Notes: a model not told the origin generated them from the sequence alone. Numbered from the stretch's first letter, positions 1 through 64,000 are shown. The stretch: 64,000 nucleotides of DNA from Candidatus Latescibacterota bacterium (GCA_965208835.1 OZ242358.1:3936001-4000000), one strand, 5' to 3'. Made by a program: numbers and translations.

Positions 1-813
1 CCGCAACATGGCTCTTCGATAGAGGACCACCCTGTAACCCGGCCGTGCGTGGGTCATCACGCGGCGCTGGATCTCCACGAACGGCACCAGATACAGCGTC
101 GACCGGTACTGGTACCGCGTCAGCACCCGTACAAGCTCCTCGGTATTGCGCTGCGAGCTTCGGTTGGTATACGGCTGGCTGTGAAAGTGCACGAACGAGA
201 GCCGCACGCCGCGTTTCATTGTCTTGTAAGAAGCGACCGGCGAGTCGATGCCCGATGACAACAGACTGACCGCACGCTCGTTCGCGCCAACGGGAAGACC
301 GCCGGGCCCGGATGTCTTCCCGGTATAGATGAAAGCGCCCTGGTAGGCGACTTCGATGAAACAGGTCAGGTCCGGGTCGTCCAGCATGACCCGGGCCCGG
401 GAGAGCGTCTGGACATGGGCGCCCACGTCGCGGTTGATCTCCTCGGACGTGAGCGGGAAACTCCTGTCGCCGCGACGCGCGGCAATCTTGAACGAGCGAA
501 AGTCCTCTTTTCGAACGGCGTCCCAGGCCCCCGTCCGCAGGTCTTCGATGGTGTTGGGGACGCGAATGGCTTCGGAAAAATTCGCAATCCCGAACACGTC
601 AACCAGGCGCTCGCGGATGGCCTCGATTCCCGCATCCGGGGGCAGTTCCAGGATGATGCGACCGGAAAGGCGCCGGACGGCCCCGCGCGGCAGGCCTTTC
701 AACGCGCGAGTGACGTTGGTGCACAGCTGCCGTTCGAAGCGTCCGCGGTTCCTGCCCTTCAGGCCGATTTCGTGGTAATGGATGAGAACAACGCGTTCGT
801 GCGCGGCGCCCAT
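1..813 (-). CDS. thiI: tRNA 4-thiouridine(8) synthase ThiI (runs off the left window edge)
   Basis: Not in the ORF track. Manual translation from ATG at 813 gives MGAAHERVVLIHYHEIGLKGRNRGRFE..., then GLPVG and the PP-loop LLSSGIDSPVA...KRG...VHFHSQPYT, typical of ThiI. Confidence 0.92.
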   Translation of the reverse strand, partial: MGAAHERVVLIHYHEIGLKGRNRGRFERQLCTNVTRALKGLPRGAVRRLSGRIILELPPDAGIEAIRERLVDVFGIANFSEAIRVPNTIEDLRTGAWDAVRKEDFRSFKIAARRGDRSFPLTSEEINRDVGAHVQTLSRARVMLDDPDLTCFIEVAYQGAFIYTGKTSGPGGLPVGANERAVSLLSSGIDSPVASYKTMKRGVRLSFVHFHSQPYTNRSSQRNTEELVRVLTRYQYRSTLYLVPFVEIQRRVMTHARPGYRVVLYRRAMLR

Positions 814-918
814 GGCGTCTCTCGGGGAAATCGATCGCGGGAAAGCAGGCCGGTTGACCCGTCCTGCGGTACGGCGGTGCAGGTCCGGCGCTCCAGGGGA
901 TTCGACATTACATCTTCC

Positions 919-1086
919 TTAGCAGCCCGTTGAAAAAGTCCATCCGCGCTGCGGCCGGCCCTTGCGGTCGAAATACTGCGTTGCGCGCCCTCGCCGAATC
1001 GATGGATGGGACTCGGTTGCGCGCCTTGTCTTCGGCCACAATGGCTCGGCCTCGCCTGCAGAGCGACTTTATCAACGGACTGTTAG
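919..1086. mobile_element. MITE-like element, family A, copy 1
   Basis: The ends TTAGCAGCCCGTTGAAAAAGTC and GACTTTATCAACGGACTGTTAG form an 18/22 inverted repeat with TTAG at both extremities. A related copy lies at 36014-36121. Confidence 0.75.
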
Positions 1087-2181
1087 AAGCCAATAGAGAT
1101 TATGAAGGAAGTTGCGGTTGTCGCCGTCGACGTATATCATCTCGCCTCCCATTCGGCTGAACGACTTGCAGAACCTGAGGTAATACGCCGGGTTGTCTTT
1201 GGGAGGTTCGCCACTGGACCAATCCCAGGTCATCGGCGCGAGATCGTTGACAGCTATGAGCGGGCGTATTACGCGTTTGTTTTCCTGAATTCGTAGATTA
1301 TTGGCCAGTGAGAGGGCTTTCTCAAAGACCTGCGGCGCCATGACAGCCGAGCCACTTGAGAGGAAAACGCCCCCATCCAGATCCACCACGCCCCTAGCGA
1401 ACACCCGGAAGTCGATATCCGCGCCGCGTCCGATTGCCGCGCCATTGGCCAGGTGATGGTTGTGGATGATATCGTAGCCGATGCCCGGATGTACCGTAAG
1501 TGGCACGCCGAGACGGTATGCCTGGGCCGTGACGGACGCATCCTTGAAAGGGTGTTCCACGCGGCAGCGGCCGGAAGGAATGCCGAAACGGGAGACGACC
1601 TGGAGCAGTTCGGCGTACGCGGGCATTGCGGGTGAGTCCGTGGGGACTGCGGCCCATTCGCGCAGGGCGGATACCAGGTCGTCGCGGCCGGGGATATCGC
1701 AGCCGTCTTCCGAAATGAACTTCCCCAGCGATTCGCCGTAGCCCCTGCCCTCCAGCGCACCGGCGAGAACGGCCAGATGGATGTATCGGCCGGTTTCCTC
1801 CCACGTACCGAAACACCCCGTCGCGACATTTGCCCGCACGTCTTCTTCGGAACGCCCCTGAAAGGCATACTCCCAGTCGTGAATCGTTCCGGCGCCGTTG
1901 GTGGCCAGATGGGTGATCCAACCGCCCTCCATCAGACGGGTCACGACCGGCCCCAGGCCGTTCTTGACCAGATGGGCGCCGTACGCCAGCATGACGGAGG
2001 CGCCCCGCCGCCTGGCGTCGCGGATTTCTTCGGCAACGCGCCGCAGCCTGTCCGCCAGCAGCCCGGAGCCGGGCGCAGGCGCGTCGGGATCGACCATGAT
2101 CTCGTCGATCGAGAACTTGCTCCGCCTCTCCGACAGAGATCTGAGGACGAGATCCCGATGGTCAATCTGTTGATACGGCAT
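1072..2181 (-). CDS. Deoxyhypusine-synthase-like (DHS-fold) protein of unknown function
   Basis: Motifs GAHLVKNGLGP, HLATNGAGTIHDWE, TVHPGIGYDIIH and GSAVMAPQVFEKALS match bacterial DHS-like uncharacterised proteins. Confidence 0.7.
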   Translation of the reverse strand: MPYQQIDHRDLVLRSLSERRSKFSIDEIMVDPDAPAPGSGLLADRLRRVAEEIRDARRRGASVMLAYGAHLVKNGLGPVVTRLMEGGWITHLATNGAGTIHDWEYAFQGRSEEDVRANVATGCFGTWEETGRYIHLAVLAGALEGRGYGESLGKFISEDGCDIPGRDDLVSALREWAAVPTDSPAMPAYAELLQVVSRFGIPSGRCRVEHPFKDASVTAQAYRLGVPLTVHPGIGYDIIHNHHLANGAAIGRGADIDFRVFARGVVDLDGGVFLSSGSAVMAPQVFEKALSLANNLRIQENKRVIRPLIAVNDLAPMTWDWSSGEPPKDNPAYYLRFCKSFSRMGGEMIYVDGDNRNFLHNLYWLLTVR

Positions 2182-2193
2182 GAGCCTGCTTGC

Positions 2194-2625
2194 CTATTTG
2201 GCCACCCAGCCCCGCTTGAGTGGGACGTCGGGAGATTCCAGGACGCCGCCGTAGATCGTCACGGCGGTGATTTTTCCGTTCTGCATCCGGCACATATGCA
2301 CTTCGGTGGCATCCAGCTGTTTGCCGTACATTGCTTCGGGCAGTCCGGGAAGAGGCTGGTTTACGATACCCGTGAAGTGAAACTCCACAGCGGCCATGTC
2401 GTGGTCAGCGACGATATTGAGAATTTCGAGCTGCATGTCCCGCTCTTCCTCGTGACAGCCCTGCCAGAGCGCTACCAGCTTATCCGCACCCCGGATGTTC
2501 AGTGCGCCGCCGACCATGGTCGCGTCGTCGGCGTAGGTTTCGCGAAGTCGCTTCCAGTCACAGGCGAAGGCGGCTTCGAGGGACTCCCGTGCAATTCGAG
2601 CGTTGTTTTCGGCGGACATTCGCAT
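2194..2625 (-). CDS. SnoaL/NTF2-like (ester cyclase family) protein
   Basis: About 143 aa from the ATG after an AGGGAG RBS; the pattern YADDA...IRGADKL...AVEFHFTG...CRMQNGKI is NTF2-like. Confidence 0.7.
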   Translation of the reverse strand: MRMSAENNARIARESLEAAFACDWKRLRETYADDATMVGGALNIRGADKLVALWQGCHEEERDMQLEILNIVADHDMAAVEFHFTGIVNQPLPGLPEAMYGKQLDATEVHMCRMQNGKITAVTIYGGVLESPDVPLKRGWVAK

Positions 2626-2659
2626 CTCCCTTTGTAGTTGCCGGATCGTAGCCCTCTCT

Positions 2660-3448
2660 CTATTCCACGTCGGCGCCGATCCGGTATTGTTCGAGATTTC
2701 CCCTGTATTGCAGACCGAGAATCTCACGGGACCGTGCGACATTGCACGTTTTTTCGGCACCCGGCGTCCCCACGACGTGGAATACGTCGAAGTCTATATC
2801 CTGGGACTCCAGGCCCAGCCGGCAGGCTTCCGCGAGGTCGTGGCGGCACACCCAGCCCTGGCGGTAGGGGCGCGCTTCCGTACCCAGTTTTTCCCTGTAG
2901 CGGCCGATCCCGAGCCTGCTGTCAACGATGTAATCAGGCCGGAGCACGATGATGCGCAGCCCGAACGCGTCGTAAAACTGCCGGCACATCTCTTCCTGGA
3001 GGCGTTTCGTGACGCCGTAGAGGCCGCCGTCGGGACGCCTGACGTCGGCCGAGAAGAAGATGCCCCCGGGATGGGCGGTCTGGCACGAACCGATGTGCAC
3101 GATTCTCCCGATGCCGTGCCGCCGGGCGGATTCCAGCACGTTCCAGAGCCCCTTGACGTTGATAAGGAAGGGCTTTGCGTCGTCTGTGCCATGGGCGCCG
3201 GGTTCGTCCGAGTGGTACACCGCCATGTGCAGAACCGCGTCCATGCCCGCCACGGCACGATGAACGGCATCGAAATCCACGATATCACCGTGCACGACGT
3301 CGCCGCCCGTCCACTCGCCGTCGGTATCGTTCCAGGCTTGCCAGGCCTGCGGGCCGTAGTCGAAAGCCCGGATCCGATGGTTCCCGTCCAAAGCGGCCAG
3401 CGCCGCCCTTCCCAGCCAGCCCGCCGCGCCGAATACGACAATGTTCAT
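2660..3448 (-). CDS. NAD-dependent epimerase/dehydratase (extended SDR)
   Basis: GAAGWLG Rossmann motif and YGVTK (YxxxK) catalytic motif. Confidence 0.85.
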   Translation of the reverse strand: MNIVVFGAAGWLGRAALAALDGNHRIRAFDYGPQAWQAWNDTDGEWTGGDVVHGDIVDFDAVHRAVAGMDAVLHMAVYHSDEPGAHGTDDAKPFLINVKGLWNVLESARRHGIGRIVHIGSCQTAHPGGIFFSADVRRPDGGLYGVTKRLQEEMCRQFYDAFGLRIIVLRPDYIVDSRLGIGRYREKLGTEARPYRQGWVCRHDLAEACRLGLESQDIDFDVFHVVGTPGAEKTCNVARSREILGLQYRGNLEQYRIGADVE

Positions 3449-3478
3449 CTTCCTGGCTCCCCTCGCAATGAACAGGTG

Positions 3479-4885
3479 TCAGAACTTCTCCCCTGCAAGT
3501 CCGTATTTCCTGTAATAGTGACGAAATTGATCGTAGCTCAAGCTGAGCGACTCGGCCGCCTTGCGCTGGTTCCAGTTTGCGCGGCTCAGCGCGCTTCTGA
3601 GCAGGCCGAGTTCAAATGCCGTGACCTGATCGTCAAACCCGTCTCCGGGTGCGGCCACGGCCTCGCTGGTGATTTCCGGCGGCAGGTCCCGCGGCTCGAT
3701 GGACGCGCCCGTTGCCATGCACGCGGCGCGTTCGACGGCGAATTTGAGCTCACGCACGTTTCCAGGCCACGCGTAACCCAACAGCTGGCGCAGGGCGCTT
3801 TCCGAAAACGGTCGGGCCTCGAGGCCCGGCACCTCCCGGACGATCTGTTCGACGAAAAATCCGGCGAGCGGATGGATGTCTTCACGACGCTCCCGAAGCG
3901 GAGGAATGCGGATGATTTCAAAACGCAGGCGGTCGTAGAGATCCTGCCGGAAACGGCCTTCACCAATCTCGCGCTCGAGGTTGGCATTCGTGGCGGCAAT
4001 GATACGTACGTCCACGCTGGTCGGCGCGGCGCCACCCACCCGTTGAATTTCCTGGTACTCGATGGCGCGCAAGACGTTCTGCTGGAACTCGGGCGTGGTG
4101 TTGCCGATCTCGTCCAGCAACAGAGTGCCGCCGTTTGCCGCTTCAAACCGGCCCGGCCGGGCTTCCGTGGCTCCGGTAAAGGCGCCTTTCTCATGGCCGA
4201 AGAGCTCGCTTTCCAGGAGGTTGGCGGAAAGGGCGGCGCAGTTGACTTTGACGAATGGACGATCTCTTCGTAACCCGCCGTAGTGGATCGCTGCGGCTAC
4301 GAGTTCCTTTCCGGTTCCGGGTTCGCCGAGAACCAGGACCGGTCGGGGTATGGAAGCGATGCGCTCTGCCTGTTGCATAATCCGCAGCATCTGGGAGCTG
4401 GCGTTTACCGTCCGGTACTTCTTCCCGAATTCGTCCCGGTAGAAACGGTTCTCCCGGTCCAGATCCTTTACCCTGGCCTGGAGGCGCGCGTTCTCCTTGA
4501 GTACGGCAAGTACGCGGTCGAGTTTTTCGAGGCTGAGTTCGAGCCTGTCCTCTATATAGAAATCCTTCTCGATAAAGTCGGAAGCACCCATGCGCAGGGC
4601 CGCAACGGCATTTTCCACGGTGCCCTTGCCCGTGAGGATAATGACCGGCAAATCGGGTGCGAGATCGCGAATCTGGCGAAGGATTTCGAGACCGTCCGGC
4701 TCGGCCGGTCCGAAATCGATATCCAGAATGGCCATGTCAACGTCCGAAACGTGCTTTCGCAGGTACGCAAAGGCGGCTCTTCCTGTTGGGAAAGCCCTCA
4801 CGATCCGGCCATCAACCTGAAGGCTTCGCGTGAGCATGCCCAGGATTTCGGACTGGTCGTCTGCGACAACGATTTGCGGGTTCAT
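3479..4885 (-). CDS. Sigma-54 enhancer-binding response regulator with a PspF-like AAA+/HTH region
   Basis: N-terminal receiver domain (ADD, ILDID, FIEK), Walker [15 protein letters not shown], Walker B LLDEIG, and C-terminal [23 protein letters not shown] resembling the PspF HTH. Confidence 0.92.
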
Positions 4886-4888
4886 GAC

Positions 4889-6517
4889 TTACTCGATGAA
4901 TTCCTCGGCCAGCGGCAGCCTGGATGAAGATATCGGATCGCCGCTCCAGCCGATGCTGTCTGTTTCGGAAACGAGTTCGAAGTCCACCGGAATGTCGATG
5001 CGAAACACGGCTCCGGCGCCCGGTCTGCTGATCATGCGCAGGTTTCCCCTGTGGGCGGACACGATGCGCGAGCAGATGCTCAGGCCGAATCCATTGCCCT
5101 TTTCTTTGGTTGAGAACCCGGGATCGAAGATTCTGCCCTGGATCTCTTCCGATATGCCGGGCCCGTCGTCTTCCACTTCGATGAAAACCGAAGCCCGCTT
5201 ATTGTCGTAGCCGGCCTGTACCGTGACCACACCCTCCTCGTCTACGGCGTCCAGTGCGTTCAGAATCAGGTTGGTGACGGCTTCCCGCAACATGCCGGGG
5301 TCGACCTTGACCTGCGGAACCTGCGGCTCGTACACGAAGCGGAGCAACGCACCGCCGGTACGGGTAGAGACTGTCTCCCTGATTCTGCCCAACAACGGCG
5401 GAACGTCAACCAGTGTGGGGTTCAACGGGTCCTGCTTCATGCTGCGCAGATAGGCGACCCATTGGTCGTAGATGTGCTCCTGGTCCCGGGCGATCCCTGT
5501 CAGATCATCGAGAAATCTGTCTTCCTGCGGGACCCTTCGAATCAGCCGGCGTGTACGACTCCCGACCAGTCCCATCAGGTTCTTTATCTGGTGGCCCCGC
5601 GTGTACAGGCTCTCACCCACCTGCACACGCCCCATGTCGATGAGTTCGAGGGATAACCGTGCCAGAACCGAGGCTGCCTTTGCGCCGAACTCTTCGATGA
5701 TGGTCGTATATTCCTGCTCCATCTGCGCCGAACTCTTGTGATCGAACAAGAGATGCGCCAGGTTTCTGTAGGGCAGCGCGTAGTCCGGCTCGAGCTGGAT
5801 GGCTATCTTGAATGCGCCAAGTGCCTGGAGGGTCTGACCCGCTTGCATGAGCAGAACCCCAAGGTTGTTGTGACCCGGCGCGAACAGCGGATTCGCTTCA
5901 AGACCGCGACGGTAAACCATGATCGCTTCATCGACGTTTTCCGGAAGGTCGTCGAGGAAGCTGGCGAGCAGGAAGCAGGTGCCGTCCACGTTGCCGAAGG
6001 GCACCCCCCGATCCACGGCATCCAGAATATAACGAAGCGCGTCGACCGCCTGTTGCCGACCCGTCGATCCCGATTCCGCGCCCTCTGCCCGCAAGAGCGC
6101 CAGTTGAAAGTGCGCCGCCAGATGGTCAGGATCAAACCTGGTGGCGGCTTCGAGGTCCTTCAGTCCCCCTTTGAATCCGCCCTTGATCCGGCACAGGCCC
6201 ATCTTGAAATGCATGTCCGCGGCGCGGTCCGGGACAAGATCCAGGCAGACGGTAAAGCAGTCCAGCGCGTCCCCCCAACTGCCCTGTCTGAAGTGTACAA
6301 CGCCCAGGTTATGGCGCGCCCGCACATTCCCGGCATCCTCCGTCAATGCCGCCAGGTAGGCTGCTTCGGCACTCGCCAGGTCGCCAGTTTCCATCGCGTT
6401 GTCGCCGCCACGGCAGTGCCTCCGGGCGTCGGCATTCCCGGATTCAGGCAGGGTCCGGGCGATACCGATACGGTCGGACGGGGCCGGCGCGTTGTCCGGT
6501 AATTCGGATTTATTCAA
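4889..6517 (-). CDS. TPR-repeat sensor histidine kinase (apparently soluble)
   Basis: TPR helices (ARHNLGVVH, GHNNLGVLL), H-box-like GHQIKNLMG, N-box NLILNALDA, G1 EDDGPGI, F-box IFDPGFSTK and G2 GNGFGL; no evident transmembrane segment. Confidence 0.88.
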   Translation of the reverse strand: MNKSELPDNAPAPSDRIGIARTLPESGNADARRHCRGGDNAMETGDLASAEAAYLAALTEDAGNVRARHNLGVVHFRQGSWGDALDCFTVCLDLVPDRAADMHFKMGLCRIKGGFKGGLKDLEAATRFDPDHLAAHFQLALLRAEGAESGSTGRQQAVDALRYILDAVDRGVPFGNVDGTCFLLASFLDDLPENVDEAIMVYRRGLEANPLFAPGHNNLGVLLMQAGQTLQALGAFKIAIQLEPDYALPYRNLAHLLFDHKSSAQMEQEYTTIIEEFGAKAASVLARLSLELIDMGRVQVGESLYTRGHQIKNLMGLVGSRTRRLIRRVPQEDRFLDDLTGIARDQEHIYDQWVAYLRSMKQDPLNPTLVDVPPLLGRIRETVSTRTGGALLRFVYEPQVPQVKVDPGMLREAVTNLILNALDAVDEEGVVTVQAGYDNKRASVFIEVEDDGPGISEEIQGRIFDPGFSTKEKGNGFGLSICSRIVSAHRGNLRMISRPGAGAVFRIDIPVDFELVSETDSIGWSGDPISSSRLPLAEEFIE

Positions 6518-6542
6518 TCGGTTACACCTCGATCAAACGGGT

Positions 6543-8057
6543 TTATTCAGAGGCTTTTTCGGTTTTGTCTTCAGTGCCGTCCGCCGGATTCATCCCGCCT
6601 GCCATCCTGCCCAGAAACTCCGGCAGTTCCAGACCCGCCAGTTTTGCCAGTTCGTGCATGGGAGGAATGGCGCCCATCAGACGCTGACCGAGGTTGGTCA
6701 TACCTCCCTGTCCGTTGCCGCCGTCCCAGACCACGATCTTTTCCAGCGGGAGATTCCGAATGGCTTCGGCCTGTATGCCCGCAACCTCGGTCAACCGCTC
6801 CACGATGAGGAAGGCGGCGGCAGCCTGGTCCTTTCCGCCGCACGCGGCAACCAACTCCTTATAACCTTCGGCCTTGGCATCAAGGATGGCCTGGGTGCCC
6901 TCTGCTTCGGCCCTCCTCTCCGCCAGAATCGCGGCGGCCTCGCCTTCAGCCACAAGTGTTTTTCGGGTTTTCTCCGCCTCGGCCTGCACAACCAGCTTCT
7001 GTTTCTGCGCCTCGGCCTCTACGACGATTTCGGCCCTGAGTCGGGCTTCTTCGCGCAGCGACCGGGCTTCCTCGGCCTCTCTCTCCGCCTTTTCCTGGGC
7101 GACCCGGATGGCGCCGTCGGCGGCCTTGGCCGCCTCCTGTCCCGTCTGGCGCGCGACCTCTTCTGCTACCGTCTGCTGCGCCATGTAACCGGCCTTTTTT
7201 GAATCGGCCTCAGCCTCGGCCTGCACCGCTTCCGCGTCCAGAGCAGAGACCATCTGGCGTTTGTTTCTGGTGGCCTCCGCCTCCCCGATCTGGGCTTCGG
7301 ATTCCAGTGCGGCAACCCTCTGTCGCCTGTCCGTGGCGGCTTCCGCCTCGCCGATATCGGCGGCCGCGTTCGCGGCAGCCACGTCCGTACGCTGGTCACG
7401 CTCCCGTTCGGCCACACCCACCTTGCCCATTTTCTCCTGCTCGGCCACGTCGATGGCCGCCTGGTTGATGGCTTCGGCAGCCGCTTTCTGACCAAGGGCC
7501 TTGATATAGCCGCTCTCGTCTTCGATATCCTTGATATTCACATTGATCACGGAGAGACCGATTTTCTCCATTTCGGTTGACACGGCGTCATTGACCTTGG
7601 ACATAAACGCCTGCCGGTCCCGGTTGATTTCTTCGATTTCCATTGTGGCGATCACCGCCCGCATCTGGCCGAGGATGATATCCTGCGCCTGACTCTCGAT
7701 CTGTTCGCGCGAAAGACCCAACAGTCGGATTGCCGCATTTTGCATCACGCCGGTCTGATTTGAAACCGCTGCCGTGACGGTTGTGGGAACCGACACACGG
7801 ATGTTCTCCTGGGAAAGCGCGTTGTCCAGGTCTATGGGAACGACGAACGGCTCCAGGTCCAGATACTCGTAGTCCTGAAGGAGCGGAAGGACGAAGGCAG
7901 CGCCCCCATGTACGCACTTTGCGGCCCCTTTTCCGGTCTTTCCGTAGACGACCAGTATCTTGTTGGAGGGACACCGTTTGTACCTGGAAATGAACGTCAC
8001 GAACAGAAGAAACACCACCAGCAGCAAAATGATCGTTAGAATCGTCTCGGTTGCCAT
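6543..8057 (-). CDS. Flotillin family (SPFH/band 7) protein, FloT-like
   Basis: N-terminal TM helix, SRYKRCPSNKILVVYGK, SPFH domain, long A/E-rich coiled coil and KIVVWDGG tail. Confidence 0.92.
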   Translation of the reverse strand: MATETILTIILLLVVFLLFVTFISRYKRCPSNKILVVYGKTGKGAAKCVHGGAAFVLPLLQDYEYLDLEPFVVPIDLDNALSQENIRVSVPTTVTAAVSNQTGVMQNAAIRLLGLSREQIESQAQDIILGQMRAVIATMEIEEINRDRQAFMSKVNDAVSTEMEKIGLSVINVNIKDIEDESGYIKALGQKAAAEAINQAAIDVAEQEKMGKVGVAERERDQRTDVAAANAAADIGEAEAATDRRQRVAALESEAQIGEAEATRNKRQMVSALDAEAVQAEAEADSKKAGYMAQQTVAEEVARQTGQEAAKAADGAIRVAQEKAEREAEEARSLREEARLRAEIVVEAEAQKQKLVVQAEAEKTRKTLVAEGEAAAILAERRAEAEGTQAILDAKAEGYKELVAACGGKDQAAAAFLIVERLTEVAGIQAEAIRNLPLEKIVVWDGGNGQGGMTNLGQRLMGAIPPMHELAKLAGLELPEFLGRMAGGMNPADGTEDKTEKASE

Positions 8058-8208
8058 CGCAATCCCTCCTCAAATGAATATTCCACCATTGAACGAGATC
8101 ACTCCCGGGGGAGGATTCCAACCGGTTTCAATTCTCGATCCTTCTTCCGCGTTGTCGCGGGCCCGCAATCAGGACACTGCAAGCAAGGAGTTCGGAACCG
8201 GAAGTCAA

Positions 8209-8805
8209 TCAGGACGTGATGGGCTCGACCTCAAGCGTGGTTGGACTAACCACCCGGAGAATGCGGACAGGCGTTTTGGCCGAGACCGGCATGCCGTTTT
8301 TTCCGCGGGCAGATACGTAGGCGACCGTCCCGCTCTCTATCACCCGGACCTGCCCTGTGCCGCCCTCCGGTATATCCAGATACACTTCTCCCGACGTGCC
8401 GACGCAGGTATCCAGGCTGGCATTTCCAGTCTCGGTGAGCTGCCGGATGCCGTGGAAGAAATAGGCCACGACCGCCATGCCCGCGCTGCCCCAGACAAGC
8501 GCGTAGACAAGGGCGGTTCGAACTTCCAGCCCTCTTTGCAGATAGAGAGCGCCGGCCCACCCGAACAGCATGCCAAAGGCAATGAGAGACCTGATAGAAA
8601 GCAGCTTGAAAGAGGCAACCGTACCGTCGTTGAACTCCGGCCCGGAATCGCCGAAGTTCGCATCTCCAGACACGGCCGCGTCCGCACCTCCTCCGAGACC
8701 GAGCAAAGCCGCCAGGAGTTGCCAGACGAAAAACGCACTGAAGAAAATCGCCACGACGTAGAAAATCTGGTTGAGTACGGTCAGTTCCATCCACCAGCTA
8801 TCCAT
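8209..8805 (-). CDS. NfeD-like membrane protein (flotillin partner)
   Basis: Several TM helices followed by an OB-fold-like GTSGEVYLDIPEGGTGQVRV...VRILRV; lies directly upstream of the flotillin. Start taken at MDSWW. Confidence 0.85.
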   Translation of the reverse strand: MDSWWMELTVLNQIFYVVAIFFSAFFVWQLLAALLGLGGGADAAVSGDANFGDSGPEFNDGTVASFKLLSIRSLIAFGMLFGWAGALYLQRGLEVRTALVYALVWGSAGMAVVAYFFHGIRQLTETGNASLDTCVGTSGEVYLDIPEGGTGQVRVIESGTVAYVSARGKNGMPVSAKTPVRILRVVSPTTLEVEPITS

Positions 8806-9072
8806 ATCCGGCTCCCTTCTTCGTACCTCGTTGAATCTGCGCAGCCGATCTCCTGCAAGTGGACATAACGCGGGCTGCGTCCGGCAGCGTCCTGCGCCGC
8901 GAAATGTGATATAGAATATTCTCTGCGTCAATACAAAATCGTGACGGTTTCAGCAGGTGTCTGCCGATGCCGGGCCATTCACTGACCGTGATATCGTCCG
9001 GGAAACCGGCTGAATTTCAATGGCTGGCACCCTGGATCCCGGACCTGATCCCGGACCGGCCGTTATGCGGCA

Positions 9073-9648
9073 TCAGGAGGGCATCAGCCCCCGCTTCTTG
9101 AATTCGCCCTTCAATTGGTAACGTCCGCGGTTGAGCCAGGTCTTTACCGTCCCCATCGGAATCTGAAGCGCCAGGGTGATCTCTTCGTAGGACCAGTCCC
9201 GGACATAACGCATCCAGACGACCTTGCGGTACCTGGCCGGCAATGCGCGAATGCTCTTCCTGACCAGTTCGCGCTGCTGGTTTCGCTCCACCGAGACTTC
9301 CGGATTCTCGTCCACAACGGGCATGCGCGTGGCATCGGCGAGGGCCGCGGGGTCGTCGGTTACCTTTATCCACCTTCGGCGCACCTGCTGTTTGCGAAAG
9401 TGGGATTTGTGCACGTTCAGCGCAATCTGGGTAAGCCAGGTGGCGAATGCGGCCTCGCCTCTGTACGAGCCAAGAGCACCATACGCCTTCAGAAAGGCGG
9501 TTTGAACAAGATCCTGCGCGGTTTCTGGATCGCTCGTCCGTCGCACCATCGTCGCGTAGATTTGTTCATGACAGGCCCGGTAAAGAACACCAAAGGCAGC
9601 CGCGTCGCCATCGATTGCCCTTCGGACCAGATACTGTTCGTTTTCCAT
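9073..9648 (-). CDS. ECF RNA polymerase sigma factor (sigma-70 family)
   Basis: Region 2 AQDLVQTAFLKAY...FATWLTQIALN and region 4 SYEEIT...MGTVKTWLNRGR. Confidence 0.93.
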   Translation of the reverse strand: MENEQYLVRRAIDGDAAAFGVLYRACHEQIYATMVRRTSDPETAQDLVQTAFLKAYGALGSYRGEAAFATWLTQIALNVHKSHFRKQQVRRRWIKVTDDPAALADATRMPVVDENPEVSVERNQQRELVRKSIRALPARYRKVVWMRYVRDWSYEEITLALQIPMGTVKTWLNRGRYQLKGEFKKRGLMPS

Positions 9649-9679
9649 TTATTGGATTTCCTCTTTGAGGTACTGTGAA

Positions 9680-9856
9680 TTACCTGGCGTAACCGGTCAG
9701 CAGCCGGTAACCCACGTAAATCAGGACGAACGACACAAGCAGTTTGAGGAGCAACAACACGATTTCCAGGGACATGCCGATGAGCTTGATCGCTTCGAAG
9801 ATACCTAGGTACGCACCTATGGCGATAAGTATGATGCCGAGAATCTTTGCGAGCAT
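9680..9856 (-). CDS. Small 58-aa two-helix membrane protein (missing from the ORF track)
   Basis: Manual translation MLAKILGIILIAIGAYLGIFEAIKLIGMSLEIVLLLLKLLVSFVLIYVGYRLLTGYAR*, preceded by an AGAAAGGAAAACCC RBS. Confidence 0.75.
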   Translation of the reverse strand: MLAKILGIILIAIGAYLGIFEAIKLIGMSLEIVLLLLKLLVSFVLIYVGYRLLTGYAR

Positions 9857-9976
9857 GGGTTTTCCTTTCTCGTTCGAGGTGGTGATGTTGACAAAGAATA
9901 CCTTCTGGACTTTGAAACGAACCAGGAGCCCACTCTATCCCTGGTGTGCGCAGGCGGGATCCGATCTCAACGGCAA

Positions 9977-10354
9977 TCAGCCCGGTGGCCCATTGCCTTC
10001 CGTCCTGCCGAGTTTTTCGTCCATGGAAATCAGTACATCCTGAACGTCCGTCATTCTCCGTTCCAGTTCGTTCAGGCGGGCGTTGACCGATTCTGTCTCT
10101 CGGGCGCCAGTTCCACCGGTCTGGCCGCCGGTACGTCGTCTCAGGAATTTCACAACGCTGCCAATCGCAAGGATTGACACGGCAAGGATCACGGAGATTG
10201 ACAGAATTCCCAACGCAATATCCATGACGAAACCCCTGAAGTCGAAATGGTACGTCGGTGCGAGAGGGTCGCCGAAGAGGAATTTCAGCGTTACCGCACC
10301 TATAAAAAACAGGATAAAGACGACGGCGCCCTTGGTAACGAACTCTCGGTTCAT
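9977..10354 (-). CDS. Membrane protein with conserved C-terminal coiled-coil motif (paralog 3)
   Basis: Two TM segments, then RLNELERRMTDVQDVLISMDEKL; GGAGG RBS before MNREF. Confidence 0.75.
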   Translation of the reverse strand: MNREFVTKGAVVFILFFIGAVTLKFLFGDPLAPTYHFDFRGFVMDIALGILSISVILAVSILAIGSVVKFLRRRTGGQTGGTGARETESVNARLNELERRMTDVQDVLISMDEKLGRTEGNGPPG

Positions 10355-10385
10355 CAGGCTTCCTCCTTCGGCTTGCAGTCGTTGT

Positions 10386-10961
10386 TCAGACGCTGGTTTT
10401 GTCTCGCCTGAGCCTCTCATCCAGGGTGATGATCACCTCCTGGAGGTCGTTCAGGCGCTGGTCCACGGCGTCCAGCCGGGATTCCATTCGTTTTGCCCGT
10501 TCGGGACTCATCCCCTTGCCTTCCCTCTTCTTTCTCACATGTATATAGCTCACGAAGCCCCCGGCGAAAATAATCAGACAGATGCCGATTCCGATATCCA
10601 TCGCGATGCCCAGCCCCGTTCCGGATTGAGCCAACTCAAGCCGGTCTGCGACGTCCTCGAGTTTACCGGCAGTTGACTCCAGACGTCTCTGATTTTCCAG
10701 GAACAGTCTCACGCCTTCGTCCGTCAGGCCGGCGGTTTTATCGGACAGGGTAAGCGCGGGAACGTCATCGGCATCTGGCAGCAGGTTCCACCGTTCCGAC
10801 GTGAAGGCCCAGATCACGAACCCGACGGCCGCCATCGCCAGGAATATACCCACAGTGGATCCGCTTGGCTTTTTGTTGCCGGGAGTCATTAAATAAACGG
10901 AAAATCCACCCGCGACCATCAGCAGGCAAAGAGCCAACGCCAATTCCAGTATCCAACTCAT
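10386..10961 (-). CDS. Membrane protein with conserved C-terminal coiled-coil motif (paralog 2)
   Basis: Three hydrophobic segments, then RLDAVDQRLNDLQEVIITLDERL; GGAGG RBS before MSWIL. Confidence 0.75.
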   Translation of the reverse strand: MSWILELALALCLLMVAGGFSVYLMTPGNKKPSGSTVGIFLAMAAVGFVIWAFTSERWNLLPDADDVPALTLSDKTAGLTDEGVRLFLENQRRLESTAGKLEDVADRLELAQSGTGLGIAMDIGIGICLIIFAGGFVSYIHVRKKREGKGMSPERAKRMESRLDAVDQRLNDLQEVIITLDERLRRDKTSV

Positions 10962-11028
10962 CCTTTTCCCTCCTCTGAAATCCCTGCGTTTCGATAATCC
11001 TGAGTCGGATTTCCGGCTAACTGAATTT

Positions 11029-11403
11029 TCAAGCCACCTTATTGACGTTTCGTGTGGCGGCTTCCGTCGTACTGCTCGCCGCCTCGGCATACTTGAAAAA
11101 GCGCGAGAGCCTCGTCACTTCAAGGGCTTTCCGGATCCGACGGGAAACGCCGCTCAGCCTCAGGTCGCCACCGGCGTTTCGGGTGGATTTCAGGCCCGTT
11201 GCCAGTTCACCGAGCATGGCAGCGCCGACACGATTTACGTGCGAAAAGTCGACCACGACCGTGCGAGCGCCGCTGTCCACCAGGTTCGTTATCTTGCGTC
11301 CCAGGGTCGCCGCGTCCGGGTTGGCGACGGGGTCGCCGCTTACGGAGACGACAACCGTCCCATCCTGAATCCGATCGCTTAGGTGAATGCGTTGTGAATT
11401 CAT
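11029..11403 (-). CDS. STAS-domain protein (anti-sigma-factor antagonist-like)
   Basis: VVVDFSHVNRVGAAMLGEL...GGDLRLSGV...KALEVTRL STAS pattern. Confidence 0.85.
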   Translation of the reverse strand: MNSQRIHLSDRIQDGTVVVSVSGDPVANPDAATLGRKITNLVDSGARTVVVDFSHVNRVGAAMLGELATGLKSTRNAGGDLRLSGVSRRIRKALEVTRLSRFFKYAEAASSTTEAATRNVNKVA

Positions 11404-11489
11404 GATTCAATGCTCCGTATTTTGGTCAGGTTTAAATCTGATGATTCCGGATCCTTCTTCTCGACGTTATCCAATGACTTTGCCAAAAT

Positions 11490-11705
11490 TCACGATGCGC
11501 CTCCCGATACCTGGCGATTCAGCTTTTCATCGATCGCGATCATGATTTCCTGGATATCGGTCAATCTCCTGTCGAGGTCGTCCAGTCTGGCATTCAGACG
11601 CTCCTCGACCTTTCCCGGCAAAACCCCCTTGGACTGCCGATCTACGTATTTGTGTACGGCGGCCGCGAGCACTATCAACGCGATTCCAACACCGACTTCA
11701 AACAT
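11490..11705 (-). CDS. Small single-TM protein with conserved C-terminal coiled-coil motif (paralog 1, PspB-like architecture)
   Basis: One TM helix, then RLDDLDRRLTDIQEIMIAIDEKL; GGAGG RBS. Confidence 0.75.
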   Translation of the reverse strand: MFEVGVGIALIVLAAAVHKYVDRQSKGVLPGKVEERLNARLDDLDRRLTDIQEIMIAIDEKLNRQVSGGAS

Positions 11706-11731
11706 GACATCCCTCCGTCAATTTAGTGATA

Positions 11732-12373
11732 TCAAAGTTCATCCACCGGCTTAGCCCGGTGTTTTTCGGACCCGCGTTCAATTTCGGGAAAGTGATACAC
11801 AACGAGACCGGACTCTGACACACGCACCTCGGCGCTGCCGCCGACGGCCAACGCACCGAGGATCTCTTCCGCTTTACCTACCGTCATCCTCCCGTCAGTA
11901 GCCGCCTCCAGAACGGTGACGCTACCGCCTTTCTCCCGGGCGAGCCTGAGCAATCGATGTTGATACTGCGCGTAGCGCCTATGTTCGGCCGACATGTGGA
12001 CCGAGCGGGCAGCGAGCCATAAAACCAGCGCAAGCGCGATGACGGCGATGCCCACAAAAAAGTCCAGAGGGTCGAGGCTGAAGCCGGACGACTGGAATCC
12101 GGAAAAGACTATGCCCATCAGACCGCCGAAAACGAACAGAATCGCTGTGGCTTTCAGCAGGACCGAGAAAGCGTATCGCATAGAGCAACTCCCGTCAGTG
12201 GCCAGATCGGAGAATCGGAAGGACAGCCGACGCGATCGCGGACATCGAACCGTTCCCGGCATCTGCCGCGCGGGTCGGGTCTTCCGGAAATCACGCCATG
12301 CCTCTGTTGCGTCGCGCATCGTTTTATCGATCTCGTACGCGATTTCGTCCAGGATTTTCTGGAATTCACGCAT
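11732..12373 (-). CDS. Membrane protein with C-terminal winged-helix-like domain, coupled to pspA
   Basis: Start overlaps the pspA stop (ATGCGTGA); two TM helices, then LLRLAREKGGSVTVLEAA...EVRVSESGLVVYHFPEI. Confidence 0.7.
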   Translation of the reverse strand: MREFQKILDEIAYEIDKTMRDATEAWRDFRKTRPARQMPGTVRCPRSRRLSFRFSDLATDGSCSMRYAFSVLLKATAILFVFGGLMGIVFSGFQSSGFSLDPLDFFVGIAVIALALVLWLAARSVHMSAEHRRYAQYQHRLLRLAREKGGSVTVLEAATDGRMTVGKAEEILGALAVGGSAEVRVSESGLVVYHFPEIERGSEKHRAKPVDEL

Positions 12374-13043
12374 CGGATTTGCGGATCTTTTTCTTCAGGG
12401 CCTCGAGTTCCTCTTCCACCGTGTTCCGTCGTTCCAGTTTTTCGAACGTGTCGTCGAGCGAGGGATCTTCGCCTGCGATTTCGGCGTGAGCGGAAGCCTC
12501 GGCTTCTTCGTTCTCAACCCGGCTGCGGAAACGTTCGAAGCTGGAAAAAGCGTCGTCGCCTATGCCCGAGAGCCCTTGGGCGATCTGCTTCCGCGCCTGG
12601 GCGGCGCGTCGCCGCGCGATGAGGGCGCCCTGGCGGGTGCGTGCCTCGTCCAGTTTGGACTTCAGCTGCGACAGTTGCTTCTTGAGTTGATCGGAGGTCT
12701 TGTGGCTCTCTTCGAACGCGACTTCCAAATCGCGGGCGGCTTTTTCAACCGTGGACTTTCGTTCCAGCGCGCGCCGGGCGAGGTCGTCCTCACCGGATTC
12801 CACGGCGAGTTCGGCCTTCTTCTGCCACGCCTCGATCTGGTCCGTCTTATCCAGCAGTTGACGCTCCAGGCGCTTCTCGTTGGCGACGGCGGTCCCGACG
12901 GACGCCGTCGCCTTGTTCACGGCCTCTTCCATTTCGAGGATCATCTGCCGGATCATCTTTTCCGGATCTTCCGCGCGATTCAGAAGGTCGTTTATGTTGG
13001 CCTTGATAATGTCCGCCATTCTGGAGAAAATTCCCTTCGCCAT
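12366..13043 (-). CDS. pspA: PspA/IM30 (Vipp1/LiaH) family protein
   Basis: MAKGIFSRMADIIKANINDLLNRAEDPEKMIRQMILEM...KAELAVESGEDDLARRAL...VEEELEALKKK; AAGGAG RBS. Confidence 0.95.
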   Translation of the reverse strand: MAKGIFSRMADIIKANINDLLNRAEDPEKMIRQMILEMEEAVNKATASVGTAVANEKRLERQLLDKTDQIEAWQKKAELAVESGEDDLARRALERKSTVEKAARDLEVAFEESHKTSDQLKKQLSQLKSKLDEARTRQGALIARRRAAQARKQIAQGLSGIGDDAFSSFERFRSRVENEEAEASAHAEIAGEDPSLDDTFEKLERRNTVEEELEALKKKIRKSDA

Positions 13044-13135
13044 GATTATACTCCTTTCTCTTGCGGGTGTCCGTAGCCCGTCACGGTAAAAAATCCCAGA
13101 ATCTGTCACACATCCGCCGATCTACCGTCCACTTA

Positions 13136-13153
13136 TTGCAAGGACCGTGCCCA
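13136..13153 (-). promoter_or_regulatory. Sigma-54 -24/-12 promoter of the pspA operon
   Basis: Minus strand reads TGGGCAC-GGTCC-TTGCAA, matching the GGCAC-N5-TTGC consensus, about 95 bp upstream of pspA. Confidence 0.85.
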
Positions 13154-13237
13154 TTTGACAATAAGCCATAGAATTATTTAAATATCTGTTATTTATTGAT
13201 TTATTTCTTAATCCCTTGTACGGTTGTCGACGACTGT

Positions 13238-13273
13238 TGGTGAAATACACCAGATACAAGGCGAAAACGACCG
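13238..13273. promoter_or_regulatory. Putative enhancer (UAS) pair for the PspF-like activator
   Basis: Palindrome TGGTG-AAATA-CACCA (13238-13252) and degenerate AGGCGAAAACGACCG (13259-13273), separated from the sigma-54 site by an AT-rich tract. Confidence 0.6.
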
Positions 13274-13414
13274 ACTTGCATCGGCTCCGGAGGCTCGTTC
13301 ACGTCCATAGCCGACTTGTCTTTTTCGGACAAATGGCGTAAAGTTTGGAGTCCTCTAACCTGAGCGATCGGTGTAGCTGCGGGATTTTTCGAGTTTCCGT
13401 GTAAGTCGGCCAAT

Positions 13415-14536
13415 ATGGACAAGTACAGACAACTGCGCATGCTGAGCGCCGGGCTTTGCCTGGTCATGTTATGTGCAAGCCCTCTTGCCGGGCTTTCGCT
13501 GGTCTACAAGGTTCGTAAGGGCGATTCCCTGTGGTCGATTGCCCGAAAACACCAGACCAGCATCGGGGCGATCAAGCGGATCAACAAGCTGCGGACCAAC
13601 AACGTCTATCCGGGTCAGGTACTCCGTCTGACACCACGGATTGTCAAGTATAACGCAGCGAACGGACCTTATTACTACCGCAAGCCCACTGCCGGCAGGC
13701 AGAGGCATCGGAATTACAGGGAACGTTCGCGTTCGTCCCCGAAGACGGACTATACACGCGCACGAACCCTCCTGCAAGCCTTCGATGCACAAATTTTCGC
13801 CAAAGCCCCGAAAAAGAGATGGCAACCGCTCAAGGGCTGGCGGATTGTGCTTGACCCCGGACATGGGGGTATCGATCCGGGAGCGATCGTTTCGAATACA
13901 ACGGGCAAGGATAGACGGGTATATGTGGTCGAGGATGAATACGTGTACGACATCGCGCTGCGCATGTACAAGAGACTCCGGCTTCTGGGTGCCGAGGTCG
14001 CATTGACGGTGATCAGCCCGAATCACCTGATCCGGGACAACCTGCCGGCCCGCACGACGTTTGTCCACGAACAGAACGAAGTCTACAACGATGAGCGGTA
14101 CAACAGGAGAAATTCGGAAAAGGTGAGACCCAGGAGCGCCAATCTCTCACAGCGAGTCCGGGTGGCGAATCGTTTTTTCAAGAAGGCGCGCAGAGACAGG
14201 TGTCTGTTTGTCTCGCTGCACGCGGATAACACCCCCGGGCGCCCGCAAGGTCCGCTGGTGATCTATCACAAGAGGCGGGGCAGGGTTGACAGGCGTTCCA
14301 GGTCCTTCGCCCGGGTCATGCGTTCGGCCCTGCACCGGCCGAACCTGCCCGCGGGGGACCGGGGGAGGAACCTCGCGGTCCTGCGGAACAACCTGGCTCA
14401 CGCCGAAATTCTCGTTGAAGTTCACAACGTCCACCACAAGCACGAGGCCTGGCTGATTCGACGTCATCCGATACGCGAGCAGAACGCGGACCGAGTCGTT
14501 AAGGGAATCCTGGCTTACGCAAAAAAACGAAGATGA
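13415..14536 (+). CDS. LysM-domain N-acetylmuramoyl-L-alanine amidase (Amidase_3)
   Basis: Signal peptide, LysM (YKVRKGDSLWSIARKH), and Zn-amidase motifs LDPGHGG, SLHAD and ILVEV. Confidence 0.88.
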   Translation: MDKYRQLRMLSAGLCLVMLCASPLAGLSLVYKVRKGDSLWSIARKHQTSIGAIKRINKLRTNNVYPGQVLRLTPRIVKYNAANGPYYYRKPTAGRQRHRNYRERSRSSPKTDYTRARTLLQAFDAQIFAKAPKKRWQPLKGWRIVLDPGHGGIDPGAIVSNTTGKDRRVYVVEDEYVYDIALRMYKRLRLLGAEVALTVISPNHLIRDNLPARTTFVHEQNEVYNDERYNRRNSEKVRPRSANLSQRVRVANRFFKKARRDRCLFVSLHADNTPGRPQGPLVIYHKRRGRVDRRSRSFARVMRSALHRPNLPAGDRGRNLAVLRNNLAHAEILVEVHNVHHKHEAWLIRRHPIREQNADRVVKGILAYAKKRR

Positions 14537-14623
14537 ATGTTCGAGAATCGCTCGAATTCCGAACGCCATCGCTGGGATTCATCCGCTCCAACAGGCATCC
14601 TCGTTCTTCCGGAAGCCACGCGC

Positions 14624-17101
14624 CTATCTCTCGAATCCCCTGATCCGGAGTGAATTCGAGATCACCGATACGGAACTCATCGCCATGGCGGCGGCCGCCA
14701 CCATGGGCCCGCCGAGCGGGTTGAGAAGGCCGAGAGCCGCCACCGGAATCAACAGTACATTGTAGGCAAACGCCCAGAACAGGTTCTGGCGAATCGTGCG
14801 CACGGTCCGCCCGGACAGGCGGATCGCCGTCTCTATTCCGGTTAGGCTGCCTGACATGAGGGTGATATCCGCGCTTTCCATGGCGACGGCCGTCCCGGTG
14901 CCGACGGCAATGCCAACGTCGGCGGTCGCCAGGGCGGGCGCGTCGTTGACGCCGTCTCCGACCATTGCCACACAATGCCGCCGGTCCTGCAATTCCGAGA
15001 TGCGGGCGGCTTTCTCGTTGGGCATGACCCCGGCAATGACCCGAGGGATTTCCGCGTGTTCCGCGACGGTTACGGCGGTCCTTGCGTTGTCTCCCGTCAG
15101 GAGGATGACGGTCAGGTCAAGTAACTTGAGATCTGCAACGGCGCGGACGGAATCGGGCTTCAGGACGTCGGCCACGCCGATGAGGCCTTCCACCTGATCG
15201 TCGACGGCGACGAAAAGGACCGTTTTACCGTCCGCTTCCAGTCGAGCCGCCTTCGCATCCAGGTCGTCGGTCAATACGACCTGGCTTCCCACCAACCGCC
15301 GGTTGCCCAGTAGAACGGTGCGACCGGCCTTTTTTGCGCGCACGCCCTGCCCCGGCAGGGCTTCGAATTCGTGAGATTCCTCAACGGACAGTTTCCGTTC
15401 CCGCGCCGCGTTCCGGATGGCTTCTCCTAGGGGGTGTTCGGAGCCCTGTTCAACGGACGCTGCCAACCTGAGCAGATCCGATTCCGAGCCTGTACCTGTT
15501 GTGACGAAGTCGGTAACGGCAGGCCTTCCGGTTGTGAGGGTGCCGGTCTTGTCCAGGACGATCGTGTCCAGGCGGTGGGCGGTTTCGAGTACCGGGCCGC
15601 CCTTGATGAGGACGCCCAGTTCCGCCGCCCGGCCGGTGCCGACCAGTATGGCCGTGGGCGTGGCCAGGCCCAGCGCGCACGGACAGGCGATAATGAGGAC
15701 GGCAACGGCGTTGAGCAACGCGTGTGAGGCGCCGGATCCGGAACCGGCAATCCACCACAGGACGAACGTAAGCAGGGCGACGCCGAAAACGACCGGCACA
15801 AAGATCCCGGCAACCCGGTCCGCGACCCGCTGAACGGGAGCGCGCGAGCCCTGGGCCTGTCGAACCATCCGAACGATCCGGGCGTGTACCGTTTCGGCGC
15901 CGACCTGTGTAGCCCTTACCGTGAAACTCCCGGTCTTGTTGAGCGTTGCACCCAGAACCCGGCTTTGCCTGCCTTTTTCAACGGGCATGCTCTCACCCGT
16001 GATCACAGACTCGTCGACGCTCGATTGCCCCTCCTGCACGACACCGTCTACAGGGATTCTGTCGCCCGGCCGGATGCGAATGAGGTCGCCCACGGCGACA
16101 TCCTCGACAGGAACCAGCGTCTCCTCGCCGTTCCTGATGACACATGCGGTCTCGGGACGGAGATCCATCAGCGCACGGATGGCGTCGGCGGCGCGGCCGC
16201 GGGACCGGATTTCCAGCAACCGGCCCAGGAGGATGAGGGTGATGATCATGGCGGAGGTGTCGAAGTATACGCTGACGGCCCCGCCCGGACCGGCAACGGC
16301 ATGGGGCGCGGCAACGCCGGCGACGCTGTATCCGTATGCCGCCAGCGTTCCGACGGCAATAAGGCTGTTCATGTCGGCCGTCATGTGCCGCAGGCCGCTC
16401 CAGAACCCCTTTAGAAAGCGCCATCCGCACCAGAATTGTACAGGAGTTGCCAGGAGGAAGAGCAGAAGGTGGACCTGCCGGATGGAGTACGGCGCTCCCA
16501 GGAATTCGTTCAGCATGCCCGCGCTCATTATCAGTATTGACAGCGCGGCCGCGAAAATGAATCGTACGCGGACCGAGCGCTGCTCCGCCCGTTCTTCCTC
16601 CCGCTCTCCGTCGTTCGCGGCGGCGTCCTGTTTCACGACTGTTGCGGCGTACCCTGCATCGATTACCGCGCGCGTCAGCGTGGAATCGGGGACCGCGAAA
16701 TGGCGCACCGTGGCGTGACGGGCCGCGAGGTTGACCTCGCTGTCGACGACGCCGGGAACCCCTGTTAACGCGTTCTCAATTGCGGACACGCAGGCGGCAC
16801 AGTGCATGTCGCGGACGGCGAGTCTCGTCTCGTCCGTGCGGATCCCGTAGCCGAGACTCTCGATTTTTCCAACAAGCCGCTTGACAGCGTCCCGATCAGA
16901 CCTGATCAGGACGCTGGCCTCTCCCGTCGCATAGTTGACGACCGCTTCCTTTGTGCCGTGGTCCTGTCGCAATTCTTCCTGGATGCGGGCGGCGCAGGCG
17001 GCGCAGCTCATCCCGGTAACGGGTAAGGTCAGGCTGACATTACCACTCGACTCTGGAATTTCGGACATGCCGTATCGGTCCTGTTCCTTCCACGGTGCCA
17101 C
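14624..17101 (-). CDS. copA: Copper-translocating P1B-type ATPase
   Basis: Two HMA domains (GMSCAAC, MHCAAC), [29 protein letters not shown] and MAMSS copper ligands. Confidence 0.95.
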
Positions 17102-17148
17102 GACTCGATCGAATAGATTCAGCTAAAAATTCAGGGAGCCCCGGAGCC

Positions 17149-18183
17149 CTAAAAATGCTCGAAGCCGCGCGCTTCCAGCTCCGTCCTCACTCCCTGCGCG
17201 TTCTCGAGATATATGCGTCCGTCGCCCGCTTCGATCCGCCCGATGCGCGAAATCCCTGACTTGGCAGCGAGTGCCTCGACGTCGTCTCTCCCCCCGTGCG
17301 CCACCGTACACAACAACTCATAGTCCTCTCCGCCCGATATCTCCAGGTTCCGTGTTCCCGCATCCGAAAGCCCGCGGAATCGCCTGAACGCGGGTGAAAC
17401 GGGAATCGCCGTCCCATCGATCACCGCGGACACCCCGCTTTGCCTGCAGATATGCCGCAGATCCGAAGCCACCCCGTCCGAGAGATCCAGCATGGCCGTC
17501 ACAACGCCCGACGCCGCCAGCGCCTGCCCCAACGCCACCCTGGGCTCCGGACGTTGGTGCCTGCATAGAAGGAACTCGCGGTCCTCCTCAGACAGTCCTA
17601 CTTCGTCACCCTGCGCCAGTTTCAAGCCCGCCGCGGAGTCCCCGAGCGTGCCCGACACGTAGATCAGATCGCCGGGGCTGGCGCCCGAGCGGTAGCACAC
17701 CCGGTCCTGATCCATCTCGCCGGTGAGCGTCAGATTCATGACCAGCGGCCCTGTACTCCGCGTTGTGTCGCCGCCAACGACGTTGACGCCAAAACGGGAG
17801 GCCAGTTCGCGCAATCCACGATATACGCGTTCCATATAGCCCACGTCCAAGTCCCGGTGAATCGCCAACGAAATCAGCGCCTCGCGAGGCTCCCCGCCCA
17901 TCGCCGCGACATCCGAAAGGTTCACTGCAAGCAGCTTATGGCCCAACCAGCGGGGATTGGAAACCTCAAGCACGAAATGCACGCCTTCAACCATCAGGTC
18001 GGACGTGATAAGCCGCACCCGGTCGTTTTCGCACGCCAATACGGCGCAGTCATCCCCGATTCCACAACGTACCCGGGCCGTCCGGGGCATCTCCGCTGCC
18101 CCGATCCGTTCGATAAAACCGAACTCTCCTATCTCCCCAAATGTCGCCACGGGGCTCTCCACCGGAAAAGGCGGTCCACTCAA
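17149..18183 (-). CDS. thiL: Thiamine-monophosphate kinase
   Basis: GEFGFI, GIGDDCAV, NLSDVAAMGG, GGDT, DLSDG and GGEDYEL motifs. Confidence 0.95.
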   Translation of the reverse strand: MSGPPFPVESPVATFGEIGEFGFIERIGAAEMPRTARVRCGIGDDCAVLACENDRVRLITSDLMVEGVHFVLEVSNPRWLGHKLLAVNLSDVAAMGGEPREALISLAIHRDLDVGYMERVYRGLRELASRFGVNVVGGDTTRSTGPLVMNLTLTGEMDQDRVCYRSGASPGDLIYVSGTLGDSAAGLKLAQGDEVGLSEEDREFLLCRHQRPEPRVALGQALAASGVVTAMLDLSDGVASDLRHICRQSGVSAVIDGTAIPVSPAFRRFRGLSDAGTRNLEISGGEDYELLCTVAHGGRDDVEALAAKSGISRIGRIEAGDGRIYLENAQGVRTELEARGFEHF

Positions 18184-18227
18184 GTCGGTAATAGGGACGC
18201 GTATGTCTGTCTACACGGTGACAGACC

Positions 18228-18995
18228 TCACACCGGCCGTTCCCGCCGCCGCTGCCAGGCCACGACATCCGCATAAGGCACGTCGCCGCCGAATATGTCC
18301 AGCGCACTGCCGATTGTCAGACCCACTCGCCCTCTCCCCAGCGTCTCGACGCGGTCCAGATCTTCCAGGCGCCGCGCGCCGCCCGCGTACGTCACGTCTA
18401 TCGGCGACTCGGCCCCGAGCAGTTTCACGAGCGAATCCTCTATGCCCGTTTGTTTACCCTCTACGTCCACGCCGTGCACGAGAAACCCGTCGCAGAAATC
18501 CGAGAGCCAGTTCAGCGTGGGTCCGTCCACCTCGACCCCGGTAAACCGCTGCCACAGATCGGTCACCACCAGGTAAGCGCCGTCTCGCCGCCGGCAACTC
18601 AGGTCCAGCACCAGCCGATCCCGACCAACAATGCGTACCATCCTGTCGAGCCGATCGGTATCTACACGCCCGTCTCGAAACACATACGAAGTAACGATGA
18701 CATGGCTGGCGCCGGCGTTTAGAAATCGGCGCGCGTTTTCGGGCCGGATACCGCCGCCCACCCGGAGCCCGCCAGGAAAGGCGGATAACGCTGACAGCGC
18801 GGCGGACTCATTGCCCGGCCCCAGCATGATCACGTGACCTCCCGGCAGATTGTCCGCCATGTACATCCTCGCATAGTCGGCCGCCGCCCGGTCCGTCTCA
18901 AAGTTCGTCTCCGGCGCCGCGACGCCGTGCAACGACCCGCCCACTATTTGAACCACGCGCCCGCCACGCAGATCGATACAGGGCCTGAATCTCAC
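18228..18995 (-). CDS. hisA: ProFAR isomerase, eukaryote-type (His6-like) HisA
   Basis: FRPCIDL..G.VVQIVGG, GGHVIMLG, LVLDLSCRR, HGVDVEGK and TIGSALDIFGG. Confidence 0.9.
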   Translation of the reverse strand: MRFRPCIDLRGGRVVQIVGGSLHGVAAPETNFETDRAAADYARMYMADNLPGGHVIMLGPGNESAALSALSAFPGGLRVGGGIRPENARRFLNAGASHVIVTSYVFRDGRVDTDRLDRMVRIVGRDRLVLDLSCRRRDGAYLVVTDLWQRFTGVEVDGPTLNWLSDFCDGFLVHGVDVEGKQTGIEDSLVKLLGAESPIDVTYAGGARRLEDLDRVETLGRGRVGLTIGSALDIFGGDVPYADVVAWQRRRERPV

Positions 18996-19164
18996 GGATA
19001 CTCCTAAGAAACCGGCTTAAAGTCCCGGCAGGCTTCGCGCGTCCGAAACCGCGCATGCCCCGAGCAGGTTCACGCAGAAATCGCCGACAAGGACGGATGA
19101 ACAGCCGGGATAATATAACGTACTGTACCAACCACTTCAACCCCGGCCCATCCATGGCATGAAC

Positions 19165-19192
19165 AAAAAAAACCGGAGGGTTGCGCCTCCGG
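19165..19192 (-). terminator. Intrinsic terminator downstream of the RND gene
   Basis: Minus strand CCGGAGG-CGCAAC-CCTCCGG followed by a run of 8 T. Confidence 0.8.
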
Positions 19193-19260
19193 CTCATACA
19201 TCAACCGTGGATAAGCAGCCACCCGCCGCGGAAGGAACGGGGGCCGGTCCGCCCGTGCGA

Positions 19261-22200
19261 TCAGTCGTCCGCCGGCTGTTCGCTGACGGTCCGGCGGAAA
19301 AACGCGGCTCGAACGACACCTTTCAGAAACGTCCGCAAGTCGTCCAGAAGTGTGTAGCAGATGGGCACAAGCAGCAGGGTCATAAACGTCGAAACCAGCA
19401 ACCCGCCCATCATAGTCCGTCCTAGCGGGGCATAGGGAATCCCGATCAGATTGCTATTCCCCAATGCCATTGGCAACAGGCCGAACACCGTGGTGAACGT
19501 TGTCATCAGAATGGGACGAAACCGGTTGTGTCCGGCCTCCAGAATTGCGTCTGTGCGGCTGAGGCCCTCCAGTCGCATCCGGTTGACCATATCCACCAGC
19601 ACGATGGCGTTGTTTACGACGACACCGATAAGTACGATCATGCCGATGTTGGCCATCATGTCCATTGGCGTGCCGGTCAGATAGAGCGCCCAGTACACCC
19701 CCAGGAATGAAAACGGAATGGAAAACAACACCGAGAAAGGCAGGACCACGGACTCGAACAACACACCCATCAGAAGAAAGACACAGGTAACGGCCATCAC
19801 CACCGCGAATATCGTATCGTTGTCGGACTCCCGGAACTTTGCGAACCGTTCTCCCTTGTTCCACGAATATCCCCTGGGCATTTCGAAACCGTCCATCGCC
19901 CGGTCGACTTCGGCGTACAGGCTCTTGAGATCGTCCTTTGTCGTAAACGCTTTCACCTCCAGGCGCGTCTTACCGTCTTCCCTCCGTATTCTCCCGCGCC
20001 CCGGCGTTACCTTGAAGCTGGCCAGTTCGGAAAGCGGGATCATCTCCCCCGACGCGGACCTGAACATGAAACTCTTGAGATGATGCAGCGTCTGCCGGTC
20101 CGCCTCTTCCAGGTACAGGCGCGTTTCCACCTCCCGCTCACCGGACTGGTACCGGGGCAGGCTCACGCCCTGCATGGTGAAGGCAAGCGTCCGCGCCACT
20201 ACCTGCGGAGAAATCCCGTAGCGCCTTGCCCGTTCGCGGTCGATGTGGACCTGCGCCTCGTCCGTGGAACGTTCCAGGTCCGAGTCGACGTTCACCACCG
20301 AGGGTATCGCCCGGAGCCGGCGCTCGACTTCGGTTACGAGACCCGCCAGCGCCTCGGTGTCGTCTCCGTAGAGGTACACGGAAACTGACGGGGCACCGCC
20401 CCCGCGGGCCCGGCTCTCCACGCCTATGCGCACCCCCACGTACTTGGGCATCTTCTGTTTCAAGTCCTTAATGACTTCCGTTCGTTCCATCGCATTGTCG
20501 ACCGGCACCCCCAGACCCGACCTCAGGTTCTTGTACGCGACGTACCACCACGCCTCATTGGGATCCGAATCCAGAAAGATCTCGAAATTCCCACGGGTCT
20601 TGCGGAACCACGACCGGATGGTCCTGATGCCGTACGCCTCCCGCTTGGAATCCAGGAATTCTTCCACTTCGTTCATTAATTCGAAAGTTTCATACGTCGT
20701 GAAATCACGGGGCGTTCGAATATTGATATCGATATCGTTGATATTTCCACGGGAGGCATCCGAGCGTTTTATCCTGTCGGCCGGAATCGCAATGGTTGCA
20801 AATACCGCGAGGAGGATCAATATGGCGTCCCGGCGATGGCTCAGCGCCCACTTCAGAACGCGACCGTAACGCATCCGGGCCCAGCCGATGGACTTCGAGT
20901 CCGGCTTGATGCGGCCGCCCCCGAAGCGCACCGAGGCCAGCGGAATGATCAGCAGCGCGACGAACAACGACCCCACCAGCATCACGATCACAGGAACGCC
21001 CATCCGGGAAAGATAGAACGTCATACCGACGTTGCCGGTCATCAACATCAGGGGCAGAAAGACGACGACAGTGGTCAGCGTTGCCATGGTAATCGCCATG
21101 GCGACCTCGCTGGCGCCCGAGACGGCAGCAGTTTTCGGCGTCTCGCCCTTCTCCCTCCGGCGGTAGATGTTCTCCAGAATGACGACCGCATTGTCGACAA
21201 CCATCCCCACGCCTACCATCAGACCCATCATCGTCATGAGATTCAGGGACCACCCGGAAAAATAAAGCACCGTAACCGTCATCATCGCGCACAGCGGAAT
21301 CGACAGTGTAATGATGGCCGTCATTCGGATGACACGCAGGAAGAACAGCAGGATCAGCGCGGCAAACAGCCCGCCCCAGAGTCCCGTATTTCTCAGAGTC
21401 GCGACCGACGCCCGGATGAGTTCGCCCTGGTTGAAGAATACGTTGAATTGCACTTTTCCGTCCAGGGCAGTCCCGTTCTCGATCTCGATGAGCGCCTCAG
21501 AAACGCGGTCGCAAACCGTAGCGATGTCCGCCCCGGACTCGGCCTTGATCCCCACGGAAGAAGCTGGCTGGCCGTCGATTCTCTGATACCAGCTCCGGGC
21601 CGGAATGTCGTAGACCACGTCGGCGACTTCACGCAATCTGACGCCGCCCTGCCGGGTACCGACGGGAATATTGCCGACCTCCTCGAGACTGCGGTACCGG
21701 GCGAGCGAACGGACGTAGAATTTCTTCGTCCCCTCGTTCACATAGCCGCTCTTTAGCGCGAAATTGTCACTTTGCAGCCTTTGAACCATGTCGTAGACAT
21801 TCACGCCCCTCGCGACCAGTTTCTCACGGTCGATTTCGATCATCACCTCTTTCGGGTCCGCACCCCAGAGTTCCACCCTTGCCACGCCTTCGATGCGTTC
21901 CAGAGGTCGTTGCACATGGGTTTCCAGGTAACGGTACACGTCTACGATCGAGGAGTCGAGGGCCGCGCCTACCCACATGATATTCCAGCCTTCGTCGTTG
22001 TACTTCCACACGAATATCCGATCCCGGACCTCCTCCGGAAGTTCCGGTTTGAGACGATCCAGTTGATCACGCAACTGGTTGTACGCCAGGGTCATGTCGG
22101 CATCCTGCTGAAACCGGAGGGGCGCGCCGACGCCCCGGCTGTCCGTGTACGTCCGGACCCGCTCGATTCCCTTTATCGTTCGCAGGCGCTCCTCCAGGGG

Positions 22201-22419
22201 GCGCGTTATCTGTTGTTCAACCTCCTGAGGCGTGGCGGTCGAACCGGGATACCGGACGCTCAACCAAAGAAACGGCGGCTCGAATCCCGCCGGCATCATC
22301 TTTACCGCGATCCGGGAATAGCCCACGGCGCCCATCACGAGCAACGCCAACAGGCACACCGCTATCGTCACGGGTCTATTGACGGAGATACGCGTTAGAA
22401 GGGAAGATCGATTGTTCAT
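19261..22419 (-). CDS. RND efflux transporter permease (AcrB/AcrD/AcrF family)
   Basis: 1052 aa; GMVVDNAVVILENI, VVNNAIVLVD and RFRPILMTT motifs; two large periplasmic loops. Confidence 0.93.
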   Translation of the reverse strand: MNNRSSLLTRISVNRPVTIAVCLLALLVMGAVGYSRIAVKMMPAGFEPPFLWLSVRYPGSTATPQEVEQQITRPLEERLRTIKGIERVRTYTDSRGVGAPLRFQQDADMTLAYNQLRDQLDRLKPELPEEVRDRIFVWKYNDEGWNIMWVGAALDSSIVDVYRYLETHVQRPLERIEGVARVELWGADPKEVMIEIDREKLVARGVNVYDMVQRLQSDNFALKSGYVNEGTKKFYVRSLARYRSLEEVGNIPVGTRQGGVRLREVADVVYDIPARSWYQRIDGQPASSVGIKAESGADIATVCDRVSEALIEIENGTALDGKVQFNVFFNQGELIRASVATLRNTGLWGGLFAALILLFFLRVIRMTAIITLSIPLCAMMTVTVLYFSGWSLNLMTMMGLMVGVGMVVDNAVVILENIYRRREKGETPKTAAVSGASEVAMAITMATLTTVVVFLPLMLMTGNVGMTFYLSRMGVPVIVMLVGSLFVALLIIPLASVRFGGGRIKPDSKSIGWARMRYGRVLKWALSHRRDAILILLAVFATIAIPADRIKRSDASRGNINDIDINIRTPRDFTTYETFELMNEVEEFLDSKREAYGIRTIRSWFRKTRGNFEIFLDSDPNEAWWYVAYKNLRSGLGVPVDNAMERTEVIKDLKQKMPKYVGVRIGVESRARGGGAPSVSVYLYGDDTEALAGLVTEVERRLRAIPSVVNVDSDLERSTDEAQVHIDRERARRYGISPQVVARTLAFTMQGVSLPRYQSGEREVETRLYLEEADRQTLHHLKSFMFRSASGEMIPLSELASFKVTPGRGRIRREDGKTRLEVKAFTTKDDLKSLYAEVDRAMDGFEMPRGYSWNKGERFAKFRESDNDTIFAVVMAVTCVFLLMGVLFESVVLPFSVLFSIPFSFLGVYWALYLTGTPMDMMANIGMIVLIGVVVNNAIVLVDMVNRMRLEGLSRTDAILEAGHNRFRPILMTTFTTVFGLLPMALGNSNLIGIPYAPLGRTMMGGLLVSTFMTLLLVPICYTLLDDLRTFLKGVVRAAFFRRTVSEQPADD

Positions 22420-22475
22420 AGCGACGATGATCCGTTTGTCTCAGGTTGTCAGCCCGGCCTCCGGCGGCTTGCCCT

Positions 22476-22598
22476 GCCCTGAGACGCTCCCTGAGCTTGT
22501 CGAAGGGTCGGCGAAGGGCTATCGGATACCTGAGATCGGCGCACCCAAAAGCTCGCGAAGAGTTACAAAAAGCGGGCATTTCGACAAGCTCAATGACC
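22476..22598. repeat. REP-like palindromic element (CCCTTCGACAAGCTCAG type), copy 1
   Basis: GCCCTGAGACGCTCCCTGAGCTTGTCGAAGGGTCGGCGAAGGG...GCGGGCATTTCGACAAGCTCAATGACC; a copy with near-identical arms lies inverted at 42554-42654. Confidence 0.8.
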
Positions 22599-22877
22599 AC
22601 GCGTCGACACGGAGTTTCGACCGACTCCGCTTGTAAAAAGAACCCCTCGCAACAGGACTGGATGAAACGGTCGAATGAAAGGCGACATATCTCCCAGATG
22701 GAACATGGAGCAAAATTGCGGGCCCTTCGCGTAATGGCGACTGATACATGCCATATCCTTTTGACGCATCAACCCCCGAAATGATTCATACCTGCTGTTA
22801 GTTGCGCAGCAGCGCCGGCAGGCGTCGAGCGGGAAACGGAACAGAACGTACGGGCTGAACGGACATTTGTCCGGAGA

Positions 22878-23246
22878 CTACGTGCAAGACCTGTCCACGA
22901 TCCGCCGCAGCGCTTTTTTTCGCGCCTGTCGGCGTTTCTGTTCCATGCGCTTTTCTCTGGAGGTACGCGAAGGCCGGGTTGGTCTACGGGGTTTGACCGT
23001 GTGGTTCAGCCCAATGAGTTTTCGACGGAGACGCTGGAGGGCAAGGTCCCGGTTGCGTCCCTGGAGGCGATGTTCGGACGCAACGACCTTGATGCCGGAG
23101 GGAAGGTGTACAAGTCTGACCGCGCTTTCAACCTTATTGCGGTGCTGGCCGCCCGGTCCACTGCCGCGAAAGGGATGGAATTGCACTTCCTTGAGGAGGA
23201 CGTCAGGATTGGTGTTGTAGCGTGGCATGTCGGGATCCCTGGCCAT
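22878..23246 (-). CDS. Peptide chain release factor-like protein (ArfB/YaeJ-type)
   Basis: GSGPGGQHRNKVESAVRLVH GGQ motif with a basic C-terminal tail (RRPTRPSRTSREKRMEQKRR); start uncertain. Confidence 0.85.
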   Translation of the reverse strand: MARDPDMPRYNTNPDVLLKEVQFHPFRGSGPGGQHRNKVESAVRLVHLPSGIKVVASEHRLQGRNRDLALQRLRRKLIGLNHTVKPRRPTRPSRTSREKRMEQKRRQARKKALRRIVDRSCT

Positions 23247-23306
23247 TCTCCGTGGTCGCGGCCTCGTCGGACCGGATCGGATGCGGGATCCTGCAACCCT
23301 GTTCCA

Positions 23307-23470
23307 AGAAGCCGTTTTAAAATTACCGGTGAGTTCCCGAGCACAAGCGAAAAAGCGGCGGCCAAGGCGGGAAAACCCGCCCATATTTGTCTATACGGGT
23401 GGGTTTGACCAACGCCGACCGGCGCTTTTGCAGCCGTGCGAAGACCGCTGGGAATTTTAAGACGGCTTCT
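23307..23470. mobile_element. MITE-like element, family B, copy 1
   Basis: TIRs AGAAGCCGTTTTAAAATT / AATTTTAAGACGGCTTCT (17/18 match); near-identical copy at 37822-37986. Confidence 0.85.
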
Positions 23471-24695
23471 ATAGCAATCCGGCCCGGCGGAGGGCGTCGG
23501 CCATGACGCTTTCAGATTTGTCGTCGGACGAATTTTCCTTGATCTTGAACGCTTCGATTTCCTTAACTTCAACCGCCTTCTTTTCTTCTTCCTGAAGATC
23601 GCGTATGGAAAGTGAGATGCGTTTCTTGTCCCGGTCGATTTTCCGGATCCGGGCGCGAACTTCCTGCCCTACCGAAACGGCGTCATCCGGCCGCGCAACG
23701 CGGCTTCGGGCGAGTTGCGAGACGTGAACCAGGCCTTCCACACCCGGAACGACTTCGACAAAAGCGCCGAACTGCTGGATCGAGACGACTTTGCCGGTGA
23801 TGACCTCTCCCTCCTGCAACTTCTCCAATGCGCCGTCCCAGGGATCGGGCAGCAGGGCCTTTATGGAAAGTGAGATCCGCTCTTTGTCTCCGCCGAGGCC
23901 CTTGAGTTCGAGGATCTTCACGTTGACTTCCTCGTCCGACCGGAGTACGTCCTTCGGATGCCCGACGCGGTTGTGCGCAATTTCCGAAATGTGCACCAGA
24001 CCCTCCACGCCTCCGAGATCGACAAAGGCTCCGAACCGTTCAAGCCTGGTAATCTTCCCGCGGACTTCGGCGCCTTCGTTCAGCTTCTCGCGTAACTCAT
24101 CGGCGCGACGGGCGGCCTCGGCTTCGAGATGGGCTCGGCGTGACAGGACGATGTTGCGGCCCCGGCCCCGGAATTCGACAATTTTAAATGTAAGGGTCTG
24201 CCCGGCATAGGAGGCGAGATCCTTGCTGTAACCCGTATCGATCTGGGAAACAGGACAAAAAGCCCGTCGGCCGCCGAGATTGACGACCAGACCGCCGGAG
24301 TTGAATCCGGTTACTCGTCCGTCGACCGGTATCTTGTTTTCGTAGGCCTGGCGCAGCATCTGGATATTGCCGGTCCGCCGGGACAGGGTCAATCGAACTT
24401 CGTTCTCCACAGAGGCGACAAAGGCTTCGACGGTATCGCCGACGCTACAGGAGACCTCGCCTTGCTCGTTCTTCAATTCCTGGACGTCGATAACGGCTTC
24501 GCTTCGGCCTCCATAGTCCACAAACACGGAAGATTCATCGATCGACTGAATGTGACCCGACAGCCGCTGGCCCACGGAAAGTAAGGGGGCGGGCGCCTGA
24601 TCCGATTCACCTTCCAGCAAGGCTGCGAATTCGTCGCTGGAACGGTCTGCGACGTATTTCTCGTCCATTTCGTTCACATTCTGCGGTTCTTTCAT
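23469..24695 (-). CDS. 30S ribosomal protein S1-like protein (four S1 domains)
   Basis: Repeated S1 motifs FGAFVDLGGVEGLVHISE and FGAFVEVVPGVEGLVHVSQ, RISLSIK. Confidence 0.85.
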   Translation of the reverse strand: MKEPQNVNEMDEKYVADRSSDEFAALLEGESDQAPAPLLSVGQRLSGHIQSIDESSVFVDYGGRSEAVIDVQELKNEQGEVSCSVGDTVEAFVASVENEVRLTLSRRTGNIQMLRQAYENKIPVDGRVTGFNSGGLVVNLGGRRAFCPVSQIDTGYSKDLASYAGQTLTFKIVEFRGRGRNIVLSRRAHLEAEAARRADELREKLNEGAEVRGKITRLERFGAFVDLGGVEGLVHISEIAHNRVGHPKDVLRSDEEVNVKILELKGLGGDKERISLSIKALLPDPWDGALEKLQEGEVITGKVVSIQQFGAFVEVVPGVEGLVHVSQLARSRVARPDDAVSVGQEVRARIRKIDRDKKRISLSIRDLQEEEKKAVEVKEIEAFKIKENSSDDKSESVMADALRRAGLL

Positions 24696-25016
24696 GCGGC
24701 TTCTCTCAAGCTCCTTTTCCGGCGATGTTCGATCATTTCCCCACGCGCTCGCCGGGCGCGCGCGGCGCGGGGATCCCAGGCAGGAAACCCTCGGATCAAG
24801 ACACATTAATGTATGAGAAAATTACAAAGACGCAAGGTTTTTTTGGCAATTTCAAACTGGCGACGACGGCAGTACAACGGCGGGAACCCGGTTATGTACG
24901 GTTCTGGATTCGGAGGCATTTCGAATCTCATCGTTGATCGCGCCGGGTCGTTATGGTATATTTCCCCGGGATCAGGAGTAACGCAATAGAATGCATTCAC
25001 CGACAGGGAACGGAAG

Positions 25017-26228
25017 ATGAACGAAACAATCGAAGGTGCGCGGCAGGTTGCGCTTCGGGTATTGAAGCCTCGCAAGAAAGAGCTGGAACACGGATTGGCG
25101 TTACACGCGGAATCCATCGTGTGCGACACGTACGGATTCGCGCCCCGGGCCGCAATCGATGGAGACGCGATGGCCGCCGCCATCGAAGCCGGCGCGTCGG
25201 AGGCGGAGCTGAACGATATGAACGAAGAGATGTCGATGACCCGGTGCGCAACCGACCCTGACGAGCGCACGGAGTTTCAGGAGGCGTGGCGGTCAAGCGG
25301 CGTGACGTGCATCGTTCAGAACGCCGGAGAGGAGGGGCAGGCGCCCCTGCGACTGATCAAGCGTCTCGCGCGGTTTACATATGTGGCGGACGTCATGCGC
25401 GACTTTCTGCTGCGTGCAACCACACCCGAGGATATCGAAACAGCCGGGAGTCAGGGCAAGCAGTGTCTTTACATGAGCGGAAACGGGGTCCCCCTGTCTC
25501 AGGACTGGGTGTCCGTGGAGGAGGAACTCAGATACATCCGGATTTTCTTTCAACTGGGGATTCGGATGATGCACCTGACGTACAACCGGCGCAATATGCT
25601 GGGAGACGGGTGCGCCGAGCCGGCCAACGCGGGGCTGAGCGATTTCGGGAGATCCGTGGTCGCCGAAATGAACCGTGTGGGCGTGATCGTGGACGTGGCG
25701 CACGCGGGCTGGCAGACCAGCCTTGAGGCGGCCAGGGCGTCCGCGGTCCCGATGGTGGCAAGCCACTCGGGCTGCTGTTCCGTGAACGAACACGTCCGAT
25801 GCAAACCGGACAACGTGATCCGGGCGATTGCGGATACGGGCGGTTACGTGGGCATCTGCTGCATTCCGGCATTCCTGGGTCGAAGCGGAGACATACAGGC
25901 GCTGCTGGACCATGTCGACTATATGGTCAGGACGTTCGGGGCCGATCATGTGACGATCGGTACGGATACGGCGTACGCATCGCGCGCTGCCGCCGCTGAA
26001 AGGAGTAAGGCGCCGCGTTCACGGGGGCGTCCTCGGTGGGCATACTTCTGGCCGCCGGATGCGTTTGGCGACCGCTGGCGGCAGGATCACATGGTGAAGA
26101 GTCTGGCGTGGACGAACTGGCCGCTCTTTACAGTAGGGATGGTCCAACGCGGACATTCGGATGCCGACATCCGCAAGATCCTTGGCGGCAACATGCTCCG
26201 CGTGGCGGGTGCCGCTCTGGCGGGATGA
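25017..26228 (+). CDS. Membrane dipeptidase family (peptidase M19) protein
   Basis: GIRMMHLTYNRRN, GLSDFGRSVVAEMNRVGVIVDVAH, ASHS and HVTIGTD motifs. Confidence 0.85.
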   Translation: MNETIEGARQVALRVLKPRKKELEHGLALHAESIVCDTYGFAPRAAIDGDAMAAAIEAGASEAELNDMNEEMSMTRCATDPDERTEFQEAWRSSGVTCIVQNAGEEGQAPLRLIKRLARFTYVADVMRDFLLRATTPEDIETAGSQGKQCLYMSGNGVPLSQDWVSVEEELRYIRIFFQLGIRMMHLTYNRRNMLGDGCAEPANAGLSDFGRSVVAEMNRVGVIVDVAHAGWQTSLEAARASAVPMVASHSGCCSVNEHVRCKPDNVIRAIADTGGYVGICCIPAFLGRSGDIQALLDHVDYMVRTFGADHVTIGTDTAYASRAAAAERSKAPRSRGRPRWAYFWPPDAFGDRWRQDHMVKSLAWTNWPLFTVGMVQRGHSDADIRKILGGNMLRVAGAALAG

Positions 26229-26475
26229 ACGCGGTGGGTTGATTTCCGGCAGGGCCGGTTCGCATTCATTAGCCCCAATTCGAGAAAAGCGGCAACCGGG
26301 CGTCTTGGAAAAACCTTCGAAACGGAGCGTAAACGTCGTCCGGAAGGACATTTTTTCGTTCACGTCCAGTGACCGGGTGTATCCTGGTAATCCGCAGTTT
26401 AGTCGCCTTCATCAACTTGCATGTACTCGATTTAACGTCCACGAAAACATAAGAATCATGGTTAAAGGATGCTCC

Positions 26476-27726
26476 ATGACTGGAATTCTCAATCTGATGC
26501 TGTCTTTCGTGTTTTTCACCTTTGCGTCCCTGCTTCCGGCGCATGGACAGAGTCCGAGGCTGATATGGCAGCCCGAGGGACCCGTTTCGCAATGGTCGAC
26601 AGGTCCGCTCACGGCGGATTTCGACAATGACGGCGTTGTTGGGTTTTCGGATTTTCTGTTGTTCGCCAGCAGTTTCAACTCCCGGGATGGCGAGCCGGCG
26701 TACGACGCCAGGATGGACCTGAACGACGACGGAGCTATCGATTTTTCCGATTTCGTTTCTTTCAGCGCCGCTTACGGAAGGCCTTCCGACGACGCATTCT
26801 CCAACCGATACGTCATCTACGCGCTCGACCCGTTGCTGGGAGGGATGGCGGTTATCGACTCGGACTCGCATCTGCTTTCGGAATACCTCAGGTTTCGAGG
26901 TCCGACAGGTATGGCGGTCTCGGCGGACGAACGGACAATCTACGTCTCGGAAGGATTCGGTCTCTTTGCAATTGATGAAAATCACGAAGCGCTGTTTTCG
27001 ATCCCTACGGAATCGCAGGGTCGCGTAGTCCTTAGCCCGGACGAGCGGATCGCATTTGTCACCGAGGAACGGCACGACCGACTGGTGGTCCTGGACCTGG
27101 TGGCACGTGTTCCCGCAGATACGATCTCGGTAGGCGAAAGGCCGATCGACGTGGCGATTACACCGGATGGCAGGAAGCTCTACGTGGCGAACGCCGACAG
27201 CCGCGACATCTCGGTCATCGACGTGGAACGCGGGGAGGTCACGGCCGCCATCATTATCGGCGGGGTTCCAGGTGAGATCGGCATCACGAAGGACGGCGCG
27301 CGAGCGTACGTGACCAACGTCGACCGAGGTGTCGTCTCCGTGCTGGATCTAAGTTCGGATCAGGTTGTAAGCGGCCTTCAGTTGAGTGGAGATTCTGCGC
27401 GTGGACTGGCGTTTTCACCAGACGGCGAGACGCTCTACGTGGCTTCGACGGGGACACGCTCCGGCGGGTTTCTCGTAACCGTTGACGTACAACGCAATCT
27501 GATATCCCAGCGTCTCCGCGTCGGGGATGCCGCGTCCACGATCGGCGTTGCTCCGGATGGCGCCCGCATCTACATCGGTACGCTTGTACTGGACGGCGGC
27601 GGACCTGGGCTGAGCGCCATCGACCTGAAGGACGGGCGCGTCATGGGCCGGTTGCTGGGCATCGACTTCATCGCGCAGTTTGCCTTCCGCACCCTTTCTC
27701 GGAGTCAATCCGTCCGCGAAAATTGA
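26476..27726 (+). CDS. Secreted dockerin/EF-hand-like plus YVTN beta-propeller protein
   Basis: Signal peptide, ADFDNDGVVGFSDF and DLNDDGAIDFSDF Ca-binding loops, then YVTN repeats (TPDGRKLYVAN, RAYVTN). Confidence 0.8.
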   Translation: MTGILNLMLSFVFFTFASLLPAHGQSPRLIWQPEGPVSQWSTGPLTADFDNDGVVGFSDFLLFASSFNSRDGEPAYDARMDLNDDGAIDFSDFVSFSAAYGRPSDDAFSNRYVIYALDPLLGGMAVIDSDSHLLSEYLRFRGPTGMAVSADERTIYVSEGFGLFAIDENHEALFSIPTESQGRVVLSPDERIAFVTEERHDRLVVLDLVARVPADTISVGERPIDVAITPDGRKLYVANADSRDISVIDVERGEVTAAIIIGGVPGEIGITKDGARAYVTNVDRGVVSVLDLSSDQVVSGLQLSGDSARGLAFSPDGETLYVASTGTRSGGFLVTVDVQRNLISQRLRVGDAASTIGVAPDGARIYIGTLVLDGGGPGLSAIDLKDGRVMGRLLGIDFIAQFAFRTLSRSQSVREN

Positions 27727-27773
27727 CCCTCCGCGGACCCCCGCCGCACCACCGTCGCCAGGTCGCCCAATCC

Positions 27774-28307
27774 TCAGTCGATCTTCTTGATGATTCGGAT
27801 CTTGACCCGCGCAACCCCCTCCTCCACCATTTCCAGACGACGCGCCGCACCCAGGGAAAGGTCCAGAATCCGGCCTTCTATAAAGGGTCCCCGGTCGTTG
27901 ACCTTCACCTTGACGCTCCGTCCGTTTCCGAGATGGGTAACATGGATGACGGTACCGAGCGGCAGCTCCCGATGGGCCGCGGTGAGACCGTACATATCGA
28001 AGATTTCACCGCTGGCGGTGGGACGGCCGTGAAACTTATGCGCGTAGTACGAGGCAAGGCCGACCTGAAAGGCGTCTTTGGTGGAGATAACGGGAGAATC
28101 AGCGGTCGTCTTTTCGGAGTCGGTCCCGGGGGGCGAGGTACGATACCTCGGCCGGGAAAAACAGCCTGAAGTAAGGCCGATTGCAAAAATCAGGAGAATG
28201 TGAATTGCAACGCGGTCAGTTCCGCGGCCCGGTTTCAAACGAACCCACGAGGTCCGATATGCTCCCGATCCCGTGGCTCCGGCAGTATTCGGCAATGCCA
28301 TCGACAA
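27774..28307 (-). CDS. rlpA: Septal ring lytic transglycosylase RlpA family lipoprotein
   Basis: Lipobox LTSGC, GLASYY..KFHGRPTASGE, TAAHRELP and VNDRGPF; the true start is probably near 28215. Confidence 0.9.
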   Translation of the reverse strand: MSMALPNTAGATGSGAYRTSWVRLKPGRGTDRVAIHILLIFAIGLTSGCFSRPRYRTSPPGTDSEKTTADSPVISTKDAFQVGLASYYAHKFHGRPTASGEIFDMYGLTAAHRELPLGTVIHVTHLGNGRSVKVKVNDRGPFIEGRILDLSLGAARRLEMVEEGVARVKIRIIKKID

Positions 28308-29139
28308 TCTCCACGGCCGCCCAGGGGTTGATGAAGGTGGTGGTTCCTATCTGTACAGCGGATGCGCCAACGATGAGAAACTCGATTGCGTCTCGAGCGG
28401 TCGCAATCCCGCCCATGCCGACGATAGGTATCGAAACCGTATCGGCGACCCGCCACACCATCGCCAGCGCGACCGGCTTGATGGCAGGTCCGGAAAGCCC
28501 ACCGGTAATATTCCCCAGAACAGGGCGACGGGTGCCGGCGTCCACGGCAAGGCCAAGCAGCGTGTTGATCAGCGCGATCCCGTCCGCACCGCCCTCTTCG
28601 ACGGCCGCGGCCACCGAGGCGATGTCGGTCACGTTGGGCGTGAGCTTGACGATGACGGGAAGCCTGGAGGCCGCCTTCACCGCCGCTGTGACATCGTGCG
28701 CGGCCTGCTCGCGACACCCGAAAAGCTGGCCGCCGTCCTTCATATTGGGCGAAGAGATGTTCAATTCAAGGGCGTCTACGTTCGGTATGTCGTTGAACCG
28801 TCGCGCCATTTCGGCGAATTCGTCGTTCGAGGTGCCGGCAATGCTGACGATCCGCGCTGTGGGAAGTGCCTGCAAGGGCGGTACCTTCTCGGCGATAAAG
28901 GCATCGAGACCGGGATTCGTGAGGCCGATGGAATTGAGCATTCCGGAAGGCGTTTCCGCGGTGCGGGGGGCACTGTTGCCGGCGCGGGGATGATAGGTTA
29001 TCGTCTTTGTAACCACGCCGCCTATCCTTGCGAAGTCGAGCATGCCCTCGTATTCGGCGCCGTGCCCGATGGTTCCCGAGGCCATCATCACTGGATTCCT
29101 GATGGTCAGACCGCCGCCGATGTGTGTGGAAAGGTCCAT
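28216..29139 (-). CDS. pyrD: Dihydroorotate dehydrogenase B, catalytic subunit
   Basis: NPVMMASGT, GMLNSIGLTNPG, ELNISSPN, VKLTPNVTDI and GGLSGPAIKP. Confidence 0.93.
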   Translation of the reverse strand: MDLSTHIGGGLTIRNPVMMASGTIGHGAEYEGMLDFARIGGVVTKTITYHPRAGNSAPRTAETPSGMLNSIGLTNPGLDAFIAEKVPPLQALPTARIVSIAGTSNDEFAEMARRFNDIPNVDALELNISSPNMKDGGQLFGCREQAAHDVTAAVKAASRLPVIVKLTPNVTDIASVAAAVEEGGADGIALINTLLGLAVDAGTRRPVLGNITGGLSGPAIKPVALAMVWRVADTVSIPIVGMGGIATARDAIEFLIVGASAVQIGTTTFINPWAAVEIVDGIAEYCRSHGIGSISDLVGSFETGPRN

Positions 29140-29209
29140 GGGCGTTCCGGGATGGCATTCCGAACAGTCCGTTGCTAAAGTCCTCTCCGCCGGCCAGGCC
29201 TGGCACCTG

Positions 29210-30004
29210 TTACCAGACGATCGCGTGTGCATCCACCACCGGTCCCTCAATGCAGACCCGCCGGTATCGATGGTCTTCCCTGTCCGCTTCCCGGTATTCC
29301 ACGACACAACCGACACACGCGCCAAATCCACAGGCCATATGGTTTTCGAGGGATGCCTGGCACGGCAGACCGCGATCTGCTGCGATCTCGGCTACCCGCG
29401 CCATCATGGCGTGTGGACCGCAGGTAAGTACCTGTGTTCCGACCTGCAGAGCATGTTCCGGAATCAGGTCCGTCACAGGGCCCTTATGCCCGAAGCTGCC
29501 GTCGTCGGTAGCCAGCCGTCGACGGAGATCGGAGGGAATCACACGATCCATCCCGGGCATGCGCGACTTGCTGGCCGCCCCCATCAGGAAAACCATGTCC
29601 TTCCGTCGTTCTTCATGGTACCAGGCCATGAAGGCGAGCGGAACCAGACCGACCCCTCCGGCGACGAGCAGGACACGGCCGGTAGCGGGAGGGACAAATG
29701 GGCGTCCGAGCGGGCCGAGCAGGTCGAGGCGATGACCGGGCGCGGCGGCGGCCATCCGGCAGGTGCCTTCTCCGATGGCGTCGTAGACCACCTCTATCGA
29801 TCCCGCATCGGGGTCCGTGCGAAGTGCACTGAATGGGCGCCGAAGATAGGGCGACTGACCTGCGTCGGTAAGGACCTGGACGAATTGAGCGGGGCGGCAC
29901 GCCCTGGCAATCCGCGGCGCGCGCAGTCTCATCAGGTAGACGTTTCGCGCAATCTGCTCGTTGACAAGGACTTCGGCGTATTCCTGGAAGAATTGAGGAA
30001 TCAT
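29210..30004 (-). CDS. pyrK: Dihydroorotate dehydrogenase electron transfer subunit
   Basis: LRRPFS, GGVGLVP and MACGFGACVGC...RVCIEGPV 2Fe-2S motif. Confidence 0.93.
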   Translation of the reverse strand: MIPQFFQEYAEVLVNEQIARNVYLMRLRAPRIARACRPAQFVQVLTDAGQSPYLRRPFSALRTDPDAGSIEVVYDAIGEGTCRMAAAAPGHRLDLLGPLGRPFVPPATGRVLLVAGGVGLVPLAFMAWYHEERRKDMVFLMGAASKSRMPGMDRVIPSDLRRRLATDDGSFGHKGPVTDLIPEHALQVGTQVLTCGPHAMMARVAEIAADRGLPCQASLENHMACGFGACVGCVVEYREADREDHRYRRVCIEGPVVDAHAIVW

Positions 30005-30054
30005 GTGGACGAGAGCGTCACCCGCGCAAGCCGAAACGCCTTGAGAAGCTACTT

Positions 30055-30094
30055 GGAAGCTGTCTTAGAATTCCCGGCGGTCTTCGCACGGCTG
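30055..30094. mobile_element. MITE family B, truncated inverted remnant
   Basis: GGAAGCTGTCTTAGAATTCCCGGCGGTCTTCGCACGGCTG matches the reverse complement of the right end of 23307-23470. Confidence 0.7.
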
Positions 30095-30206
30095 ACGTGC
30101 AAGATTGTGGCTTTGCGACTCTTGTGGCAATTGACCTCAGCCACGGATTTTTCGCGAATTTCGTAGTCTCGTAGTTTCGTAGTTTTGTCTTTCGTCGTTC
30201 CGTCGA

Positions 30207-31984
30207 CTAATTCTTGGGCGGGCTTTCGTTGTCCCGCTTGGGTTCTTCAAGCACCCGGTCGGCGGGCGCGGCACTATCGGCTCGATCAGCGGGTTCCGTA
30301 TCCGGTTCGGACTGTGCGATGGCTTTCAGGAAATCGCCTTTAAGGCTCGTTGACGCGAGATCCGCGAACTCCGTGAGCGGATAGCCGTCAACAAGCTTCT
30401 GGTAGTAGACCCGGGCGGAATCGGGGTTCTCCAGACGGTTCGCAAAGGTCCACGCGACTGTATAGAGCGCCCTGGCCGCAACCGGGCTGTTTGGGAATTC
30501 CAAAGGCAACTGTCTGAGGATATCCAGATGGCCGGTCGGGCTGACCCCGTCGGCCATCAGCGACTCGGCCTCACGAAACCGCGCTTCAGCCCTCGCGTCT
30601 TCCTCGAGGGCCTGCGCCAGCCGCTCGCGGGCGCTCACGGCATAGGGGTTGACGGGGTACGTGCCGATCAGTCTCCGGAACGTCTTCTCGGCCGCTTCCT
30701 GGTTCTTCAGACTGTCCGCGTAGATCAGGCCGATGGCATACAGGGCTTTTGGCGCCAGTTCGGTGTCGAGGCTGTCGGCGATCGCGTATGCCCTCCGATA
30801 CGTGGCGAGCGCAGAATCCGGTTCTGAGAAGTTGAACAAATACATCTCCGCCACGTTGAATAGCGCCTTAAGGCCCTTTTTCTTGCCCTTGGCGGCCGCC
30901 TTTTGAAAGCGCTCCAGCTTGACCAGGTCCTTTTCCCGGTCTCTGGCCGCCTTTCCTACGTCGGAACCGGGTCGTTCTTTTCGGGCGCTGGCGAAGAGCT
31001 CTTTCGCCTTCTCCATGTCTCTCTGGGTCGTCTGGGCGACCATCGCCAGCCGGTAGTAGGCTTCGGCGCTGAATTCGGTTTTCGGATTGTTCTCGATGAC
31101 TTCATTGTAGATCTCATCGGCGATTTCCTGTTTACCCATGAGATGATACACATTCGCCCGTTTAAGATGGACTTCTGGCTCATACGATCTCAGGCTCTTG
31201 ATATTCAGTATGCGGTTGTACGTTCCCAGGACTTCGTCCAGTTTTCCCTGACGCTCGAGAATGCTTCCGATCCGAAGGCGGGTTTCGAAATTGATCTTGT
31301 TTTTCGGTTTCGACTTCAACACCCGGCGATACGCCAGCAGGGCTTCTTCGTACCGTTCCAGGTGAAACCTGGCGTCGCCGATGCCTAGCCATATTCGCGT
31401 AGCGAGGCCCTTGGGCCTCGCCTCCAGCAGCTTCCGGTACGCATTTATGGCGGCGGCGTGATCGCCGGCTTCGGCTTCCAGTTCGGCCAGCGCGAGCCTC
31501 GCTTTCCCGTTAAATTGCGCATCGGCGCTCTCGCCCACGTTGGCCAGTACCGGACGCGCTTCTTCTGCCCTTCCTGACGCCCAGAACGTAAGCCCCTTCC
31601 AGTAGAGGGCCTCGGTGAGCAGCAGGCTTTGTGGAAAATTGTCCTGCAGTTCCTGGAACTTCAGCAGGGCGTCACGATAGTTGCGGAGCCAGTAGAAGGC
31701 CTTACCGATCAGCAGCAGGCTGTCGTCCACCCAGTCGCTGTCCCCGTGCCGGTCGAGGACGATGGAAGCCTTGCGTATGGCACGCCAATAGAAGTCGCGG
31801 TACCTGAACACCCTTTGCCGGTTCTTCTGGCTGGTGGCGGCCACGTTCTCGGCTTCCTCTCTCTTGCGTTCGGCTTCCTGGAACTGTTTTCGGGCATTAT
31901 AGAACGTGTTGTAATAGACACACCCGGAAACCAGGGTTCCCGCAAGCAGGACGATACAGAGCAGCAGGATCATCCGGATTGATT

Positions 31985-31988
<4 letters not shown>
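30207..31988 (-). CDS. TPR-repeat lipoprotein
   Basis: Lipobox LVSGC, YYNTFYNA N-terminus and many TPR helices. Confidence 0.85.
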
Positions 31989-33817
<1,829 letters not shown>

Positions 33818-33838
33818 ACGACTGCAAGACTCCAGGAG

Positions 33839-35287
33839 TCAAGCCACGAGTCCCGCAAGCTCCTTTTCGAATTCGGTGATCTGCCGCAGGTTCTCGAGGA
33901 ACCACGGGTCGATGCCCGTCAGGTCGTAAAGTTCGGATAGGGGCCATCCCGCTTCAAGCGCGGCCTTGAGATAGAACAGTCTCTGAGAATTGGGTACTCT
34001 CAGCCGGTGTTCGATCACGGCGCGGTCGAGATCGGCCACTGCCAGGTCCTTCCCGTCGGCTCCGAATCCGGCGCGGCCGATTTCGAGGGAACGCAGGCCC
34101 TTCTGAAAGGCCTCCTTGAACGTCCGGCCGATGGCCATGGTTTCGCCCACCGACTTCATCTGGGTGCCAAGGAGGTCTTCCGTCTGGGGGAACTTCTCGA
34201 AGGTCCATCGCGGAATCTTGACCACGCAGTAGTCGATGGTCGGCTCGAATGAAGCGGGCGTTTCACGCGTGATGTCATTCCGGATTTCATCCAGGGTATA
34301 TCCCACGGCGAGTTTGGCGGCGATCTTCGCGATGGGGAACCCCGTGGCCTTCGAGGCCAGCGCGGAACTCCGGGACACCCGCGGGTTCATTTCGATGATG
34401 ACGATACGTCCGTCCCGCGGATTCAGCGCGAACTGAATATTGGATCCGCCCGTCTCCACGCCGATTTCCCGGATAACGGCGATAGAAGCGTCCCGCATGG
34501 CCTGATACTCCTTGTCGGTCAGGGTCTGCGCCGGCGCGACTGTAATGGAGTCGCCGGTATGGACGCCCATGGGATCGAAATTCTCGATGGAACAGATGAT
34601 GACCACATTGTCCTTCAAGTCGCGCATAACCTCCAGCTCGAACTCTTTCCACCCGATAATGGACTCTTCGACCAGGATCTCCGTGGTGGGCGAGAGTTCC
34701 AGCCCCCGCATCGCGAGATGTTCATATTCTTCCGCGTTGTATGCCGTGCCCCCGCCGGTGCCTCCAAGCGTATAGGACGGTCGAATAATGGCGGGATAGC
34801 CTATTTCGCCGATAATTTCCCGGGCTTCTTCGGCGCTGCGCGCAAATCTCCCCTTCGGAAACTTGACGCCGATATCGGCCATCGCGGCCTGGAAGCGTTC
34901 TCTGTTTTCGGCCTTCTCGATGGCTTCGGCATTCGCACCGATCATCTCCACGTTGAATTCATCGAGGACCCCGCTGTTGTAGAGCTCCATGGCCACGTTC
35001 AGTCCGGTCTGTCCGCCCAGCGTGGGTAGAAGCGCATCGGGACGCTCCCTTTCGATAATGGCCGCGCACACCTCCGGCGCGACCGGTTCCACGTAGGTCC
35101 GGTCCGCCATTTCGGGATCGGTCATGATCGTGGCCGGATTGCTGTTCAACAGGACAACCGAATATCCCTCTTCCTTGAGGGCCTTGCATGCCTGCGCGCC
35201 GGAGTAGTCGAACTCACACGCCTGGCCGATGATGATCGGCCCGGAACCGATGAGCATGATTTTCCGGATGTCGTTGCGTCTTGGCAT
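33839..35287 (-). CDS. carB: Carbamoyl-phosphate synthase large subunit, N-terminal section
   Basis: [30 protein letters not shown], first ATP-grasp ([18 protein letters not shown]); ends at a TGA in frame with the C-terminal section. Confidence 0.95.
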
Positions 35288-35471
35288 AAGTGCGGGAAAG
35301 GTCTCCGTCTATGAAATGGATGCGATGATCGTTGGACTTAGAAAAAAACCTGCGGCTGTCCTTGTAAAAGGGGGATGCTCGCAGGCGGTGCGGATCGGTA
35401 TGGCGGTGCAGTGTTCTGTTCCGGAAATAAGTTGCCGAATGGTGAGGTATTTCCGGGACAGGACACAAGAC

Positions 35472-35999
35472 TCAGACATTTTGCAGCAGGACCAGGTAGA
35501 CCAGCAGGAGTATCAGGAGCAGCGTGACCGCAAAGCATGCTTTCAGGAAAAAGTCCTTTGCCCTGTTCCGGGGCGCGTTGACGCCGATGGGCAGCGAAGG
35601 TGCGGACGGTTCCGGAAGCGACCCCGAAAACCGCTCCTGTTCGATGAGCTGCTCCAATTTTGGATCGCACTCACGGATGACCCTGAGGATGAGGCGCTTG
35701 TTTCGGGCCGCCCGCTCAGCGTACCGCCCCTTGAGTGACGGACGTGCGCCTGCATCGGGGATGAGAAGATCCGCGTCTTCCCTCGATCCGGAAGCGTCTT
35801 CAACCAGGCTGAGCGCCCTGGCCCTGGCGAGCTGTTCGGTGAGCCTGCGCGTTTGTTTCCTGTCGTGGACGTTTTCGCGGATTACCCTGCCGCAGATGCT
35901 CACGAAGCGTTCCATGTCCGCCCGGATCTCACCTTCCGTAAGACCGGAGAGATAGGACTCCTCGATCATCTCGTCGATGCTTTCGCGGATATCCGGCAT
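35472..35999 (-). CDS. Hypothetical protein with C-terminal membrane anchor
   Basis: 175-aa ORF filling the gap between nnrDE and carB, with a C-terminal hydrophobic helix. Confidence 0.6.
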   Translation of the reverse strand: MPDIRESIDEMIEESYLSGLTEGEIRADMERFVSICGRVIRENVHDRKQTRRLTEQLARARALSLVEDASGSREDADLLIPDAGARPSLKGRYAERAARNKRLILRVIRECDPKLEQLIEQERFSGSLPEPSAPSLPIGVNAPRNRAKDFFLKACFAVTLLLILLLVYLVLLQNV

Positions 36000-36013
36000 G
36001 GTCTGGTTCTCAG

Positions 36014-36121
36014 TTAAGCAGTCCGTCCAAAAAGTCCATCCGGGCTGCGTCCGGCTCTCGTGGCCGAAATACTGCGTTGCGCGCCCTCGTCTTCAGAGCG
36101 ACTTTATCAACGAACTGTTAA
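36014..36121. mobile_element. MITE-like element, family A, copy 2 (internally deleted)
   Basis: TTAAGCAGTCCGTCCAAAAAGTCCATCC...CGAAATACTGCGTTGCGCGCCCTCG...CAGAGCGACTTTATCAACGAACTGTTAA is shared with 919-1086. Confidence 0.75.
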
Positions 36122-37720
36122 CGCATGAAATTGAATGTATCGGTCTTTGGCCGCGTCTGTTTCGATAACGCGGCGGGCCGTCGGCAACGCGGCAGCAATG
36201 TCGCCAGCAATCAGTCCGGCCTTGGCCGCGCGTTCCACGCACAGATCTCCGGCCAGGCCGTGCATATAGACTCCCAGGCAAGCCGCAGTTTCCGGGTCCA
36301 GGCCCTGGCCGATCAGCGCCGCGATAATTCCGGTAAGCACGTCTCCGGAGCCGCCCGAGGCCATGCCGGCATTCCCGCTGGGATTGACGTACGTGAGTCC
36401 GCCGGGTACGGCCACAACGGTCGGCGCGCCCTTCAGGACAACGATAACACCGGCCTGGTCAGCGAGTGTCTGGGCCGAGCCGATGGGATCCGAACGAATG
36501 GCCTCTGCGCCGAGACCGGCGAGACGCGCGAATTCGCCCGGGTGCGGCGTGACGACGGTTGGCGCTGACCGCATTTTCAGGCATTCCGGCGCTCCGGCAA
36601 GCGCGTTGATTCCGTCGGCGTCCAGAACGAGCGGGGCCTGGATATCTTGAACGATCCGCCGGACCAGCTCCACGGTTTCCCGATGGGTGCCCAGGCCAGG
36701 TCCCATCGCCACACAGTCGGCCTCCGCGACCAGTCTCCGTATGTCGCCTCGGGCACGAAGGGCGAGGCATCGGGGTTTCCGAACCTCGGGAAGCGGATGG
36801 GTCATCGCCTCCGTGAGCTTGACCTCGAGAATATCGTTCAGGCTCTCGGGAATGCCGACCCGAACCAGGCCGGCGCCGGACCTTAGCGCACCCTGCGCCG
36901 AAAGCACGGCCGCTCCCGTGAAACCCATCGATCCGGCGAGGATGACCACCCGGCCGCAATCACCCTTGTGGGCGTCTGGCGGTCGTTGAGTCAGAAGCGC
37001 CGCGCCTCCGTGAGCCGCGGCGAGTTGAACGTTGACCTCTTCGGCGTTAACCGCCGCTCGGGGCAGTCCGATGTCTACGCAATGAAGTGTTCCGCAAAGG
37101 GCCCGGCCCGGAAAGCGAAACTGCCCGATTTTGGGAAGTCCGAAGGTAACCGTGCGCGTTGCAGCGGCGCAGGGCCCGTCCGCACGGCCCGTGTCGGCAT
37201 CCAGGCCGGACGGGACGTCTACGGCCAGGATGGGACAGGCAGCGTCCCTGAGCGTATCGATCGCGCCCGCGACAATCCCGCGGGGGCCGCCCCGAATCCC
37301 GGTACCAAGTAGGGCGTCTACCGCCGCCGACGCGTCATCAAGTGCGGACCTGATTCGTTCAAGGTCTTTAGTTTCAATGATTTCTTCGACTTCAAGGCCG
37401 TTCTTGCGCACCCGATCCAGGTGGTGGCGCGCATCGCCCGTGACCTGGTCTTCCGGCGCCAGCAAAAAGGCGGAAACCGAAGCGCCGGCAGATGCCGCGA
37501 GATCCGCGATAACGAACCCGTCACCGCCGTTGTTGCCCTTGCCGCAGAGTACGACGATTTTTTTGCCCGGAAAACCACCGACGAGATCGCTGAGTACCCG
37601 GCCGGCGCCGCGCCCGGCATTCTCCATCAGCCGGATGCCGGAAACCCCACGTTCGATGGCTCCGCGGTCGATGCGGGCCATCTGCGCGCCGGTTACGAGC
37701 CTGGCATGGACCTGGGGCAC
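36107..37720 (-). CDS. nnr: Bifunctional NAD(P)H-hydrate epimerase/dehydratase (YjeF, NnrE-NnrD)
   Basis: LMENAG, CGKGNNGGDG, HKGDCG, LDADG, TPHPGE and GGSGDVL; GTG start after GGAGG. Confidence 0.93.
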   Translation of the reverse strand: MPQVHARLVTGAQMARIDRGAIERGVSGIRLMENAGRGAGRVLSDLVGGFPGKKIVVLCGKGNNGGDGFVIADLAASAGASVSAFLLAPEDQVTGDARHHLDRVRKNGLEVEEIIETKDLERIRSALDDASAAVDALLGTGIRGGPRGIVAGAIDTLRDAACPILAVDVPSGLDADTGRADGPCAAATRTVTFGLPKIGQFRFPGRALCGTLHCVDIGLPRAAVNAEEVNVQLAAAHGGAALLTQRPPDAHKGDCGRVVILAGSMGFTGAAVLSAQGALRSGAGLVRVGIPESLNDILEVKLTEAMTHPLPEVRKPRCLALRARGDIRRLVAEADCVAMGPGLGTHRETVELVRRIVQDIQAPLVLDADGINALAGAPECLKMRSAPTVVTPHPGEFARLAGLGAEAIRSDPIGSAQTLADQAGVIVVLKGAPTVVAVPGGLTYVNPSGNAGMASGGSGDVLTGIIAALIGQGLDPETAACLGVYMHGLAGDLCVERAAKAGLIAGDIAAALPTARRVIETDAAKDRYIQFHALTVR

Positions 37721-37821
37721 CGGGCCTCCGTGGGGTGCTGTCTGAAAACCCGCAACGGTCATCGTGCGGCAGCAGGCGCCGGCAGAATCCGGACCACCCG
37801 AGGACGCCTGAAACTTGCCCA

Positions 37822-37986
37822 AGAAGCCGTTTTAAAATTACCGGTGAGTTCCCGAGCACGAGCGAAAAAGTGGCGGTCAAGGCGGGAAAACTCACCCCTA
37901 TTTTTCTTATACGGGTGGGTTTGACCAACGCCGACCGGCGCTTTTGCAGCCGTGCGAAGACCGCTGGGAATTTTAAGACGGCTTCT
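37822..37986. mobile_element. MITE-like element, family B, copy 2
   Basis: Same TIRs and body as 23307-23470 with a few substitutions. Confidence 0.85.
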
Positions 37987-38120
37987 AATGATACAGGAAT
38001 CACCGGGGCGGCGCAACCTCAATTTTGCACTGCTGAAACCGGCCGGAAGAGAGGGTCCGAACAGCCGTAAACGTGAATGACCGGTCTGCCGCGCGACAGA
38101 TGTTTCGAGAGACAAATGCC

Positions 38121-38148
38121 TTGACAGAAAGCACCCGTTTTCTATAGT
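38121..38148 (+). promoter_or_regulatory. Sigma-70 promoter of tRNA-Ser(TGA)
   Basis: TTGACA-N16-TATAGT upstream of the tRNA. Confidence 0.75.
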
Positions 38149-38194
38149 TTTTCCGCAGGACCGCCGCAGATATCAGGCCTGTAATCAACGCGAC

Positions 38195-38283
38195 GGTGGG
38201 GTGACGGAGTGGTCGAACGTGGCGGTCTTGAAAACCGTTGATCCTTACCGGATCCGTGGGTTCGAATCCCACCCCCACCGCCA
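38195..38283 (+). tRNA. tRNA-Ser(TGA)
   Basis: Cloverleaf GGTGGGG...CCCCACC-G-CCA, anticodon loop CTTGAAA, long variable arm, GTTCGAATC. Confidence 0.95.
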
Positions 38284-38387
38284 AAACAGCGACACGGCTC
38301 GTGGTTCATCATTTCAGCCATGCCTCCCGAAAGAAGGGAGACTGTTTTTCGCGGATTCAGCGTCGGGTCCGAATTCGCAGGTTTTCC

Positions 38388-38416
38388 TTGATTTTACAGG
38401 CCCGTTTTGGTAGTAT
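38388..38416 (+). promoter_or_regulatory. Sigma-70 promoter of tRNA-Ser(GCT)
   Basis: TTGATT-N17-TAGTAT. Confidence 0.6.
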
Positions 38417-38440
38417 TAGATTCCTTTGAATCCATTTTTC

Positions 38441-38533
<93 letters not shown>

Positions 38534-38541
38534 ACAAAAAG

Positions 38542-38766
38542 CGGTGAGAGGCAAGAGGTAAGACGGTAGAGGGCCACACCCCCGCCCCAATGGTTTTGCG
38601 ACTTTTCCTACGTCCTGTTTCTCTCGTCTGGTTGCCAACCGCCGATTGCATGTAGCTACCACTTCAACGCCGGCACGTGGACGATTCGCAAGACACTCAC
38701 TACCAACACAACATCGGCGTGGACATCTGTGTTCTCGTCTCACGTCTTACCTCTCACGTCTCACCG
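38542..38766. repeat. Inverted arrays of degenerate heptamer repeats (GTGAGAC / GTCTCAC)
   Basis: Left arm GTGAGAG-GCAAGAG-GTAAGAC, right arm GTCTCAC-GTCTTAC-CTCTCAC-GTCTCAC. Confidence 0.6.
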
Positions 38767-38772
38767 ATTTTA

Positions 38773-40212
38773 ATGACCGAACCCGTTCTTCGATTTGCGC
38801 CCTCGCCCACAGGCGGATTTCACGTGGGCAACGCCCGTACGGCGCTGTTCAACTTTCTCTATACCCGGCATTACGGCGGACGGCTGCATCTGCGCATTGA
38901 AGATACAGATCGCGACCGGTCCACTGACGCCGCCCTCAAGACCATCCTGGACGGACTGGACTGGCTGGGGATTGCTTTTCACGGCCAGCCGATATTTCAG
39001 TCCCGAAACGCGGCGGCGCACCGCAATACGGTTGACCGGCTGCTGGAAACCGGACACGCGTATTACGCCTATGAGACCCCGGAAGAAGTGCGAGCCCTGC
39101 AGCAGCAGGCGCAGCGGGAGGGGCGGCGGGTTCAGTACAACAGGGATCTGACATCGGAACAACGCCAGGCATTCGAGGCCGAGGGTCGGCCGAAGACGGT
39201 ACGCTTCAGGGTTCCTGAGGGCGAGACAGTCTGGCAGGACCCCATCAGGGGCACGCAGCGATGGGACAACGTCGAGGTTGAGGACTTCATCATCCTGCGG
39301 GCGGACGGGTCCCCGATTTACCATCTGGCGGTGGTCGTCGACGACCACGACCTGGGCGTGACGCTGGTGATCCGGGGAGCGGAACACCTTTCCAATACGC
39401 CCAAGCAGGTGATGCTGTTTCAGGCGCTTGGATGGACCGCCCCGGCGTACGCGCACACGACGTTGCTGATGGGGACGGACGGGAGAAAGCTGAGCAAGCG
39501 CCTTGGCGCGACGACCGTCACGGAATACCGGCAGCAGGGCATCCTGCCCGAGGCGTTGTTCAACTTTCTGGCGCTTCAGGGCTGGTCTCCCCGGGACGAC
39601 AGGGAGGTCTTCACAAGAGACGAATTGATCGAGGCGTTTTCCGTTGAAGGAATGCTCAGGAAGAACGCGGTATTCGACGAGCGGAAGCTGGCGTGGCTGA
39701 ACGGCGAACACCTAAGGCTGAAGCCGGTTTCCGAACTCTTGCGGGCGGCGCTGGATCTGTGGATTGACACGGGATGGATTGCGGCGGAAGATGCGGAAAC
39801 CCGACGCGGGAGCCTGCTCAGGGCCGTAAAACTGATGCAGCCTCGCATTCAGACCGTGCGGGATTTTCTGAATTTCGAGTACTTTTTCAATGATCCGCGA
39901 TCATACGAGGAAAAGGCCCGAAAGAAACACTGGAAGGTGGACAGTCCCTCCCGGCTGGAGCTGCTTATCGCAAGGCTGGAGGCCCTGTCCGACTTCAGCG
40001 AACGGGAAATCGAAGGCGCCACGCGAACGCTGTCCGGGCAACTGGGTATCTCCACCGGAAAGCTGATCCATCCCACCCGTCTCGTACTCAGCGGCACGAA
40101 CGTCGGACCCGGCCTGTTCGAAATGATGGATGTTCTGGGACAGGAAACCTGTATCCGGCGTATGAAAGCCGGTTTGGAACGGCTGGGTCGAAAGGAGACC
40201 GTCACCCGATAG
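38773..40212 (+). CDS. gltX: Glutamate--tRNA ligase
   Basis: RFAPSPTGGFHVGNARTAL (HIGH-like), RIEDTD, KLSKR and the anticodon-binding domain. Confidence 0.95.
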   Translation: MTEPVLRFAPSPTGGFHVGNARTALFNFLYTRHYGGRLHLRIEDTDRDRSTDAALKTILDGLDWLGIAFHGQPIFQSRNAAAHRNTVDRLLETGHAYYAYETPEEVRALQQQAQREGRRVQYNRDLTSEQRQAFEAEGRPKTVRFRVPEGETVWQDPIRGTQRWDNVEVEDFIILRADGSPIYHLAVVVDDHDLGVTLVIRGAEHLSNTPKQVMLFQALGWTAPAYAHTTLLMGTDGRKLSKRLGATTVTEYRQQGILPEALFNFLALQGWSPRDDREVFTRDELIEAFSVEGMLRKNAVFDERKLAWLNGEHLRLKPVSELLRAALDLWIDTGWIAAEDAETRRGSLLRAVKLMQPRIQTVRDFLNFEYFFNDPRSYEEKARKKHWKVDSPSRLELLIARLEALSDFSEREIEGATRTLSGQLGISTGKLIHPTRLVLSGTNVGPGLFEMMDVLGQETCIRRMKAGLERLGRKETVTR

Positions 40213-40239
40213 ACCGACAATAGGCAAAACCGATATGGC

Positions 40240-40313
40240 TGCCCCCTCGTCTAATGGCAAGACATGCGGCTCTGGACCGTAGTATCGGGGTTCGAATCCC
40301 TGGGGGGCAGCCA
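40240..40313 (+). tRNA. tRNA-Gln(CTG)
   Basis: TGCCCCC...GGGGGCA-G-CCA, anticodon loop CTCTGGA, GTTCGAATC. Confidence 0.95.
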
Positions 40314-40429
40314 AATTTTTGTCTTTAACGGCGACAGGTGCTTTGAATATCATTCCCTCCCGCAAGGAAAAATGAAAAAATCGGGAGTCAAATACGATAG
40401 CTTAGACCTGTATATTTGATGGTCATGGA

Positions 40430-41377
40430 ATGAACATACCCTTCGCGCAGGCCCTCGAGGTTGGCGATTTTTGCGCGATTCAGCGCGCGCCGAAAGCCGA
40501 CTTCCACCGCCACGCCTTCTTCGGAACGCGAATCGAGAATGTGGAGCGCTGGCTCGGTTACCCGCTGGAACGGCCGGCTTTTCCCATGCCCGGCCTTAAG
40601 GCCATGGATGACTACGCCGCCAGAGTCCTGGGGCCCCACATCAGTTCGCGAGAGGCCTTTGAATTTACGGCGGCGGCGGCGATCGGCGACGCGATTGAAG
40701 ACGGCGTCCGATGCCTTGAGATGAGCTTCGACGTGCGGTCTGTCAGCCACTTCGAGGGCGGTTTCGCGGAATTCGCGACCACCATCCAGAACTTGACGGA
40801 GCGATTTCGCGACCGGATCGATCTCAGGCCGGAGCTCGGCATCCCGCGTGAGATTGTCGGTGACAGGGAGATGGTCCGTCGCATCCACGCGGGAATCGAG
40901 TCCGGCGTCTTCCTGTCGATCGACCTCTATGCCGACGAAAACGCGTGTTCGGTCGACGCCGTGATTCCCATCTACAGGAATGCAAGTTCAGCCGGAATGA
41001 AATTGAAGGCGCATGTTGGCGAATTTGGCGGGGCCGAACGCGTACGGGAGACGACGGAAGTCCTGGAGCTGGACGAGATACAACACGGCATCGCGGCAGC
41101 TGAATCGCCCGGAGTGATGCATTGGTTGTCAAAAAACCGGATTCGACTTCACGTCTGCCCGTCCAGCAATGTCATGCTGGGCGCCGTGGACTCGCTCCCG
41201 TCGCACCCGATCCGCGTACTCTTCGATCATGGCGTGGAAGTGACCGTAAATACAGACGACCCGATGATCTTCGGGCAGAGCGTCTCGCAGGAATACCTCA
41301 ATCTCTACCAGGCGAAGGTCTTCAGCGCCGACGAACTGGACGAGATTCGAGCCACGTCTCTCGCCACACGATCCTGA
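40430..41377 (+). CDS. Adenosine/adenine deaminase family protein
   Basis: PKADFHRH, AHVGE, HGI, CPSSN and NTDDP motifs. Confidence 0.88.
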   Translation: MNIPFAQALEVGDFCAIQRAPKADFHRHAFFGTRIENVERWLGYPLERPAFPMPGLKAMDDYAARVLGPHISSREAFEFTAAAAIGDAIEDGVRCLEMSFDVRSVSHFEGGFAEFATTIQNLTERFRDRIDLRPELGIPREIVGDREMVRRIHAGIESGVFLSIDLYADENACSVDAVIPIYRNASSAGMKLKAHVGEFGGAERVRETTEVLELDEIQHGIAAAESPGVMHWLSKNRIRLHVCPSSNVMLGAVDSLPSHPIRVLFDHGVEVTVNTDDPMIFGQSVSQEYLNLYQAKVFSADELDEIRATSLATRS

Positions 41378-41489
41378 CGGGCTACCGTCGGGTTTACGCA
41401 AGCGGACACGCATTCATCCCGTCAAAGGCCGGCATTGCCTGCGTAACACGGACTGCGGTGGCAGCGGGGTCAGAGAACGGAGAAAAACA

Positions 41490-42470
41490 ATGCGAGAAAT
41501 CGTGATGTTCGGCGGCACGGCGCATCCGGAGCTGGCGGAGAACATCTGCAGCCACCTCGGTGCAGCCCGCAGCCGCAGCACGCTGAATCAGTTCAGCAAC
41601 GGATGCTTCCAGGTGCAACTCGAGGCCAACTGCCGGGAGGCCGACGTCTTTCTCATACAACCGATGGTGATGCCGGTTCACGACCATCTGATGGAACTGT
41701 TGCAGATGCTTGACGCCGCCAGGGGCGCATCGGCGGCGCGTACGACGGCCGTGATCCCCTATTTCGGCTATGCGCGATCGGACAAGAAGGACGCGCCCCG
41801 GATCTCAATTGCGGCCCGGCTCGTTGCGGACCTGCTTTGCACGGCCGGCGCCAGCCGCGTGCTCACCATGACGCTGCACGCGGCCCAGGTGCACGGCTTC
41901 TTCAGCGTACCTGTGGACCACCTCAACGCGCTCCACATTTTAGCCGGCCACTTTCAGGGTCGCGACCTTGAGAATACCGTGGTGGTGTCGCCTGACCTTG
42001 GACGGGCTAAAGAAGCCGCCCACTTCGCCAGGATGCTGGGGCTGCCCGTGGCCGCGGGCAGCAAGCGCCGGATCAGCGACCGGGAGGTCGTTATCGACGC
42101 GATTGTAGGCGACGTCAACGGCAAACGCGTGATCGTCCTGGACGATGAGATCGCCACCGGCGGTACGATTGTCGAATTGATCCGCCGTCTACGCGAGCGG
42201 AGAGTTAACCAGATCACCATCACCTGCACACACGGACTCTTTTCGAGCAATGACCTCGAGCGATTCTGCGCATTGGACGAAGTCCGGGAGGTCGTGACGA
42301 CGGATACGGTGCCCCGGTCCGCGGCGATTCAGTCGCACGAGAAACTGACGACTTTGTCCGTGGCGCCCCTGCTTGCCGAAGCCATTCGCAGGATTCACAA
42401 CGGCGAGTCGGTCAGCAGCCTGTTCACCGAACCCGAATGGATCGCGGAAGACGAATCCGGGAGCGCGTAA
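41490..42470 (+). CDS. prs: Ribose-phosphate pyrophosphokinase
   Basis: PYFGYARSDKK, VVSPDLG and DDEIATGGT. Confidence 0.93.
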   Translation: MREIVMFGGTAHPELAENICSHLGAARSRSTLNQFSNGCFQVQLEANCREADVFLIQPMVMPVHDHLMELLQMLDAARGASAARTTAVIPYFGYARSDKKDAPRISIAARLVADLLCTAGASRVLTMTLHAAQVHGFFSVPVDHLNALHILAGHFQGRDLENTVVVSPDLGRAKEAAHFARMLGLPVAAGSKRRISDREVVIDAIVGDVNGKRVIVLDDEIATGGTIVELIRRLRERRVNQITITCTHGLFSSNDLERFCALDEVREVVTTDTVPRSAAIQSHEKLTTLSVAPLLAEAIRRIHNGESVSSLFTEPEWIAEDESGSA

Positions 42471-42553
42471 GGAATTGTTGAAGGCATCCCGTGTGCGGGA
42501 CAGCGGGACGGCAAGTCGTTCTGCGCGAAATCGAAGATTGAATAACGAGGCGA

Positions 42554-42654
42554 GGTCATTGAGCTTGTCGAAATGCCCGCGTTCCACTATCCCCAAGGAG
42601 CCAATCGACATCCCTTCGCCGACCCTTCGACAAGCTCAGGGAGCGGCTCAGGGC
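42554..42654. repeat. REP-like palindromic element, copy 2 (inverted)
   Basis: GGTCATTGAGCTTGTCGAAATGCCCGC...CCCTTCGCCGACCCTTCGACAAGCTCAGGGAGCGGCTCAGGGC is the reverse complement of the arms at 22476-22598. Confidence 0.8.
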
Positions 42655-42807
42655 TGATGCGCTGGTTCCTTTGCGTGTCGAAGGCGTTGTCCTGTGCTTG
42701 TCGACGGAGTACGAGCCGGGCGATTCGACGGCCGAAATCAGGCAACCCATTCGTGGGACAGAAAACTTGGTGTCGTTTAATTCTCTCTCTCATTCGAGGT
42801 ATTACCC

Positions 42808-44538
42808 ATGAACGAAGCCGACGGCAGCCGATCTGACGCCGAAGACGAAGTCGCTTCCGATTTTATCCGTGATGCCATTCGGGAGGACCTCGCCGACGGC
42901 CGGTACAGTGGCGTGATGACTCGTTTTCCCCCCGAGCCGAACGGGCATCTGCACATCGGCCACGCCAAGGCGATCTGTCTCAATTTCTGGGTTGCCGAGG
43001 AATTCGGCGGCGTCTGCAATCTCCGCTTTGATGACACGGACCCCGCCAAGGAAGAGGCCAGATATGTCGACGGAATCCAGCGGGATATCCGATGGCTGGG
43101 GTTTGACTGGGAGGACCGCCTCTATTTTGCCTCCGACTACTTCGAACAGCTCTACGAATTCGCCGTCAAATTGATCGAAAAGCGCAAAGCCTACGTGTGC
43201 GATTTGAACACGGCCGCGACCCGTACGTACCGGGGGTCGGTGACCTCACCGGGAAGAGAAAGCCCGTATCGAAACCGGTCCATCGACGAGAACCTGGACC
43301 TGTTTGCGCGGATGAGAGCCGGTGAATTTCAGGATGGCACGCGAACCCTGAGGGCGAAGATCGATATGGCGTCGCCCAACATGAACATGCGCGATCCAGT
43401 GATGTTTCGCATCCTCCGGGCGTCTCACTACCGCCGGGGAAACGCGTGGTGCATCTATCCGATGTACGATTTCACCCACGGGCAGTCGGACGCGATCGAG
43501 GGGGTTTCGCATTCCCTGTGTTCGCAGGAATTCGAAGACCACCGCCCCCTTTATGACTGGTATATCCGGGAGCTCGGGATTTTCCCTTCGCGTCAGATCG
43601 AATTTCCAAAGCTGTTCGTCACGCATACGGTGGTGGGAAAACGACATCTGCGGCCATTGATCGAAAAAGGGCTGCTGGCCGGATGGGACGATCCCAGGCT
43701 GATCACGCTATCGGGACTTCGGCGCAGGGGCGTGCCTCCTGAGGCGATTCGGAATTTCATCCGCCGCGTGGGAATGTCCAAACGAGATACAACTGCGGAG
43801 ATTGATCTCCTGGAGTTTCACATCAGGGACTATCTGAATCAGCATGCGCCCCGAGCAATGGGCGTAATCGATCCGCTCAAAGTGGTCATCGAGAATTACC
43901 CCGAAGACATGGAAGAAACGTTCGAGGCGCAGATCAATCCGGAAGACCCGTCGGCCGGGACGCGCACGGTGCCGTTTTCACGGGTGGTCTACATCGAGCG
44001 GGAGGATTTCATGGAGGACCCGCCCCGAAGATTCCGCCGCCTTGCGCCGGGGCGGGAGGTCAGGCTCCGCGCGGCCTGTTATATCACCTGCACGGACGTC
44101 GTGAAGGACGTGGATGGAAACGTCGTTGAACTTCGATGCACGTTCGACCCAGAGAGTCGGGGCGGGTCGACACCTGACGGCCGCAGGGTCCGAGGTACCA
44201 TCCACTGGGTGTCCGCCGCACACGCGGTTGAGGCGGAGGTGCGCCTGTACGATCGGCTGTTCAACGCGGAGAATCCGATGGAGGTTGCCGAAAGCGGGGA
44301 CATCAGCGAAACGGTGAACCCGAAATCTCTGGAGGTGCGGCCGAGCTGTTTTGTGGAGTCCACGGTCAAGGACGCGGAACCCGGTGCCCAGTTTCAATTC
44401 GAACGATTGGGATATTTCTGCGTGGACCCGGATTCGACGCCCGATAAGCTCGTTTTCAACCGCACGATGACGCTGCGCGATACCTGGGCCCGGATGCAGA
44501 AGAGAGGGAATCCGCCCAGGGCGACGCGTGGTGGTTGA
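42808..44538 (+). CDS. glnS: Glutamine--tRNA ligase
   Basis: [44 protein letters not shown] and FQFERLGYF. Confidence 0.96.
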
Positions 44539-44677
44539 GGCGCCTTCGGATTGGACCAGCGATTCGCCGGACGGTTGAATCGATGAATATTGTGGACGGA
44601 AGCAATCATGCCCGTACGGAAGACCGCACGGGCATCTTTGTTTCAGGGATGGTTAGCGACTGACAATGTATAGGGTT

Positions 44678-45058
44678 TTATTTCGGCGGAGGCTCACCGT
44701 TTGTGTTGAAAGGCGGAGGCGTCTGGAATTGTGTCCCCCTTGCCGTTTCCTCAGCAATCCATTTTTCAACCTGTTGTTGCACCTCAAGACGGCCCTTTTC
44801 CACGCCCTTCTTTAAATTTCTCGCCTTTACCCATTCAGTTATTGCGCCCATTGCGTCAATTGCCTCCACAACAAAATACGCTGTCGTTACGGCCAGGACA
44901 CCTACGGCAATAAGGTCCTTTAGAAAGTCAAAGTTCCATTGCCATTCCCTAAATACCCAAATTCGAAATATCAATCCAACTGCACATAGCGCCAGAGAAA
45001 GAATCCGGAACCAGAGCCGTTCATCTTCCTTGACGCTCCAAATTGAAACCCACTCCAT
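44678..45058 (-). CDS. Hypothetical low-GC membrane protein
   Basis: Two TM helices and a KKGVEKGRLEVQQ...PPPF tail; visibly AT-richer than its neighbours. Confidence 0.6.
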   Translation of the reverse strand: MEWVSIWSVKEDERLWFRILSLALCAVGLIFRIWVFREWQWNFDFLKDLIAVGVLAVTTAYFVVEAIDAMGAITEWVKARNLKKGVEKGRLEVQQQVEKWIAEETARGTQFQTPPPFNTNGEPPPK

Positions 45059-45357
45059 CTATGCGTTTTTCACCTTCGATTTCCGCCGTTCAATGTCTGG
45101 CTGGCCGCACACACGAGAAAGTGCCTTCAAAAGATTTACGTACGTACACGGTAAAACGTCCGAGAATCTTGGTTTCGTTTCATCTAACCCGCCTGTTTGT
45201 CTTTTTCATTCTATTGTTCGACGTGACTCAGAAATCCTTCGATGGGTTAATTATATCCAACAAGAGTTCATCTTTCAAGAGATTTTTCTGATCGAACCAT
45301 TGTTTTTCTCAAGTCGGCACCTTGAAGACCGGAGCGGATACAGACGTCAGACACAGG

Positions 45358-46083
45358 CTAGTGGGCGAACCTAAGACCGATGGCAAAAGTCCACGATACG
45401 TAGGCCTGGTTCCATCCATAACTCCTGATAATATCCCGGCCGGGTTCCGCAATATAGTCGAATACGGCTAGATTTAACCGGATTTCCGTGAAAACTCTGG
45501 AAGAACTCTTCCTTATCCGGGCTTCGCCGCCCGCTGCGAGCTGAAAAAACGGACCATTATCCCAATCGAGGCGCTCGTACGGTTCACTTTCCCGCAGCCC
45601 GTATATCCCGATACCGAGCCCAAGAGTGGGCGTTAACGTAGAGTCCGTCACCGCACGTCCCCGGACAAATACAAATACCGCCCGGAAAGACCTGGTAAAA
45701 TCCGTCGCTCTGACTCTCTCCTTGCGGGTGTTCTCAGAGATTGACGGGCCGGATAACCCGTCTTTGGAAAAAATGGCGGTTCCGATTCCCAAGTCGAACT
45801 GATCGATGTGCAAGAACAGGTCCCCGGCAAGAACAAGCCCTGCATGTATTCGATGGAAATCCGTTTGAGCGGTCAGCAGATCCCCCTCGCTATCTCTGCC
45901 GCAGTAGACCCACGCGGTCCGCAGTTCCCGCAGATTCCGATCTCCGGGGCGAACGCTGCCGCAGTAGAGACGACTGACGCCAGGAATGGAATAGCCGCCG
46001 GAGATACTCGCACCCAACTCCTGTGCATTTGACGTACCGGCCGCAAGGAAGAAAACGACCGTGAAACCGATAGCACGCCGCAT
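45358..46083 (-). CDS. Putative outer-membrane beta-barrel protein
   Basis: Signal peptide (AAGTSNAQE), alternating beta-strand pattern and C-terminal FAIGLRF. Confidence 0.6.
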   Translation of the reverse strand: MRRAIGFTVVFFLAAGTSNAQELGASISGGYSIPGVSRLYCGSVRPGDRNLRELRTAWVYCGRDSEGDLLTAQTDFHRIHAGLVLAGDLFLHIDQFDLGIGTAIFSKDGLSGPSISENTRKERVRATDFTRSFRAVFVFVRGRAVTDSTLTPTLGLGIGIYGLRESEPYERLDWDNGPFFQLAAGGEARIRKSSSRVFTEIRLNLAVFDYIAEPGRDIIRSYGWNQAYVSWTFAIGLRFAH

Positions 46084-46449
46084 TCGGTCCCTCCGCACGA
46101 TGAAAGTCACGCAGAGGTGTATAGATCAAGAAGCGTGCCAAGATTCCCCGGGGTCAGTCTTGTTATACATCCGCCCTATATGTTCTATGACTTATATTTA
46201 ATAATATTAATCAGTTACTTGTTATTTCGAGAAGTGTCTCGGCGTCGGTCAACCGTGGCTGAGACTCAAGATTCGCCACCCATTTTCGGTGATAAACGTG
46301 GGCGCGATGCACACCTGTGGCGAGCCCTCGACAGTCGCCGCAGTCGAATAATGGATTGGAAATTGAATGCGTGTCGCTTATTGTAATACGGAAGATCCGG
46401 TAAACCCGCGCGAAGGCTGATCCTCCAGGCTTAACGTACGGCCTTCAAC

Positions 46450-46860
46450 CGCTCCCTAAGCCTGTCGAAGAGGCCTCCAGACAGACGAAGCGTCCGCGCA
46501 CCAGGCAGTCTTCAAAGACCATATGCGACACGTACAATCTAGAATACGGGAGATTCTTCGCTGCGCTGTGATTGACATGTCTTACGATAACCTTTGGCGA
46601 AACGCTGAGCCCACACCTTCGCAGAGCATGTCATCCTGAGGAGGCCAGCGCGCTCAGAATGACATGTCTTAAGATTGTCGTGCACGTGGCTTACCGCTGT
46701 CATCCAGAGGAGGCCACCAGGCCGACGAAGGATCTACTGCAGCATCGGTTCATCCCCGCGCGGTTTTCACGTGTCGATACCTGAGAGGCAGCACGTCCGC
46801 CTGCAGCGCGAGTCGGAGACGGCGAAAGATCCTTCCACTCAGCTCAGTTATGACATGCGT
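46450..46860. repeat. Cluster of decayed REP-like palindromes
   Basis: Fragments CCCTAAGCCTGTCGAAG, GATTCTTCGCTGCGCT, TGTCATCCTGAG, CGCTCAGAATGACA and CGAAGGATCT; TGACATGTCTTA occurs twice. Confidence 0.6.
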
Positions 46861-46985
46861 TGCAACAAAAACCGACCCATGGCAACCTGGTTTCGTTTAT
46901 CCGAGTCAAACCCGTACAAGATCGCGAATTGAAGCCACTTTTCGAACCTTATCTCTGAGAATCCCAGGGTTCTTGGAAAGGTGTG

Positions 46986-47450
46986 ATGTCAGAGAAACAG
47001 CTGAAACTGAAAGTCATGTGCTCGCGATTGCCGGGCCTCCGTTTCGAAGACCCTTACAAACACGAACCCAGGGTCAAGGAACCCGTGTATCTCGGAATCC
47101 AGCGCGGGACCGAGGTCATCGAACAGGCCCCCGCCGACCGGCATCGGGTGGTATTTCATCCTGAGTTCCGTATCGGGAAGCAACCTGACGGGTCCCCGAA
47201 TTTTCTGGGTCCGTACGCACAAGGCAGACCCCGGGACCGGTTCTTCTATCTTTCCTGGGGGGTGAAACGGTCCGATCGATTCAACATGTTCCGACGGCTC
47301 AAGATCCGCCTCACCCACCTGGAGTGGCCGGAGATCGAACAGGCGCTCGAGACGGACGAACCCATCGTCGTGAGGCTGAAGTTGACCGACGATCACGGCG
47401 GCCCCGCGTGCGGTACGCCGGACGACTCGCGGATCGCGTGGGGACGATGA
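46986..47450 (+). CDS. DUF5990-like protein
   Basis: LGIQRG...PNFLGPYAQG...RFFYLSWG...FRRLKI...LTDDHGGPACG pattern recognised from memory. Confidence 0.7.
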   Translation: MSEKQLKLKVMCSRLPGLRFEDPYKHEPRVKEPVYLGIQRGTEVIEQAPADRHRVVFHPEFRIGKQPDGSPNFLGPYAQGRPRDRFFYLSWGVKRSDRFNMFRRLKIRLTHLEWPEIEQALETDEPIVVRLKLTDDHGGPACGTPDDSRIAWGR

Positions 47451-47471
47451 CCTGCGTGGAGAGGGAAGAAG

Positions 47472-48137
47472 ATGCCCGTTGAAACCGTAGATTTGAAGTT
47501 TCTTGCGCCGGAAGAAAAGGGCGAGGTGTCGGCGTTGATCGCGAGGCCGAGCGGGGCGGATGCGCTGCTCGTGCTAGGCCACGGCGCGGGCACGAATATG
47601 CGCCACCCGTTCGTCCAGGACCTTAGCGACACGTTGAACGACGCAGGCATTGCCACATTTCGCTTCAACTATCCCTACTCAGAAAGGGGCGGCGGCATGG
47701 ATGGAGAGAAGGTGCGCCTGGCCACCGTCCGCGCCGCAATCGCTACCGCAATGAATCACGCGGACGACCTGCCCGTCTACGCGGGCGGACATTCCATGAG
47801 CGGGCGCATGGTCTCTATGGCCTGTTCGCAGGAACCGATGGATGGATTGAAGGGCATTGTGTTTTTTGCATTTCCGCTTCACGCGGGAAAACCGAACGCC
47901 GAACGCGCCGCGCATCTGCAGGATGTCACGGTACCGATGCTGTTTCTGTCTGGGCAGCGGGACAAGATGGCGGACATGAAACTGCTCGGGCCGGTTGTCA
48001 ATGGGCTGGACGGCGCCACGCTCCACGTTGTGGATACGGCCGATCACGGATTCAAGGTGCTGAAGCGGAGGAATACGGACGAACCCGTTCTGGAGGAACT
48101 GGCCAGGGTGGCCGGTGGTTGGATGCGAGGCGACTGA
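47472..48137 (+). CDS. Alpha/beta hydrolase
   Basis: HGAG, GGHSMSGR nucleophile elbow, FPLH and ADHGF. Confidence 0.85.
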   Translation: MPVETVDLKFLAPEEKGEVSALIARPSGADALLVLGHGAGTNMRHPFVQDLSDTLNDAGIATFRFNYPYSERGGGMDGEKVRLATVRAAIATAMNHADDLPVYAGGHSMSGRMVSMACSQEPMDGLKGIVFFAFPLHAGKPNAERAAHLQDVTVPMLFLSGQRDKMADMKLLGPVVNGLDGATLHVVDTADHGFKVLKRRNTDEPVLEELARVAGGWMRGD

Positions 48138-48171
48138 AGGATCGTTCGCGGCTTGTTTGGAGGAATACGGT

Positions 48172-48630
48172 ATGATTGAAAAGATCCATGAACCCGATTT
48201 AGACGAAAAGTTGCATCGTTCGCCCCGCGGGAGTTTCTGCGTGTCGCGAAAGGACATTTCTGGCGCCCTGGAAACCGAAGGTCAGCCGTTCGAGGTCGAC
48301 TGGGTGCGCCTTCCCGCCGGCATGACCAACTTCCCGTATCACGCACACCAGGTCCAGTGGGAGTTCTATATTGTCGTCAGCGGCCGCGGAATCGTCAGGC
48401 GGAACGACCGTACGTTCGAGGTGGAGTCCGGCGACGTGTTCGTCCAGCCGCCCGGCACGGCGCACCACATTCGCAATCCCAGCGAGGACGAGGACCTGGT
48501 CTACTACGTGATCGCCGACAATCCCGTTTGCGATCCCTGCTACTATCCGGATTCGGACAAGTGGGCCATCCGTCCGCCAGGCAAACTGGGCCGTATGACC
48601 GACGCGGAGTACTACGACGGAGAAGAGTAG
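48172..48630 (+). CDS. Cupin-domain protein
   Basis: PYHAHQVQWEFYIVVSGRG...PPGTAHHIRN cupin motifs. Confidence 0.85.
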   Translation: MIEKIHEPDLDEKLHRSPRGSFCVSRKDISGALETEGQPFEVDWVRLPAGMTNFPYHAHQVQWEFYIVVSGRGIVRRNDRTFEVESGDVFVQPPGTAHHIRNPSEDEDLVYYVIADNPVCDPCYYPDSDKWAIRPPGKLGRMTDAEYYDGEE

Positions 48631-48679
48631 AAATAAACCGTCTGGAACTCAATTCCTGCGGAGTTACATCATCACAAGG

Positions 48680-48708
48680 AGGGCGTGGCTATACCGGCGC
48701 CCTTTTTT
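48680..48708 (+). terminator. Probable intrinsic terminator after the cupin gene
   Basis: AGGGCG...CGCCCT stem followed by a T run. Confidence 0.5.
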
Positions 48709-48722
48709 CATAAAACCCGATC

Positions 48723-48772
48723 TTGACATTGCCGTTTGTATGACGTATATTTTTTGAAAATTAATACGTCAT
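48723..48772 (+). promoter_or_regulatory. Sigma-70 promoter with overlapping operator palindrome for the TA operon
   Basis: TTGACA-N17-TATATT; inverted repeat ATGACGTAT (48740-48748) / ATACGTCAT (48764-48772). Confidence 0.75.
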
Positions 48773-48790
48773 GAAGATTGAGAGATCGAA

Positions 48791-49021
48791 ATGCAGACCA
48801 AACTCACCCTTCGGCTGGAAGAAGAACTCATCGGCGTCGCCAAGGAATTCGCGAGGTCCAGAGGGAAATCCGTCTCCAGGATCGTTGCCGATTATTTCGC
48901 ACTCCTGGGACGTGAACAGGAAGGACTTGATATCAGTCCCAAGGTGCGATCAATGAGAGGCTCGTTGCGAGGCGCCAACGCGGAGGATTACCGGAGGTAT
49001 CTCGAGGACAAATACCTTTGA
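48791..49021 (+). CDS. Putative antitoxin (DUF6364/RHH-like)
   Basis: MQTKLTLRLEEELIGVAKEFA...SVSRIVADYF...YLEDKYL; overlaps the PIN gene by 4 nt. Confidence 0.8.
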   Translation: MQTKLTLRLEEELIGVAKEFARSRGKSVSRIVADYFALLGREQEGLDISPKVRSMRGSLRGANAEDYRRYLEDKYL

Positions 49022-49479
49022 AGATTCTCTTCGATACCAACGTGGTGCTGGATCTGCTGTTGGATCGCGAACCGTTTTCAGATACCGCCGCCAGGCTTTT
49101 TTCCAGGGCCGACGAGGGCGACTTTTCCGGGTTTATCAATGCGACGACCGTGACAACGGTTCACTATCTCGCGTGCGGGACGGTGGGAGACCGGCGGGCG
49201 CGCCGCGATATCGGAAACCTGATAGACCTGTTTGACGTCGCGCCAGTAAACCTGGCCGTGCTGGAAGGAGCCCTCCATTCGAAATTCACGGACTTCGAGG
49301 ACGCAGTAATGTATCATGCGGCCCTGAACGTAAATGCGGACGGCATCGTAACCCGAAACGTCGGCGACTTCAAACGCGCGACGATCCCGGTATACACGCC
49401 TGAAGAACTGGATCACTTGATGCAGATTACGGACGAAATAGCGGACGGCGAGGGGCAAGGGGACGATGATGTAGGTTGA
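49018..49479 (+). CDS. PIN-domain (VapC-like) toxin
   Basis: ILFDTNVVLD, DFEDAV and IVTRN..DF PIN motifs. Confidence 0.9.
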   Translation: MKILFDTNVVLDLLLDREPFSDTAARLFSRADEGDFSGFINATTVTTVHYLACGTVGDRRARRDIGNLIDLFDVAPVNLAVLEGALHSKFTDFEDAVMYHAALNVNADGIVTRNVGDFKRATIPVYTPEELDHLMQITDEIADGEGQGDDDVG

Positions 49480-49564
49480 ATCTGCGTTAGGGACAGAACC
49501 CACTTACACGAGCCCCGGAGAGTCGCTTCCCCGGGGCCTTGTCATGCTCACGGACGTCCATGGA

Positions 49565-50551
49565 TCAGGGGACCGACGACAGGAGATATTCAGGCGGGGT
49601 CTCGCCCTGGCGAATGACGGTAAAGTCCCTGCCCGCAGGGATGAGAAAGGTATCCCCTTTCCCCGCGCGGAACGCGTCGCCACCGCCCCGGATCCCGGCG
49701 CTTCCCTGAATAAACGTAACCGCTGACACCGAATTGCGAGGTGGATGGTCGACCCTGTTTCCGGTGGGATTAAAGCGTTCCAATCGGAAGTGTTCGGACT
49801 CAGCCAGGAGGGCCCGGCCGGGACGTTTCGAGAGCAGCGTGGACGAGGCGACGGGTCTCCTTCGCGGAGCTTCGAAGTCGATAACCGCCAGGGCGTCGTC
49901 AATATGCAACTCCCTGGGCTTCCCATCGGCGCCGGGGCGGTTGTAGTCGTAGATGCGGAAGGTTATGTCGCTGGATTGCTGGACCTCGTACACCATGACC
50001 CCGGCGCAGAGAGCGTGGACCGTTCCCGGCGGGATGAAGACGACGTCGCCGGGGCGGGCGTCGTAAAATTCGACGGCATCCGAGACGCGGTTGTTGTCGA
50101 TGGCATCCGCGAACGCGGATCGGTCAACCCCGGGCTTAAGGCCGCACGCGATGCGGCCGCTATCCGACCGGAGCACGTACCAGGCTTCCATTTTTCCGAA
50201 TTCTCCAGGATGTTTCATCCGGGCGTATGCATCGTCCGGGTGAACCTGAATGGAAAGGTCCTGCTGTGCGTCGAGGAGTTTGACAAGCAGAGGGAAATCG
50301 CCGTGGTAACGGTCGAAGACCGCCTCGCCGAGCAATTCGCGGCCGTGCGATTCAACCAGATTGCGAAGGGACCGTCCGGATAACGTGCCGCCCGCAACGG
50401 TGCTCTCCATGCCCGGGTACACGGAGACTTCCCAGGACTCGCCGTAGAGCCGGCCGGGAGGCAGGGCCTTGCCGAACTGCTCCCGCAGCCCGCGGCCGCC
50501 CCAGATCATCTCCCTCAAAAAGGGTTTGAGAGGAAGCACGCTCGGTAGCAT
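49565..50551 (-). CDS. manA: Mannose-6-phosphate isomerase, type I
   Basis: IWGG, GESWE, FPLLVKLLDA, LSIQVHP, GKMEAW and EVQQSSDITFR. Confidence 0.92.
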   Translation of the reverse strand: MLPSVLPLKPFLREMIWGGRGLREQFGKALPPGRLYGESWEVSVYPGMESTVAGGTLSGRSLRNLVESHGRELLGEAVFDRYHGDFPLLVKLLDAQQDLSIQVHPDDAYARMKHPGEFGKMEAWYVLRSDSGRIACGLKPGVDRSAFADAIDNNRVSDAVEFYDARPGDVVFIPPGTVHALCAGVMVYEVQQSSDITFRIYDYNRPGADGKPRELHIDDALAVIDFEAPRRRPVASSTLLSKRPGRALLAESEHFRLERFNPTGNRVDHPPRNSVSAVTFIQGSAGIRGGGDAFRAGKGDTFLIPAGRDFTVIRQGETPPEYLLSSVP

Positions 50552-51021
50552 GGCTGGATCCGTGTCGGATGATTCGCGTTACACGGCGATGGACGTTCGT
50601 TTCAAGATATCCGGTACGTCTGGCGATGTCAATGGCGTTCGGTTCAATGCACCCTTCCACCCGCCCCACAACCTGGTGAGACGTAAGAAGGGAGCCGGTA
50701 GATGAAGTCCTTGCCCGATAGGTTCTTTCGACTTGCCTACGGCACGATCAGATACCTTGCAAGGCAAGAGATCTCTCCCCTCTCCCGTCTTGCGTCTACC
50801 CAACTAGCAATTCACACATCTATAGTCGTATTGCCACGAAGTGCTTGCGCCAATTAATGTAACGAGGTACGAGGATATCTATTCCGCTTGCGGCGTTTGG
50901 GCTCAGACATTAGGTTATGTGCCCGTTTTGGGATCTGACGGAACGGCGAGTCGCAGGCCCCTGAAGCGGGCGCATCGGCCCCTGCCGGGATGCACAATCT
51001 GACCACTTCAAGAGGCTGGAT

Positions 51022-51624
51022 ATGTCGGGCGATAGAATCGTAGAACTGGAGCGCCGGATCGGTGAACTGATGGCGGAACTCCACGCCCTGCAGAAGGAAA
51101 ATCCGGCATCGGCGGTCGCCAATTACACGTTTGAAACGATGGCGGGCGAAGCCACGCTGCTCGACCTGTTCGGCGACAGGAACAGGCTGCTGGCCATACA
51201 CAACATGGGCCAGGGCTGCCGCTATTGCACGCTCTGGGCCGACGGCTTCAACGGACTGGTCCCGCATCTGGAGTCCGCTCTGGCGGTAGTCCTCCTGTCG
51301 AAGGACCCGCCGGAAACCCAGCGCCGTTTCGCGAACGCCCGAGGGTGGCGGTTTCAACTGGCCTCCCACGGCGGAGGGAAATACATCCGAGAGCAGTCCG
51401 TCATGGACGGGGACGACAACTACCCCGGGGCCGTGGTTTATGTGCGAGACGGAGACACGATTCTCCGCAAGAACGCGTGTGTCTTCGGACCTGGAGACAT
51501 CTACTGCGCGATGTGGACGCTGCTGGGCCTGGCGGGCCTCGGCGAAGCGGACTGGACGCCCCAATTCTCTTACTGGCGGCGCCCCGAGAGCCTGGATGAC
51601 GGCGGCCGGAACGTCCTGGGCTGA
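51022..51624 (+). CDS. DUF899 family (thioredoxin-like) protein
   Basis: LLDLFGDR..L...HNMGQGCRYCTLWADG CxxC pattern. Confidence 0.75.
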   Translation: MSGDRIVELERRIGELMAELHALQKENPASAVANYTFETMAGEATLLDLFGDRNRLLAIHNMGQGCRYCTLWADGFNGLVPHLESALAVVLLSKDPPETQRRFANARGWRFQLASHGGGKYIREQSVMDGDDNYPGAVVYVRDGDTILRKNACVFGPGDIYCAMWTLLGLAGLGEADWTPQFSYWRRPESLDDGGRNVLG

Positions 51625-51708
51625 GTACGGAACAAGGTGCGAAGCGCGCAGGGAGTCAATCGCCAGGCGGCTTTTCATTTCTCCTGCGCGCGTCGTTTTG
51701 AGGTTTCG

Positions 51709-53139
51709 GTGAATCTGATCGTGTTGTGCAGCGACACCTTTCGCGTGGATCATCTCAGTTGTTACCGGGACGATTCGCCGGTCCGGACGCCCAATATCGA
51801 CCGCCTTGCCGAGGAAGGCGTTCGTTTCGATTCCGCATTCGGCGAAGGCATACCCACGCTGCCCGCCCGCCGGGTGCTCTATACCGGACGGCCGATCTTC
51901 CCGTTCCTGTGGGCGCCTCAGAAATGGGACCGCGTGCAGCTTGCCGGCTGGCATCCCTTGTTTCACGAAGACGTGACGCTGGCGGAGTGGCTGGTCGAAC
52001 GTGGTTACGTCACGGGGCTGATCAGCGATCTGCCGCACCAGTTCAAGCCCGGAAAGAACTTCCACAGGGGATTCGTCCAGTTCAACTGGGAACGCGGACA
52101 GGAAATGGACTACGTTGTGGCCGGGCCCCGGGGTGCCGCTCCGGTTGAGAGGTTCGATCCCACCGGCCGCGGATCGCCCGTGCTGACGCAGTTTCTGATG
52201 AACAGCCGGGACTGGAAAGACGATACCGACTGGTGCAGCGTGCGGGTGATTCGGAAGGGCATCGAATTCCTCAGGGAAAATGCCCGCCAGCAGCCGTTCA
52301 TGCTCTGGCTGGAGTGCTTTTTCCCGCACGAACCGTGGTTTGCCCCGCCCGAACTGGTGGAGCAGTATTACGAGGGGGACGACCACGACGGCGTGGAGTG
52401 GATTTTTCCGCCGGCCAGTACGGACGGGATGAGCGACAACCAGGTTCACCGGGTGCGGGCGCACTACCGGGGCCTGTGCGCGTTGATCGACCGGTGGTTC
52501 GGCCGGCTGATGGAAACCGCGGAAGAATTCGGACTGCTGGAGAATTCCATCGTCGTCTTCCTTTCCGATCACGGCACGATGATGGGAGAACAGGGTCAAC
52601 TCCATAAAGGCCCCAGCCGGCTGCGCTGGCAATGCACGCAGGTGCCTCTGATCATCCGGCATCCGGACGTGGACGCCATTGGCGGACGGATCGTGGATGC
52701 CTTTGTGCAACACCAGGACCTGATGCCCACCCTTCTGGGACTGATGGGGATCGATACCCCGGATCGATGTCTGGGCGAGGATCTCCGGAGGTACGACTCG
52801 GGAGACACTGTAGGCGGGAGGGAGCACGTGGTTACCGCATTCGGCAACTACGCCAGCGTTCGCAGCAGGAAATGGAACTACCAGACACCCTGGGTGAAGA
52901 ACAATCCCACGTCGGAGGGTGGAAACGCGCAACCGCTGGCGCCGCCCGAGCTCTACGATCTGGTGTCCGATCCCGATGAACTGCATAACGTGGCGGCAGA
53001 TCATCCCGACGTCGCAGAGGAATATCACGACCTGCTCATGAATTACATCAGGAAAAACAAACCGGTGACGGGAGGCTCACTGGAAGTTGGCGAAGCGGCC
53101 CTGTCGCACGTGCCGCTCTTCGATCAGTCACGGTTGTAG
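51709..53139 (+). CDS. Sulfatase-like hydrolase (alkaline phosphatase superfamily)
   Basis: NLIVLCSDTFR, PTLPARRVLYTGR, PHEPW, SDHG, VPLIIRHP and ELYDL. Confidence 0.85.
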   Translation: MNLIVLCSDTFRVDHLSCYRDDSPVRTPNIDRLAEEGVRFDSAFGEGIPTLPARRVLYTGRPIFPFLWAPQKWDRVQLAGWHPLFHEDVTLAEWLVERGYVTGLISDLPHQFKPGKNFHRGFVQFNWERGQEMDYVVAGPRGAAPVERFDPTGRGSPVLTQFLMNSRDWKDDTDWCSVRVIRKGIEFLRENARQQPFMLWLECFFPHEPWFAPPELVEQYYEGDDHDGVEWIFPPASTDGMSDNQVHRVRAHYRGLCALIDRWFGRLMETAEEFGLLENSIVVFLSDHGTMMGEQGQLHKGPSRLRWQCTQVPLIIRHPDVDAIGGRIVDAFVQHQDLMPTLLGLMGIDTPDRCLGEDLRRYDSGDTVGGREHVVTAFGNYASVRSRKWNYQTPWVKNNPTSEGGNAQPLAPPELYDLVSDPDELHNVAADHPDVAEEYHDLLMNYIRKNKPVTGGSLEVGEAALSHVPLFDQSRL

Positions 53140-53217
53140 TTGCACTACCGGGTCGGGGGCGCATCCAAGCAGACGCGCGGCCGCCCGCCGCCCGAAAACA
53201 CGCCAAGGAGGTTTGAG

Positions 53218-54312
53218 ATGGCCGAAAAACTGGGGGTTTTGGTACACGGCGCGGGCTGGGTTTCCACCCAGCACATCATGGCCTTCACCAACAACCCGCA
53301 TACCGAAGTCGTGGCTGTATCCAGCCGGAAACTGTCGAGCGCCCGGACGCGTGCCGAAGAGGCCGGACTGGAGGGCATCGGGCTGTACGACAACTATGAG
53401 CAAGCCCTTTCACACGACGGTGTTGACATCGTGTGCGTCTGCACGCCGCAGCGCTTTCACGCCGAGAATACCATCGCCGCGGCGGAGGGCGGGAAACACG
53501 TCGTCATCGAGAAGCCCATCGCCAACACCCTGGACGAGATCAGGTCCATGCGCACGGCGGTGAACGAGGCGGGCGTTCGTACGGTGGTGAGCTTCGTGCT
53601 GCGATGGAATCCGCTGTTCGAAACCATCAAAGCCATGGTCGCCGACGACGCCCTCGGAGACGTCTTCTACGTGGAAGCCGACTATCAGCACGATATCGCA
53701 AGCTGGTGGACGGGCTGGGACGAGGCCAGGAAGACGAGCACGGGCGTGAGCGCGTTTCTCACGGGCGGCTGTCACGCCATCGACTCCCTTCGCTGGTTCG
53801 CCGCACAGGGCGAGTTCGAAGCGGCGAAACCCGTGGAGGTGTTCGCCTATTCGGGCGGTTACCGGAAGGGTCTCAAGAAAGAGTTCGACTACCTGGCCAA
53901 CAAGTGGGTGGACGGCCTTCCCCTGGAGTACGACGACCTGGAAGTCGCCCTGGTGAAGTTTTCCAATGGAGCCGTCGGAAAGGTCTCCGTGAACTACGGG
54001 TGCATCATGCCGTACACGTTCCCCGTGGAGATCTTCGGAAACAAGGGAACCGTTAAGGACAACAAGGTCTGGTCGCACAAGTATCCCGGACAGAACAGCT
54101 GGGTGGAAATCCCGGCCATCCTGCCCGATAGCGCGGACGTGACCCACCACCCGTTCCAGGGACAGATGGATCACTTCGTGGAATGCATTCAGACCGGCAC
54201 GGAATCGCACTGCAACCTGGACGATGCAATTGTCACGCACGAGATCGCGTTTGCGGCCTTGCAGTGTTACGAAACCGGACAGCCTGTGCAACTCCCGCTG
54301 ATGCAGGACTGA
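53218..54312 (+). CDS. Gfo/Idh/MocA family oxidoreductase
   Basis: GAGWVS, GKHVVIEKP and GCHAID motifs. Confidence 0.9.
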   Translation: MAEKLGVLVHGAGWVSTQHIMAFTNNPHTEVVAVSSRKLSSARTRAEEAGLEGIGLYDNYEQALSHDGVDIVCVCTPQRFHAENTIAAAEGGKHVVIEKPIANTLDEIRSMRTAVNEAGVRTVVSFVLRWNPLFETIKAMVADDALGDVFYVEADYQHDIASWWTGWDEARKTSTGVSAFLTGGCHAIDSLRWFAAQGEFEAAKPVEVFAYSGGYRKGLKKEFDYLANKWVDGLPLEYDDLEVALVKFSNGAVGKVSVNYGCIMPYTFPVEIFGNKGTVKDNKVWSHKYPGQNSWVEIPAILPDSADVTHHPFQGQMDHFVECIQTGTESHCNLDDAIVTHEIAFAALQCYETGQPVQLPLMQD

Positions 54313-54392
54313 TTCCGAAACCGGTGACGGGGTCCGGTGATTTCCCTGTCGGTACCGCCGCCTGTTCGCCGGACGAGAAGGGTCCATCAACC

Positions 54393-55808
54393 ATGCCAAA
54401 ACGGAACCTGTTGTTTTTCGGTGTGGACAGCCTCTGGGCCGCCCACATGAGCTGTTACGGATACGGACGGTTGACGACCCCCTACGCGGACCGGCTGGCC
54501 ACGCAGGGGGTGTTATTCGAGAAAAACTACAGCCCGCATATCCCGACCACCTCCGCCTATGCGTCGATGCTGACCGGCATGGATTGTTTTTCCACGCAGG
54601 TCGTGGCGCTGCGCCACCAGGGCGGACTAAGGCCCGAAGTGAGGAGTCTCCCCGAGATTCTGCGCGGTGCCGGATACGATACGACTTGCGTCGGCTTCAC
54701 GGGCAATCCCAGCTCACGGGGGTTCGACCGGTATCTCGACTACGAGGCCTGGGGCTCATGGGAGCAACGGCCCCTTCGCAAGGCCGAGTGGCTGAACGAC
54801 GTTACCATTCCGGAACTGGAGCGGCTCGCCGCCGCCGACCGGCCCTTCTTCCTGTTTCTGCGTCATATGGACCCTCATGCGCCTTACCTGCCGCCCTCGC
54901 CGTACGATACGATGTTTTACAGCGGCGACCCGTGCGATCAAGCCAAAACGTCGATGGAACCGGTGCGGAATTTCAAGCCGTTTCGGGACTTTCATCTCAG
55001 CTGGATGCCGCCCGGCATCACCGATGCGGACTACGTGATCGCACAGTACGACGGCGAGGTCGCCTATATGGACGCCTGCATCCAGCGCATCCTCACCCGA
55101 TTGGAAGAACTGGGTCTGGCCGAAGATACCCTGGTCGTATTCAACGGCGATCACGGAGAGACGCTGGCCGATCACGATTGTTATTTCGATCATCACGGGA
55201 TGTACGACTGCACCCTGCACGTTCCGCTGATCCTTCGTCTCCCTGGCGTGCTACCCGAAGGACTGCGCGTGAACGGCTATACGAGCCATGCGGATCTCGC
55301 GCCGACCCTGTTGGAACTTCTGGATGTGCGCTCAGAGATCGAATTCGACGGGGATAGCCTCCTGCCGCTGATTCGTGGACAGCGGGCTTCGAACCGGGCG
55401 GAGTTTTATATCACGGAGGCCACGTGGATGCGCAAGCACGGATGGCGCACGCCCGAGTGGAAGCTGATTGTGGCGCTGGAGCCCGATTTCCACGGAAAGC
55501 CCGAGGTGGAGCTCTACAACCTGGTAGCGGATCCCGACGAGAACGACAACCTTGCTGACACGGAACCCGGCGTCGCACGGATGCTGCGAGACCGCATGGA
55601 CGCCTGGATCGAAAAACGGGAACAGGAAACGGGCCTGACCAATCCGATGTTCACGAACCTGCAGTGGCACGGCACCGGGCACGAGGGCCCTTTCACGAGT
55701 TCGGAGGCGGCATACAACGCCCTCTACATCGGGTCGCCGAAGACGGCCAGGAAATTGCAGGCGCGCGACGCCGAGGAAAGCGATGAAACGCCAGGCGGTG
55801 AGTCGTAA
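54393..55808 (+). CDS. Sulfatase-like hydrolase (alkaline phosphatase superfamily)
   Basis: NLLFFGVDSL, PTTSAYASMLTG, DPHAPY, YDGEVAYMD, GDHGE and ELYNL. Confidence 0.85.
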   Translation: MPKRNLLFFGVDSLWAAHMSCYGYGRLTTPYADRLATQGVLFEKNYSPHIPTTSAYASMLTGMDCFSTQVVALRHQGGLRPEVRSLPEILRGAGYDTTCVGFTGNPSSRGFDRYLDYEAWGSWEQRPLRKAEWLNDVTIPELERLAAADRPFFLFLRHMDPHAPYLPPSPYDTMFYSGDPCDQAKTSMEPVRNFKPFRDFHLSWMPPGITDADYVIAQYDGEVAYMDACIQRILTRLEELGLAEDTLVVFNGDHGETLADHDCYFDHHGMYDCTLHVPLILRLPGVLPEGLRVNGYTSHADLAPTLLELLDVRSEIEFDGDSLLPLIRGQRASNRAEFYITEATWMRKHGWRTPEWKLIVALEPDFHGKPEVELYNLVADPDENDNLADTEPGVARMLRDRMDAWIEKREQETGLTNPMFTNLQWHGTGHEGPFTSSEAAYNALYIGSPKTARKLQARDAEESDETPGGES

Positions 55809-55852
55809 CCCCGCTCCGGGTGGGCTTGCCGCCGTACCCACGATGAAGGAGA

Positions 55853-56956
55853 GTGAAAATGAGCGACGGATTTCCGCTCCTTGAGGTTTCGGGATCGCCC
55901 CTGAATCGCGGCAGGGCGCACGGAGAGGCGTTCCGTGAAGAAATTCGCGCGTTGATTCCGGTCTATTTTGACTACCTGGAGCGTACGAGCCGGAATCATG
56001 GCGTACCTGTATTGAGCAGGACGCGGGTACTTGAAATCGCCGGGACCTACGCGAAGCCCGCGGAAGCCTATGCTCCGGACCTGGTGGAAGAGGCCGGAGG
56101 AATTGCCGATGGCGCGGGTGTGCCTATTGAGGAGATCATGGCGCTCAACGGCTTCCTGGACATTTTCGACTATCTCTCCCCGAACTTTATCGGGGCGGGA
56201 TGTACGACGTTCATGGTCCCTGATATGGAAGGCGGCGCACGTGCCGCCATCGGCCAGAATTACGACCTGGTGGAGATCTTCCAGCCTGCGGCAGTATTGC
56301 TGCAAATCACCGGTGCAGGACCGGACGCGCTCATGTACACGACGGCGGGAATGCTCGGGAGCGCGGGTCTGAACAGCGAGGGCATCGGCGTTGTCATCAA
56401 CAACCTCGTCCCCGGCGACGCCGGACCTGGCGTTCCCTACCCGTTCGTGATCAGGCGCATTCTCGCCACGGCTCAAATCGGAGACGCAATAGACGCCGCG
56501 GTCTCCTCTCGCCGGGCGTCCGGCATGAACTATGTTCTGTGCGACCGGCACGGGGAGATCTACAACCTGGAAACCACGGCCGCCGACTACGAGGCCACCA
56601 GCCCGTTCGACGGACCGATGGCGCACTCGAACCATTATCTGGCGGACCGCCTTATTCCGCTGGAGCGCCGCGCGAACGATCAGCGGGGCCAGAGCCTCGC
56701 GCGCTGGGGCCGGGCAACGCGGCTTCTGAACAGGTCTGCCGATCCGGATGCCGAGACGATCAAGTCGGCGCTCGGCGATCACGTGAACAGCCCCGTTTCG
56801 ATCTGCAGGCACAGCGTGGACGGTTGCGGGCAGACGATTTGCGGCATTGTTCTGGAGCCGTCAAATGGCAGAGCCTGGTTCGCCAGGGGGCCCTGCTGCG
56901 AACACGATTGGGTGGAGTACCGTCTGTTTGAGGTCGCGGGCCGTCGTGTCGCCTGA
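55853..56956 (+). CDS. C45 family Ntn-hydrolase (acyl-CoA:6-APA acyltransferase-like)
   Basis: RGRAHG N-terminus, autocleavage site G|CTTF, GQNYD, GLNSEG and HSNHY. Confidence 0.85.
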   Translation: MKMSDGFPLLEVSGSPLNRGRAHGEAFREEIRALIPVYFDYLERTSRNHGVPVLSRTRVLEIAGTYAKPAEAYAPDLVEEAGGIADGAGVPIEEIMALNGFLDIFDYLSPNFIGAGCTTFMVPDMEGGARAAIGQNYDLVEIFQPAAVLLQITGAGPDALMYTTAGMLGSAGLNSEGIGVVINNLVPGDAGPGVPYPFVIRRILATAQIGDAIDAAVSSRRASGMNYVLCDRHGEIYNLETTAADYEATSPFDGPMAHSNHYLADRLIPLERRANDQRGQSLARWGRATRLLNRSADPDAETIKSALGDHVNSPVSICRHSVDGCGQTICGIVLEPSNGRAWFARGPCCEHDWVEYRLFEVAGRRVA

Positions 56957-57034
56957 CGGAAGTCGCCACCAGCCGCAGTTCCTGAACCTCCGATTGAACG
57001 ACGACTCACGACCCACCACCTGAAAGCTTCTGAC

Positions 57035-57736
57035 ATGGATGCGAAAATCGAACGCTGGTTCAGGGCGCCGTACGGGATGCCCAATGGAGTGCAGGCAACC
57101 GGCGACGGCATATGGGTGGTCGATCAGGTAACGGACCGGGCCGCGCTGCTGGACGTCTCGGATGCGGACGAGTACGGAATGCTGCGGCTGCGGACGGAAG
57201 TGCAGACCGAGTCGTCCAACACCAGCGGGATGGCCTGGGGTGAAGGAGCGCTTTGGCTGGCGGCCAACGGTTCGGCGGAGAAGTGGAGAACACCCCGTGA
57301 CACGGACGCGGATTCGGGCGAAATCCTGCGTGTGGATCCAGCGTCCGGAATCACAAAGGGGCGATGGCCGCTGCCGGGCGGCGGCGGCACGCACGGGCTG
57401 GAATACGATCCGTACGAGACCGGAACGTTGTGGCTGACCACGTTGAAAGACCAGACGCTGACTCAGGTGCGAATATCGGACTGGACGATTCAACGCGTGT
57501 TTCCCCTTCCGTACGGACGCGCACACGGCGTTGTTCGCGTTGAGAACGGGGTGTGGATAGTACACACTTCCGATCGGTTGATCGTAAAACTCGATCCGCT
57601 CACGGGCGATCAACTGGATTGCATCCATGTCCCGCCGTCAGATCCGGAGCCCCATGGGCTCTCCGGTTACGATGGCGGTTTCCTCTATTGCGACGCTTCG
57701 TCGGGATGGGTTGCAAGAATCCTGGCGGATGGGTAA
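57035..57736 (+). CDS. Beta-propeller protein of unknown function
   Basis: Repeated blades PNG/THG/AHG/PHG...LW. Confidence 0.6.
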   Translation: MDAKIERWFRAPYGMPNGVQATGDGIWVVDQVTDRAALLDVSDADEYGMLRLRTEVQTESSNTSGMAWGEGALWLAANGSAEKWRTPRDTDADSGEILRVDPASGITKGRWPLPGGGGTHGLEYDPYETGTLWLTTLKDQTLTQVRISDWTIQRVFPLPYGRAHGVVRVENGVWIVHTSDRLIVKLDPLTGDQLDCIHVPPSDPEPHGLSGYDGGFLYCDASSGWVARILADG

Positions 57737-57776
57737 CACGGGTTGTTGCAGCCCGCGCGAGATACGGAAGAGAGTG

Positions 57777-60593
57777 ATGAAACACAAGGTGCTTTCTGTT
57801 AAGGGATCGACGCGGGGAACCGCGTATACGATGAGCAACAAGATCCTGACCCACGCGGGTAAGACACACGTGGCGTGGCTGGACCAGATCTGCAAGATCT
57901 ACGTGCGGACCTACCATCACAAGACCAGGCGCTGGGGAGTGCCGGTCTACGTGGGTACCGGGGACGACAACCACGCCGGAGCGGCGTTTACAATGGATTC
58001 GCGTGGCTATTTGCACCTGGCATTCGGACCCCATCACAATCCAATCCGTCACGTGGTGAGCAAGCTCCCCAATACCGCGACGTCGTGGATGGAGCAACCC
58101 TCGTTCGGAGGGACCACGGCGACCTATCCGAGCATGGTCTGCGACGCGGACGATACGTTGCACGCGTGTTACCGCGGATCGTACGCCGCGGAGCGGCCAT
58201 GGTCGCTGGTGTATCAGAAGAGGAAGAAGGGCGGCGCTTGGACGGACCCCGTCAAGCTCGTGGACCCCGAAGGACCGCCCGCATATACGCAATTCGAAAA
58301 CGCGCTTCACATCGACCGGCGCGGAACCCTGTATCTGGCGTATCATATCGTACGGGCCACCGATGCCGATTACGGCGACACGCGCGGCAGGGGGTTCGGG
58401 CTGATGCTTTCCCCCGACAGAGGCGAGAGCTGGCAGACTGTCGACGGACGCGCGCTCGACCTCCCCACAACCCCGGCTTCAACCTGCGTTATCGAATTCA
58501 ATGAAGGTCTCGACGTCCGCATGGGTAACGTCGTAACCGGCGGCACGGGAACGCCCTGCTTTACGCTGAATCGCAGGGAGAACGGCGCGGCGGAGACGTT
58601 CGTTTACACCAGAAGAAAGGACGACTGGCAGGTGGTCTCTCTGATGCCCCACTCGGAGCGGCTGTTCGGCGAATGCGAGATGTCGGACGTGTGCGCGCTC
58701 AGCATCGCGGACGACGGCGTCATCTACGCGGCGGGCCCGGTCTGTCGGCGGGGAGGCGGCTGGGCGGATTCCAGCAACGAGATCGCGCTGTTTACGTCGC
58801 GGGACGGCGGGGAGACGTTTTCGGGCTATAGGATATCGGCGGACGAACCGGACGCATCCAACTGGCTGCCGGCCCTCGAAAGGCAGACGGGACACAACCG
58901 TGTGGACGTACCGCGTCTGGTCTATACACACGGGCATATCGGCGAGGGATGCAGCCCGGATATCGATACGGAGATCCGGTATGTATCGCTGAACGGCATC
59001 GCGGAGGCGGAGGCAGCTGTCGCAGACGCCCGGGTCGCGGGCGCGGAGCAGTTGAGCGGAATCCGCTTTACAGAAGTACAGCGCGGGGAAATGAGGCGGG
59101 ACGTGGAGCAATACCGCCTCCGTTACAGGGAACTTCGCGAGGTGGACGTGGGCTACGACGTGAGCCCGTCGTCTGTCTTCCTGCCCGGCGTTGAGGCGCC
59201 GCCGTCCGGAAAACAACGGGCGTTCCGTTTGACCGCTTCCGCGGTCGAGCGACCGGCATCCGATGATGACCTGGCGTTTCTGCCGGTGGGCGCGCTGGCC
59301 CGTCTGGTGGAATCCCGCGAGGTTTCTCCCGTTGAACTTACCAGGCTTTATCTGAATCGACTCGACGCGTTCGGCGAAGCGTTGCACTGCGTGGTTTCGT
59401 TGACCGAAGACGTGGCACTGGCGCAGGCGAAGACGGCCGAGGCGGAGATCATGGCCGGTGATTACCGGGGGCCGCTGCACGGGGTCCCCTGGGGCGCCAA
59501 GGACCTGCTGGCCACAAAGGGAATCAGGACCACGTGGGGCGCCACTCCGTTCAAAAGACAAACCGGCGAAACCGACGCGGCCGTTGTGGAACGGCTTCGG
59601 GATGCCGGCGCGGTTCTCGCAGCCAAGCTCTCGACCGGGGCTCTTGCGATGGGGCCGCACTGGTTTGGAGGTATGACCCGGAACCCATGGGATATCCAAA
59701 CAGACTCAAGCGGGTCGTCGGCCGGACCGGGCGCCGCGACCGCCGCGGGCCTTGTCGGCTTCAGCATCGGTTCGGAGACACAGGGTTCGATCGTCTCGCC
59801 GAGCCACACCTGCGGGGTGACGGGGCTGCGGCCCACATACGGCCGCGTGAGCCGATACGGCGCGATGGCCCTTGCCTGGACCATGGACAAACTCGGCCCC
59901 ATGTGCCGCGGCGTTGAAGATTGCGCGGCCGTGTTCAGCGCGATTCACGGACCGGACGGGAGAGACCGATCCGTGGTGGACGCGCCGTTCAACTGGCCCG
60001 CAGCCCCGGATGTAACCGCACTGCGAATCGGATTGATCCAGCCTGAATTCGATGCCATCGATGATGCCGCAGACCGTGTTGTCTACGAGGCCGCGATTCG
60101 GACGTTCGAGGGTCTGGGATCGCGGGTCGAACCGGTGACGCTGCCGGAATGTCCGCACGGCGCGGTCTCGATGATGCTTTGCGTGGAAGCGGCGGCCGCG
60201 TTCGACAGTGCGACGCGGGCGGGCGAGCTGGATTCCATGATCGATGCGGACAAGAGTTCCTGGCCCACGGTACTTCGCAGCTATCGCATGGTGCCCGCCG
60301 TTGAATATCTGCGCGCGCAGCAGGTGCGTTCCCTGATGATTCGCGACATGGAGGAACTGATGGCGAATTGGGACGTGCTTCTGGCGCCCGGAAGAGGCGG
60401 GGCGAGCCTGACCGTTACCAATCTCACGGGCCATCCGGCCCTGACGCTGAAGTGCGGTTTCGTGGAAGGGATGCCACGGGGATTGACGCTGATCGGGAAC
60501 CTCTACGACGAAGCGACCGTTCTGGCCGCTGGCATGGCATACGAGCAGGCGACGGATTGGCATCGTCAGCATCCGAATGTCGGAAGAGGCTAG
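57777..60593 (+). CDS. BNR/Asp-box beta-propeller fused to an amidase-signature amidase
   Basis: N-half DDNHAG, Asp-boxes SPDRGESW and SRDGGETF; C-half GAKDLL, SSGSSAG and GSETQGSIVSPS (Ser-cisSer-Lys triad). Confidence 0.85.
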   Translation: MKHKVLSVKGSTRGTAYTMSNKILTHAGKTHVAWLDQICKIYVRTYHHKTRRWGVPVYVGTGDDNHAGAAFTMDSRGYLHLAFGPHHNPIRHVVSKLPNTATSWMEQPSFGGTTATYPSMVCDADDTLHACYRGSYAAERPWSLVYQKRKKGGAWTDPVKLVDPEGPPAYTQFENALHIDRRGTLYLAYHIVRATDADYGDTRGRGFGLMLSPDRGESWQTVDGRALDLPTTPASTCVIEFNEGLDVRMGNVVTGGTGTPCFTLNRRENGAAETFVYTRRKDDWQVVSLMPHSERLFGECEMSDVCALSIADDGVIYAAGPVCRRGGGWADSSNEIALFTSRDGGETFSGYRISADEPDASNWLPALERQTGHNRVDVPRLVYTHGHIGEGCSPDIDTEIRYVSLNGIAEAEAAVADARVAGAEQLSGIRFTEVQRGEMRRDVEQYRLRYRELREVDVGYDVSPSSVFLPGVEAPPSGKQRAFRLTASAVERPASDDDLAFLPVGALARLVESREVSPVELTRLYLNRLDAFGEALHCVVSLTEDVALAQAKTAEAEIMAGDYRGPLHGVPWGAKDLLATKGIRTTWGATPFKRQTGETDAAVVERLRDAGAVLAAKLSTGALAMGPHWFGGMTRNPWDIQTDSSGSSAGPGAATAAGLVGFSIGSETQGSIVSPSHTCGVTGLRPTYGRVSRYGAMALAWTMDKLGPMCRGVEDCAAVFSAIHGPDGRDRSVVDAPFNWPAAPDVTALRIGLIQPEFDAIDDAADRVVYEAAIRTFEGLGSRVEPVTLPECPHGAVSMMLCVEAAAAFDSATRAGELDSMIDADKSSWPTVLRSYRMVPAVEYLRAQQVRSLMIRDMEELMANWDVLLAPGRGGASLTVTNLTGHPALTLKCGFVEGMPRGLTLIGNLYDEATVLAAGMAYEQATDWHRQHPNVGRG

Positions 60594-60749
60594 TGAGACA
60601 GGATCCACCCCTCCGAAATCGGTCCCTCGGACACTGAAATCGGGGCCCCGGTATTCACGTCCGCGGACCCCTGATCCCCATAGTTCCGGTTTTGCAGGTG
60701 TGTTTTGGTGTAAAATTCGCAACATCATCAATCATTGGAGGTCTGAAAG

Positions 60750-61832
60750 ATGGCAGAAGAATTCAGAGGCATGCCGTGCCGGCGGGTTGGGAACTCCGGT
60801 CTGTTCGTATCGGTCGTAGGGCTTGGCATGTGGAAATGGGGCGACCCCGTGTACGATGGATCCCGCATCGGTGACCACGAGGGGTTCAAGGTCCTGGACC
60901 GCGCCCTGGAACTGGGGGTCTTTCACTGGGATACGGCATGTTCCTACAACCTGGCATCGGGAAATTCCGAACGCCTGCTGGGGCGCTACTTCGCCTCGCG
61001 TCCACGGGCGGTCAGGGAGCAGGTGGTCATGGCAACCAAGATTCACAACCCGGTGCGCGCAGAGCACGCCATGGAGGCCGATTTTACGCCAAACCAGCTC
61101 GGCGCCTCCCGGACGTACATCCACTTCGGCGTGGACAAGTGTCTGGAGCGGATGCGGACCGACTATATCGACCTGCTCTACCTGCACCAGAACGGCACCG
61201 ACGAAGAAGGAAACTACCGGGTGCCCATCGAGGAAACCTGGGGTGCGTTCGACGATCTGGTCACGCAGGGAAAGGTGCGTTACCTGGCGGTTTCCAATCA
61301 TTCGGCGAAACAGATGGCCAACGTGGTAGCGGCGCTGGAAAGGGTGGGCAAGGACGTCTCCCGCCGGATCGTGGCCGTGCAGAACCGGTACAATCTCGTA
61401 CAGCAGGATGCGGTCGCGGCCGAGGACGGCGGCCGCGCGGCTGATTTGCTGAAGGCGGCTGCCAGGGCCGAAGTGGGCGTGATTCCCTATTATCCGCTCG
61501 CGAGCGGCCTGCTCACCGGCCGGTACCGCAAGGGAAGTCTGGAAGACGCCAGCGGTCGGATCATAGACGACGGCGACGAGGCCGAATTCTTGACGGAACC
61601 CTACCTGGAGGCCGTCGAAGGGCTGCTCGCGGTTGCTGAAGCGAAGGGGATTTCTCTGGCCCAGCTCGCCATCGCCTGGCTGCTGGCCAGAGAGCAGGTG
61701 CCGTCCGTCATCGCCGGCGTAACGGCGATGCGGCACCTGGAGGACAACGTGAACGCGGCAGGCGTGGTGTTGACGGACGACGAGATTGCGCGAATCGACG
61801 ACGTCGTGCAAGCCGCGCTCGGAACCGGCTAG
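60750..61832 (+). CDS. Aldo/keto reductase
   Basis: DTACSY, SERLLG, DYIDLLYLH, GKVRYLAVSN and PLASGLLTG. Confidence 0.92.
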   Translation: MAEEFRGMPCRRVGNSGLFVSVVGLGMWKWGDPVYDGSRIGDHEGFKVLDRALELGVFHWDTACSYNLASGNSERLLGRYFASRPRAVREQVVMATKIHNPVRAEHAMEADFTPNQLGASRTYIHFGVDKCLERMRTDYIDLLYLHQNGTDEEGNYRVPIEETWGAFDDLVTQGKVRYLAVSNHSAKQMANVVAALERVGKDVSRRIVAVQNRYNLVQQDAVAAEDGGRAADLLKAAARAEVGVIPYYPLASGLLTGRYRKGSLEDASGRIIDDGDEAEFLTEPYLEAVEGLLAVAEAKGISLAQLAIAWLLAREQVPSVIAGVTAMRHLEDNVNAAGVVLTDDEIARIDDVVQAALGTG

Positions 61833-61904
61833 AAATTCTGTCTGAAGCGGCCGTGAGGCCGTGCCAAAAGAGCTGCTTTATCAACGGACCGCCGGGATCC
61901 AACC

Positions 61905-62765
61905 ATGCTCGTTGAACGGATTGTAACCTACGGGCGGATGATCAAGTTTTCGCACAGCGTCTTCGCCCTTCCGTTTGCGTTCAGCGGCGCCGCGCTGGCG
62001 GCGCTGCAAGCGGAAGTCCGCCCGGTCCAGGTGTTCTGGATCGCCGTGGCGATGGTGGGGGCCAGGAGCGCCGCGATGGGGTTCAACCGGCTGGTGGACC
62101 GGGAGATGGACGCGGCGAATCCCAGAACCGCGGCGCGCGAACTGCCTCTGCGCCGGATCTCTCCAGGCGCCGTGCGCGTGCTGGTCGCGATTTCCTCCGC
62201 GGCGCTTATACTGGCGGCCTGGAGGCTGAATCCCCTGTGTTTCGCGCTATCGCCCGTGGCCCTGGGCATTGTCTTCTTCTATTCCTATACCAAACGGTTC
62301 ACGTGGGCCACGCAGTTCTTTCTCGGCCTCGCATTGTCGGTTGCGCCGATCGGCGCCTGGATCGCGATTGCCGGAAGCCTGGACGCGGAGATCCTGCTTC
62401 TGGGAGGCGCCGTATTGGCATGGGTGTCGGGATTCGATATCATCTACGCCTGCCAGGACGTCGAGTTTGACCGCGGCCATGGGGTTCGTTCGATTCCGCA
62501 ACGTTTCGGCGTGCTCCGGGGGCTCGCCATCGCCCGGGCCCTGCACGCGATTTCATTTCTTCTGATGGTCGCGGTGGGGGTGCGTTTCGGGCTGGGAGTC
62601 ATCTACGCGGCAGGACTCGTCGTCGTGGCGGGGTTGATGGTGTACGAGCACCGGCTCGTGAAGCCGGACGACTTTTCAAGACTGAGCGTGGCGTTCATGA
62701 ACGTGAATGCCGCGATCAGCGCCGTCTTTTTCGTCTTTACTCTGGGAGACGTGTTGTGGCGGTGA
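61905..62765 (+). CDS. mqnP: UbiA-family prenyltransferase (MqnP-like, futalosine pathway)
   Basis: IKFSHSVFALPFA, MGFNRLVDREMDAANPRT, YSYTKRFT and GFDIIYACQD. Confidence 0.85.
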   Translation: MLVERIVTYGRMIKFSHSVFALPFAFSGAALAALQAEVRPVQVFWIAVAMVGARSAAMGFNRLVDREMDAANPRTAARELPLRRISPGAVRVLVAISSAALILAAWRLNPLCFALSPVALGIVFFYSYTKRFTWATQFFLGLALSVAPIGAWIAIAGSLDAEILLLGGAVLAWVSGFDIIYACQDVEFDRGHGVRSIPQRFGVLRGLAIARALHAISFLLMVAVGVRFGLGVIYAAGLVVVAGLMVYEHRLVKPDDFSRLSVAFMNVNAAISAVFFVFTLGDVLWR

Positions 62766-63364
62766 ACCGGACAACGGTTGCGATAACCGGCGCCAGCGGG
62801 GCGATCTATGCGCTGCGCACCCTGCGCGCGCTGCTGATGAACGGAGATGAGGTTCATCTCATCGTCTCCGGATTCGGCTGGATGCTGCTTAGAGAGGAAG
62901 CGGGCTTCGAGGGAAAGCAGACTGAGCTTGAGAATTTCCTTGCGGACAGGTACGGCGCCGGAATTGCGAACGGACGCGTGATCGTCCACCAGATCGGCAA
63001 TATGGCGGCCCCGGTTGCCAGCGGATCCGTAGACCTGCGCGGCATGGTCGTCGTACCGTGTTCCATGAAGTACCTGTCGAACATCGCTCACGGCGCGTCG
63101 GGAAACCTGATCGAGCGGGCGGCGGACGTCACGCTCAAGGAACGGCGTCCACTGATACTGGTCCCCCGGGAAACGCCGATGAGCCTGATTCACCTTCGTA
63201 ACATGACCGCCGCCGCCGAGGCCGGCGCCGCCATCCTGCCGGCCATGCCGGCGTTTTACCAGAAGCCCGAGACCTTTGAGGACCTGGCGGATTTTATCGC
63301 GGGGCGGATCCTGAATCTTCTGGGCATGGAACACGACCTCTTCCCACCCTGGACAGGGCGGTAG
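62756..63364 (+). CDS. ubiX: Flavin prenyltransferase UbiX
   Basis: AITGASGAIY, ASGS, PCSM, RAADVTLKERR, PRETP and PAFY. Confidence 0.93.
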   Translation: MAVNRTTVAITGASGAIYALRTLRALLMNGDEVHLIVSGFGWMLLREEAGFEGKQTELENFLADRYGAGIANGRVIVHQIGNMAAPVASGSVDLRGMVVVPCSMKYLSNIAHGASGNLIERAADVTLKERRPLILVPRETPMSLIHLRNMTAAAEAGAAILPAMPAFYQKPETFEDLADFIAGRILNLLGMEHDLFPPWTGR

Positions 63365-63387
63365 CGTCCATACGCGGGGACGGACGA

Positions 63388-64000
63388 ATGACCACGGACC
63401 TGAAACGACATATCGAGGAAACCGCGCTGGTCGACTCCCACGAGCATCTGCGGAAGGAATCGGAGTGGCTGAACAACGGCCCGGACATCCTGCAGGACCT
63501 GTTCGGAAACTACGTCCCGGCCGATTTGCACACGGCCGGCGCACCTCCAGCCGCCATGAAGCGGTTGATGGACGCATCGGACGCCGACGTCGCCGGGCGA
63601 TTCAATGGGATCCGCGAAGCCTGGGAAGCGACGCAGTTTACCGGATACGGTGAGGCGGTTCGGCTGATTGCCAGGCATGTGTACGACATCGACGTCCTGA
63701 CCTCGGATGCGCTCACGGACGCCCAGGAAAGGATCGGCGCACTGCGGCAGCCCGGCGAACGCCTTCGCATGCTGCGCGATAAGGCAGGACTGGATCACGT
63801 CCAGACGGACGATTTCCAGTGGGCCTGCCTCCCCGACGCTTCCGGCCTCGATTTTTTCCTCTACGACCTCTCCTGGGCAGGGTTCTGCAACGGACAGATC
63901 GATCCGGAGCAGATTTGCGCTGAGACGAACGTCGAGGTGACTGGGCTCGACTCCCTCCGGCAGGCGATGGCGGGCATCTTTTCCAAGTACGCCGGATGCG
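63388..64000 (+). CDS. Amidohydrolase superfamily protein (runs off the right window edge)
   Basis: Manual translation MTTDLKRHIEETALVDSHEHL... with the DxHxH metal motif; open to the window end. Confidence 0.7.
   Translation, partial: MTTDLKRHIEETALVDSHEHLRKESEWLNNGPDILQDLFGNYVPADLHTAGAPPAAMKRLMDASDADVAGRFNGIREAWEATQFTGYGEAVRLIARHVYDIDVLTSDALTDAQERIGALRQPGERLRMLRDKAGLDHVQTDDFQWACLPDASGLDFFLYDLSWAGFCNGQIDPEQICAETNVEVTGLDSLRQAMAGIFSKYAGC

Follow-up and report, generated by a model that had tools for sequence, protein, structure and literature searches.

A Candidatus Latescibacterota MAG carries a Psp-type locus that probably encodes a self-contained, positively autoregulated envelope-stress system with a five-part ancestral core under phosphorylation control. 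A first-pass annotation had proposed a Psp-type system here, and comparison with relatives bears out a real and conserved locus, with its core in 42/42 full-length loci of the same order and a reduced core in 10/10 loci of a sister family. To our knowledge, Psp/IM30 proteins are universal membrane-repair factors, and we know of only three model lineages in which their switching-on is understood.

Gene content and conservation of the locus

We analysed a 64,000-nucleotide stretch of this genome (the window). Between positions 3479 and 13043 on the minus strand, twelve genes lie in the same orientation downstream of one sigma-54 promoter (13137-13152), and every gene named in the first-pass annotation is present in the order that it gave. 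The features, in that order, are:

13236..13272, minus strand: putative upstream activator sites, from an alignment of 21 upstream regions
13174..13201, minus strand: AT-rich spacer between activator sites and promoter, a conserved block with invariant ACA in the upstream alignment
13137..13152, minus strand: sigma-54 promoter, GGGCAC-GGTCC-TTGCA (-24 GG, -12 GC)
12366..13043, minus strand: pspA, 225 aa, ATG at 13043 preceded by GGAG; PF04012 PspA_IM30
11732..12373, minus strand: wHTH213, 213 aa, with an N-terminal helix, two TM segments and a C-terminal acidic winged helix
11490..11705, minus strand: cc71, 71 aa, one TM pass and a coiled coil on the cytoplasmic side
11029..11403, minus strand: STAS-domain protein (anti-sigma-antagonist fold), PF01740 at 42.6 bits
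10386..10961, minus strand: cc191, three-TM paralog with the cc motif at its C-terminal end
9977..10357, minus strand: cc126, two-TM paralog with the cc motif at its C-terminal end
9680..9856, minus strand: m58, 58 aa, two TM, 31 bp upstream of the ECF sigma gene
9073..9648, minus strand: ECF (group IV) sigma factor, Sigma70_r2 (PF04542) and r4_2 (PF08281)
8899..8952, minus strand: conserved non-coding block within the 264-bp ECF-NfeD gap, with TTGACG and the palindrome GAATATTC
8209..8808, minus strand: NfeD/YqiJ-like protein, from a low-confidence fold, architecture and position
6543..8057, minus strand: flotillin, SPFH/Band_7 domain, long coiled coil rich in Ala/Glu, TM segment at the N terminus
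4889..6517, minus strand: histidine kinase with TPR N-terminus, DHp (His in RGHQIKN) and C-terminal HATPase_c; provisional TTG start
3479..4885, minus strand: REC-AAA+-HTH activator, sigma-54 AAA+ (GAFTGA) and Fis-type HTH

Of the HMM searches suggested at first pass, those for PF04012, STAS and Band_7 gave matches; those for PspB, PspC and NfeD were without match in the operon. The suggested gene-neighbourhood comparison covered 47 loci from the window's order, 42 of them long enough to show the full core, and 10 from the sister family (f4), a sample of the 51 matching f4 genomes. The cluster is conserved in both sets. PspA, the 2TM winged-helix protein, the ECF sigma factor, the kinase and the activator occur together in all 42 full-length order-level loci, and each of the ten sister-family loci has PspA, the 2TM winged-helix protein, one or two coiled-coil membrane proteins, the TPR kinase and the REC activator. 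ECF with m58, NfeD-flotillin and STAS are missing from the sister-family core, which marks them as lineage-specific additions rather than core components.

Sigma-54 promoter and upstream activator sites

The promoter pattern GGGCAC-N5-TTGCA has a single match when both strands of 3000-13600 are scanned. It recurs upstream of pspA in 46/47 order-level loci, the remaining locus retaining only 46 bp upstream of pspA, and in 10/10 sister-family loci, a recurrence beyond chance. The first-pass assignment to sigma-54 is supported by this -24/-12 promoter, by the single copy of rpoN in the genome and by the activator's GAFTGA motif, read in translation.

Further upstream lies a TGGTG-N5-CACCA dyad (within 13236-13253), followed approximately 21 bp beyond by a degenerate second dyad (13260-13272). 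The strict dyad is found at -100 to -114 from the promoter in 29/46 loci, against 0.0015 per region expected from shuffles, and the sister family has TGGCG-N5-CGCCA dyads in 10/10 loci, paired and 21-22 bp apart in 7. These dyads are presumed to be the binding site of the operon's own activator. The AT-rich spacer is possibly a DNA-bending (IHF-type) region; an exact IHF consensus had no match within 13174..13201.

A PspF-clade activator with a receiver domain and its own kinase

The activator has the layout of an NtrC-type response regulator, with a receiver domain (Response_reg, residues 5-112, 71.2 bits), a sigma-54 AAA+ domain and a Fis-type HTH, encoded beside a histidine kinase gene. The HTH_8 match (18.7 bits) falls short of the cut-off of 22, but the C terminus aligns with the PspF HTH. 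Among the 12 bEBPs of the genome, the activator is nearest to E. coli PspF (261 bits, runner-up 225), and its AAA+ domain is 45% identical to that protein. The AAA+-HTH part alone scores highest against the PspF model (349 bits), ahead of NifA (331), NtrC (275) and ZraR (260), and the activator stays below the cut-off of the PspF equivalog TIGR02974 (347-349 bits against 443.55). A 25-row AAA+ tree unites E. coli PspF and seven operon activators in one clade with support of 100/99, leaving outside E. coli NtrC, ZraR, AtoC, NorR and FhlA, the genome's 11 other activators and the L103 activator; support for the PspF clade in a 13-row tree is 99/98. The first-pass view of the regulator as PspF-like rather than NtrC- or ZraR-like agrees with this clade, as does that of a two-component pair with the REC domain and the TPR kinase encoded alongside. 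By phylogeny and domain content, the activator is a PspF-clade AAA+ protein with an added receiver domain and its own kinase. The kinase has no TM segment and is cytoplasmic; its N-terminal LPES..AR motif is common to other genera, two of which have a shorter N-terminus. Every complete locus retains both genes.

A generic NtrC-type two-component system that sits beside pspA by collinearity, with no dedicated Psp function, is an extremely unlikely description of this pair. Flanking genes are syntenic too within the order (amidase in 44/47 loci, Cu-ATPase in 41/47), indicating that local gene order is generally stable there, but the sister family is without these flanking genes and its kinase-activator pair is still found with pspA. 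Clade membership of the activator, and the placement of the sigma-54 promoter and dyads directly upstream of pspA in both families, also argue against collinearity as the explanation.

We consider it unlikely that the enterobacterial logic is kept, with PspA directly inhibiting the PspF-clade AAA+ domain and with the receiver and kinase merely modulating. The kinship of the AAA+ domain to E. coli PspF is consistent with such control, as is the fact that the operon pspA is the genome's nearest relative of E. coli pspA; however, an Arg in the operon activator aligns with PspF W56, which we take to be the PspA-contact residue, and a full receiver domain and dedicated kinase accompany every complete locus.

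PspA and its winged-helix neighbour

The product of the first gene belongs to the PspA_IM30 family (PF04012, 164.9 bits against a cut-off of 33.9), and stays below the cut-offs of the TIGR02977 equivalog (184.7 bits against 242.95) and the LiaH model (98.8 bits against 380). The genome has three pspA paralogs, of which the operon copy is nearest to E. coli PspA (38% identity, 116 bits). A separate CesT_Tir-PspA-DUF4178 locus lies elsewhere in the same genome.

The start of wHTH213 overlaps the pspA stop by 8 nt, and the gene, which directly follows pspA in 47/47 order-level and 10/10 sister-family loci, is predicted to be translationally coupled to it. Its product has no family match in Pfam. 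It is matched in 41/41 genomes, G000 included, and the family occurs in 102/168 Latescibacterota genomes, distributed over families f1 (20/21), f2 (30/31) and f4 (51/76), with 0 in other families. In the structure model (pLDDT 69.6), the C-terminal domain is folded as in DNA-binding proteins of the MarR/ArsR type. The third helix is net negative in 14/14 sequences, as is the third helix together with the wing, and across 20 members of the wider family the last 70 residues average net -4. The negative third helix favours protein binding over DNA binding.

It is very unlikely that wHTH213 acts as anti-sigma factor to the ECF sigma factor, or as a membrane-tethered DNA-binding transcription factor, in place of a partner of PspA or the kinase. 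A Pfam scan of the locus recognised no canonical anti-sigma factor, which would favour the first role, but wHTH213 adjoins pspA in all ten sister-family loci, which have no ECF sigma factor. The MarR/ArsR-type fold would suit a DNA binder; the acidic third helix and wing, and the net charge of the wider family, do not.

PspA is a bacterial ESCRT-III-type protein, and ESCRT-II winged-helix domains act on ESCRT-III in eukaryotes and Asgard archaea. By analogy, the acidic winged helix of wHTH213 might be dedicated to PspA as its receptor or nucleator at the membrane, and the PspB-like cc proteins, together with the TPR kinase, would read its occupancy. We regard this idea as a long shot; if true, the Pfam-less 2TM-winged-helix family (~1190 clusters) would amount to a class of membrane-stress adaptors that is widespread and has gone unrecognised. 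One subgroup of that wider family has pspA nearby in 0/12 metagenome loci and adjoins a zinc-ribbon protein, a TPR protein and another REC-sigma-54 activator. The wider family is therefore not generally linked to PspA, and wHTH213 could serve the kinase or the activator instead.

Coiled-coil membrane proteins with a PspB-like architecture

The cc proteins share a conserved cytoplasmic motif, RLxARxDxLDRRLTDIQ(E/D)xxIxIDEKL, and cc71 occurs in 45/47 order-level loci in 1-4 copies each. Their size and topology resemble PspB (PF06667), and homology searches gave no match: none for the cc proteins in Pfam, PspB included, at E<=10; none for the PspB model in the whole genome at E<=1; and none for E. 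coli PspB against the genome by tblastn. An hhalign comparison of cc71 with E. coli PspB gave a probability of 7%, and the one Atlas lead for a cc protein is weak (score 0.79, PspB on 14% of the cluster). PspC (PF04024) was found in none of the operon proteins, and genome-wide it had only two matches, both elsewhere and below threshold (14.4 and 13.2 bits against a cut-off of 25). The genome yielded no PspD or PspE homologs, and a LiaF/Toastrack domain is absent among the 13 ORFs scanned with Pfam. The first-pass statement that the locus has no recognisable PspC or LiaF thus stands, with no domain match. Absence of a PspB-like component likewise holds for homology but probably not for function, as the cc paralogs share the PspB architecture.

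Accessory modules and possible transcription units

By its distribution, the STAS gene is accessory, being present in just 14/47 order-level loci, 13 of them in the window's genus. The ECF sigma factor has Sigma70_r2 (56.6 bits) and r4_2 (50.8 bits) and no region 3, as expected of its group; it scores 102.4 bits against TIGR02937 (cut-off 42.9) and reaches the cut-off of none of the named ECF equivalogs. It is found in 45/47 order-level loci versus 0/10 in the sister family. tblastn places m58 in at least 21/47 loci, an undercount that misses a 56-aa equivalent before the ECF gene in L030.

The product of 8209..8808 is tentatively read as NfeD-like, judged from a low-confidence fold, its architecture and its position. 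The model (pLDDT 57.7) has three TM helices and a C-terminal five-strand beta-barrel domain, and NfeD-family chains occupy ranks 1, 3, 4, 10, 11 and 27 in Foldseek, none at E<=0.001 (best rows 8z5g, E 3.7e-3, then 2k14 and 3cp0). Pfam and NCBIfam gave no match for the protein, and hhalign against E. coli YqiJ returned 0.07%. Atlas neighbours provide only a lead: 11% of members carry NfeD_TM and 14% carry YqiJ domains. The gene is immediately upstream of the flotillin gene in 36/36 loci. The flotillin itself belongs to the Band_7 family (PF01145, 98.7 bits against 23.6), falls short of the FloT equivalog (139.9 bits, cut-off 700) and is 25% identical to E. coli YqiK. NfeD-flotillin is missing from 6/42 full-length order-level loci and from 10/10 in the sister family. 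The m58-ECF and NfeD-flotillin modules are inserted as units and vary independently.

Non-coding blocks conserved within the genus lie in three intergenic gaps, those that precede m58 (120 bp), NfeD (264 bp) and flotillin (151 bp). The block at 8899..8952, whose conservation does not extend beyond the genus, is a candidate for a regulatory element inside the gene string. Such long gaps with conserved blocks make several transcription units possible: sigma-54 would drive only pspA through the cc genes, and m58-ECF, NfeD-flotillin and perhaps kinase-activator would each be read from a separate promoter of ECF-dependent or housekeeping type. Direct control of NfeD-flotillin would then fall to the ECF sigma factor, not the activator, close to the first-pass proposal. 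The insertion and independent variation of the two modules are also in keeping with such a division, which we consider possible but doubtful. Terminator-like hairpins in the locus show no excess over shuffled sequence (12 found versus 11.1 expected), no ECF-type -35/-10 pair common to several genera is definable in the conserved gap blocks, and the genes are all co-oriented, with the kinase gene starting 25 bp after flotillin and the activator gene 3 bp after the kinase. Nor was an ECF-type promoter found upstream of NfeD or flotillin. With the ECF gene and NfeD-flotillin also absent from all ten sister-family loci, the ECF-flotillin output named in the first-pass annotation does not belong to the conserved design.

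Comparison with known systems

The locus resembles enterobacterial Psp (E. coli and Yersinia, with pspF divergent from pspABCDE) in the sigma-54 promoter and upstream activator sites before pspA, the PspF-clade AAA+ protein, the proposed autoregulation and, after pspA, a small protein of PspB size and layout that crosses the membrane once and has its coiled coil in the cytoplasm. It differs in the N-terminal receiver domain of the activator and the co-encoded soluble TPR kinase, in placing the regulators last in the gene string, at its 3' end, rather than divergently, and in lacking any PspB/C/D/E homolog, with Arg at the W56 position and an unrelated 2TM-winged-helix protein as second gene. 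The sigma-W (ECF) regulon of B. subtilis takes in pspA and yuaF-floT, so that there, as would hold for this locus, an ECF sigma factor is tied in function to both; unlike sigma-W, the ECF sigma factor here has no adjoining RsiW-type anti-sigma factor. In the accessible part of Francke 2011, PspF is described as lacking a sensory domain, and type Ic activators as having no N-terminal regulatory domain; the operon activator, with its receiver domain, falls outside that type.

In B. subtilis liaIH-liaGFSR, too, a PspA homolog shares its locus with small membrane proteins and with the dedicated two-component system that induces it, but there, in the accessible part of Ravi 2024, LiaR is REC-wHTH and LiaS a membrane kinase with HAMP, acting with LiaF and Toastrack proteins, whereas here the activator is sigma-54-dependent, the TPR kinase cytoplasmic and no LiaF/Toastrack domain is present. 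Linkage of PspA with band-7/flotillin and the 3TM protein NfeD/YqiJ (YuaF) is already catalogued (Popp 2022, Ravi 2024, in the portions available), and the window shares this linkage, with its putative NfeD-type protein; those catalogued operons, as described there, rest on a CesT/Tir-PspA dyad or HTH regulators. The HrpRS-sigma-54-HrpL (ECF32) cascade of Pseudomonas syringae also has an ECF gene behind a sigma-54 promoter and no anti-sigma factor, but HrpR/HrpS are without receiver domains and the cascade controls type III secretion, whereas here the ECF gene lies inside a stress operon (PMC8999054, in part).

The first-pass suggestion that no described system has this architecture is consequently too broad for PspA-flotillin-NfeD, and holds for the REC-PspF/TPR-kinase control and the two partner families, which were not found in the accessible portions of two Psp surveys (Popp 2022, Ravi 2024). 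Neither an unconserved gene order, nor a regulator grouping with NtrC/ZraR, nor a catalogued precedent for the whole architecture was encountered.

Proposed working of the system

For contacts between the proteins, the signal and the transcript limits, we infer the following from sequence. The ancestral core would comprise PspA, wHTH213, the PspB-like cc protein(s), the soluble TPR kinase and the REC-PspF-type sigma-54 activator. wHTH213 and the cc proteins would detect a defect in the membrane, bring PspA to the membrane or let it go, and alter what the TPR domain of the kinase binds. The kinase would then phosphorylate the receiver domain of the activator, a step that we propose replaces the direct PspA-PspF inhibition of enterobacteria. 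The activator would assemble on the tandem TGGTG-N5-CACCA sites ~100 bp upstream and open the sigma-54 promoter, and transcription of the operon would yield more PspA, sensors, kinase and activator. In the window's order, the m58-ECF and NfeD-flotillin modules would have been inserted between sensors and regulators. The ECF sigma factor is probably controlled mainly by its transcript level, and would bring a second regulon into the response; NfeD-flotillin may contribute a membrane scaffold. Transcription-only control of ECF sigma factors has precedents in HrpL, via sigma-54 and HrpRS, and in SigE, via CseBC (PMC8999054, in part).

On this reading, the locus would represent a fourth way of wiring Psp that is conserved across one class within an uncultured phylum, and in which phosphorylation by a soluble TPR kinase, rather than PspA binding, gates an activator of the PspF clade. 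Two partner families without a database model would stand in for PspB and PspC, and the variation among lineages points to insertion of an ECF sigma factor and a flotillin scaffold into an existing stress operon. The locus also gives a first functional handle on the large hypothetical 2TM-winged-helix family. Its parts are few, clearly defined and rebuildable in E. coli, so that what Psp systems sense becomes testable in a new context.

A conserved pspA operon in Latescibacterota

The genome containing the window is a single contig of 5.18 Mb. ORF calls and family searches bore out the gene string proposed in the first-pass annotation: twelve co-oriented minus-strand ORFs in the order given there, with a -24/-12 promoter.

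Genes of the operon
3479-13043, minus strand: twelve ORFs, head to tail (ORF calls)
Operon, minus strand: PspA (family search; PF04012, 164.9 bits)
Operon, minus strand: STAS protein (family search)
Operon, minus strand: ECF sigma factor with regions 2 and 4 (TIGR02937, 102.4 bits; cut-off, 42.9)
Operon, minus strand: flotillin (Band_7, 98.7 bits)
Operon, minus strand: TPR-HATPase_c histidine kinase without a TM segment (family search)
Operon, minus strand: activator with receiver (REC), sigma-54 AAA+ and HTH domains, GAFTGA present (family search)

Six further ORFs (213, 71, 191, 126, 58 and 199 aa, the 58-aa product, m58, having two TM segments) gave no Pfam-type family match at E<=10; the 199-aa ORF encodes the protein upstream of flotillin. 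The pspA stop and the start of the 213-aa gene overlap by 8 nt, and the remaining gaps are 26, 86, 67, 28, 120, 31, 264, 151, 25 and 3 bp.

The 213-aa protein was matched in 41/41 genomes searched (the window's own included; two families, nine genera), and a profile search found it in 102/168 Latescibacterota genomes (family f1, 20/21; f2, 30/31; sister family f4, 51/76; other families, 0). Component counts were obtained by tblastn across the window and 46 loci of relatives (n=47), which were drawn from the same species set as the 41- and 168-genome searches, so that these counts are not independent. PspA and the 213-aa protein were present in 47/47 loci, a coiled-coil (cc) membrane protein and the ECF sigma factor each in 45/47, the kinase in 44/47, the activator in 42/47, the NfeD-like protein and flotillin each in 36/47, and STAS, nearly restricted to the window's genus, in 14/47. 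Because the five loci without an activator lie on short or truncated contigs, every locus of sufficient length (42/42) has the full core. An m58-like ORF upstream of the ECF gene also occurs in a genus in which tblastn had not detected it. From the 51 f4 genomes with a match we sampled 10: every locus had PspA, a shorter form of the 213-aa two-TM (2TM) winged-helix protein, the kinase, the activator and either one cc protein or two; ECF sigma, NfeD and flotillin were absent from all 10. The neighbourhood comparison that the first-pass annotation had proposed as a check thus showed a five-part core kept in 42/42 order-level and 10/10 f4 loci, and the conserved unit therefore comprises five components. 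By this distribution of genes, the m58-ECF pair, NfeD-flotillin and STAS are later additions.

The surroundings are kept to differing extents. A LysM-Amidase_3 cell-wall amidase gene (13415-14536, plus strand), divergent from pspA, holds its position in 44/47 order-level and 0/10 sister-family loci, and past it a heavy-metal (HMA domain) P-type ATPase gene (14624-17101, minus strand) is syntenic in 41/47. The NAD-dependent epimerase gene that follows the activator by 30 bp (2660-3448, minus strand) is syntenic in just 15/47 loci and therefore probably lies outside the system. Five MAGs (those of loci L039, L043, L053, L054 and L079) are recorded as Gemmatimonadota, a label that is probably outdated; their locus is identical in kind to that of Latescibacterota MAGs. 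Several DNA datasets carrying the 9.8-kb stretch are labelled sponge or marine metagenome.

The genome has two further pspA paralogs (G000:C1:262533-263213 and G000:C1:1142528-1143169). The setting of one is CesT_Tir_1-PspA-DUF4178, a type of context that the accessible text of Ravi 2024 lists; the other is flanked by PhyH and XdhC genes and has no evident Psp-type partners.

The activator groups with PspF

A query with E. coli PspF recovered 12 activators from the genome, the best being that of the operon (261 bits; next, 225). Models scored against its AAA+-HTH part ranked PspF first (349 bits), followed by NifA (331), NorR (297), AtoC (279), NtrC (275) and ZraR (260). A maximum-likelihood tree of AAA+ domains (25 rows) united E. 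coli PspF with seven operon activators, drawn from three families, in a clade (support 100/99) that left outside E. coli NtrC, ZraR, AtoC, NorR and FhlA, the genome's 11 other activators and one activator from another context; a 13-row AAA+ tree gave the PspF grouping with support of 99/98. The regulator thus groups with E. coli PspF and not with generic NtrC/ZraR, the outcome that the first-pass annotation had named as refuting its proposal. It is, however, no PspF equivalog, its score falling below the cut-off (443.55). In the alignment, Arg occupies the position of W56 of E. coli PspF, the residue that contacts PspA. The operon activator also differs from E. coli PspF in having a receiver domain; PspF-type activators are described as being without a sensory domain, as far as the accessible parts of two studies go (Francke 2011; Kazakov 2015).

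Promoter and transcript structure

The genome has one copy of rpoN. Upstream of pspA lie the following elements.

Elements upstream of pspA
13137-13152, minus strand: sigma-54 promoter GGGCAC-GGTCC-TTGCA, the sole -24/-12 pattern match on both strands of 3000-13600
Within 13236-13253: dyad TGGTG-N5-CACCA, ~100 bp upstream of the promoter
13260-13272: degenerate second dyad, ~21 bp further upstream than the first

The -24/-12 element is present in 46/47 order-level loci, the 47th retaining just 46 bp upstream of pspA, and in 10/10 sister-family loci. The strict dyad occurs at -100 to -114 in 29/46 loci, compared with 0.0015 expected per region from shuffles; its sister-family form is TGGCG-N5-CGCCA, in two copies 21-22 bp apart in 7/10 loci and a single copy in 3/10. 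Alignment of the upstream regions placed an AT-rich block between dyads and promoter. Dyads, AT-rich block and -24/-12 element together are the anatomy of an enhancer-dependent promoter, and the dyads are presumably bound by the operon's own activator. Over both strands of the whole 64-kb window the -24/-12 pattern has 7 matches, the pspA site being the one analysed. A second conserved dyad, TTTGTC-N7-GACAAG, lies at 13315-13333 in the pspA/amidase intergenic region, and an 88-aa ORF (13201-13467) that overlies the regulatory elements is probably no gene.

A scan of the operon for terminators gave no more than chance. The transcript structure that we infer has a live alternative, in which internal promoters divide the operon into several transcription units; it stays live because the gaps of 264, 151 and 120 bp contain blocks conserved within the genus. 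A search for an ECF-type promoter in the intergenic stretches that precede m58, NfeD and flotillin defined no -35/-10 pair kept across genera.

Coiled-coil and flotillin-associated proteins

The 71-, 191- and 126-aa cc proteins share a C-terminal motif, RLxARxDxLDRRLTDIQ(D/E)xxIxIDEKL, which follows one, three and two TM segments, respectively. They are like PspB in size and layout. Homology to PspB gained no support, with no match by Pfam (E<=10), tblastn or a genome-wide PF06667 search and 7% by hhalign; comparison with PspB in the Atlas gave a lead of 0.79 alone. One relative encodes a cc-motif protein (L026:8582-8941, minus strand) with an N-terminal GAHRFY segment, which we take to resemble a TM2-type domain; if that reading holds, it would show that shuffling has joined the coiled-coil module to more than one kind of membrane anchor.

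In the model of the protein encoded upstream of flotillin (pLDDT 57.7), three TM helices accompany a domain of five strands. Its best Foldseek rows were chains of the NfeD family, among them the E. coli QmcA-YbbJ complex and B. subtilis YuaF; because none fell under E 0.001, 'NfeD-like' is, on this model, a probable rather than proven designation. YqiJ homology gained no support from hhalign.

Linkages of this kind are on record. In the accessible texts, Acidobacteriota PspA is described with band-7/FloT and NfeD (Popp 2022, PMC9239133), and the catalogued Psp contexts include PspA with band-7/flotillin and a YqiJ/YuaF 3TM protein, PspB duplications, NtrC-like regulators with ACT/PAS domains and classical REC-HTH two-component operons (Ravi 2024, PMC11237479). 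The same texts contain no instance of 'Latescibacter', nor that of Ravi 2024 any of 'STAS', and supplements or the web app could list this architecture; we found no literature on Latescibacteria and phage shock protein. Of the architecture, the PspA/flotillin/NfeD linkage is thus already listed in the survey texts as accessed. The first-pass interpretation of a new design joining PspF activation to ECF-flotillin output finds partial support: it stands for a real, conserved, PspF-related Psp-type system with unusual control and unusual partners, and not for the ECF-flotillin part, an add-on of an already known kind.

The winged-helix protein and proposed working

In its model (pLDDT 69.6), the 213-aa protein, encoded directly after pspA, starts with a helix and a disordered linker, continues with a membrane hairpin of two helices and ends in a winged helix. 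By Foldseek and VIA-align this C-terminal domain has a generic winged-helix fold, with ArsR, MarR, Z-alpha and ESCRT-II VPS22/EAP30 at Z 9.6-10.0 (ESCRT-II chains 1w7p_A, Z 9.7, and 3cuq_A, Z 9.6); because these are tied within 1 Z, the fold is not discriminating. A sequence-profile search of solved structures with the family returned spurious de novo TIM-barrel matches alone. Because 14/14 sequences have a net negative charge on the helix that occupies the 'recognition' position, we read the domain as a putative protein-binding, rather than DNA-binding, module. Complex prediction of PspA with the winged-helix domain (residues 126-213) scored 0.01 (mark, 0.32), which is informative neither way on binding.

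We propose a working model in which we infer all protein-protein contacts. Receiver-domain control by the soluble TPR kinase would take over from direct PspA-PspF inhibition, with the signal supplied by the membrane proteins, and, since the genes for kinase and activator come last in the string, the response would be self-reinforcing. The ECF sigma factor, for which no anti-sigma factor was recognisable, would be governed by its own transcription level, similar to the control of HrpL and S. coelicolor SigE described in the accessible part of a review (PMC8999054).

The winged-helix protein belongs to a wider family. Among 1.84 billion representatives, a profile search retrieved 1190 proteins at E<=0.001 (126 at E<=1e-10), most of them ~150-aa two-TM winged-helix 'hypothetical proteins'; 19 of a sample of 30 lacked any Pfam family, and fusions of the module to RDD and TMEM43 domains also occurred. 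Our neighbourhood scan covered one narrow subgroup in metagenome contigs (12 loci), in which pspA was nearby in 0/12, a REC-sigma-54 activator in 3, a zinc-ribbon protein in 2 and a TPR protein in 1. In this ~150-aa subgroup, a double zinc-ribbon (Zn_ribbon_TFIIB) protein comes next in loci L100 and L104, the TPR protein also follows in L104, and L100, L103 and L104 all have a convergent REC-sigma-54 activator nearby, without pspA. This arrangement may represent another signalling cassette, one without PspA, that uses the same membrane protein, and the 2TM-winged-helix family may belong with TPR/activator signalling and not with PspA as such.
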